A stretch of 60,168 nt of DNA, filler included, from Chloroflexota bacterium (GCA_043754535.1; 3 parts of 3 records of this genome joined end to end with filler, not necessarily neighbours in it); one strand, 5' to 3'. Positions 1 to 60,168 are shown, counted from the first letter of the whole stretch. A program made the numbers and translations. The notes: generated by a model not told the origin, from the sequence alone.

Positions 1-935
<935 letters not shown>

Positions 936-1017
936 CTATCAACCCGATGTGGCTGGCTGCATCTGCCCTCTGCCAGAGCCGAACGGCAGCGCGCAAGCCA
1001 ATTATTGTCAGGAGAGG

Positions 1018-1026
1018 TGGTATAAT
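1018..1026 (+). promoter_or_regulatory. Extended -10 promoter element (TGGTATAAT) for the acyltransferase
   Basis: TGnTATAAT 36 nt upstream of the start codon; the same motif recurs before several genes in the window. Confidence 0.55.
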
Positions 1027-1061
1027 AGAAGCTGTCCCATCTTCAACTAGCGAGGCCACCT

Positions 1062-1691
1062 TTGCCAACGATCAACCCCGCTCTCTACCGAGTGATGCAG
1101 TTTTTGCTAACCCTGACCTTCCGCCTCTACCTGCCGACCACAATTCGCGGCAAGCGTAGGCTGCCGCCTGGCCCCTACATTCTGGTTGCCAACCACAGCA
1201 GCAACCTCGACCCGCTGCTGCTTGGCTGGGCAATGCGACCCACCCCCATCTACACGATGGCGAAGGCTGAGTTGTGGGCGGTGCCAGTAGTGCGCTGGTT
1301 GGTTGCTAACCTGGGTGCCTTCCCTGTGGATCGCAACCTCAAGGACACACAGGCGATGCGAACCTCGCTCACCGTGCTGAAGGGGGAGCAGGTGTTGATG
1401 ATCTTCCCAGAGGGGACGTTTAGCAACGAGGGTACTCCCTTGCCGATGCACAACGGAGCCGTGCGCCTGGCAGTCAAGCTGCGCTGCCCAATAGTACCCG
1501 CCTACCTGGACGGTACCTACCGCGCCCTGCCGGGGATGGCCCGCTTTGCGCGCCCGGCTCGCCTGCGGGTAATCTTCGGTCGCCCGCTTGACCTTGCCGC
1601 CTACTATGACGTGCCACTCACCGAGCAGCGTTCGGCAGCAGCGGTGGCAGAGATGGAGCGGGCGGTGCGGAGCCTGCGCCCCCGCCGCTAG
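1062..1691 (+). CDS. plsC: 1-acyl-sn-glycerol-3-phosphate acyltransferase (PlsC family)
   Basis: NHSSNLD (HX4D) and FPEGT motifs. Confidence 0.9.
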   Translation: MPTINPALYRVMQFLLTLTFRLYLPTTIRGKRRLPPGPYILVANHSSNLDPLLLGWAMRPTPIYTMAKAELWAVPVVRWLVANLGAFPVDRNLKDTQAMRTSLTVLKGEQVLMIFPEGTFSNEGTPLPMHNGAVRLAVKLRCPIVPAYLDGTYRALPGMARFARPARLRVIFGRPLDLAAYYDVPLTEQRSAAAVAEMERAVRSLRPRR

Positions 1692-2208
1692 CTTGTGCCA
1701 ATGCCTCCTGCTGCGCCAGATAGCCAGCCTCCCAACTGAGCGCATCGCCCTCTGGCAGGTCGGCCACGCCCAGCCGCCCCATCAGGTGCAGCACTTCAGC
1801 GCGGTGGCTCATGCTGTGGCTGGTCAGGTGAACTATAGTGCCACCAAAGCTCTTGCGCGTGGCTGGCTGATCAAGGTAGTCTTCGTAGCTGTCGTCCAAC
1901 CGCCCCTCGGCTTGCAACTTGCGCGCGATGGCAGCGAACTGAGGTGCTACCCGATCCAGCCGCTCAAGCATACCGCTGATGCTGCGTTGGTCCACGCTAC
2001 TGCCCTGCGGCAGCGTCTGTGGACGTTCGTAGAGCAGGTCTGTCCAGGCTTCCATGTTGCTGATCATGTGGCTGAAGGTTTCGCGCAAGGTTTGCTGGCC
2101 GAGGTCGAAGTAGCAGTCTAGTTGCTCGTCGTTCAAGTCGCGGCAGAGTAGTAGCAGACTGCGGGTAGTGTCAGCATCATGCAGCAGCAGCCGATCCAGG
2201 ATGTCCAT
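1618..2208 (-). CDS. DinB family protein
   Basis: Start MDILDRLLLHDA at 2208 after AAGGAG; TLRETFSHM and HSMSHRAE His motifs; tail overlaps the plsC 3' end. Confidence 0.85.
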   Translation of the reverse strand: MDILDRLLLHDADTTRSLLLLCRDLNDEQLDCYFDLGQQTLRETFSHMISNMEAWTDLLYERPQTLPQGSSVDQRSISGMLERLDRVAPQFAAIARKLQAEGRLDDSYEDYLDQPATRKSFGGTIVHLTSHSMSHRAEVLHLMGRLGVADLPEGDALSWEAGYLAQQEALAQASGGGAGSAPPAPSLPPLLPNAAR

Positions 2209-2222
2209 GCCAGGGTTGCTCC

Positions 2223-4010
2223 TTAGTTGTTGAAGGTAGCGCGATAGATCGCCCCACCCGCGTCGTCGCTGATGTACATTGCGCCGTCCTTGCCAAAGGC
2301 CACATCTACTGGGCGACCCCATGACTCGCCATTGACCAGCCAGCCGCTGACCGCCACCTGCGACCCCTTGCTCATCTCGCCAGGGCGCAAAGAAACGAAG
2401 CGCACTTCGTAGCCGTAGATCGGCTCGTGCAGCAGCGAACCGTGCATCGCCAGGAAGATGCCGTTCTCATAGTAGGTAGGTAGGTGCGCGCCGCCAGTGT
2501 AGAAGCGCATCCCTAGCGGAGCCATGTGTGCGGGCAGGCCGACGGCGGCGACTTCCTTGCCCTTGCAGAAGTCGGCGGGCTTACCGAAGGCGGGGTCGGG
2601 CTGGAGGTTGGCAGAGCTTGGCGGGTTGCCGATGCAGTAAGGCCAGCCGTAGTCAGCCTCGTGGATCGGGGTCAGGTAGTCGGGCGGAAAGTCGTTACCC
2701 GCCTTGTTGCGTTCATTGACTGCGGCCCACAGTTGGCCGCTGCGCGGGTCGAAGTCTAGGCCAACGGCATTGCGGAGGCCACTGGCGTAGATGCGCCCAC
2801 CGCTGCCGTCCTCGTTGAACTTCATGATCGTTGCCCGGCGCGGGTCGCCCTCCTCACACAGGTCGCAGTCCGACCCCATGCTGACGTACATCTTGTCGTC
2901 GAGGCCGAAGATCAGGCTGCGGGTGTCGTGATTGACCCCAGTTGCCAACCCCTGACTGTAGCCGCTGGGCAGGTCTGCGATCTTTTGGCCCGCGTCGCTG
3001 GCTGCTAGCTGGCCGTCCTGGTAGGCGAACCGCCAGACCCCCTTTTCGCTGGCAACATAGAGGTAGCCTTTGTGGAAGGCAAGGCCGTGTGGCTTGTCCA
3101 TCTCTGCTACGTTGTCCACGAAGACTCTCGCGTCGTCGGTTACGCCGTCGTGGTTGCGGTCGGGGAAGACGACCACCTCACCGTTGCGGGTGTTGGCTGA
3201 AAAGAGGTCGCCGTTGGGCGCAAACGTCAGCAGGCGCGGCCCCCGGCTGGTGGCAAAGAGGCTGATCTTCATCCCTACTGGCCCGGTCAGGGTATGCGGC
3301 TTCGCCCAATGGTTGTTGTCCTTGAAGCGGTCGGGGATCAGCAGGGTAGTGGCGACCATCTGTGGGCTAGGTGGGACGGGGTAGCCGCTGATCTGGGTGC
3401 CAAGCAGGCCGAGCAGTACCTCGTACTGCGTCCCCTTGTTCTCCGCATGATACTCGAAGCGGTTACGCTCAAAGTACTGCACGGTATAGTTTTTACCGTC
3501 GCTGCTGCGTTCGGCAAACTCCTCGCTGATCGGGTAGCCGTAGAGAGCTAGACCGCCGTGCTGCTCCCAGTAGACCCGGAAGGAGTTGCAGAGGCTGTGG
3601 CCGGTCGGCGCGAAGTAGAGGCACGCGCTGTTCTGCGGGTAGTTAGCCCGTTGGAAGGCTGTGCCTTCGCGCCCCCGCACTAGGTTGCGCCCCAGGAGGC
3701 CGAGCAGCACGCGGTAGGGGTCGTTGTTCTCTGGGTGGAACTCGAAGCGGTTGCGCTCGAACCACTGGCTGATATAGAGGCGGCCATTGGTCGGGCTGAC
3801 CTCGCTGGCCTCTGGGCTGATCGGGTAGCCGAACTGGGCCAGGCCGCCGTGTGCCTGCCAATAGCTGAGGAAGCCATGTGTGTCGGCCAGGCTGAAGCCG
3901 GTCTGGGGGAAGCTGATCTCGCCCGCCGCCTGGGCCTGCCCGCCAGTGAGGCTGGCAAGGACGAGTAGGGTGAGCAGGAAGCGGGTCGCCAGTTTATATC
4001 TAATCTGCAA
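2223..4010 (-). CDS. Secreted PQQ-dependent sugar (glucose/sorbosone) dehydrogenase with two N-terminal Chloroflexi-type surface repeats
   Basis: Signal peptide; two F.YW..HGGL..FGYPIS..Q.FER.RFE.H repeats; GLRNAVG, YGWPY, HMAPLG and GRPVDV motifs. Confidence 0.88.
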   Translation of the reverse strand: MQIRYKLATRFLLTLLVLASLTGGQAQAAGEISFPQTGFSLADTHGFLSYWQAHGGLAQFGYPISPEASEVSPTNGRLYISQWFERNRFEFHPENNDPYRVLLGLLGRNLVRGREGTAFQRANYPQNSACLYFAPTGHSLCNSFRVYWEQHGGLALYGYPISEEFAERSSDGKNYTVQYFERNRFEYHAENKGTQYEVLLGLLGTQISGYPVPPSPQMVATTLLIPDRFKDNNHWAKPHTLTGPVGMKISLFATSRGPRLLTFAPNGDLFSANTRNGEVVVFPDRNHDGVTDDARVFVDNVAEMDKPHGLAFHKGYLYVASEKGVWRFAYQDGQLAASDAGQKIADLPSGYSQGLATGVNHDTRSLIFGLDDKMYVSMGSDCDLCEEGDPRRATIMKFNEDGSGGRIYASGLRNAVGLDFDPRSGQLWAAVNERNKAGNDFPPDYLTPIHEADYGWPYCIGNPPSSANLQPDPAFGKPADFCKGKEVAAVGLPAHMAPLGMRFYTGGAHLPTYYENGIFLAMHGSLLHEPIYGYEVRFVSLRPGEMSKGSQVAVSGWLVNGESWGRPVDVAFGKDGAMYISDDAGGAIYRATFNN

Positions 4011-4085
4011 AGTTGCACCTCAATCTATGCTTTCTACCTCAATAACGAATGAGTAGGGCAACGGTTGCGCTTACATATAGCCAGG

Positions 4086-5102
4086 CTAGAGTAGCAACTC
4101 CGCCATCACGCGCAGGCTCTCTGGCTGCTCGACGCTGCACACCATGGTTGTCACCCGCGACTGCCGCCACTGGACGAGTAGCTCTGCAATGCGCTGCTTG
4201 GGGCCGCAGAGGGCCACCTCATCCACCAGTGCGTCAGGGACTGCTGCCGCTGCGTTGCGTTTCTGGCCGCCCAGGTAGAGGTTTTGTATCTCCTGTGCCG
4301 CCGCTGCGTAACCGTAACGGGCCGCCAGGTCGAAGTAGAAGTTTTTGCCGCGTGCGCCCATGCCTCCGATGTAGAGCGCGAGGGTTGGCTTCACCTTCTC
4401 GCGGCAGGCGGCTACGTCGTCACCGAGGATCACCGCGACGGTAGGGGCGATCTCGAACTCCGCCCCTTGCGTCCGCTTCGCCAACCCCTCGTCCAGGGCG
4501 GGTAGCATATCGCCCTCTCGTGCGGGGGCGTAGAAGACTGGCAGCCAGCCATCAGCGATCTCGCCCGCCAGCGCAACGTTCTTTGGGCCGAGGGCGGCCA
4601 GGTAAATCGGGATTTGGGCGCGCTCTGGGTGGATGGTCAGGGTGAGCGGCTTGCCCAGGCCACTGCCGCCGCTGATCGGTATCTGGTACTCTGCACCCGC
4701 ATAGGTGAGCGGCCCCCGCCGCGCCCACACCTGCCGCAGAATCTCTACATACTCGCGGGTGCGGGCCAGCGGCTTGCCGTAGGGCTGCCCATGCCAACCC
4801 TCCACTACCTGCGGCCCAGACACGCCAAGGCCGAGCAGCACCCGCCCTCCACTGAGCAGGTCGAGGGTGGCGGCGGTCATCGCGGTCATCGCAGGGGTGC
4901 GCGCTGGTATCTGCATCACGCCAGTGCCAAGCTTGATGCGGCTGGTTAGCGCGCCTAGCCAGGCCAGCGGGGTGATCGCGTCCGAGCCATACGCCTCCGC
5001 CGTCCACACCGAGTCGAAGCCCAGCCGCTCTGCCTCTTGCACCAGGGCTACGCTGTCCTGGGGCCCCGCCCCCCAGTAGCCGAGACTCAATCCTAGCTTC
5101 AT
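4086..5102 (-). CDS. LLM class F420-dependent oxidoreductase
   Basis: [41 protein letters not shown]. Confidence 0.92.
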
Positions 5103-5238
5103 CCTGCACCTCCTTGCCTGCCGCGATTGTAGCAGACTGCTAGCAGATCGGCAACTGGGGCTGGCGAGCGGCAGCGGTGGTGCAGAACTTGCCGCTATGT
5201 GTCACACTAACCGTGTAAGTGTGAGGAGGAGAAGTGCG

Positions 5239-8200
5239 TTGCTGCGTTGCCTGACCTGCCTGACCGAGAACCCACCCGGCTTCAAGTTCTGCCGCCAGTG
5301 CGGTACTCCCCTGACTACCCCACCCGAAGACGAGCGGCGGTTGATCACCGTGCTGTTCGCCGAGATCGCTGGTTTTGCCGCGATCAGCGAGCAACTACCG
5401 CCAGAGCGGGCGGGCGAATTGATTGATACCACCTACTCCGGCCTCGATTTGGTAGTCGCTACCTATGATGGTACGATTGACAAGTACATGGGCGACACGG
5501 TGATGGTGCTGTTTGGTGCGCCCCGCGCTCATGAGGACGACCCCGCCCGCGCCCTCCGCTGCGCCCTGGGGATGCTGGGCTGGGTAGCAGACTACAACGC
5601 CCGTAACGCGCACCTGCTCTCCCGCCCGCTGGCGATGAAGATTGGGGTAAACACGGGGCTGGTGGTCGCGGGCCGCTTTGGGGCCGACAGCCTGGGCCGC
5701 GCCTACAGCGTGATGGGCGATGCGGTCAATCTTGCTGCCCGCCTCCAGGGGATGGCCCAGCGCAATGAGGTGCTGGTTGGCGAGAGTAGCTACCAGCAGG
5801 CGCGGGTGCAGTTCGTCTGGCACGAACTAGGCAGCACTCCCGTGCGTGGCAAGGCGCAGGCGGTGTCGGTCTACCGCCTGGTCGCCGCCGAGCAGGAGAC
5901 TGGCACTGGGCGCGGCTTGCCTGGCCTCTACTCGTCGGTGGTTGGCCGCGAGTTGGAGACCACTGCGCTGGCCGAGGCGGTGGCTGACCTGCGCGGCGGT
6001 CGGGGCCGTATGGTCGCTCTCTTTAGCGAGGCTGGCTTGGGCAAGAGCCGCCTGTTGGACGAGGCTACTGCCGTGGCTGCGATTGGCGACCCTGCGATCC
6101 CCACCCTCTTTGGCCGCTGCCTCAACTATGGCGCGCAACGTGAGTACCAGCCCTGGCAGGATGTGATCCGCCGCCTGCTGGCGATCAGCAGCAGCGATGG
6201 TGCGCTGGCCCAGTTCGAGGCGGGCGCGACCCGGTTGGGGCTGAGCGAAGGCCAGGCGGCGGCGATCAGCCAGATGCTCGGCGTGGCGGCGGAGGCTGGC
6301 CCACGTAGCCCCGACGAGCAGGCCACTGAGGACGCTGCTGCTGTCGCTGCCCTGCTCCGGGCTGCCACCGCCAGCCGCCCCCTACTCGTCGCTCTGGAGG
6401 ACTTGCATTGGGCTGACCAGCCGACGCTGGCGATGCTGCCGCTGCTGCTGCCCCAATTGGCTGGGCTGCCGCTGCTGTTCGTCTGCACCAGCCGCCCTTA
6501 TGGTGCCGCCGCCGAGCGCATACGCGCCCTGGCCGCCAGCCTGCCGATGCAGAGCTTCGACCTACAACCGCTGACCGATGGCGAGGTGGACCACCTGCTC
6601 TGCAACCTGCTGGCGACCAACGCCCTGCCAGCGCAGGTCAGCGCGATCATGCTGGCGCGGGCAGCGGGCAACCCCTTCTACGTAGAGGAGTTCATTCGCA
6701 CCCTGATTGAGCGCGGCTGGATGATCGCCGAGGAGGGTGGCTGGCGGTTCATGGCCGGTGAGATGATGTTGGAGGTGCCGCCCACCTTGCAGGGCATGAT
6801 CGCCGCCCGCATCGACAGCCTGCCGCCCGGCCCCCGCCGCGCCTTGCAGGTCGCCAGCGTGCTGGGGCGCAGCTTCCAGCCAGATGTGCTGGCGGCCCTG
6901 GACGAGGCGGCGGCGCAAGCCCACAATCTCTTGCTGCTGGTTGAGCGGGCGGTGCTGCTGCCAGAGGATGATGGCCGCTACGCCTTCCGCCACACCCTCA
7001 CCCAGGAGGTGGCCTACAACACGCTGCTGATCGAACGGCGCAGGCAGTACCATGCCGCCGCCGCCAAGCACTACAGCGCGCAACCGCTGCTCGACCCGCC
7101 CCGCGCCGTCGGCGACCTCGAACCGCTGCTCGAAGCGGCCTACCACTACAGCATCGCGGGCGAGTTCCAGGCCGCCTACGAGTTGATCAACCGCGTGGTA
7201 GACAGCAAGGAGCAGATGCCCTTCTCACGGCGGATGTTCCTCTGGGGCGGGGCGGCGACGATGGTCGAAATCCTCAACCGCCTGGCCGCCCCCAACTCGC
7301 TGGCCGCTATCACCGCGGTGGCCCAGGCCGAAGTGCTGAGCATTCTAGGGCTAGCTTACTACTACCTGGGCAACTCCACCCTAGCCGCCCACTACTCTAA
7401 CCTGGCGGTGCCTATTGCCGAGGCCACCAACTACAGCGGGTTGGGTAGTATCTACAACCGCCTCGGTGTGATCTACGCCACCCTCGGCGACCTGCGTAAG
7501 GCAGTAGGCTACTACGAGCAGGCTCTGGCTGCAGCGGAGCGGAATGAGGACGTGCAGATAGTTGCACGCAGTCTGGTAAATCTGGGCTTGGCCCACTTGA
7601 AGTTGGGTGAGATGCGTTCGGCTAAGGAGTATACAGAGCGGGCATTGGTCTACAGTGAGCAATCTGGAGATTTGGACAACCAGAGTGCTTTGTTGAACAA
7701 TTTGGGTGTTCAGAACGTAGCCCTTGGGTACCTGCAAGTAGCCATAGGATATCACAAGCGATCTGTAGAGATCGCAGAGCAGGTGGGTAATTATGTTGGT
7801 AAGATAGAGGCACTGAACGATATTGGTGTAGCCTATCGCGACCAGGGCAATATTGAGGATGCTATCGCTGTTCACCAGCAAGCTCTCACTGCTGCTGAGA
7901 GTAGCTCAGACAGCGGTATTCGGGTTTCGGTGCTCACTTTGCTCGGTACCGACTACACCGCACAAGGCGAGTACGAGCTAGCACTAGCCTACCATAGGCA
8001 GGCACTCAACACCCTAGATAACATAAAGGATCCATTTGAGCGTGGCGAAATCCTGGGTGGTACTGGTAGAACCTATTTGGCAATGGGAGATTACAAGATG
8101 GCAAAGAATTATCATAAGCAAGCACTGCAATGCTTTTTTCAGATCGGTGATTTGATAAGACAGGCTAGCACGATGAACTCTCTGGCAGCAGACTACAACT

Positions 8201-8463
8201 CACTTGGCCGGCCAAATGCCGCACTTGGTTATGCTGTGAATGCCCTACAACTGGCTAAGAAGGTAGAAGCACCTCTGGTCACTGCCAGTGCTCATTACGA
8301 ACTTGGTCTCACGCAGCAATCTCTAGGCAATCTTGCGGCTGCGCGCAGTGCATACGAGGCTTCAATAGCCCTCCGCACTAAGTACCAGGATCGCAGATTG
8401 AAGAACAGTGAAGCTGCCCTCGCTTCGCTAACCACAGAAGGAAACCAGGCTGCCTCCAAATAG
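5239..8463 (+). CDS. Zn-ribbon / class III adenylate cyclase / AAA (STAND-like) ATPase / TPR protein
   Basis: CLTC..CRQC; VLFAEIAGF, DKYMGD, GDAVNLAARLQ; Walker A SEAGLGKS, Walker B LEDLHWAD; GNPFYVEE; many C-terminal TPRs. TTG start at 5239 chosen from the GGAGGAG RBS (ORF is open from 5197). Confidence 0.92.
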   Translation: MLRCLTCLTENPPGFKFCRQCGTPLTTPPEDERRLITVLFAEIAGFAAISEQLPPERAGELIDTTYSGLDLVVATYDGTIDKYMGDTVMVLFGAPRAHEDDPARALRCALGMLGWVADYNARNAHLLSRPLAMKIGVNTGLVVAGRFGADSLGRAYSVMGDAVNLAARLQGMAQRNEVLVGESSYQQARVQFVWHELGSTPVRGKAQAVSVYRLVAAEQETGTGRGLPGLYSSVVGRELETTALAEAVADLRGGRGRMVALFSEAGLGKSRLLDEATAVAAIGDPAIPTLFGRCLNYGAQREYQPWQDVIRRLLAISSSDGALAQFEAGATRLGLSEGQAAAISQMLGVAAEAGPRSPDEQATEDAAAVAALLRAATASRPLLVALEDLHWADQPTLAMLPLLLPQLAGLPLLFVCTSRPYGAAAERIRALAASLPMQSFDLQPLTDGEVDHLLCNLLATNALPAQVSAIMLARAAGNPFYVEEFIRTLIERGWMIAEEGGWRFMAGEMMLEVPPTLQGMIAARIDSLPPGPRRALQVASVLGRSFQPDVLAALDEAAAQAHNLLLLVERAVLLPEDDGRYAFRHTLTQEVAYNTLLIERRRQYHAAAAKHYSAQPLLDPPRAVGDLEPLLEAAYHYSIAGEFQAAYELINRVVDSKEQMPFSRRMFLWGGAATMVEILNRLAAPNSLAAITAVAQAEVLSILGLAYYYLGNSTLAAHYSNLAVPIAEATNYSGLGSIYNRLGVIYATLGDLRKAVGYYEQALAAAERNEDVQIVARSLVNLGLAHLKLGEMRSAKEYTERALVYSEQSGDLDNQSALLNNLGVQNVALGYLQVAIGYHKRSVEIAEQVGNYVGKIEALNDIGVAYRDQGNIEDAIAVHQQALTAAESSSDSGIRVSVLTLLGTDYTAQGEYELALAYHRQALNTLDNIKDPFERGEILGGTGRTYLAMGDYKMAKNYHKQALQCFFQIGDLIRQASTMNSLAADYNSLGRPNAALGYAVNALQLAKKVEAPLVTASAHYELGLTQQSLGNLAAARSAYEASIALRTKYQDRRLKNSEAALASLTTEGNQAASK

Positions 8464-8498
8464 GAGATGACCTGGCTTTCCTAACTTGACACTAGACC

Positions 8499-8627
8499 TC
8501 AGTTGATAGCCCAGCCACCACCACGATCCGGTTCGGGGTTGGTGCTGCAAACACCCCATGAACCACTGCGGTTTGGGTCGGGGTTGCCGCCGAGCAGGGT
8601 GACGAGGTGCGAAAGCCACTTAAACAT
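8499..8627 (-). CDS. 42-aa small peptide, putative signalling or precursor peptide (MFKWLSHLVTLLGG-NPDPNRSGSWGVCST-NPEPDRGGGWAIN)
   Basis: AAGGGGGGA RBS 6 nt before ATG; internal two-fold repeat; motif shared with the C-terminus of the upstream secreted protein; own TTGACA element. Confidence 0.7.
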   Translation of the reverse strand: MFKWLSHLVTLLGGNPDPNRSGSWGVCSTNPEPDRGGGWAIN

Positions 8628-8679
8628 GAGATGTCCCCCCTTGCGTTGTGGGTACAGGTTGTCGAAGGTCGGTAAGTAC

Positions 8680-8707
8680 ATTACACCACTGTTCCTGGTT
8701 CTGTCAA
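8680..8707 (-). promoter_or_regulatory. Putative promoter of the small peptide (TTGACA-N16-TGTAAT with TG extension)
   Basis: TTGACA at 8707-8702; imperfect -10. Confidence 0.45.
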
Positions 8708-8726
8708 TAGCTTTGTCCACATTTCA

Positions 8727-8760
8727 TCAAGAAGGCACCCTGCATTGCTGCGGGGTGCCT
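8727..8760 (-). terminator. Intrinsic terminator after the beta-propeller gene
   Basis: AGGCACCCCGCA-GCAA-TGCAGGGTGCCT hairpin followed by TCTTG. Confidence 0.6.
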
Positions 8761-8786
8761 CCTCTGTAACTGACTAGAGTGCTAGC

Positions 8787-9896
8787 TTAGCTGACAGACC
8801 AGGAGCCACTTCGGTCCATGACGATGAGAGTACCTCTATCACCAGTGGCCCAGATCAAGCCAGTACTGTCCTGCTTCATGTAGGTCATCGAGGCAGGAGT
8901 ACCCATGGTGCTAACAGACCATGAACCACTGCGATCCATGCTGACAGTTTTGCCCGCGCCAGTGATCGGGTCGTTGCCGAGGAACAGCACCATCGTGTCG
9001 GTGGGTGAGGTAGTGGCATTGATGCCAGCAGGCCGCATACTGCCAGCCAGCAGGCCACCAGCGAGTGCGCCGCTCGGTCGGTAGCCGCCAGTAGCCCGAA
9101 AGTCAATGACCGCCTTGCCGCTGCCTACGTTGATGCCAGGCACTACTGCCCACACCCCGTTGGTGACGCTGACTAGGGTGCCGTCGGTGGCAACCACGTA
9201 GCCGTTGGTCGGGTCGGACATATAGATGTCCTTGAAGTCGAGGGTCTGGGTGATGCCAGTGTTGATCACCGTCCAGTTCTGCACGGTGGCGTTGCAGTCA
9301 CAACGCCAGACGGTCTTGTTCTGGCCGACGACGAAGCCCGCCCAGCTGTTGCCGTTGGGAACCATCATGCCGCCGTAGATGTTGTTGGTCGAGATGGGGG
9401 TGTTGGGGTAGTTGTACCACTTGCCGTCGTCCCAGCGGATCAGCACGGTACCAGCGTCGCCAAGAGCGATAACGTAGCCGCTGGCCCCCAGGCTGACGTT
9501 GTTGAGGTTACGGTTGGTGGGGCTGTTCTTGGCCTTCTTCCACTGGTCGTGGTCGCTGTCGAACTCGTAAATCTTGCCGCCATTGCCGACTGCGTAGCCG
9601 CTGCTGGCATTGGTCATGATCATCGAGTTGAGCAGGTCGCCGCCAGTGCTTTGCGCGACGTTCCAGGTGCCGGTGCTGCTCTGCTTGAGGATCACGCCGC
9701 TGTTGCCGCTGCGACCCAACGCCCAGCCGGTGCCAGTGGTAGGTACCTGAGCAGGGAAGGCACTATCGTAGAGCGTACCAGAGTAGGCGACCGGCTGGCC
9801 ACCCTTGTGGCCGCCCGCGAAGGCGATGCTGGTGGTCGAGATGAGGGTGAGGACAAAGACGATAAGAGCAAGTTTGTACAGGCGAGAATGTGACAT
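8787..9896 (-). CDS. Secreted beta-propeller (WD40/YVTN/BNR-like, Ycf48-like repeats) protein
   Basis: Sec signal peptide (AFA); repeated GW/GYAVG..G.I...W blades; ends with MDRSGSWSVS twice; RBS GGGAGGAG. Confidence 0.8.
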   Translation of the reverse strand: MSHSRLYKLALIVFVLTLISTTSIAFAGGHKGGQPVAYSGTLYDSAFPAQVPTTGTGWALGRSGNSGVILKQSSTGTWNVAQSTGGDLLNSMIMTNASSGYAVGNGGKIYEFDSDHDQWKKAKNSPTNRNLNNVSLGASGYVIALGDAGTVLIRWDDGKWYNYPNTPISTNNIYGGMMVPNGNSWAGFVVGQNKTVWRCDCNATVQNWTVINTGITQTLDFKDIYMSDPTNGYVVATDGTLVSVTNGVWAVVPGINVGSGKAVIDFRATGGYRPSGALAGGLLAGSMRPAGINATTSPTDTMVLFLGNDPITGAGKTVSMDRSGSWSVSTMGTPASMTYMKQDSTGLIWATGDRGTLIVMDRSGSWSVS

Positions 9897-10054
9897 TTGG
9901 GTACTCCTCCCGTCAAGTTAGTAAGTCCTCATCCAGCGAGGACAGCAGGTTGATATCGGGTTACGCTCGGCTACTATCCTTAACGTAAGTGGACATGGCG
10001 TTGTTATGTTTCAGGGAAGCACAAAGCAGCTTCCGTGCCACCTGTGCTGTTGCT

Positions 10055-10083
10055 ATTCTACCTGGTATTGTCCTTGCTGTCAA
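10055..10083 (-). promoter_or_regulatory. Sigma70-type promoter of the beta-propeller gene
   Basis: TTGACA-N17-TAGAAT. Confidence 0.7.
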
Positions 10084-10525
10084 TAGCTAGCTGCAATTTC
10101 GACCTCCGCTGGCGAGAAGTAGTCGCGTTTGGCGCAGTTGAAGCGAATGAACGGTGTTCAGGCCCGAAAACCGCCCTCTGCACCACTCAACAAACCTTAC
10201 CAAATCCTTACCAAAACTCTACGCTGGCAATGATCGCTGCGCTACATGGAGCAAAAGGCTGGCTGTCTGCTGGCGTATACCAGCAGTAACGCGCCAGCAG
10301 CTTGTGAACAAACAGTGTCAATCCTGTTGTCGGCTTTGCGAACAAGGCGAGATTGGAGGGTTTAGCTGCTTGCAGACTACGCCAGCGGGTGGTGAGGGTT
10401 GCGCAAGTGGCTAGCTGGCTGGGGCAGTGAGCAGAGTTAACCCAACTTTTACCTGCGCGGCTGGGCTGGTTGGTCGCTATGTGGTATAATCAGGCTAGTA
10501 GGCGGCTGGAAAGGTCAACTTCGCC

Positions 10526-11281
10526 ATGTTTGATAGCGGCTTCTTTGGTATTGGTATCCCCGAAATGATCATCATTGCCATCGTCGCCCTCGTCTTTATC
10601 GGCCCGGAGCGGCTTCCTGGGGTGCTACGCAACCTGGGCAACACCATCGCCAACCTGCGCAGTGGGACGGATGGTCTGCGGCAGGAGTTCCTCGCCTCAA
10701 TGGCCGAGGTACGTGGCCCCCTGGAGGAGTTGCGCGCCCCATTCGAGGAGTTGCGCGCCCCGTTCGAGGAGGTACGCTCTGCCCTTGCTGGGGTGCAGAG
10801 CGACGGTCGCCGCACGCTGGAGGAGCTGCGCCAACTCTACAGCAACCCCGCTGCCGAGCCTCTGGGCGCAAACGAAGCTTACCTGGTCGAGGCTGGTGGC
10901 CCAAGCAGTGCCAGCCCGCGACCCGCCGCTATCGAGCCGAGCAGTGTGCCGCAACCTGCCGCTATCGAGCCGAGCAGCGTGCCGCAGCCAACCAGCCCAG
11001 TTTCAGCAGGCGATCATGCGGTGCGGCCCAGCCGCCGCGTGCGCCGTGTCCCCCAACGGAAGCCGCTAGCCCCGCTTGCCCCACCTGGGCTGAACGGCAG
11101 CAAGGGGGCGCACGAGCAGCAGTCTGGTGGGCAGAAGACGGACGATCTACCCCTCTTTGGCAGCAACATCGCCCTGATGAGTGAGACGGCGCACGCAGGC
11201 GGCGACACGGCGTTATGGCTGTCTACGCCCTCTACCGCGAGCCAGCAGTCGGGCAGCCCGGTGTCTACCGCAACACGCTAG
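10526..11281 (+). CDS. Twin-arginine translocase TatA/TatB family subunit with long disordered tail
   Basis: FGIGIPEMIIIAIVALVFIGPERLP; TGGTATAAT at 10482-10490. Confidence 0.82.
   Translation: MFDSGFFGIGIPEMIIIAIVALVFIGPERLPGVLRNLGNTIANLRSGTDGLRQEFLASMAEVRGPLEELRAPFEELRAPFEEVRSALAGVQSDGRRTLEELRQLYSNPAAEPLGANEAYLVEAGGPSSASPRPAAIEPSSVPQPAAIEPSSVPQPTSPVSAGDHAVRPSRRVRRVPQRKPLAPLAPPGLNGSKGAHEQQSGGQKTDDLPLFGSNIALMSETAHAGGDTALWLSTPSTASQQSGSPVSTATR
10703..10987 (+). repeat. In-frame tandem repeats in the TatB-like gene (21-bp EELRAPF units; two 33-bp PAAIEPSSVPQ units)
   Basis: GAGGAGTTGCGCGCCCCRTTC at 10724 and 10745; 33-bp units at 10922 and 10955. Confidence 0.9.
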
Positions 11282-11685
11282 TGGTCGCTCAGGATGAGAA
11301 TGGTAGCATAGCAGTGCGCGCCCTGGACGACCAGCTTGAGGCTAGCTGGCGAGAGCGTTTGGCAGGTGGTGAACTGTGCTATTTCGATGGCGGTAGCTGG
11401 TCGCTGCGCTGCCTCTCCACCGCCGACCCAAACTTCTTCCACGCCCTGGCTATCGCGCTGCACTATGGCCGCGCCCACCTCGGCCCACCCAGCCAGCTTG
11501 ACGGCGTGGATGCCGAAGCCGCCGCTGCCGACGTGTTCAAGCACCAGGTCGCTCCCGCCCACCTCTGGCGCGTGCTGCCTGGTGGTGAAGCTGAGCTGCT
11601 ACGTCCCTTAGCGGCCAGCAATCAAACGATGGTCATGAACTTCATCGCCCCGATCCAGAGCGACTTGCCGCCGTCGGGCGAGTAG
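11215..11685 (+). CDS. Hypothetical protein
   Basis: Protein-like ORF following the tatB-like gene; alternative GTG start at 11281 overlaps the upstream stop. Confidence 0.5.
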   Translation: MAVYALYREPAVGQPGVYRNTLVVAQDENGSIAVRALDDQLEASWRERLAGGELCYFDGGSWSLRCLSTADPNFFHALAIALHYGRAHLGPPSQLDGVDAEAAAADVFKHQVAPAHLWRVLPGGEAELLRPLAASNQTMVMNFIAPIQSDLPPSGE

Positions 11686-12626
11686 TCGGTGACTGTCACC
11701 ATCGCGCCGCGCCCCTGGGTGAAGAAGTAGCGACCGAGCGACAGCCAGCCAGGGAAGCCGGTGCCAGTGCTGGCCGCCTGGTTGAGGCTGACCCGGCTGG
11801 TCTCGCCAGCACCGTCGCTGATCGTATAGACGGCGGCTGTAGTGTCGGGGTGGCCGTTGTCGAAGTAGGGGATGAAGGCGTAGACCTCATAGATGCCATT
11901 CTCCGGCAACTCTGGTAGCCAGAGAGCCGAGTTGCGGCTGCTGGCGGGGTTGGCGGTGGTGTAGGTGTAGAGGTTGGAGCCGAACTGCTCTGGGTTGCTG
12001 GGCAGCAGGAACCAACTGTTGGCTGGGATCAGGTTGGCCGGGGTGGTTACGCATTCGCTGTCATCCAGGCGCACCAGCGTAGTCCAACTGACTTCCTCCC
12101 CACGCACCAGGGTCATAAACTTCTCCCAATCCCAGTAAGGGCCGGGGTCGGTGTGGTTGTTCTGGCCGCCAAAGCGACCAGGGTGGTCGGGGTCAGGCAC
12201 CTCGTTGTGGCCGAGGATGTGGGCGCGGTCAAGCGGTACCGGGTGGCGGCTGGCGATATCGCGCACCAGGGCGGCGGAAGCGCGGTACATCGTCTCGGTG
12301 TAGTACAGCCCCGCAGCGGCCAGGTTGTGGGCGAAGCCCTCGTGTTCGATGCCGATGCTAGTCTGGTTGTAACGCAGGTTGCCACAGTGGTAGGCGGTGT
12401 TGGCCTCAGGCACCATCTGGGTCACAGCCCCGCTGGTCGAGTCGATCACGTAATGTGCGCTGACCTGGGAGCGAGGGTCGGCGAAGACCTGGATGCCAAC
12501 CGCTGCTGTCCCCTCAATATCATGAATGATAATTTTGTTGATGGTACTGGCAGGCCGCCCCTGCTGGCTGTAGTTGCCTGCCGCCGCTGGCTGAAATGTT
12601 GCACTGGCATAATCTGGATTGGGCAT
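11622..12626 (-). CDS. N-acetylmuramoyl-L-alanine amidase (Amidase_2) with C-terminal golvesin-like beta-sandwich domain
   Basis: IIIHDIEG, SAHY, SIGIEHEG, ILGHNEV, HTDPG; C-terminal GIYEVYAF..WLSLGRYFF; TGCTATAAT at 12703-12695. Confidence 0.88.
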   Translation of the reverse strand: MPNPDYASATFQPAAAGNYSQQGRPASTINKIIIHDIEGTAAVGIQVFADPRSQVSAHYVIDSTSGAVTQMVPEANTAYHCGNLRYNQTSIGIEHEGFAHNLAAAGLYYTETMYRASAALVRDIASRHPVPLDRAHILGHNEVPDPDHPGRFGGQNNHTDPGPYWDWEKFMTLVRGEEVSWTTLVRLDDSECVTTPANLIPANSWFLLPSNPEQFGSNLYTYTTANPASSRNSALWLPELPENGIYEVYAFIPYFDNGHPDTTAAVYTISDGAGETSRVSLNQAASTGTGFPGWLSLGRYFFTQGRGAMVTVTDYSPDGGKSLWIGAMKFMTIV

Positions 12627-12896
12627 AGTTTGGCTGCCTCCACTTCGTTAAATTGGGCTTACCTTTACAACGAGCCGCCTATCTTCTGGCTCCGATTATA
12701 GCACCTGCGCCCAATCTGCACAAACCCGCTGCCACCTCCTTGCTAGCTGTACCTTACCACTACCTTACCGCCCCATTCTGGGGGTGAAAACAGCCAGCTT
12801 CGCCTGTAAACTAGTTTACAATGCAATCGTCCACCCTGATCTATAATGACTTTAGCAAGGGAACGAACCAGGCAGAACAAGAGGAAGGATGAGGCA

Positions 12897-13502
12897 ATGA
12901 ACGAGAGCTTGGCTAGAGAGGTTTATCTTCAGGCGGTCTCAGCACTGGCGCAGACGAGCGGCTTCCACTTCGTACAGTTCTTTGATGACCAGGACATTAC
13001 AGGGCGAGAATTGCTGGCTGGGCCACGGCGGCGCGGCTCTGGCGAACTGGCAACCGCCCCAGCCCGCACTGCCCGCAAGTTCATGCTAGAAGGCTATGCT
13101 GCCCCCAACCAGCACGCCCACCTGACTGCGCGCAGCCTCGGCGTGCAACAGGGTGAGTGGCTGGTGGTCTGTGCAGAGCAACGGTCGCGCAACTATTGGC
13201 GCAGCGACGCAGGCTGGCAACGCATAGCAGATAACACCGCCGTCTATGCTGCCCGCACGATCATCGAGCTAGCTATGCTTGCTCCTCAGCTTGCCGTTAG
13301 CGTTGAACTAGTGAGCGAGGAGTTGATCGAGGGCGAAATCTGCCTGCGCCTGCAAACTACCCGCCCTGGCGAGGCGTATACCGTTTGGGTGAGCAAGGCT
13401 CGCCAGCAGGTAGTCTGCGTGGATGCCTTCGGCCCCTGGGGGTGGCACTCCACCTTGTTTAGCCAGATCGGGGAGCTAGTTGAGATTGTGGAGCCACGCT
13501 AA
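12897..13502 (+). CDS. Hypothetical protein (possibly LolA/LppX-like fold)
   Basis: ATG after a GA-rich RBS, TATAAT at 12842; fold guess from the C-terminal Y.VWV..VV pattern only. Confidence 0.55.
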   Translation: MNESLAREVYLQAVSALAQTSGFHFVQFFDDQDITGRELLAGPRRRGSGELATAPARTARKFMLEGYAAPNQHAHLTARSLGVQQGEWLVVCAEQRSRNYWRSDAGWQRIADNTAVYAARTIIELAMLAPQLAVSVELVSEELIEGEICLRLQTTRPGEAYTVWVSKARQQVVCVDAFGPWGWHSTLFSQIGELVEIVEPR

Positions 13503-14222
13503 TCGCCGCTCCCGCTCTCGCCTGGTACTCTCACGCTCTTGCGCCGTCCTCTCCTGCTCCTGTCGATCTATGTCGTCGTAGACACTGCGCTCTGTCGTAT
13601 CCGGGTCTACATAGTCCAGCGGGTAGCCCACCAGTTCGGGGGCGCGATCCAGGAGGCTGACCTGGGCAACAATGCAGGCGAGGCCGAAGCTGAGGAAGGC
13701 GACCGTGACCAGCAGGCTGCTGACCAGCACCAGGAAGATGGCAAGGGCGAGGTGGTGGCCGGGGAAGCGCAAGGTGAACAGCCAGGCGTTCCGCAAGTGG
13801 TCACGCAAGCGGAGGTCGGGCCGAGCGGTGGTCATCGCCCAGACGTGCGCGATAAACTGCACCCAGATCACTGCTGCGTAGAGAACCACGCCGCTGATCG
13901 GGCCAAACTGCCGGGCCAACTGGCCGTAGAAGCTGATGTCGGCAACGACGACCAGCGAACCAAAGATAGTGATCACCCCCAACTGCCAGGCTTGCAGGAA
14001 GTGAGTCTGCATATCGCGGAAGAAGTCTGCAATGCTAACTCCTTCGTGCTGGGCCAGGGCGCGGGCCTGGTTGAACAGGGCGTAGGTGGCTGGGGCAGCG
14101 GTGATCACGGGTAGCAGTAGCAACAGGTAGAGGAAGTTGAGCAGGCCCATGATGTAGAACTCGCTCCACCACTCGCGTAGTGAGACGAGGATCACTCGCA
14201 GTGGTGACGGCAGCTTCTCCAC
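13476..14222 (-). CDS. DUF624/YesL-like membrane protein associated with a sugar ABC system
   Basis: LNFLYLLLLLPVITAAPATYALF pattern, several TM helices, downstream of the permeases. Confidence 0.75.
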   Translation of the reverse strand: MEKLPSPLRVILVSLREWWSEFYIMGLLNFLYLLLLLPVITAAPATYALFNQARALAQHEGVSIADFFRDMQTHFLQAWQLGVITIFGSLVVVADISFYGQLARQFGPISGVVLYAAVIWVQFIAHVWAMTTARPDLRLRDHLRNAWLFTLRFPGHHLALAIFLVLVSSLLVTVAFLSFGLACIVAQVSLLDRAPELVGYPLDYVDPDTTERSVYDDIDRQEQERTAQERESTRRERERRLAWLHNLN

Positions 14223-14331
14223 CCTTGCTCCTTCCTAGAGTCAGCCCCTAAACTGCTCCCCCAGCCAGGCCGGGAGGGCGATGCTTTTTATAGCGGCCTG
14301 CTCCCACAGGGGAGAACAGGTTAAGGGTGAA

Positions 14332-15279
14332 CTAGCCCTTTACTCCGGCGTAGGTCGAGCCTTCGACGAAGTAGCGCGAGAAGAAGGCGAAGATCAGGAT
14401 CGCTGGGATGGTATTGAACATCGAGGCGGCCAGGATCAGGTTGACCTGTGAGGTGTAACCGTCCTTCAGAGCCGAGAGGCCGACGGTGAGTGGGAAGTAG
14501 TCGGGCGTGTTGAGGAAGATCAGCGGGTTCTGGAAGTCGTTCCATGACCCCTGGAACTCCAACACAGCCAGGGTCGCTAGCGCAGGTCGGGCCAGAGGCA
14601 GAATCACCCGTGAGTAGGTGGTGAACAGGCCCGCCCCGTCAATCGCCGCTGCCTCCTCCAGGTCCTTCGGGATGCTGCGGAAGAACTGGGTGAGCAGGAA
14701 GATACCACCTGCCCCCACCGCTGAAGGCAGGATCACAGCCCAGTAGGTGTTGACCAGGTTGATCTGATTGATGATGAAGTAGCGGGGCATCAGCAAGGCC
14801 ACGCCGGGGATCATCAACGTCGCCAGCATCAGGGTGAAGACGAGATTCTTGCCCTTGAAGTCCAGGCGCGCAAAAGCGTAGGCTGCTAGCGAGCAGAGAA
14901 AGAGTTGCAGCACCACGTGGATCGCCGCCAGGAAGACGCTGTTGAACAGCCAGCGGGGGAACAGCGAGGTGCCGAGACCGATAGCCTTGAAGAATTGGGT
15001 GATGAAGTCGTCACCGCTAGCCTGTTGTGCGTTCCAAACACGGCTGTAGTTTTCTGGCTGCCAGTTCTGCGGCCAGAGCGTGGGTGGTGAGGCCAGCACT
15101 TCGTTCACCGTCTTGAACGAGCCGAAGAAGGCAAGGACGAACGGCCCCAACAAGATCAGGGTCATCAGGATCAGTAGACCGTACTTGACGACTTGCCCGA
15201 CTATGTAGAGCGGGCCAGACTGTGCGGCCTGCTCACCAACCACTGAGCTGTTAGTCAGGGTTTTGGCTTGGGTTGCCAT
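14332..15279 (-). CDS. Carbohydrate ABC transporter permease (MalG-like)
   Basis: EEAAAIDGA (EAA motif), WNDF. Confidence 0.95.
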   Translation of the reverse strand: MATQAKTLTNSSVVGEQAAQSGPLYIVGQVVKYGLLILMTLILLGPFVLAFFGSFKTVNEVLASPPTLWPQNWQPENYSRVWNAQQASGDDFITQFFKAIGLGTSLFPRWLFNSVFLAAIHVVLQLFLCSLAAYAFARLDFKGKNLVFTLMLATLMIPGVALLMPRYFIINQINLVNTYWAVILPSAVGAGGIFLLTQFFRSIPKDLEEAAAIDGAGLFTTYSRVILPLARPALATLAVLEFQGSWNDFQNPLIFLNTPDYFPLTVGLSALKDGYTSQVNLILAASMFNTIPAILIFAFFSRYFVEGSTYAGVKG

Positions 15280-15293
15280 AGTGATGCTCCTTT

Positions 15294-16244
15294 CTAGTCG
15301 GTAGCATTCCGGTCCAGGAAGCGTCGCTGGACAAGGAAGAAGACGAAGATAACGACGAACAGGATGAAGCTAATTGCTGCTGAACGGGCCAGGTTGTTAC
15401 GCTTGAACGCCTCAAACCAGATCAGGTAGGCCACAGTGAGCGTCGAGTCGAGCGGGCCGCCCTCGTTGGTCATCACATAAATCTGGTCGAAGACTTGTAG
15501 CGTGCCAATCGTCCCCAGCACGGTGACTAGGAAGATCACCGGGCGCAGCAGCGGTAGGGTGATGCTCCAGAACATCCGCCGCGCCGAAGCACCATCAATC
15601 TTGGCCGCCTCGTACACATCGGTGGGAATGTCTTGCAGACCAGCCAGGAACATGACCATAAAGGTGGGGATGGTGGTAAAGATGTTCATCGTCATGATCG
15701 CAGGCAGAGCGGTGGTGGTGTTGTCTAGCCAGGCGACCGGCTCAAAGTGGACACCAACCAGGCCGAGCGTGTTGTTGATGATCGCACCCAGAGCGTAATT
15801 GATCACCCCTTGCTGCTTATACATCCAGAAGAAGATGAGCGAGATCACGACCGAGGCCGTCACGCTGGGCAGGTACCAGGCAATACGGAAGAATCGTTGG
15901 CCGCGTATCTTGCTGTTGAGGACGACGGCAAACAGGATCGCCAGCCAGGTTTGGAAGAAGACAACAACGACTGAGAAGATGACTGTGTTGCCCAGTGCCT
16001 TCCAGAACTTGTTGAGCGGGTTGTTGGGGTCTAGCACCCTGCCGTAGGTACCGAAGCCAACATAGTTAGCCTCGCCAAACAGTTTGAGGTCGGTGAAACT
16101 GATATATACGGCGTAGGCGATGGCCCCGAAGGTGAAGACGATCAGGGAGATCAGGTACGGTGTGAGGAAAAGCCAGCCCGCTACGTTCTCGCGGGTCTTG
16201 CGCTTCATCCCCTGCCGTTGTGGAGGTAGGGATTTGACTGCCAT
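15294..16244 (-). CDS. Carbohydrate ABC transporter permease (MalF-like)
   Basis: YEAAKIDGA, ITLPLLRP, FDQIYVMT. Confidence 0.95.
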   Translation of the reverse strand: MAVKSLPPQRQGMKRKTRENVAGWLFLTPYLISLIVFTFGAIAYAVYISFTDLKLFGEANYVGFGTYGRVLDPNNPLNKFWKALGNTVIFSVVVVFFQTWLAILFAVVLNSKIRGQRFFRIAWYLPSVTASVVISLIFFWMYKQQGVINYALGAIINNTLGLVGVHFEPVAWLDNTTTALPAIMTMNIFTTIPTFMVMFLAGLQDIPTDVYEAAKIDGASARRMFWSITLPLLRPVIFLVTVLGTIGTLQVFDQIYVMTNEGGPLDSTLTVAYLIWFEAFKRNNLARSAAISFILFVVIFVFFLVQRRFLDRNATD

Positions 16245-16279
16245 AGTCTACTTCCTTTCCAAACTAGCCCGTGGTGGGG

Positions 16280-16320
16280 AAAAGAGTGGGCTGGGGGGTA
16301 GCAAGCCTACCCCCCAGCCC
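16280..16320 (-). terminator. Stem-loop between binding-protein and permease genes (attenuator or mRNA stabiliser)
   Basis: 14-bp perfect stem GGGCTGGGGGGTAG/CTACCCCCCAGCCC followed by ACTCTTTT. Confidence 0.7.
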
Positions 16321-16334
16321 GGCTGTACTGTGGC

Positions 16335-17846
16335 CTACTGGTCGGCGAGAGCGGCGTTGATGCCGTCTTCCATCTGCTTGAGCGCGCCAGCAGTGTCTAC
16401 CTTACCGAGATAGAGGGCGTTCATTGCGTCGCTCATCGTCTTCTGCACTACACCAGTGACCGGGCCGTAGTAGTCAACAGTGCCAAAGCTGGCAGTGGCG
16501 TAGAGGGCCTTCTCTGCGGCATGGTCGGTGAAGTAGGCGTTGCTCTCGTAACCCTTGAGGGTTGGCACGGCAAAGCCAGTGATCAGCACTGCTTCCTGAT
16601 TGACGGGGCCGCTGAGGAAGGTGACCAGGGCGGCGGCGGCCTTCGGGAACTTGCTGTCGGCACGAGCAGAGTAGGCGTTGGTGAACAGCAGGTCACCGTA
16701 CGTACCCTTCGGCGACTTCGGCAGTGGGGCAGCAGACCACTTGACGTTGAAGCCGTTCGCGCTATCCTTGAGGAAGGGGATCATCCAGCCGCCTTCGATT
16801 ACGAAGCCAGCCTTCTGCTTGCCGAACGCCTCGCCCGGCCAGCCTGCGCTGACCAGCTTGGACTCGCCAGCGGTGCCATCCTTGTAGAGACCATAGTACC
16901 AGTCGAGGGCAGCCTTCGCTTCCGCGCTATTGATTGCGGACTTCTTACCATCGGCACTCAGTACCTTCGCGCCGTTGGCGAGGGCGAAGGGTAGCCAGCG
17001 GGCATAGTCGGGCTGGTGCATGGTGCCGAAGACCTTACTCTCACCCGTGCCGCTAACCAGCGACTTGGCGAAGGCAGAGTAGTCATCCCAGGTCCAGTTG
17101 CCGTCGGCAGGCGGAGCCTTTGCCCCGGTGGCCTTTGCCACAATGTCCTGGTTGTAGAAGACGATGATGCTACCGAAGTCCTTCGGCAGGCCGTACACAT
17201 CGTCGCCACGGCTGAAGATGTTGATCAGGCTCTCAAAGAAGTCGCTCTTCTTCATGTTAGCTTCGCTCATGTAGTCGTTGAGCTTCAGCAGCTTCTTCGA
17301 GCTAACCAACAGGTCGGTCAGCGGTGGGTTGACGTAGAACACATCGGCTTCAGTGCCAGAGGAAATCTGCGTCTTGAGCTTGGACTCATAGTTGTCGGGG
17401 ATCGGCTCGTAGATTACCTTGATGGTGGGGTAGGTCTGCTTGAAGCGGCAGAGCTGCTCGCGGGTGACTTGCTGCTCGCTGGTGTTGCCCCAGCCGCTGA
17501 AGCGGAGGGTGGCACCGGACTCGATGGCGATCTTCTTGACCTTGCTCACGTCCACCTTACCAGCATTGGCACAGGCAGCGTCGCTGACTTCCGCAGGCGG
17601 CACGTCGGTGGCAGCGGCAGGGGCGACAGGGGCAGTAGTGGCGGTGGCCTTACCATCGGTAGCAGCCCCGGTGGTGGCGGTTGCCACTGCCATTGCCGGT
17701 GCGCTGGTGGCGGTTGCCGCTGCTGCAACGGCTGTATTGGCGGCAGGCGTAGTGGCCGCAGTGCTGTTGCTGTCGCAGGCCATCAGGCCGAACGCGACAA
17801 CTAGCAGTAGACTGAGCATAGACAGGTAACGATTAGTCTTCTTCAC
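16335..17846 (-). CDS. Sugar ABC transporter substrate-binding lipoprotein
   Basis: GTG start after GAGGAGG; lipobox LMAC; Ala/Thr linker; YGLPKD, FYNQD. Confidence 0.93.
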   Translation of the reverse strand: MKKTNRYLSMLSLLLVVAFGLMACDSNSTAATTPAANTAVAAAATATSAPAMAVATATTGAATDGKATATTAPVAPAAATDVPPAEVSDAACANAGKVDVSKVKKIAIESGATLRFSGWGNTSEQQVTREQLCRFKQTYPTIKVIYEPIPDNYESKLKTQISSGTEADVFYVNPPLTDLLVSSKKLLKLNDYMSEANMKKSDFFESLINIFSRGDDVYGLPKDFGSIIVFYNQDIVAKATGAKAPPADGNWTWDDYSAFAKSLVSGTGESKVFGTMHQPDYARWLPFALANGAKVLSADGKKSAINSAEAKAALDWYYGLYKDGTAGESKLVSAGWPGEAFGKQKAGFVIEGGWMIPFLKDSANGFNVKWSAAPLPKSPKGTYGDLLFTNAYSARADSKFPKAAAALVTFLSGPVNQEAVLITGFAVPTLKGYESNAYFTDHAAEKALYATASFGTVDYYGPVTGVVQKTMSDAMNALYLGKVDTAGALKQMEDGINAALADQ

Positions 17847-18048
17847 AGAACGTTTCCTCCTCGTAGGTACTGAACCCACCCGACGACCCATGTCGGGCGT
17901 AAACCCGGTCTCCCGGCAACATAGCCAGGGATTACAAACAGGTTGCCAGCCTCGTTGCGGCAGCCTTAACCTACCTTTCTATCGCTAGTACTATGATCTC
18001 CTGTAGTAAGCATAATCCTTGCCGCCCGTGGCAAAGACTGAGAATTGG

Positions 18049-20253
18049 CTAGTTAATCTCGACCGCGATGCCCTGCGATTGGCCCCTGATCTCTACTGCG
18101 TCGTGACCGTCGTGGCCGCGTTCGACCGAAAGATCAAGGCGGCGGTTGCCGAGGCGCAGGTTGCCCAGCTTGAGCCGGTGCAACCAGGTGGGCAAGCGTG
18201 GGTGCAGACGTAGCTTGCGGCTGGTCGGTTCTGGTTGCAGACCGAGCAGAGTCTGGAACATCATGATCGGGGTGCCAGCCGCCCACGCTTGCGGGCTACA
18301 ACTGACAGGGTACTCTGCTGGCCGCGAGTGGAAGCGGCCCTCGCGCTGGAAGCCGCAGAACAACTCTGGTAGCCGATAGTAGCGGAAGTGCAGGCTGGCC
18401 TCGAAGATTTGGTGGATCAGGTCGTTCGCCTCCTGGTGGAAGCCATACCGCTTGAAGCCTTCGGCGATCAGTGAGTTATCGTGCGGCCAGATACTGCCGC
18501 GGTGGTAGCTCATCGGGTTGTAGTGGTAGCTCTCGCTGCTCAGGGTGCGGATACCCCAGCCGCTTGCCATGTCAGGAGCCATCAGCCGCTTGACTACCGC
18601 CGCCGCCTTGTCGTCATCAATAATGCCGGTCAGCAGGCAGTGGCCGGGGTTGCTGGTGATCGCTGGCACCTGCCGCTTCTCGCGGTCTAGTGCCTGTGCA
18701 TAGTAGCCGACTTCTGGCATCCAGAACGCTGCATTGAAGCGTACCTTCAGCTCTGCCGCTTCGCGCTCCAGCCGCTCGGCAGTGGCTGCATCGCCCTTGC
18801 GCCGCAGCAGATTAGCCAGCGACAGCTTGGCATTGTAGACGTAGCCCTGCACCTCCACTGCCGCCACTGGTGACGCGGCAGGCTGACCATCGGGCATCAG
18901 GGTGGAGTCGTCGCTGTCCTTCCAGACCTGGTTGAGGATACCCTTGCTGGACTTGCGCTCGTACTCCACGAAGCCGTCGCCATCCAGGTCTCCGTACTCG
19001 TCGATCCAGCTAAGAGCGGCCATTACGTTAGGTAGTAGTTCCTGGTAGATCGCAGCGTCGTCGATCCAGTTCATCATCTCACAGAACAGCATGATGAACA
19101 AGGGGGTTGCGTCCACCGTGCCATAGTAAGGAGTGTGTGGTACCATCTTCAAACGGGCCATCTCGCCCTCGCGGATTTCGTGCAGGATTTTGCCCGGCTG
19201 TGCGTCGCGCCAGTCGTCCACCTCGGTTGCCTGGTGCCTCGCCAGCATCCGCAGCGTACCAACCGCCACCTGGGGGTTGAGCGAAAGCATCTGGTAGGCG
19301 GTGATCAGGCTGTCGCGCCCAAATGGGCAACTATACCAGGGGATACCCGCCGCTGGGAAGAAGCCTCCCTCACTGTCGAGCATCAACACGCGCAGGTCTG
19401 TGCTACTTCTATAGAGCAGGCGGTTGTAGAGTTCGTCGTTGGTCGTCATGCGGCTGCTCTCTGCTGTCCACTGCTCGTAACGCTGGTCAAGCGCGTCGAC
19501 GTTGCGGTTGAAGTCGTCATCCTGTTGTTCGTTGACCAGTTCGCTGGGCCGCACCTGGAAGGTGATCACGTACTCCTGCTGTGGTTGCAGCACGATATCC
19601 CAGGCCAGGGTTGCGCTGGGGGCGTTGACTTCTACCTGCACCGCATCGTTGACCAGGTTGGGAACGATAGACCCCTCCTGCGTGGCTTCTATCTGGCGGC
19701 GCGGGAGCGATATTTCGGCCTGGTCGGGAACTGGCTCGGCAGTGAGAACGCTGGATAGGTGCTTCTGCTCATCACTGCTCAGGTAACTGAAAGTCAGAGT
19801 CTTGCCGTCCCAGGTCGGGGTTTCAATCGTCCCCCAGACGGTACGGGAGAAACCGCGCACGTCGAACATATCGCGGAAGTCAGCAGCGGCTTGCAGGCTG
19901 ATCGTAGCTGGGACGGGAAAGCTGTTGTAGTTGACGATCTCGATCCGCTCATGCAGCCCGCCCATGATCATGCGGCTACGCTCGATATTGAGGGTTTGCG
20001 GCTTGACCTGCTCCCCAGCCTCGGTGACAAAGTAGGGGTTGGCGAATTGCAGGTTGCCCATAAAGTTCTGTTCACCAGAGGAGTTGAGCAACTCCAAATC
20101 CAGGCCATTCAGCTTGAAGTTGAGCAAGCTGAGGTAGCGGGTATCATGGTAGTAGAGGCCATCTGCATCGCCGCCAATGATGTTGCCATCGGCGCGGCTG
20201 ACAATGAATGTCTCGTTTTCCTTGAGGACAAGTTGTTGAGCAAGGGTAGGCAA
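18049..20253 (-). CDS. Amylo-alpha-1,6-glucosidase / glycogen-debranching family protein
   Basis: GLYYHDTRYLS, AAGIPWY..FGRDS, PGKILHE, YYGTVDATPL, WKDS, YHRGSIWPHDN, CSPQAWAAG. Confidence 0.92.
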   Translation of the reverse strand: MPTLAQQLVLKENETFIVSRADGNIIGGDADGLYYHDTRYLSLLNFKLNGLDLELLNSSGEQNFMGNLQFANPYFVTEAGEQVKPQTLNIERSRMIMGGLHERIEIVNYNSFPVPATISLQAAADFRDMFDVRGFSRTVWGTIETPTWDGKTLTFSYLSSDEQKHLSSVLTAEPVPDQAEISLPRRQIEATQEGSIVPNLVNDAVQVEVNAPSATLAWDIVLQPQQEYVITFQVRPSELVNEQQDDDFNRNVDALDQRYEQWTAESSRMTTNDELYNRLLYRSSTDLRVLMLDSEGGFFPAAGIPWYSCPFGRDSLITAYQMLSLNPQVAVGTLRMLARHQATEVDDWRDAQPGKILHEIREGEMARLKMVPHTPYYGTVDATPLFIMLFCEMMNWIDDAAIYQELLPNVMAALSWIDEYGDLDGDGFVEYERKSSKGILNQVWKDSDDSTLMPDGQPAASPVAAVEVQGYVYNAKLSLANLLRRKGDAATAERLEREAAELKVRFNAAFWMPEVGYYAQALDREKRQVPAITSNPGHCLLTGIIDDDKAAAVVKRLMAPDMASGWGIRTLSSESYHYNPMSYHRGSIWPHDNSLIAEGFKRYGFHQEANDLIHQIFEASLHFRYYRLPELFCGFQREGRFHSRPAEYPVSCSPQAWAAGTPIMMFQTLLGLQPEPTSRKLRLHPRLPTWLHRLKLGNLRLGNRRLDLSVERGHDGHDAVEIRGQSQGIAVEIN

Positions 20254-20254
20254 G

Positions 20255-21253
20255 CTAGGTTACTCCCGTAAATAGGCGTTGGGTGGTCTGGCGTTGCACC
20301 AGTTTCGCTTCTACCTGGATCGTGCGCGGCGGCTCATCCTTGCCGTGCAGCAGTTGTTCTACCCCAATCGTACCCATCTCGCACATTGGCTGGGCGATGG
20401 TGGTCAGGTTGAGCAACTCTGCCAGTTCGATGTTGTCGAAGCCGATGATCGAAACATCGTGAGGAACATTGCGCTCGTGCTGACGCATTGCCTCCAGTAC
20501 GCCGAGGGCTTGCAGGTCGCTAGCGGCGAAGATCGCAGTCGGTGGGTCGTCCCGGCGCAGTAGCGCGTCACCGCCCTTCATCCCCCCAGCCCGGTTCCAC
20601 TCACTGACGTAAATCAGGGTAGGATCGAAGTCAATGCCTGCTGCCATCAATGCCTCGCGGTACCCGTTCAGGCGGTCATCGGCCTGGTTGAAGTGGAAGG
20701 CACCTTCGACCATGCCGTTGACGAAGCCTATCCGCCGATGGCCGAGGCTGATCAGGTGTTCAACCGCCATGCGCGCCCCCCCGGTGTTCTCCACCACGAT
20801 AGAAGTGAAGAATGGATGGTAGGCATCTACCAGCACTACTGGCAGGCCTGCTTCGCGGATGCGCGTCGCTTCCTGGTCATCGGGCCGTAGCGAGACGATT
20901 AGCAGACCGTCCACCCGCTTCCTCATTGGTAGCCGCTTGAAGTAGTTGTCGCGCTGCTGGTCGGTTTCCACGTTGTAGAGGACGATCTCGTGGCCTGCTT
21001 TGGCGGCGGCCATCTCAACCCCGCGTAGCACCTCGATAAAGAAGGGGCGGGTAAAGAATGGCACCATGATGCCTAGCACTCCGGTGCGCCCGAGGCCGAG
21101 GCTACGCGCCCCGCTGTTCGGCACATAGTCAAGTTTGTGTATTGCGGTCAGCACGCGCTCACGGGTTGCCTGTTTGACGTAGCCGCCATTCAAAACCCGC
21201 GAAACGGTGCCTATGCTTACCGTTGCTTCCCTGGCAACATCATAGATGTTCAT
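20255..21253 (-). CDS. LacI family transcriptional regulator
   Basis: NIYDVAREATVSIGTVSRVLN HTH; IIGFDN. Confidence 0.97.
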   Translation of the reverse strand: MNIYDVAREATVSIGTVSRVLNGGYVKQATRERVLTAIHKLDYVPNSGARSLGLGRTGVLGIMVPFFTRPFFIEVLRGVEMAAAKAGHEIVLYNVETDQQRDNYFKRLPMRKRVDGLLIVSLRPDDQEATRIREAGLPVVLVDAYHPFFTSIVVENTGGARMAVEHLISLGHRRIGFVNGMVEGAFHFNQADDRLNGYREALMAAGIDFDPTLIYVSEWNRAGGMKGGDALLRRDDPPTAIFAASDLQALGVLEAMRQHERNVPHDVSIIGFDNIELAELLNLTTIAQPMCEMGTIGVEQLLHGKDEPPRTIQVEAKLVQRQTTQRLFTGVT

Positions 21254-21282
21254 CGGGATTGGCTTTCTTCAATTACTTTGAT

Positions 21283-21354
21283 GTGGAAGTGCTTACAGCC
21301 GATTATAGCATAGTTCGTGCTATAATGCAAGGGCAAGGGCGAAAGCACTTCCAC
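21283..21354. promoter_or_regulatory. Divergent promoter pair with two LacI-type operators
   Basis: TGGAAGTGCTTACA (21284-21297) and CGAAAGCACTTCCA (21340-21353); back-to-back TGCTATAAT on - (21310-21302) and + (21318-21326). Confidence 0.8.
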
Positions 21355-21388
21355 TTTTACTTGGCAAACCGATAAGGAAGGAGAGTTT

Positions 21389-23011
21389 ATGGCTGATAAT
21401 CTGTGGTACAAGGACGCAGTTTTCTACGAACTCTACGTGCGGGCCTTCTATGACAGCAATGGTGATGGGCAGGGCGACTTGCCGGGGGTGATCGCTCGCC
21501 TCGACTACCTGCGTGACCTGGGCGTAACCTGCATCTGGCTGCTGCCGGTCTGTGACTCGCCCCTGGTGGATGACGGCTACGATGTGCGCGACTATCGCCA
21601 GATCATGGCCGAGTACGGCACGCTAGCAGACTTCAAGCGGTTGGTGGAGGAGGCGCACCAGCGGGGCATCCGCGTGATCACCGACCTGGTGCTGAATCAC
21701 ACCTCCGAACAGCACTACTGGTTCCAACAGGCTCGTAGCAGCCGCGACAATCCTTACCGTGACTGGTACGTGTGGAGCGACACTGACCAGCAGTACCCAG
21801 AGGCGGGCATTATCTTCATTGACAGCCAAACCTCCAACTGGACGCTCGACCCTGCCAGCGGCCAGTACTACTGGCACCGCTTCTACCCGCAGCAGCCAGA
21901 CCTCAACTACGACAACCCGGCGGTGCAGCAGGCGATGCTCAACATTGCCGACTACTGGCTGGCCCTCGGCACCGACGGCTTTCGCTGCGATGCTGTCCCC
22001 TACCTGTTCATCCGCGAGGGGACGAACGGTGAGAACCTGCCAGAGACACATTCCTATCTTAAGCGGCTACGCGCTACGATCAGCGCACGTTACCCCGAAG
22101 CGATCCTGATCGGCGAAGCGAACCAGTCGCCAGAGCTAATCGTCCCCTATATTGCGGGCGACGAGTTCCAAATGGTCTTCAACTTCCCGCTGATGAACTA
22201 CATCTTCTACGCCTTGCAGCAGCAAGTAGCGGCCCCGATCCAGGAGGTGTTGGCCGCTACCCCGCCGATTGGCGAGAGCAGCCAGTGGTGCAACTTCTTG
22301 CGGAACCACGATGAGCTTTCGTTGGAGATGGTGCCGCAGCACCTGCGCGACCTGCTAAATCACGCCTACGGCCCATTGCCAGAGCAGCGCATCAACTGGG
22401 GTATTCGCCGCCGCCTTGCGCCGCTGCTAGACAACGACCAGCGTAGGATTGAGCTTGCCAATGCGCTCTTGTTCAGCCTGCCTGGTTCGCCAATCATCTA
22501 CTATGGCGATGAGATCGGTATGGGTGACGACGTTAGCCTGTTCGACCGCAATGGTGTGCGTACCCCCATGCAGTGGAGTGCAGCGGCAAACGGGGGCTTC
22601 TCCACTGCCAGCCAAACCTACGCCCCCGCGATTGACGATGTGGTATACGGCTACCAGCGCGTTAACCTCGCAGCGCAGCTTGGCGACCCGGCTTCGCTCT
22701 ACAATTGGATGCGGCAGATGATTGCGGCGCGCAAGTCGCAGCCTGCGTTTGGTCGTGGCACGATCCGCTTCTACCCGACAGGCCACCCCGCTGCCCTCGT
22801 CTTTGAGCGCGAATATGAGGGGCAACGTATCCTCTGCCTGCACAACCTGGGGCCGCACGCACTGACGGTGCCGCTGCCTGCTAGCCTCCCCGCCCAGCAG
22901 TTTACACCACTACTGGGTGGGGGACTAACAGCAGATGGGGTGGTAATGCTGCCAGCCTTTGGCTACTGCTGGCTGCTGCTAGGACAGGTTGCTGGCACGC
23001 CCCTTGCGTAA
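21389..23011 (+). CDS. treS: Trehalose synthase / maltose alpha-D-glucosyltransferase (GH13)
   Basis: WYKDAVFYE, YYWHRF..QPDLN, FRCDAVPY, GEANQ, FLRNHDE, GIRRRLAPL, DRNGVRTPMQW. Confidence 0.9.
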   Translation: MADNLWYKDAVFYELYVRAFYDSNGDGQGDLPGVIARLDYLRDLGVTCIWLLPVCDSPLVDDGYDVRDYRQIMAEYGTLADFKRLVEEAHQRGIRVITDLVLNHTSEQHYWFQQARSSRDNPYRDWYVWSDTDQQYPEAGIIFIDSQTSNWTLDPASGQYYWHRFYPQQPDLNYDNPAVQQAMLNIADYWLALGTDGFRCDAVPYLFIREGTNGENLPETHSYLKRLRATISARYPEAILIGEANQSPELIVPYIAGDEFQMVFNFPLMNYIFYALQQQVAAPIQEVLAATPPIGESSQWCNFLRNHDELSLEMVPQHLRDLLNHAYGPLPEQRINWGIRRRLAPLLDNDQRRIELANALLFSLPGSPIIYYGDEIGMGDDVSLFDRNGVRTPMQWSAAANGGFSTASQTYAPAIDDVVYGYQRVNLAAQLGDPASLYNWMRQMIAARKSQPAFGRGTIRFYPTGHPAALVFEREYEGQRILCLHNLGPHALTVPLPASLPAQQFTPLLGGGLTADGVVMLPAFGYCWLLLGQVAGTPLA

Positions 23012-23230
23012 TGGGAACATCATAATCAACATTACTGGCTAGCTGCGGGCCACTCTGCTAGATTTTGCAGGTGGCTCGCGCTTTGTCTCACCAGCGTGGT
23101 AGTTGTCAACAAAGTAGCGCAGTGGCTGAGGCGCAACGTCCTGGCTCAATCGAGCGCAGGGGATTTAGCGGCAGCACTAACCCTGGCATCACGACAGCCA
23201 GCTACTAAGCGGCTAAGCATAATTCTGCTG

Positions 23231-23262
23231 AAAAGGGGATGCTTGGATTAAGCATCCCTTTT
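23231..23262. terminator. Bidirectional intrinsic terminator
   Basis: AAAAGGGGATGCTT-GGATT-AAGCATCCCTTTT. Confidence 0.75.
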
Positions 23263-23281
23263 GCGCTCCAGTTTCGGGGCA

Positions 23282-23320
23282 ATCCAATTGTCGGTTTTAG
23301 GCGTAAGCCTGGTGTAAGGG
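23282..23320 (+). promoter_or_regulatory. ECF-sigma type promoter, copy 1
   Basis: ATCC-N16-CGTAAGCCTGGTGTAAGGG; same arrangement at 25794-25832. Confidence 0.7.
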
Positions 23321-23435
23321 CAGCGTCCTGAACATTGAAGGTACAATTATGGATAATGTAAGCAGCACTGGCATGAACAAGCAGAATTGGCTGCTCTGTC
23401 TGCGCTAGAGCCCGAGCAATAGAAAGGTTTTTGCG

Positions 23436-25529
23436 ATGAGCGATACGACCAGGGCCGCCTCACAAGGCTCTGCCCCCCTGCTGAGCGAGGCTGCTAAACC
23501 GCAGCTTGCCAGCAATGCCGCTCTGCCCCGCCGCGCAGTGCTGGCTCGCGGCTTCTGGGCCGGGATCATTGGCGTAGTGCCGATGCTTCTGCTGATGTGG
23601 CTGTTCCATGGCCTCTTTGGTCACTTCACCCTGCCACAGGTGATCGACCCTATCGTGATCAAGCTGCTGCCGGGGCAGGCATTTGAGCAGGGTATCCAGT
23701 TCGTCGGCCAGGCGGCCCACCCGCTAGCGATCACCGTGATCATCGTTGGTATCATCCTCGTTGGTGGCCTGTTTGGTCTGCTCTATGCCACCCTGTTCGG
23801 CAAGCGCACCGCTATTGCTGCTGCTGACGCGGGCGACGCAGCGGCCACTAGCGGCCTGGTGCCAGCCCTGCTCAAGGGGGTTGGTTTTGCCGTCGCTCTC
23901 TGGCTGCTGGTCTACGGCGCGCTGCTGCCGCTGCTTGAGCGGCTGATCACCTACGACGCTGGCCTCGACCTCTATCGCGGCGTGGGGCCGTTCGGCACCA
24001 ACGTGGGCAATAGCTCCTTCACCCAGGAAGGGACAGTTGGCTTCACCCTGATGACCCTAGCCACCTTCGTCCTCTTTGGCCTGGTGCTGGCGGGCGTGTT
24101 CGACCACGATGTGCGCGAGACGACTAGGAACTGGCACGCGAAGTTGGTGGCTCAAGCCGAAGCCGGCCCCACCCGCCGCCGCGCCCTGCGCCAGGCTGCT
24201 GGTGGTGTGGCGACCGTGGCTGGTGCTGTACTGGCCTACAGCTTCGTCAACTCGAAGGGCGGCTTTGGCCTGCTCAAGGCTGGGCAGGATGGCCCAGAGG
24301 GTGCCAACCCCAGCGGCCCGACCAATAACAACAGCCCCATTACTAGCAGTGGTGGCGTAACCAACACTGGTGCTGTGACCAACACTGGCGGCGTGAAGAC
24401 TAGTGGCGGCGTGACCAACACCCAGTCAAGCAGCGCGACCCCCACTGCCGCCCCCGCCAACCTGCCCACCGGCGGTGACGCTGTCCCAATGGACACGCCA
24501 GAGCCGGATAGCCTGCCAAGCGGCGCAGATACCCCTGTGCCAAGCAGCGGGGTCTATAATGGCAATGGCCCACAGGTCAACTCCGCCCCTCTTGCGGCCA
24601 CCAGCCCCACCGCCGTTCCTGCCACCGCTGTCCCTAGCGCAGCCACCGCCGGGATGCCTACCGTTGCTACCGCTGCCAACCAGTTCTACCACGTCTCCAA
24701 GAACACGGTAGACCCGGTGATCGCGCAGCAGGGTTGGACGATGAAGATCACGGGCGAGGTTAGCAACCCCCTTACCCTGACCTTCGACGACTTGACCAAG
24801 CAACCGTCGCTCTACCGCTACATCACCCTCAGTTGCATCAGCAATCCCGTTGGTGGCAACCTGATTGGCAATGGCAAGTGGAAGGGTACTCCCCTCTCGG
24901 CTCTGCTCAAGAAGGCTGGGATCAAGCCTACTGGCAAGCGCGTAGTCTTCATCTGCGGCGACGACTATACCGACAGCATCCCCGTTGATGTGGCGATGCA
25001 CGACTACAATATGTTGGCCTGGGAGCTAAACGGCCAGTATCTGCTCTCCAAGAGTGGCGCACCAGTGCGCGCCCTGATCCCCGGTATCTTCGGCATGAAG
25101 AACGCCAAGTGGATCCGCGAAATCCGCGTTGTCACCGATGCTAACTACAAAGGCTTCTGGGCTTCGCAAGGCTGGGACAACGCCGCACCAACCCGCACCA
25201 TGGCGATCTTCTACCTGCCCAAGCGGTTTACCAGCGTCAAGGCTGGGGCGCAAACTATCGGCGGCATTGCCTTTGCAGGCGACCGCGGGATCAAGAAGGT
25301 CGAAGTTAGCCTCGATAATGGCAAGACCTGGCAATCTGCTCAGCTTCAGCAGCCCCTCTCCCGCTACTCGTGGGTGTTGTGGACGCTGCCCTGGAACCCG
25401 AAGGCGGGCAAGTACCAGATCGCCTGCCGTGCCACCGACGGTAGCGGCAAGTTGCAGGGTGACATAAGCAAAGACGCTTACCCGTCTGGCGTAGAGGGTT
25501 ACGACCGCCTGGATGTCACTGTCAGCTAA
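23436..25529 (+). CDS. Membrane-anchored molybdopterin-dependent oxidoreductase (sulfite oxidase family)
   Basis: 4 TM helices, TRRRAL, a fifth TM; TLSCISNPVGGNLIGN.W.G; GAPVRALIPG..GMKNAKW; Mo-co dimer domain GIAFAGDRGI. Confidence 0.92.
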   Translation: MSDTTRAASQGSAPLLSEAAKPQLASNAALPRRAVLARGFWAGIIGVVPMLLLMWLFHGLFGHFTLPQVIDPIVIKLLPGQAFEQGIQFVGQAAHPLAITVIIVGIILVGGLFGLLYATLFGKRTAIAAADAGDAAATSGLVPALLKGVGFAVALWLLVYGALLPLLERLITYDAGLDLYRGVGPFGTNVGNSSFTQEGTVGFTLMTLATFVLFGLVLAGVFDHDVRETTRNWHAKLVAQAEAGPTRRRALRQAAGGVATVAGAVLAYSFVNSKGGFGLLKAGQDGPEGANPSGPTNNNSPITSSGGVTNTGAVTNTGGVKTSGGVTNTQSSSATPTAAPANLPTGGDAVPMDTPEPDSLPSGADTPVPSSGVYNGNGPQVNSAPLAATSPTAVPATAVPSAATAGMPTVATAANQFYHVSKNTVDPVIAQQGWTMKITGEVSNPLTLTFDDLTKQPSLYRYITLSCISNPVGGNLIGNGKWKGTPLSALLKKAGIKPTGKRVVFICGDDYTDSIPVDVAMHDYNMLAWELNGQYLLSKSGAPVRALIPGIFGMKNAKWIREIRVVTDANYKGFWASQGWDNAAPTRTMAIFYLPKRFTSVKAGAQTIGGIAFAGDRGIKKVEVSLDNGKTWQSAQLQQPLSRYSWVLWTLPWNPKAGKYQIACRATDGSGKLQGDISKDAYPSGVEGYDRLDVTVS
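24351..24422 (+). repeat. Four 18-bp tandem units (GGVTNT-like) in the linker
   Basis: GGTGGCGTAACCAACACT and three variants. Confidence 0.85.
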
Positions 25530-25552
25530 GCACTAGGCAAGCAGCATCCAGC

Positions 25553-25584
25553 AGGGCTGGGAGCATCACGCTCTTAGCCCTTTT
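25553..25584 (+). terminator. Intrinsic terminator
   Basis: AGGGCTGGGAGC-ATCAC-GCTCTTAGCCCT-TTT. Confidence 0.75.
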
Positions 25585-25793
25585 GCTTTGCCCACCATTA
25601 GCAACCTACTACACTACATCATTGCTGTTGTGGCCCAGAATTTGCTTTTTGTAACCTGATCCCAGGCTAGCGTGTGTTCGTTAATCAGCTTACTGCAAGG
25701 CGAGTGGCTGATCAGTGGCACACTACCAAATGTGGTATGGATGGTTGACCACTTGATGTCATACGCGGTGGCAAAAAGCCTCAGAAACCATAC

Positions 25794-25832
25794 ATCCGCT
25801 GCCATCTAGCTAACGTAAGCCTGGTGTAAGGG
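25794..25832 (+). promoter_or_regulatory. ECF-sigma type promoter, copy 2
   Basis: ATCC-N16-CGTAAGCCTGGTGTAAGGG. Confidence 0.7.
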
Positions 25833-25941
25833 ACATACGCCACAGGAGCAAGCCAAGCTGAAGATGGCGTAGCACAAACCCTGGCACCAATGAGCAATAC
25901 CGCTCACCAACATTACTGGATAACCTAAGGAGGTTAAGTTC

Positions 25942-26210
25942 ATGCGGAAGTTTAGCAGTCTCGTAGTAGCTCTTGCCCTGGTCGCCCTGACGATCAGCAT
26001 GGCTTTTGTCGGTGGCAAGGCCCAGGCCCAGAGCAGCGACATGGGTAACGCCCAGGTTCGCGTCGTCCACGCCTCACCTGACGCTGGCGATGTAGCTGTC
26101 TTCGCTGATGGAAGCAAGACCCTCGACAACTTTAAGTACAAGGGTATCTCCGAACTGATGGCTGTGCCTGCTGGCACCCACAAGTTCCAGGTTTCGGCTG
26201 CTGGCAAGAC
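25942..26210 (+). CDS. DUF4397 domain secreted protein (partial, cut by contig end)
   Basis: AGGAGG RBS, signal peptide, VRVVHASPDAGDV signature. Confidence 0.88.
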
Positions 26211-26310
26211 NNNNNNNNNNNNNNNNNNNNNNNNNNNNNNNNNNNNNNNNNNNNTTAATTAATTAANNNNNNNNNNNNNNNNNNNNNNNNNNNNNNNNNN
26301 NNNNNNNNNN
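26211..26310. other. Artificial contig spacer
   Basis: N44-TTAATTAATTAA-N44 (stops in all frames). Confidence 0.98.
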
Positions 26311-26311
26311 C

Positions 26312-26386
26312 TTCCGGCCCAACGACTTCAGCAAGCGTGGCGAGTTGAGCAAGGTGGTACGACGAGCCATTAGCGTGCTACCTTAA
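26312..26386 (+). CDS. 3' end of an SLH-domain protein (partial)
   Basis: FRPNDFSKRGELSKVVRRAISVLP* resembles the SLH ends of 41665-43335. Confidence 0.65.
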   Translation, partial: FRPNDFSKRGELSKVVRRAISVLP

Positions 26387-26467
26387 GCGGTACCCTGCTG
26401 AGAAGGTTGCAAGGTAAAGGTAACGTGGATTATCGCTACCATTTGGTAAAAGGGATGGATAGCAGAG

Positions 26468-26497
26468 AGGCCCGCCGATGGTGGCGGGCCTGCTTGT
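26468..26497 (+). terminator. Putative terminator hairpin
   Basis: AGGCCCGCC-GATGGT-GGCGGGCCT-GCTTGTT. Confidence 0.5.
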
Positions 26498-26626
26498 TGA
26501 GTTGATGCTAGGCATTGAGCAGGCGGGTCAGGGCAGCAACCCGCCTACGTTCGCGGTCGCGGATACACCCTACCCACCTTTGTGTTCCACCGTGATCGTC
26601 AGCCCGACATTGGCCGCAGCATCTAG

Positions 26627-27017
26627 CTACTTCAGCTTGTTCGCCAGGTAGTTGCGGAAGTAGGTGAGGTACTCCGCCTCGGTGTTGGCATTGGTGAGGA
26701 GCAGGCTGCGACCCACGATCACCATCGGCGTGAACGGCCCGCTAACATTGGCGGGCTTATTGGTCGCCTTTGCGATCAAGTCCTCCCCTTCGCTCAGGTT
26801 CTGGTTGATCTGCGCCTCGTAGGCGGGCGATTTGTCGGCAAGGCAGGCTTGTATCTTGGCCAGATCAGACCCGGCTTGCTGGGCGTAGCTGTTCCAAAGA
26901 GCCTTTTTGTCGCCGTTCACTCACTGCTCCTGCTTGTCATAGAGGATGTCGTGGAACTTCCAGAACTTGTCGTCACCCTGTTCGCGCAAGCACAGCAAAT
27001 AGATCCCGGCGCAAAGT
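26627..27017 (-). pseudogene. DsbA/thioredoxin-fold protein remnant
   Basis: YLLCLREQGDDKFWKFHDILYDKQEQ*VNG...TPMVIVG; in-frame TGA at 26923-26921; CxxC-containing N-terminus absent. Confidence 0.65.
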
Positions 27018-27158
27018 CAAAGCGAACGAGGAGTGTAGGCTGGCGATTAGCTGGCTACGCTGCTCAGTCAGTTCACGAACATACATCGGTGGTTGCATAA
27101 AGGGTATTTTACCAAACCCAGTAGATTATATGCACAGACAGAAGCAGAGGGAGCTTTG

Positions 27159-27491
27159 TTACATATCGTCGGGGTCGTCGTGCCACTGCTTGCCTGCGAC
27201 CGCGATCTTCAGCACCTTGAGGCCGAGCAGAGCGCACTTCAGGCGGCTGGATGTGGGCGTGATGCCAAGTTCATCCAGAATGTCCTCCTTGCCCAGAGCC
27301 TTGACCTCGGCGACGGTCATGCCCGGCACGATCTCGGTCAGGATGCTAACCGCCGCCTGGCTGATCGCGCAGCCAGTGCCGTCGAAGGCCATGATGCTGA
27401 TCTGGCCGTTGTCGAAGCGGAGGTCAACCCGGATGCGGTCGCCGCAAGTCGGGCTGAAGTCCTCAAAGCTTGCGTCGGGGTCGGGCAGCGT
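27159..27491 (-). pseudogene. sufU: 5'-truncated SUF-type NifU/SufU Fe-S scaffold
   Basis: TLPDPDASFEDFSPTCGDRI...GTGCAISQAA...SRLKCALL (3 Cys); N-terminal ILDHY..PRN segment missing, in-frame stop upstream. Confidence 0.8.
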
Positions 27492-27494
27492 ACT

Positions 27495-27541
27495 GCCCAG
27501 CGCGTAACCACTGTATGCGGAGGGTGTCCGATCCCGCTAGG
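27495..27541 (+). repeat. Diverged direct repeat, copy 1
   Basis: GCCCAGCGCGTAACCACTGTATG...CCGATCCCGCTAGG matches 33576-33619. Confidence 0.8.
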
Positions 27542-27769
27542 TGCGTAGCCGAAGCCGCTGGGGTTGGCGAGGACGTAGATCTGCCGCCCGGCAAGCTCCG
27601 GGTAGAGCATGAGGCCACCAACGAAGAACTGCACCGGCGCACCGCTATTTTCAGTAGTGCAATCACCAAATCTTTGTCTATAGTTAGGGGCAGGTGGCAG
27701 CCCGCCCTGCCGCACAAGAACCGCTTTTATTCAGCAGCGTGATGTGGCCTAAACTTGCTAGTTGCACCA

Positions 27770-29107
27770 TTAAATCTCCACCTTGAGGCTGGCTGGGACG
27801 CTAGTCAACTCGAACATCTCTCCATGCGGCACAATGGTGATCTGGCCGAACTCCTTCAGCAGCATCCGGTAAGCGGCTTCGACCGGGCGGGGACGGCGTT
27901 CGAGGTCGTAGAGGCCGCAGGCACACACATTGCCCTTCTTCTCCGCCAGTTCGCTGTCCCAATCGATCTGGTCGATCAGGCTGTACCAGGTAAAGCCTAG
28001 CACCGGCACGCCGTCCGCCCGCATCCGCAGTACGTTGGCCCACTGCTTCCACAGCCAGCCGGGGGCTTGCTGCGGGTCGAAGGTGTTGGTTTCAGTGTGC
28101 ATCACTGGCTTGTGGTAGCGGTCAAAATACTCGTGGGTGATCTGGTACCAGCCCAGCACATCCTCGGCGGATTGCATATTGCCGTCGGGGGTTCGCATCT
28201 TCTCGTTGCGGCCATAATAATCGTTGCCCATGATCTGGTAGCCTGGTGGCTCACCCAGCATGAACCAGTCGTACTCCTCGCGGCTCATACCGTAATCGAG
28301 CAGGTAAGCGTAGATGTCCGCATCGGGCTGGTGGGCATAGAGGAGGTCGAGGGCAAGGAAGCGGGCCTTGTTCGCCAACTTCAGGTCTGCCCCCGGCTCG
28401 GCTCGCAGGTCATGGGTGTACTCCGCGCTCTCGCTCTGCACCACCACCAGGTCGGGCCGTTGGGCCGCAATCGCCTGGGTGCCCATGATGCTGGCTGCCA
28501 CCAGGTGCTTGAGGGCGGTGACGAAGGCGCGGTCGCTCTTTAGTTGCTCGTTCCACAAACCGTCCTTTGCGCTGACGCGGGCGGTGACGTAGATTTCGTT
28601 GATCGGGGTGTAGAAGCGCACCCAGGGATAGCGTTCGGCCACCGCTTTGGCGTAGGCGGTAAAGTGGATCGGGAGTTCCGGGTTCTGGAAGCTGCCGATC
28701 CAGTCCGGCACGCCAAAGTGCAACAGGTCGAGGATCGGGGTGATCTTCTGCCGCTTCAGTTCGTTCATCGCCGCATCAGCAAACTCCCAGTCGAACTTGT
28801 TGGGGCCAAGCTGGATGCTGTAGTAGGGCAGGCCGTAGCGCAGCACGTTGAGGCCGAGGTCTTTAACTAGCTGGAAGTCTTCCTTGTAGCGGTCGTAATG
28901 CCCACACTCGGCCAGTTCGTCGCGGCGCACTTTGCCGTGTTCGATGGTCGGGTACGAACACTCGATCCCGGTGGCGAACATGAAGTTGCGGGGGCTGGGG
29001 CTGGGTAGCCCGCTGCCCTTGCTGCCCGCCGCCCCGCCGTATTGGTCGCCAGGGTAGCCGTTGGGGTACTTGTCCTTGATGATCTTGAGGAAACTTTTGC
29101 TTGCCAT
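27770..29107 (-). CDS. Glycoside hydrolase family 1-like protein
   Basis: FATGIECS, LRYG, DLLHFG, YTPINE (acid/base), DYY, HTETN (nucleophile). Confidence 0.85.
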   Translation of the reverse strand: MASKSFLKIIKDKYPNGYPGDQYGGAAGSKGSGLPSPSPRNFMFATGIECSYPTIEHGKVRRDELAECGHYDRYKEDFQLVKDLGLNVLRYGLPYYSIQLGPNKFDWEFADAAMNELKRQKITPILDLLHFGVPDWIGSFQNPELPIHFTAYAKAVAERYPWVRFYTPINEIYVTARVSAKDGLWNEQLKSDRAFVTALKHLVAASIMGTQAIAAQRPDLVVVQSESAEYTHDLRAEPGADLKLANKARFLALDLLYAHQPDADIYAYLLDYGMSREEYDWFMLGEPPGYQIMGNDYYGRNEKMRTPDGNMQSAEDVLGWYQITHEYFDRYHKPVMHTETNTFDPQQAPGWLWKQWANVLRMRADGVPVLGFTWYSLIDQIDWDSELAEKKGNVCACGLYDLERRPRPVEAAYRMLLKEFGQITIVPHGEMFELTSVPASLKVEI

Positions 29108-29109
29108 AG

Positions 29110-31425
29110 TCAAGCCTCTCTGCGCTGAAGGCGCATAAGATAACGGTCACCAACCCGCAACGCCAACGCCATGATCGTGAGGGCAGGGTTGACACTGAGG
29201 GCCGAGGGGAAGATCGAGTTGTCCACGATATACAGGTTGGCACTGTCGAAGCTACGCCCATCTCCATCCACCACTGCGTTGCTGCCGTCCGCCCCCATGC
29301 GACAGGTGCCGATGGTATGGGCTGAACGTTGGAACGTCCACAAGTCGTGTCCACCGGCTGCCGTCCAGAGAGCGCGCATCAGACTCTCGGCGTGCGCCTG
29401 CATCTTCCGCTCGTTCTCGCCATAGCTGAAGTAGATGCGCGGCTTGGGCAAGCCGCGCCCGTCCAGTTCGTCGCTCAGTTCCAGGTAGTTGCCGGTCGAG
29501 GGCAGGCACTCGCCCAGGATGTTGATCCCGGCGACGTGGTTGTAATCCAGCATACGCTCACGCAGCCCCTCGCCCCACAGCCCCCGCCCCCGACTCAGTT
29601 GCGCGGCGTAGGTAACGGGCATTACCCCGATGCTCTGCAAGACGTAGCCACCCGCAAAGCCAGCATCGTCCGGTCGGTGGTTGTCTTCGGAGATGAGGCC
29701 GCCGGGGATGCCCTTGTAGGGGCGCACCTCAGCGTCAAACCGACCCCACACCTGGGTACCCACATGGGCCATAAAGTTGCGCCCAACCTGTCCGCTGCTG
29801 TTCGCCAGCCCCATCCTTAGTAGCAGGCGTGGGGTCTCGACCGCCCCGGCGCAGAGGAACAGGGCGCGGCAGGCTTGCCGCTGCTCAACGCCATCATGCA
29901 CGTAGACCACGCCCGTAACCTTACCATGAGCGTCCCGCTCGATCTCGGTGACGAAGCACTCGGCCCGCAACTCGGCTCCATATTGCAAGGCGAGGGGGAT
30001 AAAAGTCACATCCATGCTGGCTTTGGCCCCCACACTGCACCCCGCCTGACAGAAGCCCCGGTTGGTGCAAGCTGGCCGCCAACCGACCCCCGGTTGGTAG
30101 TATGACCCTGATAGGGCTGCATTTGCCGCTGGGCTGGTGCGGATGCCGAAGCTGGCGCAAGCACGCTGCATCAGTTGCGCCGCGCCGTTGAGCGGCAGGG
30201 GCGCAAGCGGATAGCCCTTTGTGCGTGGTGGCCCCCAGGGATAGGGGGTAGGGCCGCTGATACCGAGGAAGGTTTCCAGTTCCTCGTAGTAGGGTTCGAG
30301 GTCGGCGTAGCTGATCGGCCAGTCGCAGCCAACCCCGAACTCCGTTCGCAGGCGGAAGTCGTTGGGTTGGGCGCGAGGGGTGTAGGCGGTGTAGTGTAGA
30401 GTGGAGCCGCCTACGCCGATACCAGAGTTGTTGCGGCCAAAGGCGGTGGGGTTGTCGCCCGCACTGAGCCGCTCGTCGGGCCAGTACAGCCTGCCCTGCG
30501 CCCGCTCGTCGGTGGCGAAATCGCGCTCTGGCTGCCACTGCCGCCCCGCTTCGAGGATCACCACCCGCAGCCCCCCCTCCGCGAGCCGCGCTGCAAGTGG
30601 TGCGCCACCTGCCCCGCTACCGACCACCACCACATCCACCGCTTGATTAGCTGTTGTACTCAGATTATAGATTAGTGGTTGCTGATCGGTAATTTCTCTG
30701 GTTTGGGGGGGGATGGGAGTGGCAGGGAGCGGTGGGGTGAAGGGTGGGGATGGCAGGGGACGGGGTTCGCGCTCGGCTAGATCGGCGGAGCTTTGGATGC
30801 TTTGCGGGCGGCGGGCATCATGTGGGGATGGCAGGGGACGGGGTTCGCGCTCGGCTAGCTGGTTGAGGCCGATCTGCTGCCAACCGGGAGTATCCGCCAT
30901 GCCAACGTAGCCGATCTCCTCCTGCACCAGGGGATGACTATAGTAGATCTCGGTCAGTTCGGCTAGTAGTTCCTCGAAATAGCGAGCAGCGGGTAGCCGC
31001 TGCCACGTATCCCCCACTGGGTTGCCGTCCTGCACTAGCCGGATCACCGCGTCCTGCTGGTCAGCAGTCAGTTTGGCAAAGGGGGAGCCATACTGTGCGG
31101 CAGCTGTCTCGTCCCAGCCCTGCGCCCCCAGGCGGTGAGCGTCAGCATCTGGCGGCATGGTGTTATATCGCCAACCGTCCCGATCCCCATCAGCCAGGCA
31201 GCGATCAAGTTCAGCGATCTGATTGATGCCATAACCCTCGGCGGAGGGAAAGAGGCGAGCCGCCAGTTGACGCAGGGTGTCGGCTTCAGGTTGGCTGAAG
31301 AAAGCAGGCTCCCAATCGTCGCTGCGCTTAAGGCGAGCAGTCAACGCTGCTCTGGTTGGCTCTGTCACCAGGTTGCTGCCTAGCAGCGCACGCACGGTGC
31401 CAACCGGGTACTTTGTCTCAGCCAT
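29110..31425 (-). CDS. Gluconate 2-dehydrogenase subunit-3 domain fused to GMC oxidoreductase
   Basis: N-terminal FFS..EADTL...YYSHP....EIGY.G; VVVVGSGAGG FAD motif, GGSTLHY, C.NRGFC..GC, AHTIGTCRMG, VNPALTIMA. Confidence 0.9.
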   Translation of the reverse strand: MAETKYPVGTVRALLGSNLVTEPTRAALTARLKRSDDWEPAFFSQPEADTLRQLAARLFPSAEGYGINQIAELDRCLADGDRDGWRYNTMPPDADAHRLGAQGWDETAAAQYGSPFAKLTADQQDAVIRLVQDGNPVGDTWQRLPAARYFEELLAELTEIYYSHPLVQEEIGYVGMADTPGWQQIGLNQLAEREPRPLPSPHDARRPQSIQSSADLAEREPRPLPSPPFTPPLPATPIPPQTREITDQQPLIYNLSTTANQAVDVVVVGSGAGGAPLAARLAEGGLRVVILEAGRQWQPERDFATDERAQGRLYWPDERLSAGDNPTAFGRNNSGIGVGGSTLHYTAYTPRAQPNDFRLRTEFGVGCDWPISYADLEPYYEELETFLGISGPTPYPWGPPRTKGYPLAPLPLNGAAQLMQRACASFGIRTSPAANAALSGSYYQPGVGWRPACTNRGFCQAGCSVGAKASMDVTFIPLALQYGAELRAECFVTEIERDAHGKVTGVVYVHDGVEQRQACRALFLCAGAVETPRLLLRMGLANSSGQVGRNFMAHVGTQVWGRFDAEVRPYKGIPGGLISEDNHRPDDAGFAGGYVLQSIGVMPVTYAAQLSRGRGLWGEGLRERMLDYNHVAGINILGECLPSTGNYLELSDELDGRGLPKPRIYFSYGENERKMQAHAESLMRALWTAAGGHDLWTFQRSAHTIGTCRMGADGSNAVVDGDGRSFDSANLYIVDNSIFPSALSVNPALTIMALALRVGDRYLMRLQRREA
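30744..30858. repeat. Exact 37-bp direct repeat in the fusion linker
   Basis: GTGGGGATGGCAGGGGACGGGGTTCGCGCTCGGCTAG at 30744-30780 and 30822-30858 (LAEREPRPLPSP twice). Confidence 0.95.
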
Positions 31426-31479
31426 CTTACTCCTCGGTCGCCAGGCAACTTGTGCTACTCTATTACCGTGTACTATCTG

Positions 31480-32253
31480 CTATCTATATACGCGAACAGG
31501 AGCGGCACGGATCAGGTTTGCCACCTCGTTCGTCGCTTCCAGCGGCAAGAGATGACCGCTAGTGGGTACGATCTCCAGATGAGCGTGGTTCAGGTGCGGC
31601 ATTACTTGCTGCTCGATCAGCTTGCGGGGGATGGTCTGATCTCGTTCACCGCTGACTACCAGGGTCGGTATGTCCAGCTTGCCTACTGCCGCCGCGATAT
31701 CCTCCCGGCTGCCAACTTCCAGCCAAGCAGACCAGGCAGCGGGGTCGCAGCGCAGGTTGTCAGCAATAGCCTGTTCCAGCAGCGGCGTGGGCAGGGGGTG
31801 GGCGACGATTTTGCTGATCGTCTGTTTAGCGGCAGCCCGTTGACCATGTGTGGTCAGCAGCCGTTCGCGCTGATGTGCTGCTATCGGCTCCGGGGTTGGC
31901 GGTGAAGGGGCAAGCAGGATCAGCGATTGCAGGCCAGCCGGGTGCTGGGCAGCGTAGGCGAGGGCGATCTTACCGCCCATCGAGTGCGCCACGATAGTGT
32001 ACCGCTCAAGCGCAAGTGCAGCAACCAGTGCGCCGAGGTCGGCCACGTAGGCGGCAAGGTCATAACTGGTTGCCCGCGAGTTGCCGAAGCCGCGCAGGTC
32101 GGGGGCGACACATTGCACCTCGTCACCCAACGCAGCGCAGAGTGGCTGCCAGCTAAGACTGCTACCGCCGAAGTAGTGCAGCAGGATGAGGGTGCGGCTG
32201 CCCACACCCTGCTGCTGGACGTTAATTTGTGAGCCGTTGAGGGTTAGGTGCAT
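31480..32253 (-). CDS. Alpha/beta hydrolase
   Basis: LHYFGGS, DLRGFG, AHSMGG, GERD, GHL. Confidence 0.92.
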   Translation of the reverse strand: MHLTLNGSQINVQQQGVGSRTLILLHYFGGSSLSWQPLCAALGDEVQCVAPDLRGFGNSRATSYDLAAYVADLGALVAALALERYTIVAHSMGGKIALAYAAQHPAGLQSLILLAPSPPTPEPIAAHQRERLLTTHGQRAAAKQTISKIVAHPLPTPLLEQAIADNLRCDPAAWSAWLEVGSREDIAAAVGKLDIPTLVVSGERDQTIPRKLIEQQVMPHLNHAHLEIVPTSGHLLPLEATNEVANLIRAAPVRVYR

Positions 32254-32272
32254 GGCTGCCGATCCTGGTTGG

Positions 32273-33142
32273 CTAGCTGGACAGCTTGCCGCCGGTCACT
32301 TCCAGGATGATGCCAGTGATGAAGCTAGCGTCCTGCGAGGCGAGGAACACGTAGGCGGGGGCTAGCTCCTCCGGCTGCCCCGGTCGTTCCATTGCCACTT
32401 CATGCCCAAAGTTCTTTACCTCGTCCTTCGGCATAGTGCCTGGAATATTTGGAGTCCAGACCGGGCCGGGGGCAACGGCGTTGACCCGGATTTTGCGTTC
32501 GGCCAGGCTGAGGGCCAGGGCTTTGGTGAAGGCGTGGATCGCCCCCTTGCTGGCACAGTAGTCGATCAGGATCGGATTGCCGACCAGCCCGACGATGCTC
32601 CCGGTGTTGATGATCGCGTCGCCCTCATGCAGATGCGGTAGCGCAGCCTGGGCCATGTAATAATAGCCGAAGATGTTGGTTTCCAGCGTGCGGCGGAACT
32701 GCTCCTCGCTCACGTCCTCAAACTTCTCCTGTGCCATCTGGTAAGCGGCATTGTTGACCAGGATGTGGAGGCCGCCGTACTCCGCCACCGTCTGCTTGAC
32801 CACCGAGCGGCAGAGGTCGGGCACGCGCACGTCTCCCTTGATCACCAGGCAGCGTCCGCCTTTCGCCTCCACCATCGCTTTGGTAGTGGCCGCGTCCTCG
32901 TCGTTCTCGTTGTAGAAGATAGCGACCTGCGCCCCCTCCATCGCGTAGGCAATTGCCACCGCCCGCCCGATGCCACTGTCTGCGCCGGTAATCAGGGCTA
33001 TCTTGCCCACCAGCTTGCCCGCTGGCAGATAGTTGTCCAGACTGCTTTGCGGCTGGGGGTTCATCTCCAACTGTTTAGCCGGGTAGGGCAACTGCTGGCT
33101 GGGGATGTCCTTTGCTTCAGGTCGTTGCTCTTGATCTTGCAT
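32273..33142 (-). CDS. SDR oxidoreductase (YghA/general-stress type)
   Basis: TGADSGIG, NNAA, YCASK, VAPGPVWTP, GQPEELAP. Confidence 0.93.
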   Translation of the reverse strand: MQDQEQRPEAKDIPSQQLPYPAKQLEMNPQPQSSLDNYLPAGKLVGKIALITGADSGIGRAVAIAYAMEGAQVAIFYNENDEDAATTKAMVEAKGGRCLVIKGDVRVPDLCRSVVKQTVAEYGGLHILVNNAAYQMAQEKFEDVSEEQFRRTLETNIFGYYYMAQAALPHLHEGDAIINTGSIVGLVGNPILIDYCASKGAIHAFTKALALSLAERKIRVNAVAPGPVWTPNIPGTMPKDEVKNFGHEVAMERPGQPEELAPAYVFLASQDASFITGIILEVTGGKLSS

Positions 33143-33238
33143 CCAATTGCCTCCTTGATATGCTGCGCTGTAACCTCTCGGCTTCTTGTTGCCAAGTAGG
33201 GCTTGCTAAGCCGCTTTGTACGGTGTAACCTGCTTGCC

Positions 33239-33267
33239 AGCTTACCACGTAGCAGCATACGAGTCAA
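33239..33267 (-). promoter_or_regulatory. Promoter of the SDR-hydrolase-GMC-GH1 operon
   Basis: TTGACT-N17-TAAGCT with TG extension. Confidence 0.55.
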
Positions 33268-33575
33268 TTATCGCCACCAGGTAAAGGAAGTAGCCACAAG
33301 CACGACGAGGGCTGTCACCAATGAGGGTGGCAGCCTTTTTGTTCCCAGCCAGCAACGTATGATCGTCCCCTATAGCACCAGGGTCCTTATCACCTTGTTT
33401 GAGCAGACGATGGGTGACACGACCACTCCCTTACCCCTGACAGTTTAGCTTGGAACTAACAGCAGTTGGTAGCGGCACATCACGTTGGCAATAGCCAGTC
33501 ATGGTCAGGCTGCCGCGAGTGGCTGACGGCAGCCTGGAGGCAAAGCGTAAGGGGTGGTAGCGGTCGGGGTAGACC

Positions 33576-33619
33576 GCCCAGCGCGTAACCGCTGTATGTG
33601 GCTGCCCGATCCCGCCAGG
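33576..33619 (+). repeat. Diverged direct repeat, copy 2
   Basis: GCCCAGCGCGTAACCGCTGTATG...CCGATCCCGCCAGG. Confidence 0.8.
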
Positions 33620-33731
33620 CTCGTGCGCTCACAGGGCTGGGCGTACTGGCTTGGGGGCAAGAGGACTACGGTGCAGCCAGAGCCGCCTTCGAGGAGAGCC
33701 AGCAGGTGAGCCAGGTTATGGGTGTCGCCGT

Positions 33732-34061
33732 ACCCTGGCGCAGACCTTGCACAACCAGGGCAACCTGATGACCGAGATCGGGGATTACGCCGCTGCTTCT
33801 ACTATCTATGCAGAGTGCTTGCAGATCAACCGCGAGTTGGGGGATCGCTTCAGTATCGCTGCGGTGCTGGCGAACATGGGGGCCGCAATGAGCAATCATG
33901 GCGATCAACAGCAGGCACGTGTTCTGTACGAGGAAAGCCTGACGATCCTGCGTGAACTGGACAACGGCTGGTGCATAGCGATGGTGCTGGACAACCTGGG
34001 CGAGCTGGCCCACTTGGTGGGCGATTACGAACAGGCCCGCCGACATCTTCAAGCCAGCTGA
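33732..34061 (+). pseudogene. Isolated TPR fragment (remnant of an ATPase-TPR regulator)
   Basis: LAQTLHNQG..GDYAAA..YAECL.I.RELGD repeats with no credible start; ends mid-repeat. Confidence 0.65.
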
Positions 34062-34263
34062 TGGGGTCGACGTAGGCGATCTCGTCGGTAACTGTGCCGA
34101 TCTGCCGCGGCAGGTAGAAGCTGGACAGGTGGCCTCCGTAGGGGGCGCGGTCAAGCTGGCTGAACAGGGCAGCGAGGGTACGCTGCTCCTACAGCAGCAG
34201 TTGGGGCAGGGGCGTGGCTGATGGCTCACCAGCGTAGGTGGGCAGGGTGGGACGGCTGGTAGT

Positions 34264-34432
34264 GGTGGAACCGTTCCACCCCCAGCAGTGACCAAACCTG
34301 TATGTTGGTAGGCTAATCAGGATGCTGGTCAGCCCACTTTGCCTTCGCAGGGTGGAACCATTCCACCTCGTCAGAGCTACAAACAAGTTCACTGGCCGTT
34401 AACAGTTGGCTTAGAGGCGGAATGGTTCCACC
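34264..34432. repeat. Three 17-bp palindromes GG(T/C)GGAA-NNN-TTCCACC
   Basis: Copies at 34264-34280, 34351-34367 and 34416-34432. Confidence 0.8.
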
Positions 34433-34683
34433 CCCAGCAACCGCCGCCAGCGTTTTGTTCGTTCGCCGTTCGCCGCTTGTTCGTTTTGCTTACGTCGTGC
34501 TTACGTTCGGCGTTACCGCTTTACCCTCATCTCGTGACTGCCAACACCCCCACATATTAGCGACGCACCATATTGAGCAGAGCCAACTGCGCCAACGTGA
34601 GGGCTGTCCAGCAACAGAGGCAGGGGCAAGGCCGGAAGCCGCCTTGCCTACCTGCCCTTGTCGGTGAAGCAAGGTCAAGCAGA

Positions 34684-34783
34684 NNNNNNNNNNNNNNNNN
34701 NNNNNNNNNNNNNNNNNNNNNNNNNNNTTAATTAATTAANNNNNNNNNNNNNNNNNNNNNNNNNNNNNNNNNNNNNNNNNNNN
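34684..34783. other. Artificial contig spacer
   Basis: N44-TTAATTAATTAA-N44. Confidence 0.98.
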
Positions 34784-35131
34784 TGCGACGATGGCCACCA
34801 CTCGATCCTGCTCGATAAGCGCTTGCGCGGCAGCGAGCGACTTGTCGGGTTTGAATTCGTCATCACGAAACACCACGCTAATTTTTTGGCCGTTCACACC
34901 GCCTGCGGCATTAATTTTCTTCAAATACGTGTCGATGCCTTCACCCACGGCCACCGTGCTTGGCTTAGCAATCGGCGAGATAACCGAGCCAAGTCGACCG
35001 AGAACGATGTCTGCGTAAGCGTGCGAGCTGACCGCAAAGAACATTGTCAGCACACACCATTGATGAACGACTCGCGAACGCGCTTTACCGGTTACTGAGG
35101 GGAGGTGAAGCATGGAGGTCTTCCTTATCAA
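34784..35131 (-). CDS. Branched-chain amino acid-type ABC substrate-binding protein, N-terminal part (partial)
   Basis: Signal peptide; INAAGGVNGQKI...DD.FKPD LivK-family signature; sequence style differs from the rest of the window. Confidence 0.8.
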
Positions 35132-35541
35132 AATACGCAGCTACGTCGCACGATCGATGTCAAACGTACGATTGGCTAAATCCCAAGGATACTATCAGGC
35201 AACTTTCTCGCTTCGCAGCGTGGTTACACACTTTTCTCAGCAGGTAGGAAGCGCCCCAAACGGTTGGGCGTGCGCCGCCACAATTGAATTTGGATAGCGG
35301 CCACATTAGGCGCGAAATTTCCAGATAGTGCGCGCCCAAACACAACCCGCGCTCAAGCAGCGCGCGAAATGAGATGGCCGCCTGATCGACAGTGCACGGC
35401 GCCGGGTAAAACGATACAGCTCTGGCCGCTAACCCTTATTTAACTTGGGCTAGGCGGCTATTTATCGTAAAGTCGGTAATATGCAAAACAGGCCGTTAGC
35501 GCTGCTCAAAAGCCGGATTCAGCCAAAAGCTGTTCGCATTT

Positions 35542-37017
35542 TTATCGGCACGTCCGAGTCTTGTCGATCTCGTCGAACAGAAAGACAGGGTTGCTCGACT
35601 CGGCCTTTTTGAGCGACTGCACGATCTTGCCCGGCATCGCACCGATGTAGGTACGGCGGTGGCCGCGAATCTCGGCCTCGTCGCGCACGCCACCGAGGGA
35701 CATCCGCACAAACTTGCGGCCCAGGGCGCGGGCGATGCTCTGGCCCAGGCTCGTCTTGCCCACCCCTGGAGGGCCAACAAAGCAGAGGATTGGTTCGCGC
35801 AGCATCGGCTTGTGTGGTGAGGAGGTAACATCTTTTTCGTTCTCGTGGGTGCCGTCGTCCATCTCGCTCTCCTGTGTCGCCTTGATCAGGTCGGCACGGT
35901 CGGCGCGGATTTTGCGGACAGCGAGGTACTCAAGAATGCGCTCCTTGATCTTCTCCAGGCCGTAGTGGTCTTCTTCCAGTATGCGACTAGCGCGGTTCAC
36001 GTCTACGCCCTGTTCGGTACTCTTGTTCCAGGGCATGGCGATCATGTACTCAAGGTAGGTGCGGATCACCGAATACTCTGGGGCTTGCTGCGGCATTCGG
36101 CTGAGGCGGTCAAGTTCGCGCTTTGCTTCCTTGTCGGCCTCTGGCGGCATAGCAGCAGCATCTATCTCCTCGCGCAGGCGGCTGATTTCGGCGGTCGCCT
36201 CGTCGTCCTCACCCAACTCGCGTTGCAGAGCCTTGATTTGCTCGCGCAGCATATAATCACGCTGCGTCTTGCTCATTTCGTCCTGCACCTGACCCTGAAT
36301 CTTCTTGCCCAGTTCGAGAACTTCCAGTTCCTTGTTCAGGAAGGTAGTCATCTTCAACAGCTTCTCGCGCAGGCTGCTGGTCTCCAACAACTCCTGGCGA
36401 TCCTCCAGGGTCAGGCGCAGATTGCTGGCGATGTAGTAGACGAGGTGGAGCGGAGAGGGGATGTTCATCACTGCTGCTGTCACTTCGTCAGGAATGTGCG
36501 GCATCAGCTCGACGATGCGCTGGATCAGACCTTGCAGGTTACGCACTAGTGCGTCAACCTCCAGGCCGTTCTCCTCCACATCCGGGTAAACCTCAACCTT
36601 CGCCTTGAGGTAAGGCTTCTGGCTGACATACTCTTGGATGCGGACACGCTGGATACCCTGCACCAGCAGGCGCATGGTACCGTCGGGCATCTTCATCATC
36701 CGCTCGATGCGGGTGACAGTGCCGATGCGGAAGGCATCCTCCGGCCCTGCGCCGTCAATGCTGGCATCCTTCTGGGCCACCATCACTACCAGGCGGTCGC
36801 TAGCCACCACATCCTCAATCAGACGCAGGCTGCGCTCCTGACCCACAGCGAGGGGAGCAGGGGTGAAGGGGTAGATCACGGTGTCCTTCAACGGCAAGAT
36901 CGGCAGGACATGGGGAATACCCATCTCGTCCTCATCAATTTCGTTGTCATGCTCATGCGCTGGGGCATCAGCCCCCCGCGAACGGGCTGCAAAGAGCATA
37001 TAACCATCATTCAACAT
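35542..37017 (-). pseudogene. lon: Lon protease, truncated directly after Walker B
   Basis: [62 protein letters not shown] then TRTCR*; protease domain absent. Confidence 0.92.
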
Positions 37018-37281
37018 TTTGTATCTCCTTAACCTAACGCCCGGTTAGTGGCCGCTCCCTCGTCGTTAGCCTTGGCTTGCCCCGGCGCACTCTGCCTGCG
37101 GCCCGGTTCAGCAATCGTGGTCTGCCAGTTCTCATATTTCCCTGCAAAACTGGTTTGGCTGCTGCGCCGCTCTACTTGCCCGAATTATACCAAACCCACC
37201 GCCTGTGCCGCTTAGTTATCCACATTAGACCGCTGTTAGACATCTTGTCTATTATACAGTTTTCGCGGGCGGTTGGTTGCA

Positions 37282-37310
37282 CAAAAGGGATGAGCCGGTC
37301 AGCCCATCCC
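37282..37310 (-). terminator. Intrinsic terminator after the SRPBCC gene
   Basis: GGGATGGGC-TGACCG-GCTCATCCC-TTTTG. Confidence 0.65.
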
Positions 37311-37341
37311 CCAGTTTTGCCTCTATCAAGTGCCGTAGGCT

Positions 37342-37779
37342 TCAGCCCAATGTCACCTCCAGATTGTCGAACATCCCTACCCAGCCCTGCTTGATATCTT
37401 CGGCCTGACCCTCTGGCACGACCTCTTGCGTCAGCGTCAGGATGCAGCCCGCTTCCTCTGGCACGATGTCAATGATAATGCGGCTGAAGCCGGGGCCGAA
37501 CTCTGGCATACCAAAGCTGAAGACCAGACGGTGTGGGCGGTCAAGCTCAAGGTACTCGCCGGTCGCCAGCCACTCCGAGTTGTCCGCCCTGACTGCGGTG
37601 ATCGTGTACGCCCCACCAACACGGGCATCGAGCTTGGCGGTGTACGACCTGTCGCCCCCAGAGATGGCGAACAGCCAGCGGCTAAGGCTCTGTGGGTTGA
37701 GCCAGGCATCGAACACCCGCTCCGGGGTGGCCTCAAAGTGGCGACTAACGCTAACAGAATTGGGCATAGCTGTGGTCAT
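37342..37779 (-). CDS. SRPBCC/AHSA1 domain protein
   Basis: RHFEATPERVFDAW, DARVGG, GEYLELDRPHRLVF, GW. Confidence 0.92.
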   Translation of the reverse strand: MTTAMPNSVSVSRHFEATPERVFDAWLNPQSLSRWLFAISGGDRSYTAKLDARVGGAYTITAVRADNSEWLATGEYLELDRPHRLVFSFGMPEFGPGFSRIIIDIVPEEAGCILTLTQEVVPEGQAEDIKQGWVGMFDNLEVTLG

Positions 37780-38138
37780 TGTGGGTTTCCTTCCTTCTCT
37801 GGGGTGCTGTCTCCTGCTTGTTCGTCAAGCAGGGTGGCAAGAGCATCAAGCTGGTCGCTCCACAGACGTTCGTAGAAGCGCAGCCACTCGTCGGCGGCAG
37901 CCAACGGTGCAGGCACAAGCTGGCAGACGTGTGTCCGTCCCCTGATCGTGCGTAGCATCAGCCCAGCGGCTTCCAGCACGCGCACGTGCTTGGATGCAGC
38001 CACTAGCGACATAGCGAATGGTGCAGCAAGCTCGCTAATCGTGCGCTCCTTCGCCACAAGGCTGTGGAGCATTGCCCGCCGAGTGGGATCGGCCAGGGCG
38101 TGGAACACAACATCGAGGGCGGCATCTTGCTTAACCAT
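37776..38138 (-). CDS. ArsR/SmtB family transcriptional regulator
   Basis: LDVVFHALADPTRR, SKHVRVLE.AGL; ATG at 38138. Confidence 0.93.
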   Translation of the reverse strand: MVKQDAALDVVFHALADPTRRAMLHSLVAKERTISELAAPFAMSLVAASKHVRVLEAAGLMLRTIRGRTHVCQLVPAPLAAADEWLRFYERLWSDQLDALATLLDEQAGDSTPEKEGNPQ

Positions 38139-38184
38139 ATGGTTTATTATAACTGGTGAGGAAGAAAATGTCAACCATTTGGTT
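38133..38184 (-). promoter_or_regulatory. Consensus sigma70 promoter with two ArsR-type operators
   Basis: TTGACA(38174-69)-N17-TATAAT(38151-46); AACCATATGGTT (38133-44) and AACCATTTGGTT (38173-84). Confidence 0.85.
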
Positions 38185-38906
38185 TAATATCGTTTGGTGA
38201 TTACAAGATCAATGTTCCATCTGATGCTTCCGGTTGACTCTGTTCTCTGAGGGGAGTTGGTACTGGAGTGCGGTGTTGGGTCTGACATCCTCATCTTGTG
38301 ATTCAGATTAAGTTGGGCTACATCATCACGCAGTGAAAGTTCCTTAACAGCCACAGACGTGCCATTTACATAAAAGCTGTTTGGTGCCACCTTCGAGTGA
38401 TAACTGTAAACCTCGCCGCTTTGCTGAAGTTTAAGGATTGCAGCTTCCACTGGCGGTTGGGTGCGCTTGTTAAAGGCTTCGACCTCTCTCTGCGTGTATG
38501 TAGCTCTTTCTTCATTGCTCATCTCATCGAGAAGGCGGTTGTCAAAACTCGGTTGGGCCACTAGAACCACAAAGAACTCCACGTGCTTTGGCTCTGTTGC
38601 CATAGCAGCTTTGAGATCAGCTTGAACCTTGCTTTCTGGGGCGACCTGCGTTGGTGTACTTGGGGGGATCAGAGTCCCTACAAATGTAGGCACAGGAGGG
38701 GGCATGATCTCGCCACTAGGAACGGGACCAGGTGGCAACTCTGGATCAAAGGTGGCAGTCGTTATTGGAGAAGCGATCTCTGTAGGCGCAGCAGTGAGTT
38801 GAACACCGGCAGACTGACCAGTAGTTAGCTTTTGCTCATTATTGCACGCAACCAGCAAGACAAGCAAACCAACCGAAATATACAAGCTGAAGTACCTTTT
38901 CATCAT
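38184..38906 (-). CDS. Lipoprotein resembling a subtilase (S8) propeptide region, lacking the catalytic domain
   Basis: Lipobox LVAC; Pro/Thr linker; FFVVL..Q...NSFYVNG..VKEL..RDDV; ends at WNIDLV; lower GC. Confidence 0.6.
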   Translation of the reverse strand: MMKRYFSLYISVGLLVLLVACNNEQKLTTGQSAGVQLTAAPTEIASPITTATFDPELPPGPVPSGEIMPPPVPTFVGTLIPPSTPTQVAPESKVQADLKAAMATEPKHVEFFVVLVAQPSFDNRLLDEMSNEERATYTQREVEAFNKRTQPPVEAAILKLQQSGEVYSYHSKVAPNSFYVNGTSVAVKELSLRDDVAQLNLNHKMRMSDPTPHSSTNSPQRTESTGSIRWNIDLVITKRY

Positions 38907-39004
38907 TTACCTCCTGCAAAGGACCCCTATCCAACCTTCGACTATAGCTGAGTCATAGCACAGAATGAGGGTGCTGTCAATAGCCAACTTGCAGTACGTT
39001 TGGG

Positions 39005-39514
39005 CTAGCCAATACGTAGCTGCTGATCCTCTATCAGCTTGCTTAACAATGCGCCTAAACCTTGCTTTGCGTTAGCCCTACGCCGCAGCAGCACCCGCCC
39101 CAGCACAGTAAAGAAGATACCGAGCAGCAGGAACGCCCCGCCGAGCAGCCCAAACAGGAAGCTGAGGAACCAGCGTCCACCGATCTCGTCAATTACCGCC
39201 TCGCTTGGCCTAGCCGGATTGTAGACGAGCGGTTGGTGGTCGCCGACCTTCCAGTTGCTACTGGCTACGGCGTTGGTGAAAGTCACTGGTTCAGCGTTGC
39301 TGGCTATGAAGGCGATCACCGGGTTGGGTGTCCTGCCGCTAAGATTCTTGAGTCCGACGATCACCCCATCCGCGTGTGCCGTCTTGCCGTCGTTGAGGGT
39401 GAGCAGCCCGAAGACCGTAGCCGTCAGCAAGCCGATCACCGCCAGCAGCACGAACACCAGCCCGATGATGGGCAAAGCCGCTGGCCCCTGCACCCGCCTG
39501 CCTCTTACTACCAT
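39005..39514 (-). CDS. DUF3592-like membrane protein
   Basis: TM-ADGVIVG..PVIAF..VGD..LVYNPARP.EA-TM; TGCTATAAT at 39576-39568. Confidence 0.75.
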   Translation of the reverse strand: MVVRGRRVQGPAALPIIGLVFVLLAVIGLLTATVFGLLTLNDGKTAHADGVIVGLKNLSGRTPNPVIAFIASNAEPVTFTNAVASSNWKVGDHQPLVYNPARPSEAVIDEIGGRWFLSFLFGLLGGAFLLLGIFFTVLGRVLLRRRANAKQGLGALLSKLIEDQQLRIG

Positions 39515-39625
39515 CTTGCTTCTTCTCCTCTACTACGGTGCCGTATAAGAACTGCTAAGTTGCAGCGATTATAGCAGATGAGCAGGTGCTGCGCTGTACT
39601 ATTTTGCTGCTGCCCTAATTGTCTC

Positions 39626-40516
39626 TTACAAAGCGCAAGAGCAGAGCGGCAGCCTGCCCTGAGCTAGCAACCGATAGCCTGGAAGTCGAAAGCATAACGA
39701 CTGATGGGCGACTTCCTCCATGTGGGGGATGTTGAGGAAGGCGGCTAGCAGGCTAGGGTTGGCGGCCACTAGTTCGCGGTCGAACACAGTGCAGTCCTGA
39801 CCGTTGAAGGTCGTCCCCCGCCCACCGGCTTCGCGCACCAGCAGCAGGGCCGCCGCCACATCCCAGGGGTGGAGATTGAGGTGGTAGAACAGGTCGAGCC
39901 GCCCAGCAGCCACGTAGGAGATCGCCAGCACCGCCGAGCCGAGGATACGCACCCGATGCACGTGGGGGCGTAGTTGGCTGGTAACGTTGAGCGAGCGGCG
40001 GCTGAACTCCTCAGCAGAGCCGGTATCGCAGGCGATCAGGGCGACGTGCAACTCTGACGGCTGGTTGACCCGCAGCGGCTGGCCGTTGAGGAAGGCACCC
40101 TCGCCCGCGACGGCAGTGTACAACTCCTCGTGCGTAGGGTCGTAGACAGCGGCGACTATCGGCTGCTTGCCCCGCGCCAACGCCACCGAGATGCACCAGA
40201 AGGGCAACTGGGCGGCATAGTTGTTGGTGCCATCTATTGGGTCGATAATCCAGGTGTAGTCGTTGTCGCCCACCTGCGGGGCAGCCACGCGACCTGCCTC
40301 CTCGCTGAGGATGTTGTGGTCGGGGTGGCGCGTGTGGATGATCTCTATGATCACCTTCTCGCAGGCCACATCCACCTCGGTCACTATGTCCTTTGGCCCC
40401 TTGTAGGTGATAGTACGCGGCTGGTGGGCTGCCTCAAGGGCGAGCTTGCCCGCAGCACGGGCTGCCGCCACCGCTGTCGCCAAATAATATTGCTGCATCG
40501 CTGCTTGCTCGTCCAT
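39626..40516 (-). CDS. suhB: Inositol monophosphatase family protein
   Basis: VTEVD, SEE, WIIDPIDGTNNY, PWDVAA. Confidence 0.9.
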   Translation of the reverse strand: MDEQAAMQQYYLATAVAAARAAGKLALEAAHQPRTITYKGPKDIVTEVDVACEKVIIEIIHTRHPDHNILSEEAGRVAAPQVGDNDYTWIIDPIDGTNNYAAQLPFWCISVALARGKQPIVAAVYDPTHEELYTAVAGEGAFLNGQPLRVNQPSELHVALIACDTGSAEEFSRRSLNVTSQLRPHVHRVRILGSAVLAISYVAAGRLDLFYHLNLHPWDVAAALLLVREAGGRGTTFNGQDCTVFDRELVAANPSLLAAFLNIPHMEEVAHQSLCFRLPGYRLLAQGRLPLCSCAL

Positions 40517-40542
40517 AAGCCTCCCTGTGCCTCCCTGAAGGT

Positions 40543-41397
40543 CTAGTATTGGTAGAACCCCTTGCCCGACTTGCGGCCAAGCTGCCCGGCGGCAACCATG
40601 CGCCGCAGCAAAGTGGGCGCAGCGAAGCGGCTCTCCTTGTACTGCTCGAACATCACATTCGCCACGTGGTTGAGGGTGTCCAGCCCTACAAAGTCGGCCA
40701 GGGTCAGCGGCCCCATCGGGTGGCTGGCTCCCAGCTTCATTGCCTCATCAATGTCCTCACGGCTGGCTAGCCCCTGCTCGTAGCAGCGGATCGCATCCAG
40801 CAGGTAGGGGACTAGCAGGCGGTTGACGACGAAGCCGGGCGTGTCCTGAGTCAGCACTACCGTCTTACCCAGTCCTGCGCCGAAGGCAAGCAGGCGGGTG
40901 ACGGTCGGCTCGTCGGTGTTCAGCCCCTTGACCAGTTCGATTAGCTTCATCACTGGCACCGGGTTGAAGAAGTGCAGACCCGCCACCTGACCCGCCCTTT
41001 GAGTGGCAGCCGCTATCTCGGTGATCGAAATGGAGGAGGTATTGCTGACAAGGATCGCGCGCGGCTGGCAGATCGCGTCAAGTTGGGCGAACAGTTCGCG
41101 CTTAGCGGCTAGCTGCTCAACAATCGCTTCGATCACCAGGTCGCAGTCGTGCATCTGGGCCATGTCTACAGTAGGTTGTAGCTGTGCGAGGGCTTCACCA
41201 TGCTCGGTGGCAGAAATCTTCGACTTTGCCAAATCCTTGTCCAGCACTGCCTTGATGCGGGCCACGCCCTGGTCTAGCAAGTGCTGGGTTGCCTCAGTGA
41301 CCACCACTGTGTAGCCGCTCTGGGCGGCAACCTGGGCGATGCCGCTGCCCATCAGTCCGCAACCAACTACCCCAACCCGCTTTATCTCGTCCACCAT
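40543..41397 (-). CDS. hbd: 3-hydroxybutyryl-CoA dehydrogenase
   Basis: GCGLMGSGIA, EAIVE, SNTSS, HFFNP, PGFVVNRLL, HPMGP. Confidence 0.93.
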   Translation of the reverse strand: MVDEIKRVGVVGCGLMGSGIAQVAAQSGYTVVVTEATQHLLDQGVARIKAVLDKDLAKSKISATEHGEALAQLQPTVDMAQMHDCDLVIEAIVEQLAAKRELFAQLDAICQPRAILVSNTSSISITEIAAATQRAGQVAGLHFFNPVPVMKLIELVKGLNTDEPTVTRLLAFGAGLGKTVVLTQDTPGFVVNRLLVPYLLDAIRCYEQGLASREDIDEAMKLGASHPMGPLTLADFVGLDTLNHVANVMFEQYKESRFAAPTLLRRMVAAGQLGRKSGKGFYQY

Positions 41398-41664
41398 AAG
41401 CCTCCTCCGCTATCTTACCTCTATTCTACCACAAAATGGCAAGCGAACCTCCCAAAAGTACCATGTGCTAGTTGTTGTGTCTGCTAGCGCAATGTGCTAC
41501 AATAGGGCCAGCAGTGGACATCCCCCGATCCGCCGCTGCTAATCACTGCCCGCAAGCATGGTAGTGTTTTGCCACTGGCTGATCCACAGGCGGCCTCTGG
41601 TTTGTAGACTTCTAGAGTGGCTGTGCTAATGCAGATAGCAGTGAAGAAGATAAAGGCAGGAAGC

Positions 41665-43335
41665 ATGAAACGTCTATCTCTGGCATTTCTATTGGTTGCG
41701 CTGCTGGCGGCTGCGCTAAGCAGTGGTGCAGCGGCGATGCCCGGCGGCCCCATAGGCAATAGCGGCGGCTCGCCCCAGCGTGTTGTCTCCTCGACCCACC
41801 GCGACCGCCCCGACGATACTACCCCCATCTCCCATACCCCCATTGCCAGCGAGGTTGCTTACAACACCCCTGAAGCGATTGGCCCACAAGATTACAATGA
41901 CACCCAACTGCAATTGCTACTTGCCACCAACCAGGCCCGCCGCACCAATGGCCTGGGGCCACTACGCCTCAACGCCAACTTGATGAATGCCGCTCAATGG
42001 CTGGCAAACGACATGGGTGTACACCACTATTTCGACCATACCGACTCGCAGCAACGTAGCTTCGATCAACGCCTATCCAGCTTTGGCTACACCCCCTACA
42101 ATGCTATCGCCGAGAACATCGCCGCTGGCTATGCTACCGTGCCGGACGCGATCAACGCCTGGCTAGGTAGCCCCGGCCACCGCACCAATATGCTGAACGC
42201 CACCTACCGCGAGATCGGGGTGGGCTTTGCCAACGTTGCTGCTAGCGGCTATGCCCGCTACTGGGTGCAGGACTTTGGTCTGCGCTCGAACGTCTACCCA
42301 GTGGTGATCAACAACGAAGCCCCCACAACTGACAGCCCCAACGTCAGTCTCTACATCTATGGCACTGGTTATGCCAGCCAGATGATGGTCAGCAACCGCG
42401 CCGATTTCAGTGGGGCCGCCTGGCAGAGCTACCAAACCGAGATTAGCTGGCAACTGGTGGGCGGCAATGGTCTGCAAAGCGTCTACGTTAAGCTCCGCAC
42501 CAGCGGTGGCAGCGAACAGACGAACAGCGACGAGATTACTCTGACCAACCAGCCCACCGCCATCCCGGTTCTGACTGCTACCCCAATGCCGACCGCTACC
42601 ACCTGCCCCGGCCAGCACTTCAGCGACGTAGACTGCACCTACTGGGCTTACAGCTACATCCAGAGCCTGGCGACTAGCGGCGTGATTGGCGGCTATGCTG
42701 ATGGCAGCTTCAGGCCGCACAGCAACGTTAGCCGCGCCGAGCTTGCCAAGATGATTGTGATTGCGGGCGGTTGGGCGACCGTTACTCCCACAACACCGCA
42801 CTTCAACGACGTGCCAGCCAACCACTGGGCCTACCGCTTTGTGGAGACTGCCTACGCCCTCAACGTGATTGGTGGTTACAGCGATGGTAGCTACAAGCCG
42901 ACCAACCTGGTCACCCGCGACCAATTGGCGAAGATCGTAGTCAAAGCTCGTGGCTACGACCGTTCCACCCCCTCAAACCCCACCTTCAGCGACGTGCCAG
43001 CCAGCTATTGGGCGTATGGCTACATCGAACAGGCCGCAGCCCTCAACATCCTCGGCGGCTACAGTAATGGCACCTTCGGCCCTGGCATCCAGACTCAGCG
43101 CGACCAGTTGAGCAAGACGCTCTATAACGCGTTGGCCGTGCCGACTACCACCCCCACTACCCCGCTAAACTCCAGTCCTGCCACCAGCATCCCTGCACCC
43201 ACCGGCACGCCGACCGTGCTGGCCGCCACGCCGTTAGGAGAGCAGGAAGCACAGAGCGCACGAAGGGAGTGGGCAAGTTGCCTACTCCCTCCTGTCTTGG
43301 CTGCTTACTCTACCCCCATCTTCGTGGCGGATTAG
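41665..43335 (+). CDS. Secreted CAP (SCP) domain protein with three SLH domains
   Basis: Signal peptide; N.AR..GL.PL, AENIAAG, WLGSPGHR.N; three F.DV...WAY..I...GY.DG.F.P SLH repeats. Confidence 0.9.
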   Translation: MKRLSLAFLLVALLAAALSSGAAAMPGGPIGNSGGSPQRVVSSTHRDRPDDTTPISHTPIASEVAYNTPEAIGPQDYNDTQLQLLLATNQARRTNGLGPLRLNANLMNAAQWLANDMGVHHYFDHTDSQQRSFDQRLSSFGYTPYNAIAENIAAGYATVPDAINAWLGSPGHRTNMLNATYREIGVGFANVAASGYARYWVQDFGLRSNVYPVVINNEAPTTDSPNVSLYIYGTGYASQMMVSNRADFSGAAWQSYQTEISWQLVGGNGLQSVYVKLRTSGGSEQTNSDEITLTNQPTAIPVLTATPMPTATTCPGQHFSDVDCTYWAYSYIQSLATSGVIGGYADGSFRPHSNVSRAELAKMIVIAGGWATVTPTTPHFNDVPANHWAYRFVETAYALNVIGGYSDGSYKPTNLVTRDQLAKIVVKARGYDRSTPSNPTFSDVPASYWAYGYIEQAAALNILGGYSNGTFGPGIQTQRDQLSKTLYNALAVPTTTPTTPLNSSPATSIPAPTGTPTVLAATPLGEQEAQSARREWASCLLPPVLAAYSTPIFVAD

Positions 43336-43826
43336 GGATTAAGCCTTACGTCGATCATCGTGGTTTTGGCGGCGGCAGCGCGCAGATCGTCCTCGTTCGG
43401 CTGGCCACCGCTGTCCACGTTTACGCCGAAGTATTTGGCATCGTCGGCATCGTGTTGGATCATCTTGCGCAGCCCCTCAGTCACTCGCTCCTGCTCGGTG
43501 GTTGCCTGGGCAGTGCCAGTTACTTCCTGCCCAGCCAGCACCCGGGTGACGGGCTCGCCGCCTATCAGGCTCTTGCCCCACCCACTGTCGGTGAAGCAGG
43601 TCACCACCTCACCAGTCCGCATATAGCTGACGGGGGTGCTGTAGGGCTTGCCGCTCTTGCGCCCAGTGAAACTGATCAGCATGATCCGCTCGCTCATCCA
43701 GTGGTGGTTGGGCGAGCGCAGGATAGCCGCTACCTTCGCGTTGTCCGCTGGTGACGCGCCTGCGGCTGCTTTACCGCTGCCCCACTGCTGATCACCCGCG
43801 TTGCTCCAATCCTGGTTCTGGCTCAT
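43332..43826 (-). CDS. Deazaflavin (F420)-dependent nitroreductase-like split-barrel protein
   Basis: ILRSP.H, FTGRKSGKPYSTPV. Confidence 0.75.
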   Translation of the reverse strand: MSQNQDWSNAGDQQWGSGKAAAGASPADNAKVAAILRSPNHHWMSERIMLISFTGRKSGKPYSTPVSYMRTGEVVTCFTDSGWGKSLIGGEPVTRVLAGQEVTGTAQATTEQERVTEGLRKMIQHDADDAKYFGVNVDSGGQPNEDDLRAAAAKTTMIDVRLNP

Positions 43827-43863
43827 CCTTTGCTCCTTGTCTACTCCACGCATTGACCACTAC

Positions 43864-45570
43864 TTAGAAAACACGTTCCTGGTACTCGCCGAACACCTCA
43901 CGCAGGGTGTCGCAGATTTCTCCCAGGGTGACTAGCGACTCGACGGCGGTGACGATGTAGGGCATCAGGTTGGCGCGACCCTCAGCGGCAGCCCGCAGGG
44001 TACGGCGTTGTTCGGCCACCCTGCTGTTATCGCGGCGACTCCGCAGCGCAACAAGGCGGGCGGTCTGCTGGGCCTGGAGGGCAGGGTTGACGCGCAGGAT
44101 GTCGGTGGCTGGCTCCTCGTCCACCTTAAACTGGTTGACCCCGACGATCACCCGCTCCTTCTTCTCCACCTCGCGCTGCCAACGGTAGGCCGCCTCCTGT
44201 ATCTCCTGCTGGAAGTAGCCAATCTCCACCGCCTTGAGCGTGCCACCAAGCTGCTCTACCCTGTCCAGATATTCGCGTGCGCCCTGCTCGATCTGCGTGG
44301 TCAAGGTCTCTACATAATAACTGCCCGCCAGCGGGTCGATCACGTTGCCCAGGCCGCTCTCGTGGGCCAGTATCTGCTGGGTGCGCAGAGCAGTGCGGGC
44401 GGCAGCTTCGGTCGGCAGGCCGAGGGCTTCGTCCATCGAATTGGTGTGCAAAGACTGGGTGCCACCGAGGACGGCGGCCATCGCCTCTACTGTTGTGCGG
44501 ACGATATTGTTAGCTGGCTGCTGGGCAGTCAGGGTGCTGCCCGCCGTCTGGGTATGGAAGCGGAGCATGAGGCTGCGCGGGTCTTGTGCGCCGAAGCGTT
44601 CCTTCATGATCCGCGCCCACAACCGCCGTGCTGCCCGGAACTTGCTAACCTCCTCAAAGAAGTCGTTGTGCGAGTTAAAGAAGAAAGCCAGGCGCGGAGC
44701 GAAGTCGTCCACCTTCAGACCCGCGTCCAAGGCCGCCTGCACATAGGCGATACCGTCGGCCAGGGTAAAGGCAACCTCCTGCACGGCGGTGCTGCCCGCT
44801 TCGCGGATGTGGTAGCCGCTAATGCTGATCGTATTCCAGTTCGGCACGTGGTCACGGCAGTAGGCCATCATATCGGTGATCAGGCGCAGGCTCGGCTCCA
44901 CCGGGTAGATGTAGGTGCCACGAGCGATGTACTCCTTCAGGATATCGTTCTGCACCGTCCCGTTGAGGGCCGTCTCTGGCACGCCCTGCTTGCGGCCCAC
45001 CGCAATGTAGAGGGCGAGTAGCACGCTGGCGGTGGCGTTGATCGTCATCGAAGTGCTGATCTGGTCGAGTGGCAAGCCCTGCAAGAGCAACTCCATGTCG
45101 TCGAGCGAACAGATCGCCACTCCCACTTTGCCTACCTCACCATCGGCCAGGGGGTGGTCGCTATCATAACCCATCTGGGTTGGCAGGTCGAAGGCGACGC
45201 TGAGGCCGGTCTGTCCCTGCTGCAAGAGGTAGTGGTAGCGGCGGTTGCTCTCGGCTGCGTCCCCGAAGCCCGCGTACTGGCGCATCGTCCAGAAGCGTCC
45301 GCGATACATGGTCGGCTGCACGCCGCGAGTGTAGGGAAACTCGCCAGGATAGCTAAGATCGCGCTCGTAGTCGAAGCCCTGCTCCTCAAGGTCGGCAGGG
45401 GTGTAGAGCGGTTGCAGCGCGATTTGTGAGTGGTTCTCGAAGCGAGGTAGACGCTCAGCGGCCTTGCTGCGTGCCTTCGCGTAGGTGCCGTTCAGCCAAC
45501 GCAGCTTGGCGCGTGGCGAAAGGTGGCTGCTGCTGGCTGCTGCGTCGGTGGGGCGGTCGGTAGTGGTCAT
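43864..45570 (-). CDS. Methylmalonyl-CoA mutase, substrate-binding subunit (no B12-binding domain)
   Basis: [56 protein letters not shown]. Confidence 0.95.
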
Positions 45571-45626
45571 TGGTTAACTCTCCGTTGAGTTGTTGGCTTG
45601 CGGGGCGTAGGCTGGGGTGCTGGCTG

Positions 45627-46139
45627 CTACTCGATCACCAGCAGCACGCGGCCCTGCTCTACCTTGTCGCCCACGCTGGTGGCTAGGCTCTTGACCGTAC
45701 CAGGCTTGGGGGCGCGAATCTCGTTCTCCATCTTCATTGCTTCCAGCAGGATCAGCCGCTGGCCGCTTTGCACCACCTCCCCGACGCTGACCACTACGCC
45801 AGTGACCAGCCCCGGCATTGGAGCTTTGACCGCTACCGCGCCGCTGTGGTGGGTAGCAATGGGGGCGGCCTTGCGGATGCGCCGCTCTCGCTCACTCTGG
45901 ACCAGGATGCGATAGCTCTGGCCGCCTACATCTACACGATAGAAGCTCTGGCCGTCCTCGCCCACCTCTGGCACAGCGTACAGTTCGTAGCTGCGCCCAC
46001 GCAGGAGCAGGGAGAAGCGACCACCACCCAGTGGCACCAGGTCGGCAGCAGCCCCGCCAACCTCGGCCACCGCCCCGTTCTCATCTACCTCAAGCTCGAT
46101 TTCGTCGTTGCTGCCTTCGGACTGGGCGTAATAACGCAT
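45627..46139 (-). CDS. Biotin carboxyl carrier protein
   Basis: APMPG, EAMKMENE. Confidence 0.93.
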   Translation of the reverse strand: MRYYAQSEGSNDEIELEVDENGAVAEVGGAAADLVPLGGGRFSLLLRGRSYELYAVPEVGEDGQSFYRVDVGGQSYRILVQSERERRIRKAAPIATHHSGAVAVKAPMPGLVTGVVVSVGEVVQSGQRLILLEAMKMENEIRAPKPGTVKSLATSVGDKVEQGRVLLVIE

Positions 46140-46165
46140 CGTTCGTCACCTCACCTGTTGCGTCG

Positions 46166-46250
46166 ATTATAACACACCAGCAGTTTGCTGCACAAAAGAG
46201 GGCTTGCTGCGAGCAGCCAGTTGCCGCCCAGCCCGCTTTGCTGCTATAAT
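46166..46250. promoter_or_regulatory. Divergent extended -10 promoters
   Basis: TGTTATAAT on - (46174-46166) and TGCTATAAT on + (46242-46250). Confidence 0.6.
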
Positions 46251-46332
46251 AACCCGCGATTGAGCCAGTAGGCTAGAGGTTGCCCCTGAGCAGATGGGGC
46301 TGGGCCGCTAGAGAAAGCGTAGGTGTGGGCTA

Positions 46333-47124
46333 ATGGCAGCAGAGCAGTTGACAGTGGCGGCGATCCAGATGGACATCGTGTTGGGTGAGCCGCGCAAGAA
46401 TATGATTCGCGCCGAGGCTGCCATTGCCGACGCTGCCACCCAGGGGGCGCAGGCGGTGATTTTGCCTGAGTTGTGGACGACAGGTTATGCCATGCGCGAG
46501 ATCGCCCAGCTAGCCGAACCGCCGGGTGGGGCAGCGGTTGCCTGCCTGCAAAAGCTGGCTGTCCGTCACCACCTCTACATTGGCGGTGGCAGCATCGCCG
46601 AGGCGGATCGCGGTGGGGTCTACAATACCAGTTACACCATCGCCCCCGACGGCACCCTCCTTAGCCGCTATCGCAAGCGCAAGCTCTTTCCTCTGATGGA
46701 CGAACACATCTTTATGCAGCCTGGTGCTGAAGAAGCCCTGGCGGCGACCGAGTACGGCACCTGGGGTAGCCTGATCTGCTTCGACCTGCGCTTCCCCGAC
46801 CTGGCCCGTAGCCTTGTGCTACAGGGGGCCACCATCCTCTGGCTGCCCGCCGAGTGGCCCAACCCCCGCCTGGAACACTGGCGCATCCTTTTGCAGGCGC
46901 GGGCGATTGAGGATCAGTGCTTCGTCGTTGCCTGCAATCGGGTGGGCCGCGACGAAAATAACAGCTTCTTCGGTCACTCGCTGGTGATCGACCCCTGGGG
47001 GGTAATCCTGGCCGAGGGTGGTGAGGGCGAGGATATTGTGGCCGCCACCCTTGACCTCAGCGCGGTCGCTGCTGTGCGGAAGAAGATACCCTGCTTCGAC
47101 CTGACGCAACCTGCCGCCGTCTAG
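46333..47124 (+). CDS. Carbon-nitrogen hydrolase (omega-amidase-like)
   Basis: LPELWTTGY, YRK, ICFDLRFP (E-K-C triad). Confidence 0.92.
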   Translation: MAAEQLTVAAIQMDIVLGEPRKNMIRAEAAIADAATQGAQAVILPELWTTGYAMREIAQLAEPPGGAAVACLQKLAVRHHLYIGGGSIAEADRGGVYNTSYTIAPDGTLLSRYRKRKLFPLMDEHIFMQPGAEEALAATEYGTWGSLICFDLRFPDLARSLVLQGATILWLPAEWPNPRLEHWRILLQARAIEDQCFVVACNRVGRDENNSFFGHSLVIDPWGVILAEGGEGEDIVAATLDLSAVAAVRKKIPCFDLTQPAAV

Positions 47125-47179
47125 TGCGTTACGCTAACGGCCCACAGCCTCAACTCATCATCCCCTAAGGAGCAGCATT

Positions 47180-47902
47180 TTGAAGAACCGTAATCTCCTG
47201 GCCGCCCTCCTGCTTGTCGTCAGCCTGGTCGTGCTACTGCCCGCCAGTAGCGAAGCGGGCAAGCCGATCTACAAGGACGCTGGCGAAGAAACCACCCTGG
47301 CAAAGGCGAAGGTGATCCCCGACTCGACTGGCGCAGGGGTAGCCTACAGCTACTACGCCGACCTGGGCGCGGGCAAGGTGGACATTTACCAGATTTACGC
47401 AAAGGCCGGTCAGCAGCCGAAGCTCAGCCTTGCTGCCCCCAGGTTCGACGATCTCAAGGGCTTTACCCCTTCGCTTGCTCTGGTTGGCCCCGGCATCTCT
47501 AGCACCGCCAGCCTGCCGATCAATGTGCCGCAGGGCATGGGGGTTGTTACCCTCGACTACACTGGCGACCCCAACGCACGTGGCACGGGCAGCGACCAGG
47601 CTAGCGGCAAGCCGATCTGGTTGGGCCAGAGCTACAATACTGCCTACCCGCAGGAGAACCCCTACTACCTGATCGTCTGGGACAAGCAGGGGCGCGCAGG
47701 TAAGTACATCCTCTCGCTGGGCGAAAATGAGGAGAATGGACTGTTCGACATCCTCAAGTTCCCCTACACCTGGGTCAAGCTGCAACTTTGGTTTGGCAAC
47801 TGGCTGGCAGTCGGCATTGCCCTGCTGGTGGTCATTGTAGTGGTCACCCTCATTGCCGCTCTGCTGCGTCGCCGCAAGCCAGCCGCCCCCACTGCCTCGT
47901 AA
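47180..47902 (+). CDS. Hypothetical exported protein with C-terminal membrane anchor
   Basis: TTG start after AAGGAG; signal peptide; C-terminal TM plus RRRK. Confidence 0.75.
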   Translation: MKNRNLLAALLLVVSLVVLLPASSEAGKPIYKDAGEETTLAKAKVIPDSTGAGVAYSYYADLGAGKVDIYQIYAKAGQQPKLSLAAPRFDDLKGFTPSLALVGPGISSTASLPINVPQGMGVVTLDYTGDPNARGTGSDQASGKPIWLGQSYNTAYPQENPYYLIVWDKQGRAGKYILSLGENEENGLFDILKFPYTWVKLQLWFGNWLAVGIALLVVIVVVTLIAALLRRRKPAAPTAS

Positions 47903-47910
47903 GCCAGCAC

Positions 47911-50400
47911 ATGGCTGAGCCACAACCGCCAACAAACCAGCCAACAACCCCTTCGGCGCAAGCCCGCCTGCTGCCCCGCAACTGGTGGATAGCTGGTTTG
48001 TTGCTGGCTGGGCTGGTTGGGGGACTGGGCTGGTGGTATCTTCAGCCTCCTGCACCAGTTGCGCTACCCCAGGTGCGAGCGACAGCGGTAGCTAGCTCGG
48101 TGGCGGCTGGCTCGACGAGGCCAACGCAGGCTGTCCTTGCCAACCTGCCAACTGCCGCCGCGACGGTGGCTGCCTTTGAGGCCCAGTACCGCTACGCTAG
48201 CCGCCCCGACCGCGACCCAGAGCTTGCGGCTGGTGAGGCCGAAGATCAGCAGCTCAACCTGATCTACTATAATCAGCAGCTGGCTGGTCGCTGGGAGCAG
48301 GCCAGTGTTGCCTACCGGGCGATCCTCGACGGTGGTGGGTCGCAGGGCGCGAAACGCGAGGCTCTCTGGCGGCTGGGCCAGTGCAATCTAGCGGGCCAGA
48401 GTTACGCCCGCGCTATCGCCCTCTACCAGCAGTTCCAGGATGTCTACCCCGCCGATGAGCGCAGCGCACGGCTAGACTACCTGATTGCCGATGCCTACAA
48501 CTATCTGGCTGACTACCCCCACGCCGTTGAATACTACACCCGCTATCTGGATGGCAGTGGCCCGCTCTACAGCTTCACCCTCTTGCGGATCGCCGAGGCT
48601 AGCCTGGCTGCTGGCAACTTGCCCGCCGCTGCCGACCGCTATGCCCAGGCAGCAAGCCGCCCGCAGAGCAGCCTGGCTGAGCAGCAGGAAGCCCGCGAAG
48701 GGATGGCGCAGGTGGCAGAGCAGCGGCGCGACTACAGCAGCGCGGTTGCCACTTACCAGCAGTTGATCGGTGACACGAATGATAAGACATACCGCGCAGA
48801 GATGGAGTATCGACTGGCGAATGTGCAGAGCGCGGGCGGCGATCCGCTCAACGCAGCCCGCCACTACCTTGTGCTGCTAGCGGAACCAGACTTGCCAATG
48901 GCCTACAGTGCGCTGCAAAAGCTGCTGGCGATTCGGCCCGCCGCGCTAACTGATGGCACCTTGGACTACTATCGGGCGGGACGGGCGGCTTACGCGGGCG
49001 GAGCATGGCAGGCAGCGATCAACAACCTACGAGCCTACCTTGCGCCCGAAGTGGCAGGGCCGGAGCGAGCGAACGCCCTCCTCTACGCGGGCCTCAGCTA
49101 TGAGCGGCTAGGCAATGACGAGCGGGCCGCTGCCAACTACCGCACCCTCCTGGCCGACCACCCCAGTGCGCCCCCTGTCAGTGCAGCCCACACCCGCCTG
49201 GGTCGCATTGCTGAAGCTAAGGGCGACTGCGATAGCGCGATCAACGATTACGCCGCCGCCGCTGGCGACTTGGCCGCCGCTGCTGGCTCGGAGGCTGCCT
49301 TCCACCTGGGTCTCTGCCAGTTCAAGCGGGGAGCTTACGGCCTGGCAGACAAAGCCTGGCAGCCCCTCACTGCTACGCTCGTGCCAACTGACACGCGAGC
49401 CGCTGCCCTCTACTGGCGCGGGCGGGCCGCCGAAGTGCTAGGGCAGGACGGCAGCATCTTCTACGCCCAGGCCGCCAGCCTACCCATCCCCTACTATGCC
49501 GCCCGCGCCACCGCCCAACTGGATCGGATTGCCCCAACGATGCAGCCGGTCTCTGGCGACCTTGCCCGCTTGCAAAGCAATCTCGCCAACGAGCAATCCT
49601 ACCTGGCTACGACGGCCCAATGGCTAACCACAGTGCAGCCGACTGCCACCCTGCACGCTAGTGATCTGCCCGCCTATGCTGAGGACATGGGGGTGCAGAG
49701 GACGGTGCAACTGCTGCGCCTGGGCGAACGCATCTACGCCTACCGCGAGTTGACGCGCAGCACATTGGCCGGGCTGGTAGAGCGTAGGGACTATGCCACC
49801 CTGGCTTCTCTAGCCCTCTACGCCCGCTACCGCGACGAGCCTTACGTGGGGCTGATCGTAGCCAAGCGGCTGGCAGAGATTGCCCCTACCAATGCGCTAC
49901 CCTTGCCCCTCCTGCTTGAGCGCACCCGCTACCCCACCCCCTTCGCCGCTGCGGTGCTGGCCGGGGCCAACGAAGCAGCGGTCGACCCTCTGCTGCTCTA
50001 CGCCGTGATGTGGCAAGAGAGCCGCTTCAATCCATTGGCCCGCAGTGGGGCCGATGCACGGGGGCTGATGCAGGTCGTCCCCAGCACGGCAGCGGAGATC
50101 GCCCGCAATCTTGGCGATGGCGGCTTCAACAGCGGCGACCTCTACCGCCCCCTGGTTGCGGCCCGCTATGGCGCACTCTATCTGGCCGACCGCTTGCGGG
50201 CTGAAGGGGGTAATGTGATCAGGGCTACTGCGGGCTACAATGCGGGTGGCGGCAGCCTGGCCCAGTGGAGCAGCGGTCCAGCGGCGAACGACGTTGACCT
50301 CTTTGCCGAGAACATCAGTTATGCGGAGACGGCTGAGTATGTTAGGATCGTCTACGCCAACTACGTAGCTTATCGGCGTATCTACGCGCAAGGAGAGTGA
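47911..50400 (+). CDS. Membrane-anchored TPR-containing lytic transglycosylase (SLT)
   Basis: N-terminal TM, TPRs, WQESRF, GLMQ, AGYNAG, ETAEY; ATG at 47911. Confidence 0.9.
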   Translation: MAEPQPPTNQPTTPSAQARLLPRNWWIAGLLLAGLVGGLGWWYLQPPAPVALPQVRATAVASSVAAGSTRPTQAVLANLPTAAATVAAFEAQYRYASRPDRDPELAAGEAEDQQLNLIYYNQQLAGRWEQASVAYRAILDGGGSQGAKREALWRLGQCNLAGQSYARAIALYQQFQDVYPADERSARLDYLIADAYNYLADYPHAVEYYTRYLDGSGPLYSFTLLRIAEASLAAGNLPAAADRYAQAASRPQSSLAEQQEAREGMAQVAEQRRDYSSAVATYQQLIGDTNDKTYRAEMEYRLANVQSAGGDPLNAARHYLVLLAEPDLPMAYSALQKLLAIRPAALTDGTLDYYRAGRAAYAGGAWQAAINNLRAYLAPEVAGPERANALLYAGLSYERLGNDERAAANYRTLLADHPSAPPVSAAHTRLGRIAEAKGDCDSAINDYAAAAGDLAAAAGSEAAFHLGLCQFKRGAYGLADKAWQPLTATLVPTDTRAAALYWRGRAAEVLGQDGSIFYAQAASLPIPYYAARATAQLDRIAPTMQPVSGDLARLQSNLANEQSYLATTAQWLTTVQPTATLHASDLPAYAEDMGVQRTVQLLRLGERIYAYRELTRSTLAGLVERRDYATLASLALYARYRDEPYVGLIVAKRLAEIAPTNALPLPLLLERTRYPTPFAAAVLAGANEAAVDPLLLYAVMWQESRFNPLARSGADARGLMQVVPSTAAEIARNLGDGGFNSGDLYRPLVAARYGALYLADRLRAEGGNVIRATAGYNAGGGSLAQWSSGPAANDVDLFAENISYAETAEYVRIVYANYVAYRRIYAQGE

Positions 50401-51146
50401 GGTTGAACAAGCATGGAGCTGGCAAGCAGTCAGCACCAGACCCACGCCCGCAGGGTGGACACGGCAACCACTGGCAGGCAGTGGCAGGCGCAGCAGATCG
50501 CCGCGAGTTTGGCGAGCGCGCCCTGGCCGAGGTGCTGCTGGGTAGCGGAGACCCACTAGTGCGCGGCAATGTCGCTTTGTACACCACATCGCCCCGTCCA
50601 CTGGCGGCTATCGGCCTGGTGCAGGGCGGCACCCTGCTCTCTGGCTACCCGGCAGCAGTGGGCGGCCACAGCTACTGCGTTAACCTGCACGAGGTGCAGG
50701 AGTGGCGCAATGGCTATGAGGCGGTGCTGATCGGCAGCCTCAATGGGGCGTTGGTCTCCTTCTTCGACACCCACTACGCGGTCAACAAGGATCGCTATAC
50801 CGTTGGCGCAGAGTACGACTTCTACCTCAATGCTATCGCCTACATGGTAGATCGGCCTGAGGATGAGCCGTTCACCGCTGCGGAAGGATTCGCCGCCGCA
50901 CTGCCATTCTCCCTGCTCGATGCTGGCGGCGAGGCAGACGACTGGCAACTGCTCAGCTACCCACTGGCCGTAACCCCAGTCAGCTATTATGGGGCTGGCC
51001 TCTGGCAGATCGAAACCATCCTCTACAAACCAGCACTTGAGGTGGCGATCTACCTTTACGCCAACGACGAGATCATGGATCACCAGCCGATGGTGGGCGA
51101 GCCTATTGTCGCCAACCTCTGGCTGCAAGGCTACTTGAAGGAGTGA
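50397..51146 (+). CDS. Hypothetical protein
   Basis: Overlaps the SLT stop (GTGA); protein-like composition. Confidence 0.7.
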   Translation: MRLNKHGAGKQSAPDPRPQGGHGNHWQAVAGAADRREFGERALAEVLLGSGDPLVRGNVALYTTSPRPLAAIGLVQGGTLLSGYPAAVGGHSYCVNLHEVQEWRNGYEAVLIGSLNGALVSFFDTHYAVNKDRYTVGAEYDFYLNAIAYMVDRPEDEPFTAAEGFAAALPFSLLDAGGEADDWQLLSYPLAVTPVSYYGAGLWQIETILYKPALEVAIYLYANDEIMDHQPMVGEPIVANLWLQGYLKE

Positions 51147-51150
51147 ACGC

Positions 51151-51591
51151 GTGCCAATCTACGAATACCACTGCAATAGCTGTCAGCGCAGGGTGAGCAT
51201 TCTCTACCGCACGTTCGAGGCGGCGGCGAGGGGTGGCAAGCCCTGTCCACGCTGTGGCAGCCCCGACCTTGCCCGCCTGCTCTCCCGCGTGCGGGTGCTG
51301 CGGGGCGGCTCGGCTAAGTCCACCTCTGGAGCGGACGATGAGATGGACAGCATGGGTGGGATGGAGGGGATGGGCGACCTTGATGGGATGATGGCTGGCA
51401 TGGATGAGGGCGACCCACGCAGCATGGCCCGGCTTGCCCGCCGCCTGCAAGCAGAAAGTGGGGAGGAGCTTGAGCCAGAGATGGACACCGCCCTCAGTCG
51501 CATCGAGCGCGGTGAAGACCCAGAGCGGGTGATGGCCGACTTCGACCCCGGTGACTTCGGCGAAGCCAGCGAAGCCGAGGACTTCGGCTAG
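51151..51591 (+). CDS. FmdB family zinc-ribbon protein
   Basis: MPIYEYHC..C...CP.CGS. Confidence 0.9.
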   Translation: MPIYEYHCNSCQRRVSILYRTFEAAARGGKPCPRCGSPDLARLLSRVRVLRGGSAKSTSGADDEMDSMGGMEGMGDLDGMMAGMDEGDPRSMARLARRLQAESGEELEPEMDTALSRIERGEDPERVMADFDPGDFGEASEAEDFG

Positions 51592-52047
51592 TTACTGGAT
51601 CGAGAGGACAACAGGTGCATTGCTCCACAGCCGCTCCAGGCGGTAGTAAGCGCGTTCCTGGGGGCCGAAGATGTGAACGATCACGTCGCCGTAGTCGAGT
51701 AGCACCCAGCCGCTATCCTGCTTGCCCTCGTTGTGGCGAAGCCGCACCCCACGATTGCCCATCTGCTCATCCACCTCACGGTAGAGGGCGCGAATCTGAC
51801 GCTCGCTGTTGCCAGTGGCGATGATGAAGTAGTCGGCGATCACCGACACGCTGCGGATGTCGAGCATGATCACGTCCTCGGCCTTCTTGTCGGAAAGGAC
51901 GCGGGCGATCTCGCGCCCGACTGCCCCAGGATCAGCTAGCGGTTCGCGTTCGTCCTCTGCGCTTGACCCCTGCTCATCCTGCTCGTCCAGCTCTTCCGGC
52001 TCATCCTGCTCAAGTTCTTCCAGTTCTGTGTTCTCGTTGTTATTCAA
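51592..52047 (-). CDS. rsfS: Ribosome silencing factor
   Basis: DKKAEDV, ADYFIIATG.S.RQ, WVLLDYGDVIVHIF...R.YY.LE.LW. Confidence 0.96.
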   Translation of the reverse strand: MNNNENTELEELEQDEPEELDEQDEQGSSAEDEREPLADPGAVGREIARVLSDKKAEDVIMLDIRSVSVIADYFIIATGNSERQIRALYREVDEQMGNRGVRLRHNEGKQDSGWVLLDYGDVIVHIFGPQERAYYRLERLWSNAPVVLSIQ

Positions 52048-52215
52048 CCTATCCTCACTTTATCTGCAAAACGAATTCAGCTAATTATACCCGCCCTGCC
52101 AGGCGGATGCAATGTTATAGGCTGCCAGTTAGTTGTTCAGGGCTATGGTGGGTAGCTTGGCAGCTTGTAGCCGCAGCGGTGAGCGGCCACCAGCACAAGC
52201 TGCGACTTTGGACGG

Positions 52216-52244
52216 TTGCAGCCCCGCCCACGATTGTGTATACT
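52216..52244 (+). promoter_or_regulatory. Promoter of the pheST leader
   Basis: TTGCAG-N17-TATACT. Confidence 0.6.
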
Positions 52245-52255
52245 TGCAGCAAGAT

Positions 52256-52545
52256 GTAAAGGCGACGACGGAGAGAGTAAGCGACGCAGACCTGCGACAG
52301 AGAGGGCGGCCCCGACTGAGAGCCACCCGCAGCGCACGCCGCCGAAGTTCACTCCTGAGCCGGATGGTGAACTCTACCCCTCTGCCCCCCATTTGGTGGC
52401 TGGCGGGGGTAAGTAGAAGCTAGTCATCCCCGGCCAGCCCCCCGTTACTGGGCCAATGAAGGGTCGCGCTGTTGCGTGGCCGAAGCATGGGTGGTACCAC
52501 GATGCCCCTCGTCCCTGCACATTGGACGAGGGGCGTTTCTATTTT
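52256..52545 (+). ncRNA. T-box riboswitch (Phe)
   Basis: AGTA box, AGAGA and CTGAGA loops, specifier TTC at 52348-52350, T-box GGGTGGTACCACG (52489-52501), terminator GCCCCTCGTCC/GGACGAGGGGC plus T tract. Confidence 0.92.
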
Positions 52546-52616
52546 CCAGCTTTGCAGCGTGGTGGGAGCAGGACAGCCGCTCTGACACGTGGTGCTTCGA
52601 CCTTGAGGAGAGTGCG

Positions 52617-53621
52617 ATGAACGAAGAACTGACTATCTTGCAAGATACCGCCCTGACCGCCCTCGCCAGCGCAACTGATCCTGGCGCGTTGGCTGCCTGG
52701 AAGGGGCAATACCTGGGCGACAAAGGTGCCGTGCGCGGCCTGTTCGGCAACATCCGCAACGTGCCAGCCGAGCAGAAGGGCGCGCATGGGCAAGCGATCA
52801 ACCTGCTGAAGACGACATTGGAGGCCGCCTTCAGCGCACGCGAACAGGCGGTCAAGCTGGCCGCCCGCAATGCTGCCCTGGCCGACGAGACGGTGGATGT
52901 CAGCCTGCCCGGTCGCTTGCCCAGCCTCAGCTACTCCCACATCATAAGCCAGACGATCCGCGAAGTAACCGAGGCTTTTGTGCAGATGGGCTTCCAGATT
53001 TATGAGGGGCCACAGGTGGAGTGGGATTTGTACAACTTCGAGAAGCTGAATATTCCACCCGAACACCCGGCCCGCAGTATGCAGGATACTTTCTACATCA
53101 CCGAGAAGATGTTGCTCCGCACCCACACCTCGCCTAATCAGATTCGGGTGATGGAGCAGAACGCGCCACCGATTCGGGTGGTCGTTCCTGGTCGGGTCTA
53201 CCGAGCCGAGCGCACCGACGCTACCCACGAGTTCTACATCTACCAGATGGAGGCTCTAGTGGTTGGTGAACACGTAACTATGGCCGACCTGAAGGGAACG
53301 CTGGCCGCCTTTGCCCGCCTGGTCTTTGCCCCAGACGCTGAGGTGAAGTTCGTCTGCAACTACTTCAGCTACGTAGAACCTGGCGCGCAGGTGGTAGTTA
53401 ACTATACTACCCCCAGCGGCAAGAAGACTGGCTGGCTGGAACTACTGGGCGGCGGCATGGTTCATCCTGATGTGCTACGCAATGGTGGCATTGACCCCGA
53501 CAAGTACACTGGCTTCGCCTTCGGCATGGGCATCGAGCGGGTCGCTATGCTCAAGTACGACCTGGAAGACATCCGCCACATCTACGCCAATGACCTCCGC
53601 TTCCTGGAGCAGTTCGGTTGA
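52617..53621 (+). CDS. pheS: Phenylalanine--tRNA ligase alpha subunit
   Basis: HPARSMQDTFY, LLRTHTS, PGRVYR, GFAFGMGIER; ATG after GAGGAG. Confidence 0.97.
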   Translation: MNEELTILQDTALTALASATDPGALAAWKGQYLGDKGAVRGLFGNIRNVPAEQKGAHGQAINLLKTTLEAAFSAREQAVKLAARNAALADETVDVSLPGRLPSLSYSHIISQTIREVTEAFVQMGFQIYEGPQVEWDLYNFEKLNIPPEHPARSMQDTFYITEKMLLRTHTSPNQIRVMEQNAPPIRVVVPGRVYRAERTDATHEFYIYQMEALVVGEHVTMADLKGTLAAFARLVFAPDAEVKFVCNYFSYVEPGAQVVVNYTTPSGKKTGWLELLGGGMVHPDVLRNGGIDPDKYTGFAFGMGIERVAMLKYDLEDIRHIYANDLRFLEQFG

Positions 53622-53716
53622 TTGCTAAAACCAGCGGACTGGCACAACGGCTAGAATGGCGGCGGTGCGTAGTTGGGCGGCACCCTTCCAGCATTGATTT
53701 GTAAGGAGAAACGAAC

Positions 53717-56215
53717 GTGGCAACACGCATCCCCCTGAGTTGGCTGCGCGATTATGTAGACATCAAGGTGTCGCCCGCAGAGTTGGCCGAGCGGCTGTTC
53801 CAGGCTGGCCTGGAGGTCGAGGAAATCCACCGCATCCCGGCAGAGTTGGACTGGGCCAAAGTATACGTTGGTCAGGCCGTCCTCGTCGCGCTGCACCCTG
53901 ACGCTGACCGCCTGCGCCTGGTGACGGTCGAGTACGGGGCGGCAGAGCCGATCACCGTGGTCACCGGTGCGCCAAATATTGTGCAGGGGGCGAAGGTGAT
54001 CCTGGCCCTCGCTGGCTCGCGCCTCTACAACGGCCACTCGGACAAGCACGAGATCACCACCCTCAAGCCCACCAAGATGCGCGGCATCGAGTCGGCAGGC
54101 ATGGTCTGCTCTGGGCTAGAGCTAGGCCTCAGCGACGAACATGAAGGCATCGTGATCCTGCCCGACGACGCTCCAGTGGGCAAGCCGCTGCTTGAGTACC
54201 TGGGCGATCATGTGCTGGAACTGGAACTGACCCCCAATCTGGGTCGTGCGCTCAGCGTGATCGGCACCGCCCGCGAAGTGGCCGCCCTGACCTGGGCCGA
54301 GGGGGCGCGGGTCTGCTATCCTGCCGACAATATGACCGCTACAGGTGCGCCCCTGACTGAGCTAACAGTGACGGTGGAGGATGCAGAGCTATGCCCGCGC
54401 TACTCTGGCCTGCTGGTGCGTGGGGTCAAGCTGGGGCCATCGCCCAGTTGGATGCAGCAACGCCTCAGCCTGGCCGGGATGCGCCCGGTCAACAACATCG
54501 TGGACATCACCAACTATGTGATGCTGGAATGGGGGCAGCCGCTGCACGCCTTCGACGTACACAAGGTGGCGGGCGGCAAGATCGTAGTACGCTGCGCCAA
54601 ACCAGGCGAGACGCTGCGGGGCATCAACCACAACCAGTACCAGCTTGACGAAAAGATGTTGCTGATCTGCGACGCGGAGCAGCCGATTGCGGTTGCGGGC
54701 GTGATGGGTGGCCTCAACACCGAGGTGGGCGACGAAGGGACGGCAGACATCTTCATCGAGTCGGCTCACTTCGCTCCCCTCAGCGTGCGGCGCACAGCCC
54801 GGCTGCTAGGTTTGCACACCGATGCTAGCCACCGCTTCGAGCGCACTGTTGACCCCGCTGGTACGCTGCGGGCGGCGCGACGGGCAGCAGCGTTGATGCA
54901 CGAGCTGGCGGGCGGCGAGATTGCGGAGGGCGCAGTGGATGTGTACCCCCAGCCGTTGCCGCTCAAGCAGCTAAGCTTGACTGTGCGCCAAACGGAGCGC
55001 ATCCTCGGCTTGCGCCTGGAGATGGCTGTGATGAGCGAATTGCTCCAACGGCTAGAGTTCGAGGTGGCAGCCGCAGAGGACGGCGCGAGCCTGCTGGTCA
55101 CCGTTCCCAGCTACCGCAACGACGTGAAGATCGAGGAGGACTTGATCGAGGAAGTAGCGAGGATGTATGGCTACGACAACCTGCCGATGACCCTGCTGGC
55201 CGAACCGTTGCCGAAGGAGCGGCGCAATACGGCCTGGGAGTTCGACCTGCGCCTGCGCGAGATCATGGTTGGTCTCGGCCTCAGCGAAGCGGTCAACTAC
55301 TCGCTGATCAGCGGCAAGCTGCACGAGCAGTTGTGGTTGGCACCCGCTACAGCGAGGGCGACTGGCTGGCAGCCCTATGAGCGCAGCCGCGAACCACTGA
55401 AGGTGATCAACCCTCTCAGCAGCGAACGCGAGTACCTGCGGATGAGCCTGCTACCAGGGCTGTTGGAGACGCTCCGCAAGAACTTGAGCAACAGGGAGGC
55501 GGTGGCGATCTTTGAGCTAGCCCACGTCTTCTACAGCAATGGTACGGACCAGCTACCGGACGAGCCGCTGCGCCTGAGCGGGCTGATCAGCGGCCCCCGC
55601 CAACCGCGCAGCTACTACCACCCGAACGGCGCAACGGCAATGGACTTCTTCGACGCGAAAGGCGTGGTTGAGGGGCTGCTGCACCACCTGCACCTGCCCG
55701 ACCTGAGCTACGCCCCGCTAGCGGACGCTAGTGGCCTCCTGCACCCTGGGCGCAGTGCAGCGGTCAGCGTGGGCGGCCAGCAGGTGGGCGTAGTCGCCGA
55801 GTTGCACCCCGACGCAGCGGAAGTGTGGGGCTTGCCCACCCCGCCAGCACGGGTGGTGCTGTTCGACCTGGACGCAACAGCCCTGTTCGCGGCGGTCGGT
55901 AGCGATGTTGCTCGCTACCAGCCAGTATCGCGCTACCCGACGGTGCAGCAAGACCTAGCCCTGGTGGTGGATGAGAGCGTGGCGGCGGGCCGGGTGCAGC
56001 AGTTGATCGCTCAGACTGGCGGCAATCTGGTCAAGGCAGTGACGCTGTTCGACATCTACAGCGGGCCACAAGTGCCAGCGGGCAAAAAGAGCCTCGCCTA
56101 CAGCCTCAGCTTCCAGGCTCTGGATCGGCAGCTAACTGATGATGAAGTGATCAAGGTACGCCAGCGCATTGTGGCGCGGTTGGGCAAGGAAGTGGGGGCG
56201 ACGCTTCGTGGCTAG
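53717..56215 (+). CDS. pheT: Phenylalanine--tRNA ligase beta subunit
   Basis: HPDADRL, MRGIES.GM.CS, NNIVDITNYV, GQPLHAFD, RFER, DLIEEVAR.YGY, GKKSLA. Confidence 0.97.
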   Translation: MATRIPLSWLRDYVDIKVSPAELAERLFQAGLEVEEIHRIPAELDWAKVYVGQAVLVALHPDADRLRLVTVEYGAAEPITVVTGAPNIVQGAKVILALAGSRLYNGHSDKHEITTLKPTKMRGIESAGMVCSGLELGLSDEHEGIVILPDDAPVGKPLLEYLGDHVLELELTPNLGRALSVIGTAREVAALTWAEGARVCYPADNMTATGAPLTELTVTVEDAELCPRYSGLLVRGVKLGPSPSWMQQRLSLAGMRPVNNIVDITNYVMLEWGQPLHAFDVHKVAGGKIVVRCAKPGETLRGINHNQYQLDEKMLLICDAEQPIAVAGVMGGLNTEVGDEGTADIFIESAHFAPLSVRRTARLLGLHTDASHRFERTVDPAGTLRAARRAAALMHELAGGEIAEGAVDVYPQPLPLKQLSLTVRQTERILGLRLEMAVMSELLQRLEFEVAAAEDGASLLVTVPSYRNDVKIEEDLIEEVARMYGYDNLPMTLLAEPLPKERRNTAWEFDLRLREIMVGLGLSEAVNYSLISGKLHEQLWLAPATARATGWQPYERSREPLKVINPLSSEREYLRMSLLPGLLETLRKNLSNREAVAIFELAHVFYSNGTDQLPDEPLRLSGLISGPRQPRSYYHPNGATAMDFFDAKGVVEGLLHHLHLPDLSYAPLADASGLLHPGRSAAVSVGGQQVGVVAELHPDAAEVWGLPTPPARVVLFDLDATALFAAVGSDVARYQPVSRYPTVQQDLALVVDESVAAGRVQQLIAQTGGNLVKAVTLFDIYSGPQVPAGKKSLAYSLSFQALDRQLTDDEVIKVRQRIVARLGKEVGATLRG

Positions 56216-56878
56216 CCCCTTCTACAGCGATGCAGATTGCCCCTTCGACGACAGAGCGAGTATGGAGGAGGTGTTGTTGGAGGATGGCGAGCGGTTCTAC
56301 ATCATCGCCGCCCGCTTTGCCCTCTTCCCCGGCCACCTGCTGATCAACAGCCGTGTCCACCGCTTGACCATTGGCGACCTGCCGCAGGAGGATATGGCCG
56401 AGTTGGAGCGGCTACATCTATTGGCCCGCCGCTTCTTGCTTGACCAGTACGGCAAGGCAACCTTCTGGGAGAACGGCGTGGTACATAAGCACGTGCCGCA
56501 TATGCACCTGCACGGCTGGCCGGTGGTTATGGAGTTGCCGCCTGCCGAGTTGCTGGCCGATAGCACGCAGTTGGCGGGGGTAGCAGACATCTCCGCCTGG
56601 TATGCGGCCAACGGCTTCTACCACTACCTGCAAGGCGACCTGGGTAGCTACATCTTCAAGCCCAGCCACGCGCTCTTTCGCTTTATCGGCCCCTGGCTCA
56701 CCCGGCAGAGCGGCAATCCGCCTGGGGTCGGCGGCGGCATTGTTCGCAGTGGCACGCCGGAGACTACCACCGCCCTGGTCGCGCAGTGGCGAAGCTGGCG
56801 GCGGGCAGCGGAGACCCCCATCTTGCTGCCCCCAGAAGGGGGCGGGGACAGGCGGGATAGCAGCGGCCTAGGGGAAGC

Positions 56879-56882
<4 letters not shown>
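56208..56882 (+). CDS. HIT family protein
   Basis: [21 protein letters not shown] overlaps the pheT end. Confidence 0.8.
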
Positions 56883-58423
<1,541 letters not shown>

Positions 58424-58486
58424 ATTTGCTCCGAGTGGGAAAGTAGTGGTCGCCGAAGGCCATTGTAACACAGTCTGGGGCTAGCC

Positions 58487-58933
58487 TCATCCACCTGTCT
58501 CTAGGGCGCGATCCACCTGGATGAAGGTGGCCGACCCCTTCGCCAGCAGCCTGCCACCCTGGTCGTGGATTGTTGCTTCGCCATAGATCGTGCGGCGTGT
58601 CTTGTGCGTCACCCAGCCGTGTGCCGTTACCGTTTCGCCCAGTGGCAAGGCGCGCAGGTAGTTGAGCTTCAGTTCAAGAGTCATCACGTTGGCCCCACCG
58701 ACTTCTGACCCCGCTACCGCCATGCCAATTGCGCTGTCGATCAGCGAGGCAGCAACCCCGCCATGTGCTACGCCGTGGAACTGGCCCAGCTTCGGCTCAA
58801 CTGTGCATCTGAGGTGGCTACCCTTCGCATCCACTTGCTCAACCACAATGCCTAGTGTCTTATAGTACGGCTGCTGGTTGCCAGTTTCGGTCAGCGTCAG
58901 CCAGAACTGCTCCAACTGCTCCTGCTCGTCCAT
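58487..58933 (-). CDS. PaaI family thioesterase
   Basis: GVAHGG.AASLID, TLELKLNYLR. Confidence 0.92.
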   Translation of the reverse strand: MDEQEQLEQFWLTLTETGNQQPYYKTLGIVVEQVDAKGSHLRCTVEPKLGQFHGVAHGGVAASLIDSAIGMAVAGSEVGGANVMTLELKLNYLRALPLGETVTAHGWVTHKTRRTIYGEATIHDQGGRLLAKGSATFIQVDRALETGG

Positions 58934-59205
58934 AACTGCTAACCCTCCTTGCGCTGCACATCATACATCCGCCTGCGAACCGCCAGCCTGCTACGCACAC
59001 TGTCCAGAGCTACTGCAAAGCCTTCTCGTACGTAGAGGCAAGAGGATGCTTGCCCTGTCGACCTCAGCGCGCCGCCCAAAATAGAATAATTGCACTGGGT
59101 GATTCGCTGATTAGCTGGCGCACCAACAAACCAGCGGCAGTAGGGTTAGCGGCTCGTCAGCAGACCGCTGCGCTGCTGTACTTTGACCGCCCGAACACCC
59201 AGGTG

Positions 59206-59916
59206 CTACTCTCCATCCTCCACATCCACCAGTTTGCGGCGGACGGCATAGAGGGCGGCTTTGGTGCGGTCAGAGAGGTGGAGCTTCTGCAAGATATTGC
59301 TGACGTGCGTCTTGACCGTCTTCTCGCTGAGGACGAGTTCATCGGCAATCTCGCGGTTACTGAGCGCACGGGCGATCAGGCGCAGCACTTCGATCTCGCG
59401 TTCGGTCAGGCTCGGCTCGACATTTGCGCCCGCCTTTGCTGCTGCGCCAGTGGCGGCAGGGCGCGCCTGGGTGGGGCCAAGCTCCTGCATGATCTTGCGG
59501 GCAATGTCGGGGTGCAGCGAAGGTTCGCCGCGATAGACCTTCTCGATACTGTTGACCAGCGCGTTGGGGCTGATGTCCTTCATCAGGTAGCCAGCCGCCC
59601 CCGCCTTGATGCTGGCGAAGACCTTCTCATCTTCGCTGAAGCTGGTGAGGACGATCACCTGGGTGCCAGGCAGGCCCGCCCGTATCTCGCGGGTTGCCTG
59701 CACGCCGTCCACCTGGGGCATAACCAAATCCATCAGCACGACATTCGGGCGTAGGACGAACGCTTTGTCTACCGCATCGGCCCCGTTGACTGCTTCGCCC
59801 ACCACCTCGATGTTCGGCTGAAGCTCTAGGAAGCTCCGCAGACCTTGCCGCACCACGGCGTGGTCGTCCACAATCATCACCCGTATTTTGCCGCCTTTGC
59901 TATTGCTCGTTGCCAC
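59206..59916 (-). CDS. NarL/LuxR family response regulator
   Basis: IVDDHAVVRQG, LMDLVMP, GYLMK, LTEREIEVL...EKTVKTHVSNIL. Confidence 0.96.
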   Translation of the reverse strand: MATSNSKGGKIRVMIVDDHAVVRQGLRSFLELQPNIEVVGEAVNGADAVDKAFVLRPNVVLMDLVMPQVDGVQATREIRAGLPGTQVIVLTSFSEDEKVFASIKAGAAGYLMKDISPNALVNSIEKVYRGEPSLHPDIARKIMQELGPTQARPAATGAAAKAGANVEPSLTEREIEVLRLIARALSNREIADELVLSEKTVKTHVSNILQKLHLSDRTKAALYAVRRKLVDVEDGE

Positions 59917-60168
59917 TTACCCCTCCTGGTCGCGCCCAGGTTTCGGCTGGCGCGTTGTTGTTGCCTGCTGGCACGGCTTCGTTGCTCGGACGGATTAGCT
60001 GCTGCTCCATGCCAGGGGTTGCGCCCTCCGAAGCCGCCGCCTCGTTGCGAATCACGGGCAGCCAGACCCGAAAGACACTACCCTCCCCCATCCTGCTGTA
60101 GGCTGCTACCCCACCGCCGTGCGCCACTGCCAAGCTGCGGACGATGGGCAGGCCCAGGCCAGTCCCCC
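59900..60168 (-). CDS. Sensor histidine kinase, C-terminal end (partial)
   Basis: GTGLGLPIVRSLAVAHGG...GEGSVF.VWLP (HATPase G2 box). Confidence 0.9.
   Translation of the reverse strand, partial: GTGLGLPIVRSLAVAHGGGVAAYSRMGEGSVFRVWLPVIRNEAAASEGATPGMEQQLIRPSNEAVPAGNNNAPAETWARPGGVSGNEQ

What the first reader, a model, noticed from the sequence alone, without database searches (positions are those of the whole stretch)
5239..9896. Candidate peptide-sensing system: cyclase-AAA-TPR receptor facing a small DRxGxW peptide and a secreted propeller carrying the same motif
Seen: a large adenylate cyclase/AAA/TPR gene ends 35 bp from the stop of an unannotated 42-aa peptide gene with NRSGSWGV and DRGGGWAI. 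The next gene, co-oriented with the peptide, is a secreted beta-propeller ending in MDRSGSWSVS twice. That gives four copies of (D/N)R(S/G)G(S/G)W(S/G/A)(V/I) in two adjacent genes beside a TPR array. Known: TPR receptors with adjacent cognate peptide genes define RRNPP-type quorum sensing (Rap-Phr, PlcR-PapR, AimR-AimP), and STAND NTPases are activated by ligand binding to C-terminal repeats. Inference: the peptide, or the clipped propeller tail, is the TPR ligand and controls cyclic-nucleotide output. I know of no described peptide-gated STAND cyclase system.
Basis: partly seen in the sequence, partly recalled or inferred. Interest (0 to 1): 0.88.

Follow-up and report, generated by a model that had tools for sequence, protein, structure and literature searches.

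The report
Peptide mimic beside variable TPR sensor
A tiny, real gene repeats a short motif that also occurs in a neighbouring secreted protein, next to a signalling protein whose binding region differs sharply between related species; this looks like a lineage-specific recognition cassette, but binding is unproven and the signalling enzyme may be inactive.

Summary
Observation confirmed. The 42-aa gene is real: own promoter and ribosome site, an upstream terminator hairpin, purifying selection (pS 0.41, pN 0.095), duplicated in a sister species. The motif is an Asp-box-type hairpin of blades 6 and 7 of a 7-bladed propeller, not a free tail. Its two copies are identical (10 of 10 residues) within each of 3 of 3 tailed propellers yet differ between them, so the sequence is probably read by something. 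The cyclase-STAND-TPR gene and the propeller stay tail-to-tail in 4 of 4 readable genomes of one family. The TPR half is the most diverged stretch among 878 orthologue windows, a pattern repeated in a second genus. Best reading (about 0.5): an allelic recognition cassette in which the TPR reads the DRxGxW motif, with the peptide a later ligand or decoy. Not an RRNPP member; cAMP output doubtful.

The parts
5239..8463 (+). Zinc-ribbon / class III cyclase-like / STAND ATPase / TPR protein, 1074 aa
   Evidence: Pfam PF00211, PF13191, PF13424; Walker A and B present; orthologues in 5 of 151 class genomes, all one family
5341..5862 (+). Cyclase-like domain; first metal-binding Asp position holds Glu (codon 5362-5364)
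   Evidence: Alignment to CyaB; site table
5938..6483 (+). AAA_16 (STAND-type) ATPase domain
7324..8460 (+). TPR sensor region (a leading repeat plus eight 40-residue repeats with an Asn ladder); highly diverged between close species, low GC3
8499..8627 (-). 42-aa peptide gene: 14-residue amphipathic leader ending GG, then two motif copies each preceded by an N-P-D/E-P spacer
   Evidence: pS 0.41 vs pN 0.095 against G001, Fisher P 2e-4; other three frames tested show no such signal; two copies in G001
8547..8573 (-). Peptide motif copy 1 (NRSGSWGVC)
8502..8528 (-). Peptide motif copy 2 (DRGGGWAIN, C-terminal)
8633..8643 (-). Ribosome-binding site in an unstructured 5' leader
   Evidence: sequence; AAGGAGG in G001; 200 of 200 shuffles fold at least as well
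8680..8711 (-). Promoter of the peptide gene: GCTA-TTGACA, 16 nt, TGTAAT (TATAAT in G001)
   Evidence: same form as other GCTATTGACA sites in this genome, most of the 20 followed by a -10-like box; not listed by the consensus scan
8729..8764 (-). Terminator-like hairpin closing the propeller gene
   Evidence: -29.6 kcal/mol, z -4.2, 0 of 200 shuffles as good; missing before the first peptide copy of G001
8787..9896 (-). Secreted 7-bladed YCF48/BNR-like beta-propeller, 369 aa, hydrophobic N-terminal signal region (about res. 1-27)
   Evidence: AlphaFold2 mean pLDDT 76; Foldseek 7-bladed propellers incl. YCF48; NCBIfam Ycf48 below cut-off; atlas; hydropathy
8910..8939 (-). Blade-6 hairpin MDRSGSWSVS; core D-R-x-G-x-W invariant in 6 of 6 full-length propellers
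8790..8819 (-). Blade-7 hairpin / C-terminus MDRSGSWSVS; present in 3 of 6 full-length propellers, each time identical to that protein's blade-6 copy
10055..10083 (-). Promoter of the propeller gene (TTGACA-17-TAGAAT)
   Evidence: 11 of 12 consensus match
7350..9000 (.). Low-GC, high-divergence island spanning TPR, peptide gene and propeller 3' end
   Evidence: GC 0.48-0.58 against about 0.68 upstream; synonymous divergence 0.41-0.47 against a median 0.16

Best explanation
A family-restricted allelic recognition cassette. Shown: a cytoplasmic STAND protein with a TPR sensor is kept tail-to-tail with a secreted propeller; the sensor, the propeller's 3' end and the peptide gene form one diverged, low-GC block; the propeller's DRxGxW hairpin keeps a fixed core with lineage-specific flanks; one branch copied it to the C-terminus and one genus also carries it twice in a separately transcribed peptide. 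The propeller is the ancestral source of the motif (reaching the cytoplasm as an imported fragment, or when export fails). The peptide is a later, dedicated two-copy ligand or decoy that may stay in the cytoplasm. Binding would switch the STAND ATPase. The output is probably not simple cAMP synthesis; the cyclase-like domain may be weakly active or act as a dimerisation or partner-regulating module.
For: Twin copies 10/10 identical in 3 of 3 tailed propellers (38-88% identical proteins), while other blade pairs share at most 6/10 and blade-6 copies share 4-7/10 between proteins. Twin copies differ at 5 (G000) and 7 (G001) bases without any residue change. Pair adjacent in 4 of 4 readable genomes with different flanking ORFs. 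TPR part 76% identical vs 95% before it for G000/G001 (P 2e-20) and 60% vs 87% for G002/G004 (P 3e-23); the nearest paralogue shows no such split (92% vs 93%). TPR windows rank 1 and 2 of 878 windows in 170 orthologues. GC3 drop ranks 1 of 319 long ORFs; rank 2 is an Rhs-type protein with a variable tip. TPR tree is star-like where the ATPase part resolves. Near-identical strains show no excess of changes in the TPR (3 of 44 mismatches in 1137 of 10391 bp), which argues against a mutation hot spot. Best structural relatives by sequence are LGN/GPSM2 TPRs. Five OppA-type binding proteins are in the genome.
Against: Peptide gene found in 2 of 5 family genomes, 2 of 4 with a readable gap, yet the TPR is equally diverged in the genus lacking it. 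Groove-facing positions (assigned from recalled TPR numbering) differ at 9 of 48 vs 70 of 272 elsewhere, P 0.37, and are largely shared with peptide-less relatives. The motif fits a known structural hairpin. Shared codon choices among copies suggest gene conversion, which can homogenise copies without a reader. Propeller and TPR are in different compartments. Only five genomes of one family, 83-89% complete; kin are not independent. P0013 has no genomic context.
Confidence: 0.5

Rival explanations
1. The motif is read by something other than the TPR. The peptide is a mimic of the propeller's edge hairpin that acts on the propeller itself (strand exchange at the blade-7 closing slot) or on an outside partner such as a phage protein or protease. 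The TPR diverges for a separate ligand, as in antiviral STAND (Avs-like) sensors, and the three genes share a recombined block only by linkage.
For: Motif is modelled as strands c-d of blades 6 and 7. Asp-box propellers normally close with an N-terminal strand in the last blade's fourth slot (PMC2716378 passages), so the added tail would compete for that slot; tail and N-terminal segment both have middling confidence (pLDDT 63-71). TPR divergence does not depend on the peptide gene; groove not preferentially variable.
Against: Does not by itself explain why propeller and receptor stay adjacent while flanking ORFs change. No Avs model of PADLOC matched; the neighbourhood is metabolic, not a defence island.
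Confidence: 0.33
2. By-product: repeated short gene conversions and duplications among 30-bp look-alikes made the tail and the small ORF; identity among copies reflects DNA exchange plus structural constraint, and the peptide has no signalling role.
For: G000 uses TCA/GTT codons in both the internal propeller copy and peptide copy 1, where G001 uses AGC/ATC in both; G001's propeller end and last peptide end share 21 identical bases across the stop; the G001 duplication junction lies in the motif.
Against: Purifying selection on the peptide frame only; intact promoter, ribosome site and terminator; twin copies differ at 5-7 bases with no residue change; leader nearly invariant.
Confidence: 0.1
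3. The small gene is a two-core precursor of a modified peptide (RiPP or bacteriocin-like), cut after the GG leader and trimmed at X-Pro spacers, unrelated to the STAND protein.
For: Leader ends in GG; cores are preceded by N-P-D-P / N-P-E-P and contain Trp (sequence).
Against: No C39 peptidase match in the genome (88.9% complete); no modifying enzyme among the neighbours scanned; cores match a propeller hairpin (E 2e-5).
Confidence: 0.05

Closest known systems
RRNPP/RRNPPA receptor-propeptide pairs (Rap-Phr, NprR-NprX, PlcR-PapR, AimR-AimP)
   Same: Cytoplasmic TPR protein directly beside a small peptide gene; tandem pheromone copies and duplicated peptide genes are known there (PMC11343458 abstract; PMC9765709 passages).
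   Different: Receptor is a 1074-aa STAND protein, not 250-500 aa; no DNA-binding or phosphatase domain; no clear Sec signal on the peptide; genes face each other; the motif is shared with a folded secreted protein; phylum is not Bacillota.
PrgX with cCF10 / iCF10 (Enterococcus pCF10)
   Same: One look-alike peptide comes from a large exported protein, another from a small dedicated gene, and both compete for one receptor (PMC7117660 passages; PMC5552905 listing).
   Different: There the pheromone is cut from a signal peptide encoded elsewhere; here it would be a blade hairpin of the mature protein encoded in the same cassette. Competition is not shown here.
Adenylate-cyclase-STAND-TPR proteins and antiviral STAND (Avs) sensors
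   Same: Effector-ATPase-repeat architecture; in Avs5 the C-terminal repeats sense a protein ligand (PMC12931631 passages). Five other full-length cyclase-ATPase-TPR paralogues are in this genome.
   Different: No Avs model matched; the paralogues have no neighbouring propeller or motif peptide and no low-GC TPR; cyclase site non-canonical.
Pherotype cassettes agrBDC (Staphylococcus) and comQXP (Bacillus); recalled, not read here
   Same: A diverged block spanning the sensor part of the receptor, the peptide gene and part of a third gene, between conserved flanks.
   Different: Those use membrane histidine kinases and modified peptides; alleles within one species were not seen here.
Asp-box (BNR) / YCF48-like beta-propellers
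   Same: 7-bladed fold, D/N...W hairpin between strands 3 and 4.
   Different: Only blades 6 and 7 carry the D-R-x-G-x-W form, the last blade has its own hairpin, and the hairpin is copied into a free peptide.

Membership tests
RRNPP (five criteria of PMC10075063) | Propeptide of 10-100 aa | tested here: met
   42 aa, under purifying selection
RRNPP (five criteria of PMC10075063) | Propeptide exported by Sec (or SHP/PptAB type) | tested here: inconclusive
   Best 8-residue hydropathy 1.8-2.2 against 3.6 for the propeller's signal; short amphipathic leader; SignalP not available
RRNPP (five criteria of PMC10075063) | Receptor 250-500 aa | tested here: not met
   1074 aa; RNPP_C match 21.8 bits, under the 26.5 cut-off
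RRNPP (five criteria of PMC10075063) | Receptor carries TPRs | tested here: met
   TPR_12 E 2e-42; LGN/GPSM2 best solved relatives
RRNPP (five criteria of PMC10075063) | Receptor and propeptide genes adjacent | tested here: inconclusive
   Adjacent in G000 and G001; no peptide gene in the gaps of G002 and G003; G004 unreadable
RRNPP (five criteria of PMC10075063) | Mature peptide binds the TPR and switches the receptor | not testable with these tools
   Needs a binding assay
STAND NTPase with C-terminal sensor repeats | P-loop ATPase with Walker A/B between an N-terminal effector and C-terminal repeats | tested here: met
   AAA_16 E 1e-17; Walker A and B kept in the 4 orthologues tabulated
Active class III adenylate cyclase | Two metal-binding Asp, substrate Lys and Thr/Ser/Asp, transition-state Asn and Arg (roles recalled; positions from alignment to CyaB) | tested here: not met
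   First Asp is Glu in G000/G001; Asn and Arg are Thr and Gln in G002/G004; G003's domain lies off its contig. Non-canonical cyclases can still be active (recalled), so this lowers but does not exclude activity
Avs/AVAST antiviral STAND systems | Match to Avs models | tested here: not met
   PADLOC gave only a generic TPR model, partial PycC cyclase matches and one weak unrelated model
Asp-box (BNR) motif | (S/t)-x-(D/n)-x-G-x-(T/s)-(W/f/y) as a strand 3-4 hairpin | tested here: met
   G001 blade-6 copy matches fully; G000 copies keep D/N and W in register with Gly moved by one in three of four; hairpin position from the model
Diversity-generating retroelement target | Reverse transcriptase, template repeat, adenine-specific changes | tested here: not met
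   No RVT_1 match in the genome (88.9% complete); no template repeat; changes not adenine-specific
Double-glycine-leader peptides | GG leader plus a C39 peptidase ABC exporter | tested here: not met
   GG at residues 13-14, but no PF03412 match in the genome (88.9% complete)

The most novel reading that the evidence does not exclude
A bacterial NLR-like STAND receptor performs allele-specific self/non-self recognition of a short motif that began as a structural hairpin of its co-encoded secreted propeller, was doubled at that protein's C-terminus, and was finally spun off as a dedicated two-copy peptide gene: a three-step snapshot of a peptide signal being born from a folded protein.
Probability: 0.35. 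Interest if true: 0.85.

Novelty: new variant of a known kind. Interest (0 to 1): 0.62.

Why it matters
Cyclase-STAND-TPR proteins are common (six full-length ones in this genome) and I found no paper naming a ligand for one. This locus offers a specific, cheaply synthesised candidate ligand in at least two natural allele pairs, so activation of such a protein becomes directly testable. If it holds, it extends peptide-TPR signalling from RRNPP regulators to NLR-like ATPases outside Bacillota and shows how a peptide signal can arise from a surface hairpin of a secreted protein. If it fails, a 10-residue motif kept identical in two blades across 38%-identical proteins and copied into a selected mini-gene still needs an explanation.

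Tried and rejected
Co-folding TPR (380 aa, 7-row alignment) with peptide residues 13-42 (3-row alignment): no answer, score 0.01 against a mark of 0.32, controls not folded; no evidence either way. Single-sequence model of the tail-less G002 propeller: pLDDT 39, unusable, so the closure of tail-less forms was not tested. Peptide leader as a remnant of blade 6: lands there in both genomes but 819 and 481 of 2000 shuffles score as well. Shared regulator box in the two promoters: it is the genome's general promoter form. DGR: no reverse transcriptase or template. Relic of the peptide unit in the G002 or G003 gap: none (102, 225 and 241 of 300 shuffles as good); weak HMM matches at C71 and C74 were chance frames. 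Wider relatives: the peptide profile found only the two known clusters among 2 candidates; no usable atlas hit; the metagenome scan gave 1 locus, a 99.6% identical strain; the viral scan gave 1 partial generic match; beyond the family only generic YCF48/BNR repeats. Expression: the single RNA run held 5% of the words, its pieces covered parts of the propeller but not the peptide gene, so nothing follows. Low-depth contigs of run X12 cover the propeller end and the peptide promoter region, and 10 of 15 listed differences equal the G001 letter (28 rows of that table were not shown): a hint of a third strain only. Papers on low GC in comQXP: none useful. PMC2447327 is held as its reference list only.
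Full report
1. Observation. The large gene has a zinc-ribbon-like start, a class III cyclase domain, an AAA_16 ATPase and TPR_12 repeats. The strict motif occurs 4 times in the whole six-frame genome, all here. Only window positions 1-26210 are one contig. The four full-length propeller hits among GTDB genomes are titled Chloroflexia/Chloroflexi MAGs; runs holding the stretch are sediment, glacier and freshwater metagenomes.

2. The small gene is real. It has its own promoter of the genome's common GCTATTGACA type, an unstructured ribosome site, and a strong hairpin closing the upstream propeller gene (z -4.2). Against the sister species G001 it shows pS 0.41 and pN 0.095 (P 2e-4), and the three other frames tested show pS about equal to pN. 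G001 has two copies, the first without terminator and promoter. No relative was found outside this genus: 2 of 5 family genomes, 2 clusters in the protein collection. Expression was not shown.

3. The propeller. AlphaFold2 on a 7-row alignment gives seven four-stranded blades (mean pLDDT 76), matching 7-bladed propellers including YCF48. The motif is the strand 3-4 hairpin of blades 6 and 7, in Asp-box register (PMC2716378, passages seen), so the 'tail' is probably a blade strand. It is nonetheless special. D-R-x-G-x-W of blade 6 is invariant in 6 of 6 full-length propellers, whereas only the Trp is invariant in blades 1-5. Three of the six end after strand 3 of blade 7. The other three (G000, G001 and the 38%-identical P0013) add a terminal hairpin that is 10 of 10 identical to their own blade-6 copy...WSVS...WSIN and ...WFID types. 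Other blade pairs share at most 6 of 10. In G000 and G001 the twins differ at 5 and 7 bases with no residue change. Shared codon choices between propeller and peptide copies point to some gene conversion as well, so both DNA exchange and selection act.

4. Linkage. Propeller orthologues occur in 5 of 401 class genomes and receptor orthologues in 5 of 151, the same five genomes of one family (83-89% complete). They are tail-to-tail in G000, G001, G002 and G003, with different flanking ORFs in the second genus; in G004 both genes run off contig ends at their 3' ends. G002 and G003 have no peptide gene in the gap. None of the five in-genome paralogues has a motif peptide or propeller beside it (part's output was cut).

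5. The TPR behaves like an allelic cassette. G000 vs G001: 95% identity and fourfold-site divergence 0.13 before the TPR, 76% and 0.42 within it. G002 vs G004: 87% and 0.33 before, 60% and 0.71 within. The nearest paralogue pair is flat. In 429 kb of G001 (22 stretches, about a tenth of that genome; orthologues of at least 70% identity kept), TPR windows rank 1 and 2 of 878. The GC3 drop is the largest of 319 long ORFs; the second is an Rhs-type protein's tip. The drop is present in all five orthologues. The TPR tree is unresolved where the ATPase part is resolved. The diverged block continues through the peptide (pS 0.41) and the propeller 3' end (pS 0.42). Near-identical strains show no TPR excess: 3 of 44 mismatches in 1137 of 10391 bp, and 0 residue changes in the TPR among 5 cluster members. 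Inference: old alleles that are retained or swapped as a block, with little homologous recombination inside it; lower GC in non-recombining bacterial genes fits PMC4450053 (abstract seen). A lower-GC donor cannot be excluded.

6. TPR divergence is as strong in the genus where no peptide gene was found, so it cannot be driven by the peptide alone. Groove-facing residues are not more variable than others (9 of 48 vs 70 of 272). The leader is short and amphipathic rather than a Sec signal, and no C39 exporter was found. The cyclase site has Glu for the first metal Asp in G000/G001 and lacks the Asn/Arg pair in G002/G004; of five paralogues, two are fully canonical (residue roles recalled).

7. 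Mechanism. Shown: gene reality, linkage, motif amplification, cassette-like divergence. Inferred: one lineage-specific reader keeps all copies alike; the adjacent TPR, whose best solved relatives are LGN/GPSM2 peptide-binding repeats, is the simplest candidate; the propeller is the ancestral motif source and the peptide a later ligand or decoy. How an exported hairpin would reach a cytoplasmic sensor is open: proteolysis and Opp import (5 binding proteins) or failed export. I put this at 0.5, a reader other than the TPR at 0.33, a by-product at 0.10 and a modified-peptide precursor at 0.05.

8. Comparison. It would work like RRNPP or PrgX systems but is not a member: receptor length fails and export is unclear (PMC10075063 passages). 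Tandem pheromones are known (PMC11343458 abstract; PMC9765709 passages); rival peptides from a large and a small precursor are known (PMC7117660 passages). No Avs model matched (PMC12931631 passages). The agr/comQXP analogy is recalled; searches gave nothing useful. Searches (listings only, open-access library) showed no peptide-gated STAND cyclase; subscription papers and supplements were not seen. Earlier scan notes report similar motif-plus-cyclase-TPR pairs elsewhere; these are unchecked leads and were not used as support.

9. Verdict. Real, unusual and narrowly distributed; a new variant of peptide-TPR signalling if binding holds. Interest 0.62.

Noticed in passing
G000:C36, minus strand, 758-aa ORF near the contig start: Rhs-type protein (YD repeats, core end motif) with a low-GC C-terminal tip, probably a polymorphic toxin; labelled by eye, not by a family scan.
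   Followed up: no
G000:C98:19461-22682: Closest paralogue of the receptor (47% identical over the full length) with Asn at the first metal Asp position, normal GC3 and no neighbouring propeller or peptide; used as a control.
   Followed up: partly
L002:2629-3131 (G001): Tandem duplication of the peptide unit whose junction lies in the motif; the first copy lost terminator and promoter and has a Pro-to-Leu change in its spacer, so it is probably co-transcribed with the propeller.
   Followed up: yes
window:10526-11281 and 11215-11685: A TatA/B-like gene with a long low-complexity tail overlaps a 156-aa ORF of no known family; in G001 the frames run differently across this overlap.
   Followed up: no
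G000:C48, downstream of the paralogue at 108229-111576: Four consecutive short peroxiredoxin-like (thioredoxin-fold, CxxC) ORFs in a row, labelled by eye.
   Followed up: no
G000:C82:28206 and C130:5658 (plus strand ORFs): Two other genes with unusually high divergence from G001 (fourfold-site divergence 0.41-0.49, 73-80% identity).
   Followed up: no
window:26211-26310 and 34684-34783: Runs of N mark joins between contigs; the window beyond 26210 is not contiguous with the locus.
   Followed up: yes
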